Assembly (NCBI GenBank): GCA_049903315.1
Contig: JBNGBT010000015.1
Location: 1-34,803 of the forward strand
Direction: 5' to 3'
DNA: 34,803 nt
Source: Candidatus Cloacimonadota bacterium
GTDB lineage: Bacteria > Cloacimonadota > Cloacimonadia > JGIOTU-2
Numbering within the stretch: position 1 is the first letter of the stretch; each line of letters opens with the position of its first letter. Shown piece after piece: positions 1 to 34,803 of this stretch. The notes beneath the pieces are model-generated. The model did no database searches and was not told the origin of the DNA. It worked only from the letters and a program-made list of their open reading frames with translations. The translations under genes were made by a program, and so were the position numbers.

Positions 1-6
1 TACCAT
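1..6 (-). CDS. Probable start of a divergently transcribed gene truncated by the window edge
   Basis: The minus strand reads AGGAG (19-15), 8 nt, then ATG (6-4), which is ideal SD spacing. Only two codons are visible. Confidence 0.35.
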
Positions 7-125
7 GGCATGTACTCCTTTCTGCAACAACATACTCTTCTCCCAATTTCTGTAAACAACGCTAAGTTTTCTTACAAATTGTGTTATAAATTATTTGATA
101 AAAAACCTGACAAGAATATATTTAT

Positions 126-1133
126 ATGAAACATATAGGTATGAAAAATGATGAATTAAAGATTAGAGTTAAAAGACTGATTAATGAGTACCTTGAGCCT
201 CTTGAAATAAAGAAGCTTGATCTGGATATTATTCCTACCCTAAGATCACAGAAGACAGGGGAGGTGTTTTCATCTCAATATAGAAAAGAGATGCAACGGA
301 TAGGAAGGTATTTTAACAATTTCTCTCTTCTCGGGGAGTTCAGAATGTCCTTTCTCGACATTCTTTATGATTTTCTAGAATCAAGAAGCAGAAAAATCTC
401 CGAAAATACATATTATATCCAGGCTAATGCGCTCAAGGGAGTCATCATGAATCAACCGAAAATCCAACTACAGAATGAGTATTTCAAACAGATATTCGAA
501 ACCGTTGTGAAAGACATATGTTTTGACCAGGACCTGCTTGATAATTGCCAGAATGGAGTTTCCAGGGGTGAACCCAATCCATTGAACGAAAAACAACTGA
601 CGTTGCTTCTTGACGCTGCCAACAAAAGGACGACATTGATCTTGTCCTTTATTCTCATGACCGGTAGCAATATGCAGGAACTCGTCAGACTAACCATGAA
701 GGGGGTGATGCAGCTTTCATACCATGATGCAGTAAGAGTTATGCTTGCCAGGAATAGCAAGAATCAACGATCTGCTGTCATCCCAAGATCCATGCTCTTG
801 ACTATCCTTAATGAATTTCACGGAACCAATCACATGAATCAAATCCCGACTGACAGATTTCTATTTCAGACAAGATCGGGAAATACCCTTATGAAGAATA
901 ACATCTATATGATGATAGAGAACGCAGGGCGAAAGGTCGGTATCGACAAATTGAATGTCGCCGATCTATATGAGACATCAACAATGATCAAACGCATGGG
1001 TGGTTGTTCCGACGGAGTATTAACGCTTTCAGAAAATGTCGACAAAAGTGATCCCAGTGAACGAGAACAGGTAAGATGCTTGTTCGATTGCTTTGCATTT
1101 CTGAATGTATTTTATAATAACCAAAATAATTAA
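126..1133 (+). CDS. Tyrosine recombinase (Xer/integrase)-fold protein, apparently catalytically inactive
   Basis: The C-terminal half follows the integrase catalytic-domain scaffold: LNEKQLTLLLDAA..RTTLILSFILMTG(S-N-M)QELVRL; SKNQRSAVIP; FLFQTRSGNTL; IENAGRKVGIDKL. Box I Arg is Asn, HxxR reads ADLYE, and there is no LGH or recognisable Tyr nucleophile. The start may be ATG 141. Confidence 0.7.
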   Translation: MKHIGMKNDELKIRVKRLINEYLEPLEIKKLDLDIIPTLRSQKTGEVFSSQYRKEMQRIGRYFNNFSLLGEFRMSFLDILYDFLESRSRKISENTYYIQANALKGVIMNQPKIQLQNEYFKQIFETVVKDICFDQDLLDNCQNGVSRGEPNPLNEKQLTLLLDAANKRTTLILSFILMTGSNMQELVRLTMKGVMQLSYHDAVRVMLARNSKNQRSAVIPRSMLLTILNEFHGTNHMNQIPTDRFLFQTRSGNTLMKNNIYMMIENAGRKVGIDKLNVADLYETSTMIKRMGGCSDGVLTLSENVDKSDPSEREQVRCLFDCFAFLNVFYNNQNN

Positions 1134-1150
1134 GAAGAGACAATGTATTT

Positions 1151-1261
1151 ATGATCGAAAATCTTGATGAAAACGATGCCAAGGAGTTACTGGACAGAAT
1201 GACAAGACTAATTCTGTTGTTGGTATCTATCGCAAGTAGAAAGGATGAAGAAGAAAAATGA
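1151..1261 (+). CDS. Small 36-aa ORF (MIENLDENDAKELLDRMTRLILLLVSIASRKDEEEK) directly upstream of the serine recombinase leader
   Basis: Read manually: ATG 1151 to TGA 1259-1261, with purine-rich AAGAAGAGA upstream. It has an amphipathic-helix pattern and is below the ORF-track size cutoff. Confidence 0.5.
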   Translation: MIENLDENDAKELLDRMTRLILLLVSIASRKDEEEK

Positions 1262-1382
1262 CGGGCGTGGCGACAGTTGAATTGCTGATAGTCGCAGAAC
1301 AGTAATTAGACGCCCGAAAACACTCGGTGCCCTGATTATACGGGGCACCGGTGACACGGATCATCGATCATAGATCAGGGAG
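1262..1382 (+). ncRNA. Putative structured cis-regulatory RNA leader of the serine recombinase
   Basis: P1 is CGGGCGT 1262-1268 / ACGCCCG 1310-1316. P2 is GCGAC 1270-1274 / GTCGC 1291-1295. A crossing helix AATTGCTG 1280-1287 / CAGTAATT 1300-1307 has one G-U pair. A second hairpin spans 1321-1353, and CCCTGAT 1330-1336 is complementary to ATCAGGG 1374-1380 at the SD. Confidence 0.5.
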
Positions 1383-1386
1383 TAAA

Positions 1387-2982
1387 ATGCACAGTGTAAC
1401 AAAGACGAAAGCAGTACTCTACGCACGAGTATCATCAAAAGAGCAAATGGATACCGGTTATTCAATCGACGCACAGGTGGACCTCCTCAGAGCTTATGCT
1501 AAGGAGAATTATATCGAGATAGTTCATGAATATGTCGAAGTGGAGTCGGCTAAGACCACAGGACGCGCAGAATTCAACAAGATGATAAAGCTCATAAAGG
1601 AGGAAAAGAGGAGACGCAGAAATAACTACTGCAGAACGATCCTTGTTGAAAAGACAGACCGCTTCTGTAGGAACTTTAGAGATTATTTACTGCTTGATGA
1701 ACTGGATATCGACATTCACTTTGTGAAAGAGGGAACCGTCTACTCGGAACAGAGCAGTCGTTCTACCGACAAGATGATCATGGGTATGAAGGTCTTGATA
1801 GCAAAACATTTTATTGATAATCTGAAGGAGGAGACCATCAAGGGGTTGAACAAGAAGGCTGAACAGGGAAATTATCCCTGCAGGGCTCCATATGGCTATA
1901 TGAACGTCAAAGACGGTAAAAAGAACCACATAGCACCGGATCCTGAAACAGCTCCCATGGTGAAGAAGATATATAATCTTTACGCTTCAGGAAATTACTC
2001 CCTGAAATCCCTTGCTGATAAACTGTATAAAACAGGATTTTTTTACTGCCCTTCAACACCACGGTTCCCGACCTCGGTGCTGCAAAGAATGCTGAACAAT
2101 CCGATCTATTATGGTAAGTTCAGGTTCAAGGAAAAACTCTATGACGGCAATCATAAACCCCTCATTAGCAAAAGAAAATTTCAGCTTGTGAACGAGTATC
2201 TAACAAGTAACGGTAACGGCAAACACAACGACACAAAGGTATACATGCTGTACCGCGGATTGATCCACTGCGGGGACTGCGGATGTTTGCTGACCGGGGA
2301 AAAACATAAAAAGAAGTATATTTATTACCACTGTACCTTTGCCAAAGGAAAGTGTAAGAATCGTGAATATATCAGGAGCGAGGTCATTGATGCGGCAATC
2401 GAGAAGATCATCAGGAAAATATCCTTTGATGATAAAAAGATGAAGTTCATTACCGATGCCCTGAAAGCCGGTATCGACAAAGAGAATAAAGAAAATAAGA
2501 CCATAATGAAGAAAAATAAACAGAGGATTAAAGATCTGAAAAAGGGTCTTGATAAGATTTATATGGACTATCAACTAGCTCGTATTGATAAAGAACGCTA
2601 TGAGCGCATAAGGGATAAATGGGAGGAAGAAATCGACATTTTAGAGGACAATTTGTGGAATTTAAAAGCTCAAAGCGACGGTTTAAGGGTCAAAATGACG
2701 ATTATTCTCAAAATCTGTAAATCCCTTACTGATATATATTTACAAGGTTTGCCATTTGAGAAAAGAGAGGTGCTTCAGATACTGTTCTCGAACTTTTTAT
2801 GGGATAATGGTAAGCTAGTGGCAATCGTACGAAAGCCTTTAGACATGCTGCTTTTAGCAGATTTTGATGACGAAAATTCTCAGGTAAAAATTTGCTCAAA
2901 ATACCCGAAAAAAAAGGGTGGGGTGGATGATGGGACTCGAACCCACAACAACCGGAACCACAATCCGGTGCTCTGCCATTGA
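1387..2982 (+). CDS. Large serine recombinase (resolvase + recombinase + Zn-ribbon/coiled-coil domains)
   Basis: N-terminal YARVSSKEQ catalytic Ser motif, VEKTDRFCRN, APYGY, NPIYYG...GNHKPLIS, Zn ribbon CGDCGC...YYHC...C, then a coiled coil. ATG 1387 has SD AGGGAG; the ORF-track start GTG 1351 lies in a hairpin arm. Confidence 0.95.
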   Translation: MHSVTKTKAVLYARVSSKEQMDTGYSIDAQVDLLRAYAKENYIEIVHEYVEVESAKTTGRAEFNKMIKLIKEEKRRRRNNYCRTILVEKTDRFCRNFRDYLLLDELDIDIHFVKEGTVYSEQSSRSTDKMIMGMKVLIAKHFIDNLKEETIKGLNKKAEQGNYPCRAPYGYMNVKDGKKNHIAPDPETAPMVKKIYNLYASGNYSLKSLADKLYKTGFFYCPSTPRFPTSVLQRMLNNPIYYGKFRFKEKLYDGNHKPLISKRKFQLVNEYLTSNGNGKHNDTKVYMLYRGLIHCGDCGCLLTGEKHKKKYIYYHCTFAKGKCKNREYIRSEVIDAAIEKIIRKISFDDKKMKFITDALKAGIDKENKENKTIMKKNKQRIKDLKKGLDKIYMDYQLARIDKERYERIRDKWEEEIDILEDNLWNLKAQSDGLRVKMTIILKICKSLTDIYLQGLPFEKREVLQILFSNFLWDNGKLVAIVRKPLDMLLLADFDDENSQVKICSKYPKKKGGVDDGTRTHNNRNHNPVLCH

Positions 2983-2994
2983 ACTACATCCACC
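2919..2994 (-). tRNA. tRNA-His (GTG)
   Basis: Reverse complement GGTGGATGTAGTTCAATGGCAGAGCACCGGATTGTGGTTCCGGTTGTTGTGGGTTCGAGTCCCATCATCCACCCCA forms a cloverleaf with the extra G-1, anticodon GTG, a TTCGA T-loop and encoded CCA. Confidence 0.97.
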
Positions 2995-3008
2995 ACATAT
3001 TAAATAAC

Positions 3009-3086
3009 TGGTCGGGGTGCCGAGATTCGAACTCGGGACCTCTTGAACCCCATTCAAGCGCGCTAGCCGGGCTGCGCTACACCCCG
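3009..3086 (-). tRNA. tRNA-Pro (GGG)
   Basis: Reverse complement CGGGGTGTAGCGCAGCCCGGCTAGCGCGCTTGAATGGGGTTCAAGAGGTCCCGAGTTCGAATCTCGGCACCCCGACCA. Anticodon stem is CTTGA/TCAAG, loop ATGGGGT, with encoded CCA. Confidence 0.97.
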
Positions 3087-3112
3087 TTTTTCCAAATATT
3101 TCCAATAAAAAA

Positions 3113-3140
3113 TATTAAGATGGATACCTTTATATGCAAG
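3113..3140 (-). promoter_or_regulatory. Putative sigma70 promoter of the tRNA-Pro/His pair
   Basis: The minus strand reads TTGCAT-N16-TAATAT, with the -10 box ending about 26 nt upstream of the tRNA-Pro 5' end. Confidence 0.45.
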
Positions 3141-3173
3141 TTTTTTCAGTCAAGTTTTATGCAATATCGGTGA

Positions 3174-3644
3174 TTATTCTACATCACAACTAAACCAATA
3201 CCGCTTGCCCTTCTTAATCAATTCATCAACCCCCATTTCTTTGATATTCCTCAAAGTGGCAATACATGCATTGTGAAATATCTCGCCAAGAGCATTCTTT
3301 ATTTTATCACAATGTTCAAATTCATTGCACTCATAGCATCCACCAAAACCTTTCTCGCGAAAGCAGTGCCATACGTTGCATTCAGTGTGATCCCTTTGCG
3401 TACAAATTATAGGGCATTTCATCTGAGTGAGAAAGTTCAGATTTTTTATAAATTCGTCATAGTTCCTAAACTGCTTAGAAAACATAGCCCGAACAGTTAA
3501 GTAATATTTGTATTTTTCTAATTGTGCTTTAAGTTTCTCAGCAGCTTTGGCAACATCCTGTGAATATCCACCACAGTCACCACAATACAAACCGCAATAT
3601 GCGATTAATGCCTACTTGTCATCAATAGTTTTAACTTTACTCAT
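3174..3644 (-). pseudogene. DUF3795-like Cys-rich protein with an in-frame TAG at codon 11 (pseudogene, read-through, or sequence error)
   Basis: ATG 3644, inside the last codons of the upstream gene, reads MSKVKTIDDK*ALIAYCGLYCGDCGGY... The family-typical LIAYCGLYCGDC motif begins upstream of the TTG 3590 used by the ORF track. Further motifs CPIIC, CNVWHC and CYECNEFEHC follow. Confidence 0.65.
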
Positions 3645-5451
3645 TGTTAATATAATTCCCGATACTGAGCTTAATCCACTTGTCAGCATAATAGCCGTAA
3701 TGGCTTTCTATGATCTTTTCTGTCAGATCACAAATGGAGGTAGCGCCAAATATTTGAAGAGTCTTTCCATCCGAACTCGCTGCACTTTGATAGAAATAAT
3801 CACTATTGTTTATTTCTTCGTAAAAATGGGTATAATATTTCCCATTAGGAGCAAGAAAATTTATAATATCACGCGCTTTTTCAAAATCGATTTTCCCATA
3901 TTCTTTTAATAATATTTTATTCAGAGCATCATATCTCCATTGAGTGTCATCCATGTGGTCAGCAGACATCATGGTGGTCCAGGGAGCCATGGAACAAAAA
4001 CGCATTGATGGATTAATATACATATTTGTAACCAGTACGAGATCAGGTTTGTCTTCGCGTTGAGGAGCAAAATAATATCCATTCGGCACAGCTTGAGCTT
4101 TGAATGTCGAATCTATAAAAGCGGTTTTATCAAAGAATTCTTCAGGATCGTAGGGCTTATCGAACTTCATGAAAAGCCCGGTATTAAAATAGAAAAATGT
4201 ATCAGGATATGCATAATCATCATAGCGGATCTTCAACCCATATTTAAGGGCAAGTGTGTCATATTCTGCCAGAAATTCTCTGGTTGGAAACAATCCCTCT
4301 TTAACGAGCCCAGGTTTGGGGAATGATAAAAAATCCAGACTATCTGCATAGGCACCAGCTTCCAATACAGCTCCTCGTCCGGACTGGGCATCTGCGATTG
4401 AGTAAAGCCAGGGAACTCCGCGAGGTGCATGAACCATGACCCGTAATGCTTTTTGAAAAGTTGTACCATAATGGGCAGCATGCCGAACAAGGAGTAACGA
4501 ATTCAATCCGGGCTGTTTCGCATTTAAATTTGCAGCTGGAACCATATCGACACCGAGTGCAAGCCCGTTTGCATTCATTGCAGTTATCGAACCAATCATT
4601 CCTGGTGCAGTAACAGAGATTATTGGCTCACGTGCTGGATAGTCAAGCATTGGATCAGGATTATAAATTATCATACATGCAAGATTCTGGAAAATATCTG
4701 CGGTTGGAAACATAAAGTCTCTTCCATAATAGTGCTTCCCATCTTTTGTGGCTTTTTTACATACCGAAAAGGCGTTGCAGAATAAAGGAGGTTTCAGGTT
4801 TGCTGCGCTTATCCCCGGGATCGATTTCCATAAACCTTGGATATTATATGTTTGGGCAAGAAGAAAATCAATGCCTACATTGAGGGCAAATATATTATCG
4901 AGATTCACCAATGTATTAGGATTTGCTTCCTTGCATCCTTCAACTATCCCGACCATTTCATTCATCAACTCTTGGGGCAACATACGGCTAATGTTTTTAT
5001 CATTGCTTTTTATGATGTCGATCATCAATTTACCGAGAAGACTTTTATATGGTTTGACAGAACCAGGTTGAAGAAAAGCCGGTACAATACCGTCCATGAA
5101 TTTTGTGCACATTGTTTCGATTTGTTGATGAGCAATTTTACCGAATATGTACCCCATCTGATAACCTGTTCCTTCCAGGTAATACACAGTTTTGGGATTA
5201 TTTGTCTCATAATTGAATGCAGAGATGCTATGGGCTTTTATACCTCTCTTGCCCTGATATGTTATGACCGTATCGATGACATATCCATCTTTTTCAAACG
5301 CTTGAGTAAGTTCAAAAGTTGATCTCTTGGGCAAGGGTATACTTACACTTGATTCTTCCTTTAATATTGAGGTTTTCTTTACTCTGGAAAATTGCGAACA
5401 CGAAGCGAGTAACCCAAAAATTAAGACTATAAATAATAAATTTTTTTTCAT
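3637..5451 (-). CDS. Lipoprotein, C45 family (acyl-CoA:6-APA acyltransferase-like) Ntn-hydrolase
   Basis: Lipobox LLASC; GTGYQMGYIFG propeptide motif; predicted nucleophile Cys in FCNAFSV...ATKDGKHYYGRDF; PGMIGSITAMNANGL. Confidence 0.8.
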   Translation of the reverse strand: MKKNLLFIVLIFGLLASCSQFSRVKKTSILKEESSVSIPLPKRSTFELTQAFEKDGYVIDTVITYQGKRGIKAHSISAFNYETNNPKTVYYLEGTGYQMGYIFGKIAHQQIETMCTKFMDGIVPAFLQPGSVKPYKSLLGKLMIDIIKSNDKNISRMLPQELMNEMVGIVEGCKEANPNTLVNLDNIFALNVGIDFLLAQTYNIQGLWKSIPGISAANLKPPLFCNAFSVCKKATKDGKHYYGRDFMFPTADIFQNLACMIIYNPDPMLDYPAREPIISVTAPGMIGSITAMNANGLALGVDMVPAANLNAKQPGLNSLLLVRHAAHYGTTFQKALRVMVHAPRGVPWLYSIADAQSGRGAVLEAGAYADSLDFLSFPKPGLVKEGLFPTREFLAEYDTLALKYGLKIRYDDYAYPDTFFYFNTGLFMKFDKPYDPEEFFDKTAFIDSTFKAQAVPNGYYFAPQREDKPDLVLVTNMYINPSMRFCSMAPWTTMMSADHMDDTQWRYDALNKILLKEYGKIDFEKARDIINFLAPNGKYYTHFYEEINNSDYFYQSAASSDGKTLQIFGATSICDLTEKIIESHYGYYADKWIKLSIGNYINNE

Positions 5452-5459
5452 ATTTTCTC

Positions 5460-6401
5460 CTATCTTAACAAAAAATATGCGATTCCTGACACAATGACCT
5501 GGATTGTCAGATTATCAAATCCGTGAGTGCTGATTGCTTCAACAAGTGCACCTCCCAAACCACAGGCAAAGCCGACAAACAAAGAAGTCCACAATCCATA
5601 TGAACTAAAAAGCAAAGCAAAGAATGCCGCCAGGAAACCGACAATTAAAACTCCAATTGATCCTTCGATACTTCGCGTGACTTTCACGCCGAAGGCAGAG
5701 GGAATATTATACTCATGTTTCCCCCACTTTGCGCCAATGGGTTCTCCCACCGCATCTCCGCATCCACAAACAAAATAGCCGACTATAGCGAATGGATAGA
5801 ACAGCACATTTGCAAGCACTCCGCCAAGAGCAGTTGTCAGCAAAGGAACTACAATAAAGACACTTCTTCGCGGCTCGTCCTTGGGTCGTGCAAGTGCTTC
5901 ATAAAATGGGAAATCATTTCCTTTATAAACTGAAAACAGCACGAATAAGACAACGATTATGCCAAACATTACGACACCTGAAAGCCCTAATACGATCTGG
6001 AGAATTCCAGCCATTAGGAATATCATAACATGAAATACTTTCCTTGTATATGCTGTTTTGAGACTTTTTTTAATTTTCAAAAAACTGGCAAACCAAAGAG
6101 AGAACCAGGTATAAAAAAATAATACCGGCGTGATTATCAGGAAGACCTTCATAGAGGGCAAAGCACGGGAAATGAAGTCAGAGGTGTTCTGCAGTAGTGC
6201 CGGCAACAAAGACTTATCATGACTTGGAATATCCGCATAATATTCTCTATGCATAGGTGTATTTGCATACATAAATGAAGGAATAACTAATAAAAGGATT
6301 GACAATGTAAGTAGGATTTTCAATTTATTCACGTTCTGCTGAATGTTCATATGATTTTCTAGAAACACTGCATCCTCTTTTTGTGTTGATATGTTTTTCA
6401 T
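5460..6401 (-). CDS. CTP-dependent phytol/dolichol kinase-like integral membrane protein
   Basis: Multi-TM protein with TRKVFH, GDAVGEPIGAKWG, RSIEGS and GFDNLTI motifs of the dolichol/phytol kinase (CTP_transf_1) clan. The true start may lie downstream of 6401. Confidence 0.75.
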   Translation of the reverse strand: MKNISTQKEDAVFLENHMNIQQNVNKLKILLTLSILLLVIPSFMYANTPMHREYYADIPSHDKSLLPALLQNTSDFISRALPSMKVFLIITPVLFFYTWFSLWFASFLKIKKSLKTAYTRKVFHVMIFLMAGILQIVLGLSGVVMFGIIVVLFVLFSVYKGNDFPFYEALARPKDEPRRSVFIVVPLLTTALGGVLANVLFYPFAIVGYFVCGCGDAVGEPIGAKWGKHEYNIPSAFGVKVTRSIEGSIGVLIVGFLAAFFALLFSSYGLWTSLFVGFACGLGGALVEAISTHGFDNLTIQVIVSGIAYFLLR

Positions 6402-6499
6402 ATAATTTCACGCATGCGGTGTCAAATTAAATGTGAATTTTCATTATAAAAATTTTTAATATTTTTTAAATACTTACATGAATTATCTGCGGAGGACGT

Positions 6500-6889
6500 A
6501 TGAAAAAATGTATCATACTTATATTTCTCGTGATTTGCATGACATCATGCAGCACTTATTATGTGACAAGAAAACCCTTGACCCTCATGGGTTCATGGCA
6601 AAGGACTATCAAGACTAAAAAGTCTTCATATATTGCACGTCTCACTTTCAATAAAGATCTTACCTTCTCATATGAAGCAAAAGATCCTGTCGTTGGACAT
6701 GTAAATACATATGGCAACGTGAGTATCATATCCAAAAAAGTTGCATTTTTGAGTGATTTGCAATGCAAGAATGCGGGTATTTATAAGTTCTTAATTGAAG
6801 ATTACAACACGCTTGTTCTTACTCCGGAAAGAGATTTGTGCGAGATAAGAAAAAGCATCATTTATGGAACCTGGACGAGGGTAGAATAA
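6500..6889 (+). CDS. Hypothetical lipoprotein (beta-rich, lipocalin-like GSW/GTW motifs)
   Basis: SD GGAGGA; signal peptide with lipobox MTSC; LMGSWQR and GTWTRVE motifs. Confidence 0.65.
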   Translation: MKKCIILIFLVICMTSCSTYYVTRKPLTLMGSWQRTIKTKKSSYIARLTFNKDLTFSYEAKDPVVGHVNTYGNVSIISKKVAFLSDLQCKNAGIYKFLIEDYNTLVLTPERDLCEIRKSIIYGTWTRVE

Positions 6890-6891
6890 AT

Positions 6892-7107
6892 ATGAAGATT
6901 GCCTTTGGCAAGTATTGCCCATGCTGTGGAAATGGAAACCGGCATCGTGATCACAGATCATGGTTCATGAGGTTGATCGGCATTAAAAAACTGTATGTAT
7001 GTACGAAGTGCAGATTGCGTTATGTCATTCTCTTCGGAGGATTAGGAATAGGATTGGGGAGATGCCCACGTGGCGCAAAATACTGGAAGTTAAATAATAA
7101 GGAGTAG
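6892..7107 (+). CDS. Small basic Zn-ribbon protein
   Basis: ATG 6892 lies 2 nt after the upstream stop. CPCCG...CTKC knuckles and an RDHRSWFMRL spacer; the gene ends 2 nt before DUF47. Confidence 0.55.
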   Translation: MKIAFGKYCPCCGNGNRHRDHRSWFMRLIGIKKLYVCTKCRLRYVILFGGLGIGLGRCPRGAKYWKLNNKE

Positions 7108-7109
7108 TT

Positions 7110-7754
7110 TTGGCTATTTTATTAAAAACATCAAAGATGATCGAAATGCAGATTGATGACTTTTTGAATTTCATCAGCGAAGCCGGAATTTTTTTTAAGA
7201 GAGGATTAGAAAATTATCTCAAAGATAATTCTTCTGAGTTTGAGAAGCGTCTTCTTGCTGTCTCTGAGCATGAGAGAAAAGCTGATGAACTTCGCCTAAA
7301 CATCGAAAAACAATTGTATATTCATACGCTTATACCAGAAAGCAGAGGCGACGTTCTTGCAATACTTGAGAACACAGATCGCGTAATGGATGATATCAAA
7401 GAAGCGCTTCAGGTATTTGCAGTTGAGCGTCCTGAAATTTTAGAAGCGTTTGATGCGCTTTTCATAGAGCTTGCCGACTCATCCATTGAGGCTGTAGAAA
7501 GTCTCATCCATAGCGTTCGCGCATTTTTTAAGGACATCGCATCGGTAAATGACCATATTCACAAAGTAAAATTTTATGAAAGAGAAGCTGATAAAATTGC
7601 CATGTCGCTCAAGAATGAAATCTTCAAAGCTGATATTGATCTCAGTCATAAAATACATTTGAGATTTTGTGTTCAACAGATAGAAAGAATATCTGATTCT
7701 GCTGAAGATATGAGTGAACGTCTCGCAATCTATACAATAAAGCGACAAATCTAA
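7110..7754 (+). CDS. DUF47 / PhoU-like phosphate transport regulator (TIGR00153-like)
   Basis: TTG start with SD AAGGAG; repeated E-x-x-A-D helical motifs (EHERKADELR, YEREADKI); adjacent to a PiT gene. Confidence 0.9.
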   Translation: MAILLKTSKMIEMQIDDFLNFISEAGIFFKRGLENYLKDNSSEFEKRLLAVSEHERKADELRLNIEKQLYIHTLIPESRGDVLAILENTDRVMDDIKEALQVFAVERPEILEAFDALFIELADSSIEAVESLIHSVRAFFKDIASVNDHIHKVKFYEREADKIAMSLKNEIFKADIDLSHKIHLRFCVQQIERISDSAEDMSERLAIYTIKRQI

Positions 7755-7756
7755 AT

Positions 7757-9244
7757 ATGATCTACCTTCTTCTCTCAAGCGGATTGTTCCTTGGCTGGTC
7801 TCTCGGTGCGAATGATGCTGCTAATGTATTTGGCACTGCCGTGGGCACAAAAATGATCAAGTTCCGTACAGCCGCTTGGATCGCAGCCATATTTGTAGTA
7901 CTTGGAGCTGTAATTGAGGGTTCTGGGGCAAGTATCACACTTGGCAAACTTGGCTCAATTAACACCATGCCGGGCGCATTTACCGTTGCACTTGCTGCTG
8001 CAGGAACTGTCTTTTTTATGACGAAGCTCAAACTTCCGGTTTCTACTTCTCAAGCAATCGTTGGCGCTATTATCGGATGGAATATGTTCAGCGGATCAAT
8101 TACAGACATGACTTCCTTGACGAAAATTGTGCTTACATGGATAGTATGCCCAGTTCTTTCCGCACTGATTGCTATTGTATTATATAAATTCTTTAAATTC
8201 TTTCTTGCCCAAGCAAAAATACATCTTCTCGATCTTGATGCATACACCCGAATCGGGCTTATCATTGTTGGCGCTTTTGGCTCCTATAGTCTTGGTGCAA
8301 ATAATATCGCAAATGTTGTCGGAGTTTTTACTTCCTCTTCACCATTTCATGACATTAATGTCTATAATATATTCACGATTTCGGGTAATCAAATACTCTT
8401 TCTCCTTGGGGGTATTGCGATTGCAATTGGCATCTTTACTTATTCACATAAAGTCATAAAGACCGTTGGCAAATCACTCTTTAGATTGTCGCCAGTAACT
8501 GCTTTTATTGTTGTGCTTTCTCAGTCAATTGTTCTGTATCTTTTTGCCTCAACTGAAATTCGCCACGTTCTCATGTCACTTGGCATACCGAAATACCCTC
8601 TTGTGCCGGTTTCCAGTTCTCAAGCCGTGGTTGGAGCTATTCTCGGAATTGCTATTGCAAAAGGCGGAAGAAATATTCAATTCAATATTTTAGGGAAAAT
8701 ATCTTCCGGGTGGATTACAACCCCTGTTATTGCATGTATAATATCATTCGTCGCTCTATTTTTTGTACAAAATGTATTCGATCAGAATGTCTATCATACC
8801 ACTCCTTACTCTCTTTCAATAAAAGTGATTGATCAATTGGAAAAAGAGGGATTCTCAATCGAAAAGATCAAGAGCTTTGAAGGTACTCGATTTTCAACAG
8901 GATTGAGATTGCAACAGAATTTAAAGAAAATCAAGAGTCTCACAAATAAAGAAAAATCAGTTATATATTCTTATGCAGCAGTTGATAGTTTTTATGTAAA
9001 TCCAGCTATTTTAAAGGATATTGAATCAGAAAACATTCTTACATTTGAACAATTCAGATCTCTTGAAACTCTTTCAAAACAATCCTTTTCACACGAATGG
9101 GAATTCCAGAACGAGTTACTCTCACTTTCACCAGACTGGAAATACCGAACCGAAAAACAGAAAAACTATCTTGCTTATAATATCCATTTAAAAAAACAGT
9201 ATGATTTTATTTATCATTATCTTAAAATCTTAAATCCTAAATAA
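7757..9244 (+). CDS. Inorganic phosphate transporter, PiT family, with soluble C-terminal extension
   Basis: Duplicated signatures GANDAAN / GANNIAN and PVSTSQ / PVSSSQ; multiple TM segments. Confidence 0.92.
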
Positions 9245-9252
9245 GGAGGAAT

Positions 9253-10437
9253 ATGCAAAAACAAACTATCTCCGATATTGACGTAAGTGGAAAGAAAGTA
9301 CTTGTTAGGGTTGATTTCAATGTTCCTCTCGATAAACATCAAAATATTACAGATGATACAAGAATAAAAGCGGCATTACCTACTATCAACTACTTGCTGG
9401 AACATAATGCTGCGGTTATTCTGATGTCCCATTTAGGACGTCCAAAGGGCGAGGACAAGACAACGTTCAGCTTGGAGCCAGTTGCAAAACGATTGGAAGA
9501 AATCATTGGCAAAAGGGTTCGATTTGCTCATGATTGCATAGGCGACGAAGCAAAAAAAGCCGCAGTAAATTTGAAACCGGGAGAAATCCTTCTCCTTGAG
9601 AATACACGATTCCATCCAGAGGAGAAGAAGAATGACCCTGATTTTGCAAAAGAACTATCCTCTCTTGGCGACATATTCATCAATGATGCATTCGGTACAG
9701 CACACCGTACGCACGCATCAAACGTAGGTGTAGCAGAATTTATTCCCTCAGCTCTTGGATTTCTTGTTGAAAAGGAAATTGAGTTCCTTAACAAAGCGCT
9801 TATTAGTCCGGAAAAGCCCTACACCGCAATACTTGGCGGGGCAAAAGTGTCTGACAAGATCGAGCTTATAGAGCAGCTTCTTGATAAAGCAAATTCCATC
9901 CTCATTGGTGGCGCAATGATGTACACGTTTCTTAAAGCACTTGGTTACTCTGTGGGTAAGTCCCTTGTTGAAGATGACAAAATTCCTGCCGCACTTGAGA
10001 TCATGGATCGAGCCAAAGAAAAGAACGTGTTCTTTACTCTTCCTGAAGATACAGTTGTCGCCAAAGAGATAGAAGAAGGCACAGAATTTCACTCAGTTCC
10101 AGTAGATGCAATTCCTGATAATATGATCGGGCTTGATATTGGAATTCTTACTGTAAGAAAATATGCTGAAATTATCAAAACATCTAAAACAGTAATTTGG
10201 AATGGACCAATGGGCATGTTTGAAATAAGCAGTTTTTCTCATGGCACAAAAGGCATTGCACGCGCAGTTGCTGCATGCACAGGGATCACGATCATTGGGG
10301 GTGGTGATTCTGCTGCAGCAATAGAAAAATTCGGATTTGCCGAGAAGGTTTCTCATATTTCGACCGGAGGTGGTGCGTCTCTGGAATATCTTTCAGGAAA
10401 AGAACTTCCGGGTATCGCGATAATTCCGGATAAATAA
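9253..10437 (+). CDS. pgk: Phosphoglycerate kinase
   Basis: [36 protein letters not shown] and STGGGASLE motifs. Confidence 0.99.
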
Positions 10438-10481
10438 AAAAGGACACATTTCTGTGCCCTAAATATTTTACAGTATACTTA

Positions 10482-10517
10482 ATCATTCCTATGAGTCATG
10501 TGGCTGATAGGAATGAT
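10482..10517. terminator. Inverted repeat between convergent pgk and DUF2809 genes (probable terminator or protein-binding palindrome)
   Basis: ATCATTCCTAT (10482-10492) and ATAGGAATGAT (10507-10517) are perfect 11-bp arms; there is no strong U-tract. Confidence 0.5.
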
Positions 10518-10525
10518 AATAGAGA

Positions 10526-10915
10526 TTATTTTTCTGAAATTCTTTTAATCAATACGAGTAACGCAAAGCCTGAGATAGAGCCGATGATATAATAAGGAAA
10601 ATCGTTCCATGAAAATGAGCTGCCAATTATTGTTCTTATAATAAAATTTTCTCTGAGTAACCCTAAAAATTGAGTTTTCCATAGCTGAGTGAATTCTAGT
10701 GCGCAAGTTACGATGAATACTGCGGATGCTATCAAAATTGGCTTAAGTTTATTAAAGAACAAAAATATAATAAGGCACCAGAATATTTCATAAAATACTC
10801 CACCAAGTGAATTATTTACCCATGCAGATGCGTTTCCCGAATAAAATTTTGTACAGAAACCAATCGGAATTATGATCAGCAGCGCTATTACACAGAAAAT
10901 CCTTCTTTTTGACAT
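10526..10915 (-). CDS. DUF2809-like membrane protein
   Basis: Small TM protein with LGGVFYEIFW, LEFTQLW and IIGSSFSWNDFPYYIIG motifs. Confidence 0.75.
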   Translation of the reverse strand: MSKRRIFCVIALLIIIPIGFCTKFYSGNASAWVNNSLGGVFYEIFWCLIIFLFFNKLKPILIASAVFIVTCALEFTQLWKTQFLGLLRENFIIRTIIGSSFSWNDFPYYIIGSISGFALLVLIKRISEK

Positions 10916-10946
10916 GTGAATTTGTTGCAGAAATTACGAGTGAGTT

Positions 10947-12731
10947 TTACTTTTCGATTTTCAATCCCAGATCGTCCAGTAAAGAAGAATCAATCTCAGA
11001 CGGAGAATCACTCATAAGATCAACTGCCTTAAGAGTTTTCGGAAAGGCAATAACATCACGGATTGATTCAGCGGCAGTCATTATCATCACAATTCTATCT
11101 ATTCCTGGAGCTATTCCGCCATGAGGAGGAGTGCCGTAATCAAATGCTTTCAAGAAGAAACCAAATCGTTGTTCAAGTTCTTCCCCTTCAATGCCAATGA
11201 CCTCGAATATCTTTCTTTGAATATCTGGTCTGTGACATCGAATGCTCCCTGAGGATAATTCAAGCCCATTGCAAACGAGATCGTAAAGTTGCCCGATAAT
11301 GTCGCCATACTTTTGGGGATCATCGAGATACGAAATGTGCTCATCCTTTGGCATCGTGAACATATGGTGTGCTGTCTCCCATTTGCCGCCTTCTTCATCC
11401 CACTCAAATAACGGAAAATCGGTTACCCACAAAAAATTATATTGGGAATTATCTATGAGTTCAAGCTCTTTTGCAAGACGGTTTCTTAGTTCACCAAGGA
11501 CTTTGCACACGATCTTCTCTCTGTCCGCAACAAAAAGAATGAGGTCGCCATCCTCGGCTTCCATGCGCTCCATGATTTGTGTTTTTATCTCATCGGAGAA
11601 AAACTTATCAATATTGGAGTGCAAGGTTCCGCCCTCTACCTTCATGCGTGCTAATCCCTTGCCGCCAAGGTGCTTTGCAATATCCTCAAGTTTATCAATA
11701 TCTTTTCTTGTATACTCTCCGCAGCCCTTTGCATTGAGTGCACGTATACAACCACCCGATTCAGCCACTGATGAGAATACACGGAATTCTGCTTTTTTCA
11801 CAATATCAGTGACATTCTGAATTTCCATGCTGAATCTGAGATCAGGTTTATCAGAGCCAAAACGTCGCATAGCATCATGATAAGTGAGTCTTGGAAATGG
11901 AATTGGCAATTCGATATCAAGTATCTCTTTGAATATTTTGGAGAACATCTTTTCCATGATCTCAAAAATGTCTTCCGGGGACACAAAACTCATTTCAAGG
12001 TCGAGCTGGGTAAATTCTGGCTGTCTATCTGCTCGAAGATCTTCATCTCGGAAGCAATGGGCTATCTGAAAGTATTTATCGAATCCGCTGATCATTAAAA
12101 GTTGTTTATATATTTGTGGTGATTGAGGAAGAGCATAAAATTTTCCTTTATATTCCCTGCTCGGAACTAGATAGTCCCGTGCGCCTTCAGGAGTACTTCG
12201 GACAAGTAAAGGGGTTTCTATTTCAAAAAAATTTCGCTCAGTAAGAAATTTCCTCATTTCAAATATTATATAATGACGAAGCAATATCTTGCGCTGCAAA
12301 TCCTGTCGTCTCAGATCAAGATAACGAAATTTTAATCGCAAATCCTCATCGGCGACAACTTTTTCGTTGATTTGAACAGGCAATTCTTTGGATGAATTGA
12401 GTATTTTTAATTCCTTGGCAATCACTTCGAGCCGTCCTGTTTTCATATCAGGATTTATCATTTCATCAGGACGAACAGCTATAGTGCCTTTTACTGCGAC
12501 CACATATTCAAGACGAAGGTTGTGCGCCTTTGTAAGAAGCTGAGTGCTGTTCAAAGGATTGAATACAACCTGTACAATACCCGTTACATCTCTCAGATCA
12601 ATAAAAATAAGATTTCCCATATCCCGACGATTATGAACCCATCCCATGATCACGACATCCCGTCCTTCAGATTCAATGCTCAAATCACCAGCATAATCAG
12701 TTCTTTTCCAGTTTTCTAATAAGTCAAACAT
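10947..12731 (-). CDS. aspS: Aspartate--tRNA ligase
   Basis: GWVHNRRDMGNLIFIDLRD, RYLDLRR, STPEGARDYLVPSR, FRDEDLRADRQPEFTQLD and PPHGGIAPGIDR motifs. Confidence 0.99.
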   Translation of the reverse strand: MFDLLENWKRTDYAGDLSIESEGRDVVIMGWVHNRRDMGNLIFIDLRDVTGIVQVVFNPLNSTQLLTKAHNLRLEYVVAVKGTIAVRPDEMINPDMKTGRLEVIAKELKILNSSKELPVQINEKVVADEDLRLKFRYLDLRRQDLQRKILLRHYIIFEMRKFLTERNFFEIETPLLVRSTPEGARDYLVPSREYKGKFYALPQSPQIYKQLLMISGFDKYFQIAHCFRDEDLRADRQPEFTQLDLEMSFVSPEDIFEIMEKMFSKIFKEILDIELPIPFPRLTYHDAMRRFGSDKPDLRFSMEIQNVTDIVKKAEFRVFSSVAESGGCIRALNAKGCGEYTRKDIDKLEDIAKHLGGKGLARMKVEGGTLHSNIDKFFSDEIKTQIMERMEAEDGDLILFVADREKIVCKVLGELRNRLAKELELIDNSQYNFLWVTDFPLFEWDEEGGKWETAHHMFTMPKDEHISYLDDPQKYGDIIGQLYDLVCNGLELSSGSIRCHRPDIQRKIFEVIGIEGEELEQRFGFFLKAFDYGTPPHGGIAPGIDRIVMIMTAAESIRDVIAFPKTLKAVDLMSDSPSEIDSSLLDDLGLKIEK

Positions 12732-12732
12732 C

Positions 12733-13719
12733 TTACTCCATCAAATTTAATTTATAATATGAATTGAACCATTCATAAAATTTCTTTAATCCATTTTTTA
12801 AGTTAGTTTTGGGATTATAATGCAATAATTTCTTTGCTTTTGCTATATCAGCATAGGTTCTCTGCACGTCACCTTTAGGAATTGGCTGCTTATCAGTAAG
12901 TACTTCATATTCGAAATTATCCGCAATTTCTTTAACTAGTTCTTCGAGAGTGACCGGTTCATTATTCCCTAAATTTATTATCTCAAATACACCTTCATGT
13001 TTTTTTAGCCAGGTAAATGCTTTCATAACACCATCAATAATATCATCGATATAGGTGTAATCTCTTGATGTTGTGCCGTCACCAAAAAATGGAATCGCTT
13101 TTTTATGTATGATATACTGAGAGAATTTATGGATTGCAAGATCGGGACGCTGGCGGGGACCGTACACGGTAAAAAATCTCAAACAGGCGACATCAATATC
13201 ATAGAGATAATGATATGTGTGGCAGAGAAGCTCACCTGCTTTTTTTGTTGCTGCATAAGGTGAAATCGGTTTGTCCACAGGATCATCTTCTGAGAAAGGT
13301 ATTTTTTTATTATTCCCGTACACAGAGGATGATGATGCGAAGATAAATTTCTTCACATTATGTTCTTTGCAACATTCAAGCAGATTTTGTGTTCCCTCAA
13401 TATTCACTTTCTGGTAGTAGGGTGCATTTTCTATCGAGAGACGTACTCCAGCCATTGCTGCGAGATGAATCACACAATCAATATCATATTCATTGAAGAG
13501 TATCTGTAACAATGACATTTCAGTGATATCTCCTCGAACAAAAGTGAAATTCTTTTCAGCTTGAGGTTTTTCATTAATGAGTTTCAGATTGTGATTCTTT
13601 AACGCAACATCATAGAAATCACTGATATTATCCAATCCGATAACGACTTCCCCCTTACAAAGCAACTGCTCGACAAGATGTGAGCCGATAAAACCCGCTA
13701 CGCCTGTTACAAGTATCAT
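12733..13719 (-). CDS. NAD-dependent nucleotide-sugar epimerase (UDP-glucuronate 4-epimerase-like SDR)
   Basis: GVAGFIGS, HLAAMAGVR, ASSSSVYG, PISPYAATKKAGE and LRFFTVYGPRQRPDLA motifs. Confidence 0.9.
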   Translation of the reverse strand: MILVTGVAGFIGSHLVEQLLCKGEVVIGLDNISDFYDVALKNHNLKLINEKPQAEKNFTFVRGDITEMSLLQILFNEYDIDCVIHLAAMAGVRLSIENAPYYQKVNIEGTQNLLECCKEHNVKKFIFASSSSVYGNNKKIPFSEDDPVDKPISPYAATKKAGELLCHTYHYLYDIDVACLRFFTVYGPRQRPDLAIHKFSQYIIHKKAIPFFGDGTTSRDYTYIDDIIDGVMKAFTWLKKHEGVFEIINLGNNEPVTLEELVKEIADNFEYEVLTDKQPIPKGDVQRTYADIAKAKKLLHYNPKTNLKNGLKKFYEWFNSYYKLNLME

Positions 13720-14990
13720 TATGCTACCCCCTCATGAGTTTTTATGAAATGTACTACTTCTTCTTTTTTCACTTCTGATTGTGACTTCTTTTTTATGTTT
13801 TTTACCACATACGAACCTGATTTAAGTTCACTGTCTCCAATCAGAATTGCGAAAGACACATTATTTTTATCGCAATACTTTAAATTATTTCCAACTGAGG
13901 AATTTACATCTGCAACGATTGCAGAAACGTCAGCTCTATGCAAATCCTGCATCATCTCAAGGGATGCGAGCATCGCATCATCTCCTATAGGAATAATTAA
14001 CACTTGTAGATTATTTTCTTCTGGAAAAGAAAAGCCCGATTTCTCTAAAGAAAGGATTATTCTTTCTAATCCCATTGAAAGCCCAACAGCAGGTGTTTGC
14101 TTTCCTCCAAGATATTCGATCAATCCATCATACCTTCCCCCACCACCAAGTGCATCTTGAGCTCCTAGATAATTGATTTTGTATTCGAAAGCTGTTTTCG
14201 TATAATAATCCAATCCTCTGACAATTTCGGGATTAACAGTAAAAGGCACTTTCATCATTGTAAGATTGCTCTTTACTTCTTCGAAATGGAGAGCGCACTC
14301 ATTACAAAGATTATCAAGCATGCGTGGTGCTTTCTCGATAAGGTGCTGACAGGTTTTATTCTTGCAGTCAAAGACTCTCAGCGGATTTTGCTCCATTCTG
14401 CGCTGACAGTCTGTACAATATTTCTCTTTATCTTTATATAGAAACTCTTTGAGTAAGATATTATATTTTTCCCTGCATTCCAGGCAGCCCACACTGTTGA
14501 TTTCTAGAGATACATCAGGCACTTGTGCTTCCTGCAGTATCTGCCAACCGATAGTAATAATTTCAGCATCAATGATCGGGTCGGGTGATCCTATACACTC
14601 CACACCGAACTGATAGAACTGCCTGTACCGTCCTTTTTGAGGTCTTGAATACCGGAACATCGGACCTTCATACCAGAGCCGCAAAGGTCCTTTTTTTGAT
14701 GACTGCATATTATGTTCGGCAACCATTCTTGCAATAGAAGCTGTACCCTCAGGTCGAAGTGCAAGATTTCGTCCCTTTTTATCCTCAAAAGTGTACATCT
14801 CTTTTTCGACAATATCTGTGTCTTCTCCTACACTCCGTTGAAAAAGGTCTAGTTGCTCAAAAATTGGTGTGCGAACTTCAGAGTAATTGTATAATGAAGT
14901 GATTCTATGTATAATACCTTCAATATAATGCCATTTTTTACTATCATCCGGCAAAATATCATAGGTTCCGCGTGGTGCCTGGTATTTCAT
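13719..14990 (-). CDS. hisS: Histidine--tRNA ligase
   Basis: APRGTYD, LRPEGTA, RPQKGRYRQFYQFG, VRGLDYY and GGGRYDGL motifs; Cys-rich insertion domain. Confidence 0.99.
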   Translation of the reverse strand: MKYQAPRGTYDILPDDSKKWHYIEGIIHRITSLYNYSEVRTPIFEQLDLFQRSVGEDTDIVEKEMYTFEDKKGRNLALRPEGTASIARMVAEHNMQSSKKGPLRLWYEGPMFRYSRPQKGRYRQFYQFGVECIGSPDPIIDAEIITIGWQILQEAQVPDVSLEINSVGCLECREKYNILLKEFLYKDKEKYCTDCQRRMEQNPLRVFDCKNKTCQHLIEKAPRMLDNLCNECALHFEEVKSNLTMMKVPFTVNPEIVRGLDYYTKTAFEYKINYLGAQDALGGGGRYDGLIEYLGGKQTPAVGLSMGLERIILSLEKSGFSFPEENNLQVLIIPIGDDAMLASLEMMQDLHRADVSAIVADVNSSVGNNLKYCDKNNVSFAILIGDSELKSGSYVVKNIKKKSQSEVKKEEVVHFIKTHEGVA

Positions 14991-15015
14991 AATGCTATTG
15001 TGAGATTATTATTTA

Positions 15016-15402
15016 TTATTTTCTTTCTGGAATATAATATCGTGGTTTCCTGTAAAAAATACGGAACATAATTATCGCAGCCGTAATTCCTATCACATCA
15101 GCGAGAAAATCATATTTATCCATAGAACGACCGGATATAAAACTTTGATGTATCTCATCAAACACACCCAATAATCCTCCTAAAATAAGAACTGCGATAA
15201 AAGCACCCAATAGTTTATTGATTCTGTCTTCCTGCTTTAACATTAGAAGAAAGAGGGTTGCCCAGATCCCATATTCGAAGAAATGAACGACCTTGTCAGA
15301 ATATTTTGGAAAGCCTTCCGGTGCCTGAAAATCCGGTATAGAGGACAATGTCAGCATAAGAATTGTCCAAATAACTAACGCGATTCTAAATCCCATTTTC
15401 AT
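15016..15402 (-). CDS. VanZ family membrane protein
   Basis: DKVVHFFEYG and DEIHQSFISGRSMDKYDFLADVIG motifs. Confidence 0.88.
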   Translation of the reverse strand: MKMGFRIALVIWTILMLTLSSIPDFQAPEGFPKYSDKVVHFFEYGIWATLFLLMLKQEDRINKLLGAFIAVLILGGLLGVFDEIHQSFISGRSMDKYDFLADVIGITAAIIMFRIFYRKPRYYIPERK

Positions 15403-15438
15403 TTTTTGATAAAACGAAACTGATTATTAATATGTCAA
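15403..15438 (-). promoter_or_regulatory. Putative promoter of the vanZ-hisS-epimerase-aspS unit (possibly leaderless)
   Basis: TTGACA at 15438-15433 with 30 nt to the ATG; no SD. Confidence 0.45.
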
Positions 15439-15464
15439 GTTTTGAAAAAATGTCCCCTGTATCA

Positions 15465-16202
15465 CTATTGAATAAAATAATTAGTAAGATATAAATATAT
15501 ACTAAAAGGAAAACGCTTGTATTTTGCTTTGAGTAACAAATGTGGAGTATCCTGACTGACCCAGTAATAGGTCATTCCCTTGTTTTTAAAAATATTATTC
15601 GTAAGAATATCTGTCTTGGAACTGATCTTTGTATCATACTGAATTTCAGAGTTGATCCTGTACTCCAAGCACTTATAATTCTTTTTCTGGTAACGGACAG
15701 GGACTGTTCTGGATCTCACTGCATTAAGCCGCCATATACGATAATTACCATAACAAGTATACTGTTTTTCTTCCGGCAGATCTTCTAGGAGCGAGAAAGT
15801 CATGCTAATAATATCATAAATTGGACTGTCGCAATGAAGTGAATCTACTTTCTCTGCTAATAAGTCTCGAATTGTAATACTCCCCTTTTTTTGATTGAAG
15901 AGCACTACTTTTTTTTCATGTACATTTTGTTGGCAGATAGTTTTCCAATAATAAAAAGGTAGGAAAGAAGTGTTGCAAGAACTCACATATGTATTCTCGA
16001 TTGAAAATAATGCAGAGACAAGTCCTCTTGAAGTACTTTCAAGCGTGATTGTTTGTAACGAGTCTGTCGTAGCCAGTGATATCTTAACGACTGCAACCGG
16101 AAGTCCAGCATAATGAACACTATATTCATAAACGGTTTCTTCTGCTAAGCATATGAATGGTAGTATAAGAATAAATAAAGTAAGCCAGAACTTATTCTTC
16201 AT
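15465..16202 (-). CDS. DUF3108-like secreted beta-rich protein
   Basis: Signal peptide; EETVYEYSVHYAGLPV start and WVSQD..HLLLK end, typical of DUF3108. Confidence 0.6.
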   Translation of the reverse strand: MKNKFWLTLFILILPFICLAEETVYEYSVHYAGLPVAVVKISLATTDSLQTITLESTSRGLVSALFSIENTYVSSCNTSFLPFYYWKTICQQNVHEKKVVLFNQKKGSITIRDLLAEKVDSLHCDSPIYDIISMTFSLLEDLPEEKQYTCYGNYRIWRLNAVRSRTVPVRYQKKNYKCLEYRINSEIQYDTKISSKTDILTNNIFKNKGMTYYWVSQDTPHLLLKAKYKRFPFSIYLYLTNYFIQ

Positions 16203-16209
16203 GCAGAGT

Positions 16210-17463
16210 TTATGATATATTCAGTCGCACAGCCGTCATTCGCTGCCCATCAATGGATTCGACAGTAAATTTGTATTTATCCTTAAAAATGACCGTTTCA
16301 CCAGCTTTAGGTATCTTGCCAAAAAGATGATATAAAAAGCCGGAAAAACTATCGAATTGATCATCGACTTCCAAGCCGAATTTTTTACACACGTCATTGA
16401 AATCTGTTGAGCAATCGATAACATACTCATTCTGTGTAATTGGCTTGATATCTATTTTTTCAACGTCTGTTTCATCGAGAATTTCACCAACAATTTCTTC
16501 TAATACATCTTCCAAAGTAACCAAACCAGTCGTGCCACCATACTCATCCACGACAACTGCCAGGTGAATTTTATTCTTTCTGAAATAGCTTAAGATGAAA
16601 CTCAATTTCATGTTTTCTGGAATGAAATAGCATGGACGCATAAGATCCTTTATCCGCTTCTGAGAGCCGAGATTTAGTATGATATCCTTGCTGTACACCA
16701 TCCCAATGATATTATCAATCGTCCCGCGATAGATCGGAATTCGGGAAAATCCGGTCTCTTTAATTACCTGTATGAGATTATCAAAGCCATCCTCTATCTC
16801 AACTGCAGTAATATCGATCCTTGGAGTAAGTATCTCTTTTACTTTTGTATCTGAAAACTCAAAAGCGCTATTGAGCATTTCCCTCTCTTCTCTGTGAATA
16901 TCAACCAGATCGGGAGCTTCATCATGGACGATGCTTTTTATATCTTCCGAAGTAATTTTTATATTTGAATCCATCAAACCGTGATCCGTGCCTTTGGTGA
17001 AAATATTAGTGAATAGCTCCAATATTTTAACTATCGGGAATAAAATAATTTTAAAAAATCCAACCGGAAGTGCTATGATAGTCGAATATTTCTCGGCATA
17101 CTGAATAGCAAATAGTTTGGGAACCACTTCACCAAATATAAGTACGATCACTGTTGCCAGAATAATTTCTACAACAAGTGCAAGGACGGCAGAAGCTCCT
17201 GGTACTGAGTGAGTTATGTCGAGTGCTATCATCGCAGCCACAGAAGCAAAGGTAACGTTTACAATGGTGTTACCAAGGAGTATTGTAATCAAAAGCTGCT
17301 GCGGATGTTTGAGAAGCTGTGGAACATATCTGCTCGACCACTTTTTTGAATTTTCCAACTTTTTCAGATACATTCTTGAAAGCGAAAAAAGAGCGGTCTC
17401 GGAGGATGAGAAAAATCCTGAGAGCACAAGAAACAGTCCCATCAATATGATCTTAAAAACCAT
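16210..17463 (-). CDS. Hemolysin-family CNNM(DUF21)-CBS-CorC protein (Mg/Co transport related)
   Basis: SGFFSSSETA, ITILLGNT, FGEVVPK, FSRIPIY and VDEYGGTTGLVTLEDVLEEIVGEI motifs. Confidence 0.93.
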   Translation of the reverse strand: MVFKIILMGLFLVLSGFFSSSETALFSLSRMYLKKLENSKKWSSRYVPQLLKHPQQLLITILLGNTIVNVTFASVAAMIALDITHSVPGASAVLALVVEIILATVIVLIFGEVVPKLFAIQYAEKYSTIIALPVGFFKIILFPIVKILELFTNIFTKGTDHGLMDSNIKITSEDIKSIVHDEAPDLVDIHREEREMLNSAFEFSDTKVKEILTPRIDITAVEIEDGFDNLIQVIKETGFSRIPIYRGTIDNIIGMVYSKDIILNLGSQKRIKDLMRPCYFIPENMKLSFILSYFRKNKIHLAVVVDEYGGTTGLVTLEDVLEEIVGEILDETDVEKIDIKPITQNEYVIDCSTDFNDVCKKFGLEVDDQFDSFSGFLYHLFGKIPKAGETVIFKDKYKFTVESIDGQRMTAVRLNIS

Positions 17464-17912
17464 TACAATTTCCCTTGTTGTGAAAATGCGAGATACTTCT
17501 CAGTGAGAGTTTCCATTTTCTCTTGTTGCTCGGGGTCATTATGCTCGTATCCAATGAGATGAAGAATTCCATGTATGACTAGGCGTTCAAGCTCATCCTG
17601 AAGTTGTGCATGAAATTGTTCTGCTTGTTCATCTGCTTTTTCAACTGAAATGTATACATCACCCAGAATCTGCAATTCGCTGGGTAAATATTCTGTGTGG
17701 ACATTAAAAGAAAGAACATCTGTTGGTCGGTCACGATCAAGGAAGCGTTTATTAAGTTCGTGAATATATGCATTGTCAGTAAAGACTATATTCAGAATTG
17801 TATCAGGTGTTAATCCTTCACTCTCCAAAATATGTGCAATGAGTTTTTGTATTCGCCGTTGATCTATTTCGGCGTCTGTCTCATTAATTATCTGTTGATT
17901 ACTTTCTTCCAT
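17463..17912 (-). CDS. ybeY: rRNA maturation endoribonuclease YbeY
   Basis: DRPTDVLSF, LGDVYIS and HGILHLIGYEH motifs. Confidence 0.97.
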   Translation of the reverse strand: MEESNQQIINETDAEIDQRRIQKLIAHILESEGLTPDTILNIVFTDNAYIHELNKRFLDRDRPTDVLSFNVHTEYLPSELQILGDVYISVEKADEQAEQFHAQLQDELERLVIHGILHLIGYEHNDPEQQEKMETLTEKYLAFSQQGKL

Positions 17913-20042
17913 TTATTCCGGATATGCTATACGTTTTTGATAGATGCCAAGTAATATGGGTATCATACTTTGCTGTAAAGTTTTTAATTCCTTAAGAGAA
18001 ATTCCGCTCTCTGAAAGTTGGTCGGTATCAATCAAACGCTTGATGCTTTTCTTCACAGTATTCTCAATTTCTTCAACCGTGGGTTCATCCAGAGATTTGG
18101 TTGTAGATTCTACAATATCAGCAATCATCACGATAGCAGCTTCTTTACTTTGAGGTTTTGGACCATTGTAATGAAAATCCTTTTCATCTATCTTTTCGTC
18201 CTGTTCAAGTGCTTCATTCAGAAAAAAGCTTATTTGGGAAGTGCCATGATGCTGTTGTATTATATCGACAATCGCTTTAGGGATGTGATGTTCCCGTGCA
18301 AGCTTGACCCCGTCCTCAACATGTTTCTTAACTACTTGCGCACTTTGACGAGGTGTGAGTTGGTTATGCATACTGTCTTCTTCAGTAGTATTTTCGATAA
18401 AGTATTCTGGATTTTGGGTTTTTCCAATATCGTGATAATAACTTCCAACGCGTGACAGGATCGGGTTTGCGCCTATTGCTTTAGCAGCAGCTTCGGCGAG
18501 ATTTCCTACTATAATACAATGGTGATATGTTCCGGAAGCAACTTCAGTAAGCGATTTTAATAATGGATTACTAAAATCCCCCAGTTCAAGCAGGTGAATA
18601 TTTGTTATAACAGGCAAGCGTTGCTCGATCGGTGCAAGAAGCGTCATGCTGCCGACGAGAGAAATCAATACTCCAAGAACACCCCATTTGATATCATTAA
18701 AAATTTCGAGTATTTTTGTATGTTGTATTGCCCCAAAAATAAAAACAAGTCCAATGAAAAAGATCAGCATATAGAATGCTGCATTATAGAAATCTCTTCG
18801 GCTTCGAGGATTCTCAAGCGGAAGTACCGCGCTCAAGCCGGAAAGACATATTATCATGGCGGGGATGATCTTCCAATCCAGCAAACCCGCTACCAGAAAA
18901 TAGTTCACAAAACCGAATATCATTGCAGCGGGTACATTGACAAGAAATGCGAGAAGAATTATCGGTAAACCAAAAGGAAGAATATACACAGACCAGGTTG
19001 TGAGATTTGTTATCAGAATGAGCATGAGTGCATTACATGCAGTGAAAAGTAGAAATGTCCTAAAGAATGAAAATGTCAAAAGGAGTTCCGGGTACATGAA
19101 ATATGATAATATTATGAAAAGCGAAAGTACAAGGAAAATATAAATAAATTCTGCTATATAAGATAAGACCTGTCTCACCGGATGCTCTGTAACGATCCTT
19201 CTTTGCTCAGCCTGTTCAAGAGCGTTCAATTTTCGCAGCATATCCCCTGTTATTTTCTGATGCTCTTGCACGATCAGTTCATTTTTGAGCACTTCTCCCA
19301 GGACTTGAGGAACACTTTCACTGGCTCTTTTCTTCGCAACATCTGTCGCTTCTTTATCAAAGATGATATTAGGTTGTAAAATTTTATTAAGTGTCTTATC
19401 AATGATGTTTTTCCATTCATCGGAGCTAAATCTGGGAGTGCGCTGATTGAGAATATAGTTGAGTGCAGTTTTCTTTGTGAATAATTCATTAATAGCAACT
19501 ACTCTTTCAGTATTACCCGTAATTAAAGTAATTTTCTCACTCGCGGGTTCGCTTGTGAGTATTCCAACTCCAAGAACACTCTTTACTTGCACGAGCAGGA
19601 ACTCAGACAGTTGTTCACGGGCATCTTTATTTTCAATAAATTTTAGTTCCTGTTCGCTGAAATCGTACCCTTCTTGATGGAAACTTAATATTCTATCTGC
19701 ATTTAATGAATCACGAACAAATGTTTTATCCAACAAACTGTAGAATTCATTAATATGAGACTGAACATCAAAAGTAACATCATCAGATAGTTGATATTTT
19801 AATAATACACGCTCTTCTGCTTTTGCCTGTTTATTTTTGAGGACTTCAGGATCTTCATAAATGTAGAAATTAAATGGAGCCACAATAGTCTGATTTGAGA
19901 TCTGACCAACATTGAATGTTGAATTCCTTTCATAAATTTTTTCTCTTGTAAAGAAGAAATTTACAAGAAAGATGACTAGTGTAGAGATACCGACTGCAAT
20001 AAATGCTTGTGAAATTTTTTTTAGAGGAATATATGTTTTCAT
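17913..20042 (-). CDS. 7TM-HD (HDIG) phosphohydrolase, PgpH-like
   Basis: N-terminal TM, extracellular domain, 7TM block, then GTYHH...LAEAAA..IGAN..L.RVGSYYHDIGK, QHHGT and PKPQSKEAAIVMIAD. Confidence 0.9.
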   Translation of the reverse strand: MKTYIPLKKISQAFIAVGISTLVIFLVNFFFTREKIYERNSTFNVGQISNQTIVAPFNFYIYEDPEVLKNKQAKAEERVLLKYQLSDDVTFDVQSHINEFYSLLDKTFVRDSLNADRILSFHQEGYDFSEQELKFIENKDAREQLSEFLLVQVKSVLGVGILTSEPASEKITLITGNTERVVAINELFTKKTALNYILNQRTPRFSSDEWKNIIDKTLNKILQPNIIFDKEATDVAKKRASESVPQVLGEVLKNELIVQEHQKITGDMLRKLNALEQAEQRRIVTEHPVRQVLSYIAEFIYIFLVLSLFIILSYFMYPELLLTFSFFRTFLLFTACNALMLILITNLTTWSVYILPFGLPIILLAFLVNVPAAMIFGFVNYFLVAGLLDWKIIPAMIICLSGLSAVLPLENPRSRRDFYNAAFYMLIFFIGLVFIFGAIQHTKILEIFNDIKWGVLGVLISLVGSMTLLAPIEQRLPVITNIHLLELGDFSNPLLKSLTEVASGTYHHCIIVGNLAEAAAKAIGANPILSRVGSYYHDIGKTQNPEYFIENTTEEDSMHNQLTPRQSAQVVKKHVEDGVKLAREHHIPKAIVDIIQQHHGTSQISFFLNEALEQDEKIDEKDFHYNGPKPQSKEAAIVMIADIVESTTKSLDEPTVEEIENTVKKSIKRLIDTDQLSESGISLKELKTLQQSMIPILLGIYQKRIAYPE

Positions 20043-20061
20043 AATCTGATCTTAAGACAAC

Positions 20062-20100
20062 AAAAGCCCCTTATTCCGAAAAATGAGATAAGGGGCTTTT
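20062..20100 (-). terminator. Rho-independent terminator after the LysM gene
   Basis: AAAAGCCCCTTAT...ATAAGGGGCTTTT inverted repeat with a T-tract on the minus strand. Confidence 0.85.
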
Positions 20101-20111
20101 AAGAATATATA

Positions 20112-20996
20112 TCAGTCTCGGGGTATTCGAAGAATCTGGTTTGGATAAATCAAATCAGGATCTTTGATCTGATCTGTATTTGCCCGATAAATTTTGGGCC
20201 ACTGGAACGGATCATTATATATCTCGGGATAACTTGAAATAGTCCATAGGCATTCACCTTTATAGACTTTCCAGCTCGAAGGAAGTCCGCGAGGTATTTT
20301 GAAAACCTGGTTAGGGTATATCAGGTCAGGATCTTTTATTTGATCTCTATTTGCCCGATAAATGATTCCCCATTTTTGAGGATCATTATAAATATGTTCG
20401 TAACCAGCGATCTTCACTAAATAATCACCTTTCACGACAGTATATTCATCCTCATAGTACTCGCCATAAGGATACATATTTTCCTGAAGCATCTCAATTC
20501 TGCTATCAATTTCTGCAAAATCCTGTTGGAATTGCGGAACTTTTGCAAGATTTTCACCTTTCAGGTCTTCATACTGAGCAATGAAATTCTTAATTTCCTG
20601 ATTGCTTTTATACAGCTCGGAATTAGGAAGTTGATCATAGTAATCAAGCTTGTTCTTTATCTCATTCAGTTGTTGTTCGAAATTGATCAAATCGCTATGA
20701 GACACTGTACCAATTGAGTTCATTATTCTGGTATAGATCACATTGTATTGCTGATCGAGAAGAGTAATTTCTTCTTTGAGAGCTGCAATCTTTTTGTCAT
20801 TCTCGGCAACTTGAGGACACGTATTTGCCTGACGCACTTGAAGCATCATCATCTCGTTTTCCAGAGCTTCCCAGTATTTAAGGGTTTCTTCTTTGGAGAG
20901 GTCCTTGTATTCCTCTTCTGTCAGATAGCGGACTTCTGCCTGTAGAAAAGAAGCTAGTATCATCAATAAAACGAATAGCGCGATATACTTTTTCAT
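20112..20996 (-). CDS. Secreted coiled-coil protein with two C-terminal LysM domains
   Basis: Signal peptide and heptad region; YTVVKGDYLVKIA...W..IYRANRDQIKDPDLIYPNQ and a second near-identical LysM repeat. Confidence 0.9.
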   Translation of the reverse strand: MKKYIALFVLLMILASFLQAEVRYLTEEEYKDLSKEETLKYWEALENEMMMLQVRQANTCPQVAENDKKIAALKEEITLLDQQYNVIYTRIMNSIGTVSHSDLINFEQQLNEIKNKLDYYDQLPNSELYKSNQEIKNFIAQYEDLKGENLAKVPQFQQDFAEIDSRIEMLQENMYPYGEYYEDEYTVVKGDYLVKIAGYEHIYNDPQKWGIIYRANRDQIKDPDLIYPNQVFKIPRGLPSSWKVYKGECLWTISSYPEIYNDPFQWPKIYRANTDQIKDPDLIYPNQILRIPRD

Positions 20997-20997
20997 G

Positions 20998-21267
20998 TTA
21001 CTCCTCTCCTAAAAAACCGTCGTCTTTTAGCTGTTGTTCGTAATCTTGTAGATTTTGAAGTTCAACTTTTTTCTGTTGCAATTCCATTTGAAGTGCTTCA
21101 ATTTCTGCATTTTGTGCACCTACTTGTGCTTCGCATTGTTCGACTTTTGCACGAAGGTCATCCAGCTCAGTCTGGGAAATAGGCGGAGGTGGCTTATGAC
21201 AGCAAGCTGACAGCACAAAGAATGCGATCAATAAAAAAGTTATGATCTTAATTAGATTCTTTCCCAT
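20998..21267 (-). CDS. Small coiled-coil lipoprotein
   Basis: SD AAGGAG; lipobox LSAC, poly-Pro linker and a ~55-aa heptad coiled coil. Confidence 0.75.
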   Translation of the reverse strand: MGKNLIKIITFLLIAFFVLSACCHKPPPPISQTELDDLRAKVEQCEAQVGAQNAEIEALQMELQQKKVELQNLQDYEQQLKDDGFLGEE

Positions 21268-21302
21268 ACGATCTCCTTTCAGAGTATGTTTAGATGTTTC
21301 TT

Positions 21303-21326
21303 ATTTTTTAGACAAGTGTATGTCAA
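21303..21326 (-). promoter_or_regulatory. Putative promoter (-35 TTGACA) for the lipoprotein-LysM operon
   Basis: TTGACA on the minus strand at 21326-21321; the -10 box is weak. Confidence 0.4.
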
Positions 21327-21428
21327 GTTTTTCTTACTTTGTTTTACAATTCCATATATTTGGATTGTAGTTTATTCAGAAAAATAGATGATTGGTTGAG
21401 CAATTTTTATATTGAATAAAGGGCATTA

Positions 21429-22328
21429 TTATTTCTCATATACAATCGCTTCTTTGCTATATTTTATCCTGAAAATGTAATAAACGCCAATTAAAGCAGG
21501 AATTACTGAGTTTAAGAAAAAAATTAGAAATGTTGCAGTCACTGCAAGTTCTGCGCTAATACCGTATTTGGAAAAAACTTCAATCGCAAAGGTCTCTCGA
21601 AGACCGAAACCATTAAAAGAAAGAGGAATAATATGAGAGATGTGAATAAGCGGAACGGATATCATGATCTTGAAAAAACTAATATCAACAAAATTCCTTA
21701 AAAGGATAAAATATTGATAGAAAGTTAGTAACACAAAAATGACTTGAGCAAGCATTATTCCAGGTGTTCTTTTTAAATAATTTAATAAATATGATTGGAT
21801 ATTCTCGTTCTTAGTAAAATATGAAAATAAATAAATTATGAATGGAAGAAACACTACAGCAATCAATACTGTTATTTTTATGATCATGCTAATATTTGTG
21901 AAAAAAAAGATTGCCGCAAAAGCTGCAAAGAAGAGATTTTTCCACGTGAGGAATATTCGCTCGATCCCTATTGACGCTAAAGTTGCCTTCTTCTTGTTAT
22001 TGACAAAGTATATTTTACCGATAACACCGATCCCGCCAGGACCAAGAAACCGCAATGCTAACCCTACAAAATAGGATTTGAGTACCTCATACTTCTTTGG
22101 CACATAATCAGAATTAAGTTTTAGATATTTTCCCCAATTATATGCTTGAATGAGAAGCTTGATGATTGTTGTGAATATTATTACAAGAATTATCCATATT
22201 TTAATTGAAATGAAATCATGAATGAGTTGCGGGAATTGTATTTTTTTGAATATGAAATAGAGTATAAATGCAGTTATAACTACCTTGAGAATAATAATAA
22301 TTATTTTTGATGTATTCGATAATTTCAT
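21429..22328 (-). CDS. Lysylphosphatidylglycerol synthase TM / flippase-like membrane protein (UPF0104)
   Basis: LKVVITAFILYFIF, SYFVGLA...PGGIG, ERI and IPLSFNGFGLRE motifs. Start taken at ATG 22328, after the GT2 stop. Confidence 0.8.
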   Translation of the reverse strand: MKLSNTSKIIIIILKVVITAFILYFIFKKIQFPQLIHDFISIKIWIILVIIFTTIIKLLIQAYNWGKYLKLNSDYVPKKYEVLKSYFVGLALRFLGPGGIGVIGKIYFVNNKKKATLASIGIERIFLTWKNLFFAAFAAIFFFTNISMIIKITVLIAVVFLPFIIYLFSYFTKNENIQSYLLNYLKRTPGIMLAQVIFVLLTFYQYFILLRNFVDISFFKIMISVPLIHISHIIPLSFNGFGLRETFAIEVFSKYGISAELAVTATFLIFFLNSVIPALIGVYYIFRIKYSKEAIVYEK

Positions 22329-22347
22329 ATTTTTTAAAAGAACAGGG

Positions 22348-23373
22348 TTACTTCCATGTCCATTTGCTGAACATTCCAAATAGAGAATAAAATATTAGAT
22401 AATATGGATACACGAGAATATATAGTAAATCAAAAATACAGAATGACTCTCTATGTTTTATCAGACCAACTATCCAAAAAATCATAAAAGAAACATAGTA
22501 AATCCCCAAACTAAGCCAATTTTTATAAAAAATAATATGGAATGGCAAATACAGATAGAATAAAAATATGATCAAGGAGACAACTTTGTAAAGTGGAGAT
22601 GATAACGAAAACTGTCCATAACGGCGCTTTTGTTGGTTCACATGATCCTCTATTTGAGGATGTGTATAGACTTTGCAATCTGCGTTATAAGCTATTTTAT
22701 ACTCAGTATTTTTTATAAGATTAAGTAATAATTTATCCTCTCCGCATGTGAAGTTCTTGATCTTCTCGAATCCATCCACCTGATCGTAAACTTCCTTGTT
22801 TATATAAAGATTCCTTCCATTGTTACTGAAAGGAACTCCAAGATTGATCGTCGCACAATAGAAATCCGCAGTGATGATCTGTGAAAATCTTCGGAAAGAT
22901 GACACATCCTTTTCCGGTGAGTAACCAACAATCATTCCGATGTCGTTGTATATGAATTTATTAAAAGTGTCTAACCAGTGAGATGGTACCAGACAATCGG
23001 CATCAGTAAATAAGAGATTTTTAAATTGAGCTTTTTCGATTCCCATTCTCAAAGCATACTTCTTCCCTTTGTAATCTGCGCTTTTCTGTTCTATGATTAT
23101 GCCCTGACAATTTTCTCTATACTGACAATATTCTCTTATTAATTTTTGAGTATCATCCTGTGATGCATCGTCAATAAAAATTATCTCATATAAATGCCTG
23201 GGGTATTCAAGAGCATCTAAAGAACGAAAGAGTAGAGGAAGATTATTTTGTTCATCTCTACATGCAATAATTATAGAAAATGAATGCTGATAAAATTTTT
23301 TTTTTGCAGGAGAAATTAAAATTGATAGACTTAATAAGATAAGAAAGAAAGAAAATAGTAAAATGATTGGCAT
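22348..23373 (-). CDS. Glycosyltransferase family 2 (membrane-associated)
   Basis: SIIIACRDE, IDDASQD, GKKYAL, FTDADC, GEDKLL and QQKRRY motifs; N- and C-terminal TM segments. Confidence 0.92.
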   Translation of the reverse strand: MPIILLFSFFLILLSLSILISPAKKKFYQHSFSIIIACRDEQNNLPLLFRSLDALEYPRHLYEIIFIDDASQDDTQKLIREYCQYRENCQGIIIEQKSADYKGKKYALRMGIEKAQFKNLLFTDADCLVPSHWLDTFNKFIYNDIGMIVGYSPEKDVSSFRRFSQIITADFYCATINLGVPFSNNGRNLYINKEVYDQVDGFEKIKNFTCGEDKLLLNLIKNTEYKIAYNADCKVYTHPQIEDHVNQQKRRYGQFSLSSPLYKVVSLIIFLFYLYLPFHIIFYKNWLSLGIYYVSFMIFWIVGLIKHRESFCIFDLLYILVYPYYLIFYSLFGMFSKWTWK

Positions 23374-23458
23374 TATTAATTTTTGACTAACTTACACTCA
23401 GTTTTAGATAAAAATCACCCATTCCCGTTTTTTACTCGGTTATGAAATAATAAATACT

Positions 23459-23511
23459 GCAAATAAATTCTTATCAATAGTCTTTTCACGGAATCTGATA
23501 AGATTTATTGC
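23459..23511 (-). terminator. Imperfect inverted repeat downstream of ssb (probable terminator)
   Basis: GCAAATAAATTCTTATCA ... TGATAAGATTTATTGC arms. Confidence 0.5.
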
Positions 23512-23543
23512 TTAGATTTAGATTTTGGGGGAGGGATTACTAC

Positions 23544-23897
23544 CTATTTCTTTTCATGCTCAAGAACATGTATTTTATCAGCTCTAATAAGAATTTTAGA
23601 AATCGTTTTGCCCTCGTTGTTTTCCCATTGATTAAGTTTCAGATTCCCTTCAACAAGAACCGGGCTTCCCTTTTCTGCCTTGTCTTCGATTTTCTTTGCC
23701 TGGTTACCCCACGCTTCCACATCTACGAAAGTTGTCTCTTCCTGCCAATTGCCATCTTTGTCTTGATAGGGACGGTTATTCGCAATTGTAATCGTGGTAA
23801 CTTTTGTTTTCTTTTCTCCGACTTCTTTGACTTCCGGATCCCTTACGATGTTTCCACCGATGATTATTGTATTGACGTTCGGTGTTCTTTTGCTCAT
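23544..23897 (-). CDS. ssb: Single-stranded DNA-binding protein, short form lacking the acidic C-terminal tail
   Basis: OB-fold motifs N.IIIGGNIVRDPE, W.EETTFVDVEAWG, KGSPVLVEGNL; ends ...HVLEHEKK. Strong SD AAGGAGG and a TTGACA upstream. Confidence 0.88.
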   Translation of the reverse strand: MSKRTPNVNTIIIGGNIVRDPEVKEVGEKKTKVTTITIANNRPYQDKDGNWQEETTFVDVEAWGNQAKKIEDKAEKGSPVLVEGNLKLNQWENNEGKTISKILIRADKIHVLEHEKK

Positions 23898-24063
23898 TTT
23901 AGAACCTCCTTTATGGTTTCTTTACTCGATGAGCACTTAGCAAAGTGAAATCATATATATTCTTTGTCAAGAAAATTTTAATCATAATAATTAGAAGCAT
24001 TATTTTCGTTCATTTAAGTACCTGTCAGTGGATTCCACCTCAACTCCCCGAAGTTTTTTTCAT

Positions 24064-25839
24064 TTACAAAAAAAGAAGATAGATCAAACCGATCACACAA
24101 ATACCTACAAAGATATTCATCAGGGCACCTATCTTAAAAAAATCCGAGAATTTGTAGCCACCCGCAGAATAGACCATCAAATTTGTCTGATACCCGATTG
24201 GAGATGCAAAACAGGTCGATGCTCCAAGCGCGAGAGTAAGCATAATTGCCTTTTGACTCACACCAGGAACAACTTTTGATATAGATAATGCAATAGGAAA
24301 TACAATTGCTGCAGCAGCATTATTTGTAATAAGAAGTGTGAAAGCACTTGTAAGTATGAAGATCCCAATGATTATACCAATCGGACCCATGAAACTAAGA
24401 GTATTGATAAGACTGTTCCCCACTACACTTGCAAGTCCGGAATTAGCTATTCCTTGAGCAATTCCAAAAGAACATGCAATTAAAATTAGCACTCCCCAAT
24501 TTACAGAATTTGTCGCATCCTTAGGATTGATTATATTAGTTGCCATCATGAGAACTGCAGCAATAGCAGCAGCAAAAATAATAGGAACTAAGCCAGTTGC
24601 AGCAGCAACGACCATTGCAAGAAGGATTATAAGCGCAAGATTGCCTTTCCATCGTGGCTTTTCATAGATATCAAGACTGGAGGTAACAAGCGAGAAATCT
24701 TTTGAATGATACCATTTTTTCTCAAAATCTTTTCTCGCAAGCATAAAGAGAGTGTCATTCGGCTTGATAATAATATCCCCAACTTTGCGATTTACTCGCT
24801 CTCCACTTCTATGTATTGCAAGGATAACAGCATTATAAACACTTCTGAAATTGCTGTCTCTTACAGTCTGTCCTACAAGTGGTGATGAATTTGAAATGAC
24901 CGCTTCAAATGTTTTTGTTTTATCTGAATCAAGATTTTTTATATCGAATTCATGATCAGGGACCGTGATCAGTCCGCGAATTTTTTGCAATTGAAAAATT
25001 GTTTCAGGTAATCCTGTAAAAAACAGTCTGTCATCTTTCAGTATTACCTCATCAGGAGCAATTGGAGCAATTATCTCTTCTCCCCTATTGATCTGAAAAA
25101 GAAATAATCCGTGCAAGTGACGCAGATTTGCCTGCTCTACGGTTTTATTAAGATGCGGATACGTCTTTCCAACACGCATTTCTACTACGAACTCTCGTGT
25201 TTCTTCTCCAAGTTTGACGATCACATCTTTCCTGTCGGGCAACAATTTCTTTCCGACAAAGACAACAAATAGGATTCCTAATATCGCAATGGGAATACCG
25301 ACTTGAGTAATTTCAAAAAAAGAGAATCCCTTGTATCCGTTTTCAAGTAATAAACCGTGCACAACCAGGTTTGTACTCGTACCGATAAGTGTACATGTGC
25401 CGCCAAGCACTGCCGCATATGAAAGTGGAATAAGAAATTTTGAAGCTGCAAAATTGTTGCGTTTAGCCCAACTTTTAACAATTGGGATCAATGTTGCGAC
25501 TATGGGAGTGTTATTCAAAAAGGCAGAAAGACCTGCAACCGGGAACATCAGCCTTATATATCGTGAAGTTTCACTATTACTTCTATTTCCAAGAATTTTA
25601 ATGATGAATCTTTCAAACGCACCCGAAGCCTGCAAAGCAGCACTTACGACAAATAGAAATCCTACTGTAAGCATTCCCTTATTTGAGAAGCCTGCAAATG
25701 CTTCGTTTATAGTAATTACTCCCCCGGCAATAAGCAACAGTAATGCAGAAAATACAATTCCCGCAGGATTGAACCACTCTTTCGCAAGAGCGATGATCAT
25801 GAGAATGATGACTGAAGAAGTAAAAATTAATTCAAACAT
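24064..25839 (-). CDS. SLC13/DASS permease with TrkA-C (RCK-C) domains, probable sulfate/anion importer
   Basis: SAFLNNTPIV, GGTCTLIGTSTNL, two central RCK-C repeats, ITNNAAA and SPIGYQTNLMV motifs. Confidence 0.9.
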   Translation of the reverse strand: MFELIFTSSVIILMIIALAKEWFNPAGIVFSALLLLIAGGVITINEAFAGFSNKGMLTVGFLFVVSAALQASGAFERFIIKILGNRSNSETSRYIRLMFPVAGLSAFLNNTPIVATLIPIVKSWAKRNNFAASKFLIPLSYAAVLGGTCTLIGTSTNLVVHGLLLENGYKGFSFFEITQVGIPIAILGILFVVFVGKKLLPDRKDVIVKLGEETREFVVEMRVGKTYPHLNKTVEQANLRHLHGLFLFQINRGEEIIAPIAPDEVILKDDRLFFTGLPETIFQLQKIRGLITVPDHEFDIKNLDSDKTKTFEAVISNSSPLVGQTVRDSNFRSVYNAVILAIHRSGERVNRKVGDIIIKPNDTLFMLARKDFEKKWYHSKDFSLVTSSLDIYEKPRWKGNLALIILLAMVVAAATGLVPIIFAAAIAAVLMMATNIINPKDATNSVNWGVLILIACSFGIAQGIANSGLASVVGNSLINTLSFMGPIGIIIGIFILTSAFTLLITNNAAAAIVFPIALSISKVVPGVSQKAIMLTLALGASTCFASPIGYQTNLMVYSAGGYKFSDFFKIGALMNIFVGICVIGLIYLLFL

Positions 25840-25863
25840 TATATATTAACACATCTAAAAGTT

Positions 25864-27267
25864 TTAATCTTCGAGAGAAAATGTTGTCCATTCCTTGCTT
25901 GGTCTATCTATCAGATACCCTTCTAACCAATCGTACTGAGGATGTAGAGCAATAAATTCTTCTGCATTAAAAGGAGTGCCGCATGAGCATCCCCATCGTG
26001 CCCACATTTGCATTGCTTCAGCCATCTTACTATCAACGACTTTCCCATCCACACACCCCTGTGGAGCATATGGAAGTCTTTCCGGCCAATATTGCATAGG
26101 ATCAAGATCGTAGTGTCCGCAGATATTTCTGCTGCACATATTGTCTTCCTGAAGATAAATATCATAATGATCAGCAAGGAATTCTCTTGCTAAATCGGGA
26201 TCTATTTCACCTTTGTTTTCTTGGATAAGCTCATCCCAGCGCACCCTTCGAGCACCCATTGGTGTTCGAATATCAGAATAAGCCGCATTTGAGCACTCTT
26301 GATTTCTGATTTTCAAATCATTCGCAACATTATATCCGCTATAGTATCCATTAGTAGTTTTTTCAAGATCACTGTATTTCAATCCTTGCTCAAACCGCGC
26401 AATTTCGTTAGTATGGATGTCTCCAAGAAGCCAGCTATTAGCATATGCACCATTGTTACCGTTTTGCATTATCTGCACCCATTCATCGATACTCTCTGCA
26501 TACTGCATTGCTTTTCTTTCACGCATAAATTCAGGTGTTTTCTCTGCATCAAATCCGGAATAACCTCCAATAGTTGTTTCAGTTCCAATAATACCTGCGT
26601 TTGTAATAAAATAATCTGTGCTGCTATCAATTAGTCCCGGTGCAGATTGCATCAATATACGATGTCCATTATCAGGTTTGATATCTAATATTACATTGAA
26701 GTACTGACCTGCCGCATAGATATTCCAGGTATTGTGAGCCATGACAATTTTTCCATCTTTTGTGTAGTCACCAGTAGCAATGAACGCGCTGCACTTATCA
26801 TTTTTTAACGGCATTTCTCCTACAATCGTTGGCCACCAGTAATCAAGAAGTTCAGTTAGACCATTCCATGCTAAAATTTCCTCATATGAAATTTCAAGTC
26901 CTGCTTTTGTAGCACCGGTAGCGATCCCCTTCATCTCCTGAATGAATTCTTCATCTATCTTTGAAGCGAACATATCATTCGCATGTTTAATGAAGAAATC
27001 AAAATTTTCACCCGTGTACCATTCAGCAAGAAAATTATTTACTCTGATGGCTTCTCTTAGTTCATTCGCAAGGAGATATCCGTGCTGAAATCCACGTTCA
27101 AATGGAGCACCTTCTATATGAACAAAAATCCATCCGTCTTTCTCATAACGATCTGAGTTTTCTAACCAGGATTGTTCTTGTCCTGTAAGCTCCTGAGCAC
27201 AGAGAAAATTTTGAGAAATGAAAATTATAAGGCATATAAATAATAGTATAAATACTTTTGTTTTCAT
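25864..27267 (-). CDS. Secreted Ntn-hydrolase (C45 / phospholipase-B-like)
   Basis: Signal peptide; GAPFERGFQHGYLLA; KCSAFIATGDYTKDGKIVMAHNTW with nucleophile Cys; ETTI and NNGAYANSWL, as in phospholipase-B-like proteins. Confidence 0.85.
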   Translation of the reverse strand: MKTKVFILLFICLIIFISQNFLCAQELTGQEQSWLENSDRYEKDGWIFVHIEGAPFERGFQHGYLLANELREAIRVNNFLAEWYTGENFDFFIKHANDMFASKIDEEFIQEMKGIATGATKAGLEISYEEILAWNGLTELLDYWWPTIVGEMPLKNDKCSAFIATGDYTKDGKIVMAHNTWNIYAAGQYFNVILDIKPDNGHRILMQSAPGLIDSSTDYFITNAGIIGTETTIGGYSGFDAEKTPEFMRERKAMQYAESIDEWVQIMQNGNNGAYANSWLLGDIHTNEIARFEQGLKYSDLEKTTNGYYSGYNVANDLKIRNQECSNAAYSDIRTPMGARRVRWDELIQENKGEIDPDLAREFLADHYDIYLQEDNMCSRNICGHYDLDPMQYWPERLPYAPQGCVDGKVVDSKMAEAMQMWARWGCSCGTPFNAEEFIALHPQYDWLEGYLIDRPSKEWTTFSLED

Positions 27268-27361
27268 AGTATGATTCCTTATTTGCTATAGTTTAGATTT
27301 GTTAATTTATCGTTTGTATAGTTATTTATAGGAACTTATGAATGTTTTGAAAACTGGAATA

Positions 27362-27967
27362 TTAACAGTTAATTATCTTCTTATTTTTTAAATACTCAAT
27401 TATTTTATTTGCAGAATCTTTCACGCATAATTTGTCAGTATCAATTACTATTTCTGGATGTAAAGGTTCTTCATAAGGAGCGGAAATGCCAGTGAATTCA
27501 GGAATGATGCCCGCACGAGCTTTTTTGTAGAGCCCCTTAGGGTCACGCTCTTCGCAGACATTGAGTGGTGCTTGTACATATACTTCTATGAATTCGCCCT
27601 TGGGTAAAAGCTCTCGATTGATATCTCTGTCTTTTCTATATGGAGAAATAAATGAAGTTATTGCAATAATCCCTGCATCTGCAAAAAGTTTAGCCACTTC
27701 ACCGATCCTTCGAATGTTCTCTTCTCGATCTTCGGGTGAAAAACCAAGATCCTTATTGAGCCCATGTCGGATGTTGTCTCCATCTAAGATAAAAACCTGA
27801 CAGCCAGCTTCGAACAATTGAGCTTGTAATTCAACTGCAACGGTTGATTTTCCTGAACCTGACAAACCGGTCAACCATATAACCACACCTTTATGCTCAT
27901 TTTGATTTTCTCTATCTTCTTTTGAGATTCCACTTTCATGCCATGTAATATTTTGACTTTTTATCAT
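27362..27967 (-). CDS. cysC: Adenylyl-sulfate kinase
   Basis: [34 protein letters not shown] and [11 protein letters not shown] motifs. SD spacing favours ATG 27967 over 27973. Confidence 0.98.
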
Positions 27968-27969
27968 TT

Positions 27970-29235
27970 TCATTCTCCTTTTTCTGCATAAAATTTAATT
28001 AAGACATCTGCAACTGGTTTTCTCATTATTCGAGGATCAAGATCTTCTCCAGCATGTAATTTTCTTCTTACTTCTTTGCCAGAAATACTAACAGGATGGT
28101 ATCCTTTCGGAGAATACTCATTAATCAAACCGACTCTGTTGATTTCTTCAAAGAATGCCGCAAAACCGACATTTACGGGCTGGACTTGTAGTTCACCTTT
28201 TAAGTTCTTAAATATTTCCTGTGCATCGAAATCCCCCCACGCAGGAGTACCGTCATCGAAGGGAGCATCAGCATGTTTTCTTCCAATGATAATATCTGTA
28301 AAACCAAAGTTTTGTCTGTATATCGCATGCATTATCGCTTCTTTAGGACCGGCATAGAACATTTTCACATCCATCCCTACAAGCATGAGATGATCTTTGA
28401 AAATCATGCCTTTTGTGTTCCAAAGCTCTTCATCGCGGTCACCTTCTCCAATAATGCCATTATTGATGAGTACTTCATAAGTTTTCATCCGAACATCAGC
28501 AGGCACGTCATCAGATTTTGTCGCCCCAACAAGTGGATTAAGTACAGCACCTGCATTATACCCTTTTCTGATAAGGGTCTCCAGTCCATACACCAATGCA
28601 TATTCATGAGCTCTATGCAGAGGATTTCTTGTTTGAAAGGCGACAATTCGCTCCCATCCTTTATCCTTGAACAGCTTCCTTGTTTCTTCTGGAGGATACA
28701 TATACTTCTCGTAGTAATGAGTATGTTTATGTTCCAAAGCCCAAATCTCACCACCGAGCAAGAAATCCCTTGGATCATCGTTCACTATTCTTGGGCCAGG
28801 ATGATCATTTCGGTCAGTTCTATAAACTGAAAGATTGTATTTGTCCTTGTCGAAATAAAATATATCTGATATTTTTAATGAACCAACAAACTCACCGTTT
28901 TCATTTTTAATGGCGACAGTTTCACCAATCCGCAATTTATCACTCTCGTCTTTGAAGATTGGAAAAGAGATTGGGATAGTCCATGCAAATTTTTTACCAT
29001 TTCTTTCGATAACTTCTTCATTAAGAACTTTATCAAATGCTTTTTCATCCATAGGACCAACAAGAGGGGAGAGCAGTCCATTTGCAATGCTGTAAAACAT
29101 CGAAAGATCAGCATCACTGATAGTATAGACTTTTTTATCCTCTAAAGAATTAATAAAATCCTTTTCCTTATTTTCTGGAATGATTCGATTCATCAATCCC
29201 ATTCCGCCGTGAGGTTCAGGTAATTTCTGTGCCAT
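27970..29235 (-). CDS. sat: Sulfate adenylyltransferase (Sat-type ATP sulfurylase)
   Basis: [42 protein letters not shown] and GRKHA motifs. Start [11 protein letters not shown] at 29235 with SD AAGGA. Confidence 0.96.
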
Positions 29236-29254
29236 AATTAATTTTCCTTTTGTT

Positions 29255-30088
29255 TTATTTGATATAAAGTTTTCCAAGAGTTAATAATCCGAGACCAATT
29301 GTAACGATTGCAATGATTAATCGCAATTTATCTGTCTTCATTTTCTTCACAGTTATTCCAGCCAATGGTACTGAAAGCATACCTCCAAACACAAGGAAAG
29401 GTGCTAACGTCCAATCAATTGTTTGATTCATAGATAAGTACATAATCAAACCAACAAGGCATGTTAAGCCCTCAGCAAAAGAAGTAATACCAATTGCATT
29501 TTTCCCATTTACACCAGAAAGAAGCTGTCCGCTTGTAACAACTGGTCCATATCCACCCCCACTCATGCCTTTATTAAAAGAAGCAACGACACTGAGTCCT
29601 ACGATTTTTTTCCATGAGAACTTATATATTTTTTTATTTGTGATAAGTATTAATATTCCCATGGTGAGAATAAGCAATCCAATATAAAGCTTCACATAAA
29701 ATTTGGGCAAACTCACAGCTATGAGCACAGCCCCAACTGTACCAACGATACTGCATGCTGCGATTAATAGAGATATCTTTAGATGATGTGGAAGATAACT
29801 CTTAAGATTGCTTATAAAGTTAACCTGGCTGTTTTTCACGTTTAATGTGCGGTGTGGTAGTAAATTCACATTACCCATTTTACTATGAATAAGACCTGCA
29901 AAAATTCCCGTAAAAAGTTCTGATAATAAAATACAGGGCACGATCTGCATGGGTTGATACCCGAGTAATAATAGAATAGGGGTCAATGATGTGCCGTACC
30001 CCATTCCTAACGTTGAGTCGAAATATTCGGCAACAAATGCCATAAATACAACCGGCAAACCTATCTGAAGAATAAAAGTCCATTCCAT
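29255..30088 (-). CDS. TauE/SafE (TSUP) family sulfur-compound transporter
   Basis: DSTLGMGYG and SGGGYGP repeats; about 8 TM segments. Confidence 0.9.
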   Translation of the reverse strand: MEWTFILQIGLPVVFMAFVAEYFDSTLGMGYGTSLTPILLLLGYQPMQIVPCILLSELFTGIFAGLIHSKMGNVNLLPHRTLNVKNSQVNFISNLKSYLPHHLKISLLIAACSIVGTVGAVLIAVSLPKFYVKLYIGLLILTMGILILITNKKIYKFSWKKIVGLSVVASFNKGMSGGGYGPVVTSGQLLSGVNGKNAIGITSFAEGLTCLVGLIMYLSMNQTIDWTLAPFLVFGGMLSVPLAGITVKKMKTDKLRLIIAIVTIGLGLLTLGKLYIK

Positions 30089-30136
30089 TACATTCTCCTC
30101 TTTGATTTATCTCACTCAAAGACGAGAAATTTCTTT

Positions 30137-30177
30137 TGTCAAGTTTGTCTATATACTTTATCATTATTATAGACTAT
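30137..30177 (-). promoter_or_regulatory. tauE-sat-cysC promoter (-35 TTGACA) with an adjacent palindromic candidate Rrf2 operator
   Basis: TTGACA at 30142-30137. Immediately upstream are GTCTATA-N14-TATAGAC (30147-30174) and the overlapping ATACTTTAT-N7-ATAGACTAT (30153-30177). Confidence 0.55.
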
Positions 30178-30182
30178 AATAC

Positions 30183-30584
30183 CTATATTAAATCCTTTAA
30201 GGTTGTACTCTCGAGTCTTTGAGATGCGTAATCTCTAATATTCCTTAATAGATTTTTCAGTTTCGGACACCTCTCAATCGGGCTTTCTTCATAAAAATGC
30301 AGACTCACTGAAACGACCGGAGCAAGCGGTCCGTCTATGCTCCTGAAAACTTCTGCGGTGGTAATCTCAGATGGATCTTTTGATAACTTATATCCACCAC
30401 TCGGACCACGAACGCTTTTCACATATCCCGACTGCTTCAATAAAATGAGTATTTGTTCCAGAAATTTCTGCGGTGTATTATTTTCCTCTGCAATGTAACT
30501 TATGGTGACCAATCTACTATTATAATTCTTTGCAAGTGTGACCAGTGCAAGTAATGCATATTCACTTTTTCTTGAGAGTCTCAT
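30183..30584 (-). CDS. Rrf2 family transcriptional regulator, CymR-like (no Fe-S Cys triad)
   Basis: SRKSEYAL, FLEQIL, VKSVRGPSGGYKL and DGPLAP motifs; only one Cys. Confidence 0.92.
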   Translation of the reverse strand: MRLSRKSEYALLALVTLAKNYNSRLVTISYIAEENNTPQKFLEQILILLKQSGYVKSVRGPSGGYKLSKDPSEITTAEVFRSIDGPLAPVVSVSLHFYEESPIERCPKLKNLLRNIRDYASQRLESTTLKDLI

Positions 30585-30585
30585 A

Positions 30586-31404
30586 TTATTTTTCTACCTC
30601 TTGAATGAATGGCAGTAGAAGCTCATCTTCTACAGTCATACCCAGTTTTATATGCGGTTTCGTGGATCCGTGGAAATCTGAACCTGCTGTAATCAACAAA
30701 CTATATTTATCTGCAATATATTTATAAAATTTAACCTGATCACGAGTGTGTTGAGAATAAAATACTTCTATACCCATCAATCCAAAAACTGTGAGTTCCA
30801 CAATTAGTTCTTCTAATTTATCATTGCTCAGCTTTGTTTGATATGGATGTGCAATTACAGGAATCCCACCTGCATTAAGGATAAGCTGTATTGCCTTCTT
30901 TGGTTGCAGCCTTTTCTTATTCATATATAGCGGTTTACCCTTGTCGAGATACTTGTCAAAGGCTTCTTGATAGGAGCTTACATATCCTTTCCTTGCAAAA
31001 AGGTTAGCAAAATGAGGTCTACCAATCAGTTCTCCACCTGCTTCCTTTTCCAATTCTTCAAGTGTAACATCGAAACCGAGTGCTTTCATATTCTCTATCA
31101 TTTTTTTATTCCGGTTTAGACGGAAATGTTGTAATTCTTCAAGTGTGCTATTAAGTTCAGCATTCTCTGGATCAAATCCATAGCCAAGAATGTGAAGGGT
31201 TTTGGGAAATTCTGCACTTATCTCAACACCATTGATAAAAATGAGTTCGTCTGGAATCGACGTGATCTGCGATAAACCATCAATAGTATCATGGTCTGTA
31301 AGAGATAAATATTTAAGTTGTTTTTTTGCAGCTTCAAGAACAAGACCTTCTGGAGAAAAGGTCCCATCAGAAGCGGTGCTGTGTGTGTGTAGATCTAGTA
31401 GCAT
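30586..31404 (-). CDS. PHP-domain phosphoesterase (TrpH/YciV-like), probable 3',5'-nucleoside bisphosphate (PAP) phosphatase
   Basis: DLHTHSTASDG, TDHDT, GVEIS, HILGY, GRPHFA, AHP and GSDFHG motifs. The substrate is inferred from context. Confidence 0.88.
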   Translation of the reverse strand: MLLDLHTHSTASDGTFSPEGLVLEAAKKQLKYLSLTDHDTIDGLSQITSIPDELIFINGVEISAEFPKTLHILGYGFDPENAELNSTLEELQHFRLNRNKKMIENMKALGFDVTLEELEKEAGGELIGRPHFANLFARKGYVSSYQEAFDKYLDKGKPLYMNKKRLQPKKAIQLILNAGGIPVIAHPYQTKLSNDKLEELIVELTVFGLMGIEVFYSQHTRDQVKFYKYIADKYSLLITAGSDFHGSTKPHIKLGMTVEDELLLPFIQEVEK

Positions 31405-31497
31405 TTATTTTTCCTTATGCACTTCGTGCCTCTCACTTACATTTCCAAAATTCTGTAACTGACTTAATGCAAGACTGTTATATTATTGATGTATTAA

Positions 31498-32679
31498 TTA
31501 TTTGCTATTTTGAAGTTTATTGAATTCTTTTTTGAGAACATCCGCTTTATCAGTTTTTTCCCATGTAAAATCAGGTTCATTTCTTCCAAAATGACCGTAA
31601 GCAGCAGTTTTCTCAAAGATAGGTCTTTGGAGGTTGAGATGTGCAATAATGCCCTGTGGTGTCAAGGGGAAATGCTTTCTTACAAGTTTAAGAATTTGTT
31701 CATTATCAAGTTTACCTGTGCTAAATGTGTCCACCCATAGACTCAGTGGTTCAGCGATACCAATAGCATATGAAATCTCAATCTCGAAGCAATCTGCAAT
31801 ACCTGCAGCGACAATATTTTTTGCTATGTATCGCGCCATATAAGCTGCACTGCGATCAACTTTGGACGGATCCTTTCCTGAGAATGCACCACCACCATGA
31901 CGACCCATTCCACCATACGTATCCACTATGATCTTTCTCCCGGTCAAGCCTGCATCTGCCTGAGGTCCACCAATTACAAACTCTCCAGTAGGATTAATGA
32001 GGAAAACAGTCTTATTATCAAGATAATCCCCGCAAACGGGTTTTATTACATGTTCTATAATATCTTTTCTGATTCGCTCTTTCTCAATACCTCCAGCATG
32101 CTGATTTGACACAACAATTGTATGTACTCGCTTAGGAACGTTGCCATCATACTCAACCGTCACTTGTGACTTTCCATCAGGTCCTAAATATGGAATAATC
32201 CCATTCTTCCGCACCTCAGAAAGTTTTTTTGTTAATTTATGAGCAAACATAATTGGCATGGGCATAAGTTCTTCGGTTTCTGTACAAGCATAACCAAACA
32301 TCATTCCCTGATCTCCGGCTCCCTGCATATGACGAGTTAATTTGTCGGCATTCACTCCAATAGCTATGTCGTGTGATTGAGGAATGATACTACAAAACAC
32401 TCCGCAATTCTCATAATCAATCCCAAGTTTGCTATGATCGTAACCAATCTTTTGTAGAGTATTTCGAACAATTTTATCTATGTCAACAAAGCCCTTTGTG
32501 GTAATTTCTCCAAATACCCAGACTGCCCCGTTCTTGACCGCAGTTTCAGCAGCAACCCTCGAGTTTTTGTCTTGACGAAGGCATTCATCAAGAATCGCAT
32601 CGCTTATCTGGTCACATATTTTATCAGGGTGTCCTTCTGTCACAGATTCTGAACTAAAAAGATATTTATTTTGATTCAT
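31498..32679 (-). CDS. metK: S-adenosylmethionine synthetase
   Basis: [24 protein letters not shown] and [25 protein letters not shown] motifs. Confidence 0.99.
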
Positions 32680-32694
32680 TCAAAACAGCCTTTC

Positions 32695-34110
32695 TTAATA
32701 CCTATAGTGTTCTGGTTTATAAGGTCCTTCAACCGGAACATCAATATATCTTGCCTGCTCATCAGTCAAATGGGTTAATTTTACATTAATTTTATTAAGA
32801 TGCAAACGGGCGACTTCTTCATCAAGTTTTTTTGGTAATCTATACACTTTTTCCTCATAATTATTTTTCCACAATTCTATCTGCGCTAGAACCTGGTTGG
32901 TGAAAGAATTGCTCATAACAAATGAAGGATGTCCTGTTGCATTTCCAAGGTTGACCAATCTCCCTTCTGAGAGAAGGATTATTGAATGACTATCAGGAAA
33001 TTGTATTTCATCAACCTGTGGTTTGATGTTCACTTTTTTAACACCCGGAGTTTCATACAAGTCATCCACCTGTATCTCGTTATCAAAATGTCCAATATTG
33101 CAGACTATTGCTTTATCTTTCATCTTTTGCATATGATCTGCACGTATCACATCCCTGTTTCCTGTAGCAGTGACAAAGATATCTCCTTCTTGGATAACAT
33201 CCTCCAGAACTGTAACCTTGAATCCTTCCATGGCTGCTTGGAGAGCACAGATGGGATCGATCTCAGTTATGATGACTCGTGCCCCAAAGCCCTTCATGGA
33301 TTGCGCACACCCCTTGCCCACATCACCGTAACCGCAAACAACGACCACTTTGCCTGCAACCATGATATCAGTTGCGCGCTTTATTCCATCTGCAAGTGAT
33401 TCCCTGCAACCATAGAGATTATCAAATTTAGATTTTGTTACCGAGTCATTTACATTTATCGCAGGAAATAGTAATTTTTTATCTTTCATCATCTGGTAAA
33501 GCCGGTGAACACCTGTGGTGGTTTCTTCGCTCACACCTTTAATACTCTTTGCAATCTTATGCCAGCGTTCCGGATATTCAACAATGTCTTCTAAGATAGT
33601 TCGATGAAGAATACCAAGTTCTCTACTTGATGTATCGGGCTTAGGAATTGTACCGGTTTTATTGTAATCATTTTCTAATCTTACGCCTTCATGAATAAAT
33701 AAAGTTGCGTCTCCGCCATCATCCACAATAAGATCAGGTCCTTCTTGGTCTCCGAATAAAAGGGCTTGCTTTGTGCACCACCAGTATTCCTCAAGGGTTT
33801 CACCTTTCCAGGCAAATACTGGAATGCCATCTTTGACTATAGCTGCTGCAGCATGGTCCTGTGTGGAAAAAATATTGCATGAAGCCCATCTTACTTCCGC
33901 ACCCAGTGCAACAAGCGTCTCTATTAAAACTGCCGTCTGTATAGTCATATGAAGACTGCCTGTTATTCGTGCTCCATTAAAAGGTCTATCTTTTGAATAC
34001 TTTTCCCTAAGTGCCATCAAACCAGGCATCTCAATCTCTGCCAGCTCTATCTCTTTTCTGCCAAACCCTGATAAAGTTTTGTCTTTTATTTTGTATTCTA
34101 TATTTCTCAT
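32695..34110 (-). CDS. ahcY: Adenosylhomocysteinase
   Basis: [40 protein letters not shown] and [17 protein letters not shown] motifs. Confidence 0.99.
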
Positions 34111-34146
34111 GTCTGCAATATAAGGTATCTGGTTATTATTTGTAAA
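34111..34146 (-). promoter_or_regulatory. Putative promoter giving a leaderless ahcY transcript
   Basis: TTTACA-N18-TATATT-GCAGAC-ATG; no SD. Confidence 0.5.
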
Positions 34147-34326
34147 TAATTTTAAAGAAAAAAAAAGATTGAAATCAGAGTAAAGGAAAAGATGAAGGTT
34201 TTATTAGATTTATTTTTCCTTTAATGTAATTTCCCATAAAGAAGCTTTGTTGTTTTAAAAGGGATAACAATTCAGCACACCTTTAAAACTTACTATGCTT
34301 TTTATGTAAATTTTTACTTTTTAGAA

Positions 34327-34635
34327 TTAATTATCAATCTCAATAAATTTCTTTTCTTTTCTTTCTGCTGCAGGTATACGTATTCGATGCCCTCTTCGAT
34401 TGAGTTCGGATTCTTCATTTTTAGGACCAATATTATCACCAGGATTATCGGGATCTTCAGGATCTTCAAAGGTAATGACCAAAAACTCATCAAAGAAAGA
34501 CATGACACTATCCCAATATAATTCATCTTTTTCTGAGGTTGGTTCAATATAGGAGTCAAAAGCAAAGATCGTAGAAGAAAGAAAAATACTAGAAGTGAAA
34601 ATTAATACTATTATTACATATGCGTTCTTTTTCAT
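34327..34635 (-). CDS. Hypothetical secreted/membrane-anchored small protein with an acidic EDP-DNP repeats segment
   Basis: MKK followed by a hydrophobic signal; EDPEDPDNPGDN low-complexity segment; TTGACA about 50 nt upstream. Confidence 0.55.
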   Translation of the reverse strand: MKKNAYVIIVLIFTSSIFLSSTIFAFDSYIEPTSEKDELYWDSVMSFFDEFLVITFEDPEDPDNPGDNIGPKNEESELNRRGHRIRIPAAERKEKKFIEIDN

Positions 34636-34803
34636 TTTTTTTCTTTATATAATTATTTTTTTGATATTTGATTCAGACAAATTTCTTTGTCAACAAAAAA
34701 TGAAATAAAATCAAAATTTAATCATTTTATATGTAAGATTTTCACGCGTTGTTTACACTTTTAGGGAAGAAATATGCTATTAATTTCTCCATTGGTGTTA
34801 ACT

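What the first reader, a model, noticed from the sequence alone, without database searches (positions are those of the whole stretch)
126..2994. Candidate new integration module: dead tyrosine recombinase + mini-ORF + structured RNA leader + large serine recombinase at tRNA-His
Seen in sequence: four co-oriented, tightly spaced parts lead into the tRNA-His 3' end. They are an intact but catalytically degenerate tyrosine-recombinase gene, a 36-aa ORF, a compact structured leader and an intact LSR. Established: tRNA 3' ends are classically tyrosine-integrase targets, and LSRs usually need a directionality factor. Inference: the dead recombinase and/or the mini-ORF may act as repressor, architectural factor or directionality factor for the LSR, with an added RNA-level switch. 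I do not recognise this arrangement as a described system, but I cannot search.
Basis: partly seen in the sequence, partly recalled or inferred. Interest (0 to 1): 0.8.

Follow-up and report, generated by a model that had tools for sequence, protein, structure and literature searches.

The report
Dead recombinase beside tRNA-targeting serine integrase
A mobile element in a marine bacterium carries a conserved four-part cassette in which a catalytically dead recombinase and a tiny protein sit in front of an intact DNA-inserting enzyme and probably control when it is made and in which direction it works.

Summary
The four parts are real and travel together. Dead tyrosine recombinase (YR), 33-36-aa ORF, a 9-6-9 palindrome exactly 37 nt before the start codon, and a large serine recombinase (LSR) recur in the same order in relatives down to 48-53% protein identity, while host genes are 88-92% alike. 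The YR has 0 of 6 catalytic residues, belongs to a 14-member dead group and is under purifying selection. The LSR gene reads through antisense tRNA-His, so its attachment site lies inside its own gene; this is known (Dehalococcoides DsiB) and this scan found it before on other DNA. Only the palindrome of the "RNA leader" is conserved; a DNA operator fits at least as well as an RNA switch. A complex prediction weakly places the mini-protein on the LSR (0.53, best control 0.02). Best reading: a compact control cassette, with the dead YR as repressor (like SPbeta MrpR/SroF, separately derived) and the mini-protein as directionality factor. Both functions are inferred. Most related LSRs lack the dead YR, and no second att end was found. 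Host: a Ca. Celaenobacter relative (Cloacimonadota). New variant of a known kind.

The parts
1..76 (-). Left end of a multicopy ~1-kb insertion sequence (IS481-like by its TGT...ACA ends; family label recalled, not tested). Not part of the module; it breaks the contig.
   Evidence: Identical 76-80 bp at 7 contig ends
77..83 (.). 7-bp target duplication of the IS; pairs this contig end with the start of contig C44, so C44 (reversed) lies upstream of the window
   Evidence: five other left/right IS ends pair the same way
107..140 (+). Putative promoter of the YR gene: TGACA 28-29 nt before the ATG in window, L024 and L025, suggesting a leaderless mRNA; homology between the loci starts here
   Evidence: inference from sequence
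141..1133 (+). Catalytically dead tyrosine recombinase, 330 aa, core-binding plus catalytic-type domain, pI 8.8
1151..1261 (+). Conserved acidic mini-ORF (36 aa; 33 aa in L024/L025, 48-52% identical); candidate directionality factor of the LSR
1262..1316 (+). Lineage-specific stem of the leader; not conserved in sequence (17 of 63 positions of 1262-1324 match L024)
1326..1349 (.). Conserved 9-6-9 palindrome (GGTGCCCTG-N6-CRGGGCACC), 37 nt before the LSR start codon; candidate operator
1387..2982 (+). Intact large serine recombinase, 531 aa; its last ~21 codons are antisense tRNA-His
2918..2924 (.). Inferred crossover core at the tRNA-His CCA end (attL-type junction inside the LSR gene)
   Evidence: L024 and L025 are 94% identical up to this point and unrelated beyond it
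2919..2993 (-). tRNA-His(GTG), intact, the only one ARAGORN finds in the assembly; target of the element
3009..3086 (-). tRNA-Pro(GGG), host gene upstream of tRNA-His

Best explanation
This is the integration and control cassette of a mobile element that inserts at the last bases of tRNA-His in Ca. Celaenobacter-like Cloacimonadota. Shown: the LSR is intact; its gene spans the junction, so the integrated copy ends in tRNA-antisense residues; the YR is dead yet conserved; YR, mini-ORF, palindrome and LSR are inherited as one ~2.8-kb block with changing flanks. Inferred: the dead YR is a DNA-binding repressor that binds the 9-6-9 palindrome in front of the LSR gene, and the mini-protein binds the LSR as a directionality factor. 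Inferred logic: on entry into a new cell the LSR is made before YR and mini-protein build up, so the element integrates; in the resident state YR holds the LSR off while the mini-protein is present, so lifting repression gives excision. Odds by step: tRNA-His integrase with att inside its gene 0.9; YR a selected non-catalytic DNA binder 0.8; the four parts functionally linked 0.7; mini-protein binds the LSR 0.45; palindrome is the YR's operator 0.4.
For: Same order and spacing in L023-L025 at 48% (YR) and 53% (LSR) identity while flanking host proteins are 88-92% alike. Single contigs bridge YR end to LSR start in runs X14 and X15 (~97%), and mini-ORF to LSR in an ~83-89% relative. In a fourth lineage the N-terminal extension of gene call P0305 back-translates to the palindrome (12 of 12 fixed arm positions versus 23 of 38 elsewhere) with the same 37-nt gap. 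L024 and L025 share only the block from YR promoter to att. 14 YRs with 0-2 of 6 catalytic residues fall on one side of a split (SH-aLRT 99, quick tree) from 17 others, 16 of which have 6 of 6. dN/dS: YR 0.16 (window/L024) and 0.50 (L024/L025); mini-ORF 0.24 and 0.21. The YR model (pLDDT 83.8) keeps both DNA-clamping domains (XerA Z 17.4, rmsd 12.1, 251 aligned; SroF Z 10.4, rmsd 7.5, 238 aligned). The second dead YR in L024 is also followed by a 9-6-9 palindrome, 6 of 9 alike. Complex of LSR(135-510) + YR + mini-protein: score 0.53, best of 3 controls 0.02, and 0.02 when the LSR was replaced and the YR kept; runs agree in at least 72% of contacts, partner pLDDT at least 57. The tool calls this weak: its mark was reached by 116 of 157 solved and 2 of 215 mismatched pairs, but at 0.60 or under by only 18 of the 157 and by both mismatches, and this three-chain job is unlike the calibration. 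Precedents: MrpR/SroF is a dead YR that represses a prophage using an LSR (SprA) and a small factor (SprB) (passages); SprB's C-terminal helix (residues 37-58) is essential (passages).
Against: No binding, expression or recombination data. The dead YR is absent upstream of 46 of 46 other LSR loci examined (1.5-3 kb of flank for most), so the family does not need it. Co-occurrence rests on about four related lineages in one host group; neighbours can stay linked without interacting. No consensus promoter was found in the window's leader. The palindrome is also a strong RNA hairpin (z -3.5 to -4.4), 27 unrelated viral stretches carry the same pattern without YR or LSR, and the palindrome after the second YR follows an A-run like a reverse-strand terminator. 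Five active relatives of the YR have no such palindrome after their stop codon. The complex score may reflect memory of solved LSR-RDF structures, and no interface was given. The mini-ORF is not significantly similar to small ORFs beside other LSRs (1 of 26 pair tests passed; profile rank 125 of 13,046, E 79). dS is near saturation for window/L024 and counts are small for L024/L025. The dead group has long branches and may be drawn together by shared loss. No far att end was found, so this copy may be stuck.
Confidence: 0.45

Rival explanations
1. Architectural or targeting factor: the dead YR does not repress transcription but binds DNA near the att sites and helps the LSR find or synapse at the tRNA-His end, or sets direction, as an accessory subunit.
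For: YR keeps both DNA-binding domains. The palindrome half-site matches 9 of 10 bases at 2966-2975 inside tRNA-His, about 45 bp from the crossover; 125 of 20,000 shuffles of the tRNA do as well, and 2 of 48 tRNA/tmRNA genes of the genome reach 9 of 10. Two-recombinase modules exist (DsiA/DsiB, CcrA/CcrB; passages).
Against: The half-site match was noticed after the fact and overlaps a common tRNA motif; the palindrome also resembles the tRNA-Pro T arm. Related LSRs target tRNA ends without this YR. The conserved palindrome lies 1.5 kb from att, at a promoter-like position. YR-LSR binding was not tested.
Confidence: 0.15
2. RNA-level control: the leader is a structured RNA (attenuator, processing site or translation switch) tuned by translation of the mini-ORF, and the YR acts elsewhere.
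For: Leader z -4.05 in the window, -3.25 and -3.52 in L024 and L025. The window's two arm departures from a perfect palindrome-plus-flank are G-U compatible, as is the change at 1325 in strains X14/X15. L025 can form a 5' stem at the same place from unrelated sequence (z -1.8).
Against: No Rfam match. The 5' stem is absent in L024 (z +1.0) and replaced in the ~83% relative. The conserved stem shows no two-sided compensatory change across 48-53% protein divergence, which fits sequence read-out better than pure structure. No U-tract follows it, and it ends 37 nt before the start codon, clear of the ribosome site.
Confidence: 0.2
3. Passive linkage: the dead YR and mini-ORF belong to the element's replication or lifestyle control (or are relics of a YR-type ancestor) and merely sit next to the LSR; they do not act on it.
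For: L024 holds a larger element with a replication-initiator-like gene, Gp157, AAA/VWA genes and a second dead YR. Active relatives of the YR are also followed by 36-40-aa ORFs (5 of 5). An unrelated active YR abuts a tRNA-Asn LSR in a Legionella adelaidensis record, so YR-LSR adjacency can arise more than once.
Against: The block kept between L024, L025 and the window is precisely YR promoter to att; the replication genes are absent from L025's upstream flank and from this genome. The small ORFs after active YRs are not significantly similar to the mini-ORF (0 of 10 pair tests). The complex score depends on the LSR.
Confidence: 0.2

Closest known systems
Bacillus phage SPbeta: MrpR/SroF repressor, SprA serine integrase, SprB directionality factor (PMC10516654; 10.1101/2025.11.27.690993; PMC11722253; passages read, plus the abstract of the second)
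   Same: A tyrosine-recombinase fold without catalytic residues, an LSR, and a small helical factor in one element. The YR model matches SroF (Z 10.4) and MrpR (Z 9.3).
   Different: Here the parts form one 2.8-kb cassette at a tRNA end. The YR is closer in fold to XerA (Z 17.4) and derives from an active family found in its own phylum; a profile of it finds 32 solved sequences and MrpR/SroF is not among them. SroF reads a long site as a monomer, whereas the candidate site here is a dyad. The passages read do not show MrpR repressing sprA.
Dehalococcoides ssrA genomic islands with DsiB/DsiA (McMurdie 2011, PMC3146451; passages read)
   Same: LSR next to attL whose 3' end overlaps the stable-RNA gene antisense, so the C-terminus depends on integration state; tandem islands; an accessory recombinase-like gene upstream.
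   Different: Target is tRNA-His, not ssrA; no 20-bp direct repeat found here; the accessory gene is a dead tyrosine recombinase, not a small serine recombinase; no ParB/Mom module.
Widespread tRNA-3'-end LSRs with att inside the gene
   Same: The window's LSR is a member: convergent on the tRNA, tail encoded by antisense tRNA, alternative tail in a tRNA-free copy (L025).
   Different: The dead YR and the palindrome are confined to this lineage among the loci examined. The L025 tail lacks the degron-like end seen in 12 of 16 non-tRNA tails of viral relatives.
Tycheposons (10.1101/2020.12.28.424599; passages read)
   Same: Marine, tRNA-targeting integrative elements with swappable cargo; a minority use an LSR.
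   Different: 910 of 937 use an active tyrosine integrase; no dead-YR cassette appears in the passages read.

Membership tests
Large serine integrase | Resolvase + Recombinase + Zn-ribbon domains with catalytic serine motif | tested here: met
   Pfam E 3e-23, 4e-15, 5e-12; YARVSS, TDRF.R and cysteines present
Large serine integrase | attL and attR flank the element | tested here: inconclusive
   attL-type junction located by comparison; no attR found in C44 or L024; the assembly has 71 contigs
Large serine integrase | Site-specific recombination activity | not testable with these tools
   Needs an assay; no excision joint among the contigs of 4 runs, which drop rare forms
tRNA-3'-end LSRs with att inside the gene (DsiB-like) | LSR frame runs antisense into the RNA gene; tail changes with context | tested here: met
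   4 of 4 closest homologs end in the same tRNA-His-antisense peptide; L025 copy has another tail from the junction on
Active tyrosine recombinase | R-K-H-R-H/W-Y catalytic set | tested here: not met
   0 of 6 in the window protein and in 5 of 5 close homologs
Active tyrosine recombinase | Core-binding plus catalytic-domain fold | tested here: met
   Model pLDDT 83.8; top matches XerA, Cre, XerH, lambda Int
MrpR/SroF repressor family | Integrase fold without catalytic residues | tested here: met
MrpR/SroF repressor family | Sequence kinship with MrpR/SroF | tested here: inconclusive
   Not among 32 solved sequences hit by the profile at E 0.01; 8-15% identity in the structural alignments. Works-like claim only.
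MrpR/SroF repressor family | Operator binding and repression | not testable with these tools
   Candidate operator 1326-1349 is inferred
LSR directionality factor (RDF) | Binds the LSR's second DNA-binding domain / coiled-coil junction | tested here: inconclusive
   Weak pass, 0.53 versus best control 0.02; no interface given
LSR directionality factor (RDF) | Switches on attL x attR and blocks attP x attB | not testable with these tools
   Needs an assay
Known structured RNA family (riboswitch, attenuator) | Rfam match or covariation-supported structure | tested here: not met
   No Rfam hit over the leader at E up to 5; no two-sided compensatory change in 3 aligned leaders

The most novel reading that the evidence does not exclude
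An independently evolved, self-contained switch for a tRNA-targeting serine integrase: an old clade of dead tyrosine recombinases serves as repressor at a dyad operator, a 33-36-residue single-helix protein is the directionality factor (shorter than SprB, and perhaps the first member identified of the small helical ORFs that abut many tRNA-end LSRs), and integration itself rewrites the integrase tail as a third layer of control.
Probability: 0.25. Interest if true: 0.82.

Novelty: new variant of a known kind. Interest (0 to 1): 0.6.

Why it matters
A large family of serine integrases inserts at tRNA 3' ends, and no directionality factor or regulator for them turned up in my searches. This cassette offers named, small, testable candidates for both, in 2.8 kb. 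If the YR is a repressor, it is a second, separate case of a tyrosine recombinase turned regulator after MrpR/SroF, which the SroF preprint calls the first phage repressor with that fold. A ~35-residue directionality factor and an LSR that restores a tRNA end would also be useful genome-engineering parts.

Tried and rejected
Second att end: no copy of the tRNA 3' end or of the L025 tail in the assembly; none between the last toxin-antitoxin gene and the conserved host gene in C44 or at the matching place in L024. Dyad symmetry around candidate crossovers: at most 10 of 26 matches, uninformative. Genome-contig scan with the LSR: 1 unrelated locus of 98 stretches. Viral scan with the YR alignment: 0 of 131. 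Viral palindrome scan: 27 stretches, none with YR or LSR. Fused YR forms of 589-2000 aa: none among 7,998 candidates, weak evidence. Mini-ORF: no Pfam, NCBIfam, PHROG or Atlas hit. Its kinship to small ORFs before other LSRs: 13 seeds that I picked by eye for resemblance; 1 of 26 pair tests passed (L052, 0 of 1,000 shuffles), profile rank 125 of 13,046: unproven. Kinship to ORFs after active YRs: 0 of 10. L025 tail as a packed domain: two helices at pLDDT 60-71 after a linker under 50, not shown to pack. P0305 looked like an excised-form LSR by length but is an N-terminally extended gene call. The rest of the L025 contig could not be read, so whether a tRNA-His lies further on is open. The careful tree did not finish; the quick tree is cited. 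Supplements of the papers were not read and could hold relevant cases.
Full report
OBSERVATION. The four parts are in the sequence as described. The YR most likely starts at 141, not 126. The LSR frame (1387-2982) continues antisense through tRNA-His (2919-2993). The window is the whole of contig C6. Its first 76 bases are the end of an insertion sequence present at many contig ends; a 7-bp target duplication pairs it with contig C44, whose first 13.7 kb are mostly toxin-antitoxin, ATPase and nucleotidyltransferase genes around one secreted GLUG-repeat gene. A 90% cluster of the window's phosphate transporter contains a protein named Ca. Celaenobacter antarcticus; placing that genus in Cloacimonadota is from recall.

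THE PARTS TRAVEL TOGETHER. The YR has 4 close homologs among 1,089 candidates (94, 77, 65, 48%), and the LSR has 4 close ones (96, 78, 73, 53%) among 1,288 hits. A metagenome scan confirmed 3 loci of 479 stretches. All three have YR, a 33-aa mini-ORF, the palindrome and the LSR in the same order (L023 is identical to part of L024). L024 sits at tRNA-His/tRNA-Pro with the same downstream host genes; those proteins are 88 and 92% identical to the window's while YR and LSR are 48 and 53%, so the cassette is older than the host split and arrived separately. L025 is 93.8% identical to L024 only from the YR promoter to the att point, with unrelated flanks. Of 20 runs listed I laid 4: X6 may be the source of this DNA; X14 and X15 hold ~97% strains with single contigs from YR end to LSR start; X14 also holds an ~83-89% relative with mini-ORF and LSR on one contig and bases 1281-1395 replaced; X18 gave only short pieces. 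A further lineage is inferred: YR P0003 and LSR P0305 both have a longest contig of 3,166 bases, and P0305's extended N-terminus back-translates to the palindrome with the same 37-nt gap to the start codon. The cassette is patchy: YR not found in 20 other genomes of the family, LSR body not found in 40 relatives. G007, G009 and G010 keep about 55 bp after tRNA-His that resemble the LSR's end (73 and 77% to L024 for two of them), which look like scars.

THE LSR. It is intact. Four of four closest homologs end in the same tRNA-His-antisense peptide. This layout is general: 91 of 121 homologs end in tRNA-type peptides by a loose signature, and 8 of 9 other LSR loci found in 232 genomes of the phylum abut a tRNA or tmRNA. 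McMurdie 2011 describes the same for DsiB at ssrA and suggests the gene may be complete only in the circle or in tandem arrays (passages). L025 has no tRNA and a different 51-residue tail starting at the junction; the protein is on 4 contigs, so it is probably an attP-type or tandem junction (inference). The crossover falls in the last bases of the tRNA, which explains why no long duplicate of the tRNA end exists. Among 27 closed viral LSR frames (of 32 loci), 12 of 16 non-tRNA tails end in a small-aliphatic-Ala type motif versus 1 of 11 tRNA tails and 7 of 1,571 long ORFs of this genome; reading these as degrons is recall, several loci are near-copies, and L025 lacks such an end. No far att end was found, and this strain has G at 2916 and 2918 where X14 and X15 have A, so this copy may be immobile.

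THE DEAD YR. A profile search of 1.84 billion representatives gave 1,506 hits. I aligned 31 proteins: the window's, 5 close homologs and 25 hits chosen for covering the N-terminal domain. Fourteen have 0-2 of the 6 catalytic residues and lie on one side of a branch with SH-aLRT 99; of the other 17, 16 have all six (quick tree, midpoint root, long branches). Active relatives occur in 7 of 231 other genomes of the phylum at E 1e-12, and none of those 8 loci shows an LSR. Selection is purifying: dN/dS 0.16 against L024 (dS near saturation) and 0.50 between L024 and L025. The model has the two-domain clamp of Xer/Cre proteins, and residues kept across the dead group cluster in the core-binding domain and at positions also kept in the active ones. 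MrpR/SroF shows that this fold can become a repressor (passages), but no sequence link to it was seen. Contexts of the other dead-group proteins are unknown, except P0125, the second dead YR of L024, which is not next to an LSR.

THE LEADER. It folds well in all three lineages, but window-to-L024 identity is 17 of 63 in the 5' part, 19 of 26 in the palindrome and 17 of 36 after it. The palindrome is unique in this genome, has 9-bp arms around a 6-bp spacer (like tyrosine-recombinase core sites, from established knowledge) and keeps a fixed 37-nt distance to the start codon. Against an operator: no consensus promoter in the window's leader, the pattern occurs in 27 unrelated viral stretches, and the changes seen are G-U tolerant. 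DNA operator and RNA hairpin are not separated by these data; I put them at about 0.4 and 0.3.

THE MINI-ORF. It is 48-52% identical across lineages, dN/dS 0.21-0.24 on few sites, acidic (pI 4.5), with no family. Small helical ORFs abut many other tRNA-end LSRs, but kinship is unproven. One three-chain prediction scored it 0.53 against a best control of 0.02, and 0.02 with the LSR replaced and the YR kept; the runs agree in at least 72% of contacts and its pLDDT is at least 57. The tool rates this weak: 116 of 157 solved and 2 of 215 mismatched pairs reach the mark, only 18 of the 157 at 0.60 or under along with both mismatches; the job is unlike the calibration and may echo solved LSR-RDF complexes. 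Published AlphaFold pull-downs found true RDFs and also false ones (passages of PMC12286644).

AGAINST A GENERAL SYSTEM. None of 46 other LSR loci has a YR of this family upstream (2 hits, both downstream of the LSR). The cassette is an add-on of one lineage.

NOVELTY. Ten literature searches (listings, with passages of eight papers read) showed each ingredient separately but no dead-YR/mini-ORF/LSR cassette; the library lacks most subscription journals and no supplements were read. PMC10083194 does not contain the word tRNA in its main text. Earlier notes of this scan describe the tail-swapping LSR family on other genomes but none of those shown mentions a dead YR, and a sequence look-up found nothing. 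Verdict: real, conserved and undescribed as a unit as far as searched; mechanism inferred; new variant of a known kind; interest 0.6.

Noticed in passing
window 1-83 and 34727-34803: Both ends of this contig are ends of the same multicopy IS; its 6-7-bp target duplications pair contig ends (C6-C44, C9-C6, C22-C13, C4-C33, C4-C8, C71-C7) and could scaffold the assembly.
   Followed up: partly
L022 1-13700 (G000:C44): Dense cluster of toxin-antitoxin and nucleotidyltransferase genes, several broken (DUF6577 split, AAA/DUF4143, AbiEi, BrnT/BrnA, HipA/HipB, DUF6036).
   Followed up: partly
L024 914-9213: Larger element upstream of the cassette: metallopeptidase/VWA, MoxR-type AAA, Gp157, a replication-initiator-like gene and a second dead YR (27% identical) followed by its own 9-6-9 palindrome.
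   Followed up: partly
L027-L030, L034: Active YRs of this phylum are each followed by a terminator-like hairpin and a conserved 36-40-aa hydrophobic ORF with an acidic end; function unknown.
   Followed up: partly
L038-L041, L043, L051, L052, L057, L060-L062, L069, L072: Short helical ORFs or helical C-termini directly before tRNA-end LSRs; candidate directionality factors worth a dedicated survey.
   Followed up: partly
L045, L047, L050, L055-L057, L062, L065, L067, L069, L070, L073: Non-tRNA LSR tails ending in LVA, AA, CA or AV, like protease tags; L053 and L054 carry the same LSR at tRNA-Leu and at tmRNA.
   Followed up: partly
L076 1431-3997: An apparently active, unrelated YR lies 27 nt before a tRNA-Asn-linked LSR in a Legionella adelaidensis record.
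   Followed up: no
L003, L004 downstream of tRNA-His; L025 12012-14986: G010 and G007 have sugar-nucleotide genes next to the LSR-like scar, of the kinds that follow the LSR in L025; such elements may carry polysaccharide genes.
   Followed up: no
L037/L042: Two LSR genes in tandem before tmRNA in G136.
   Followed up: no
window 2966-2975: 9-of-10 match to the palindrome half-site inside tRNA-His; 125 of 20,000 shuffles do as well.
   Followed up: partly
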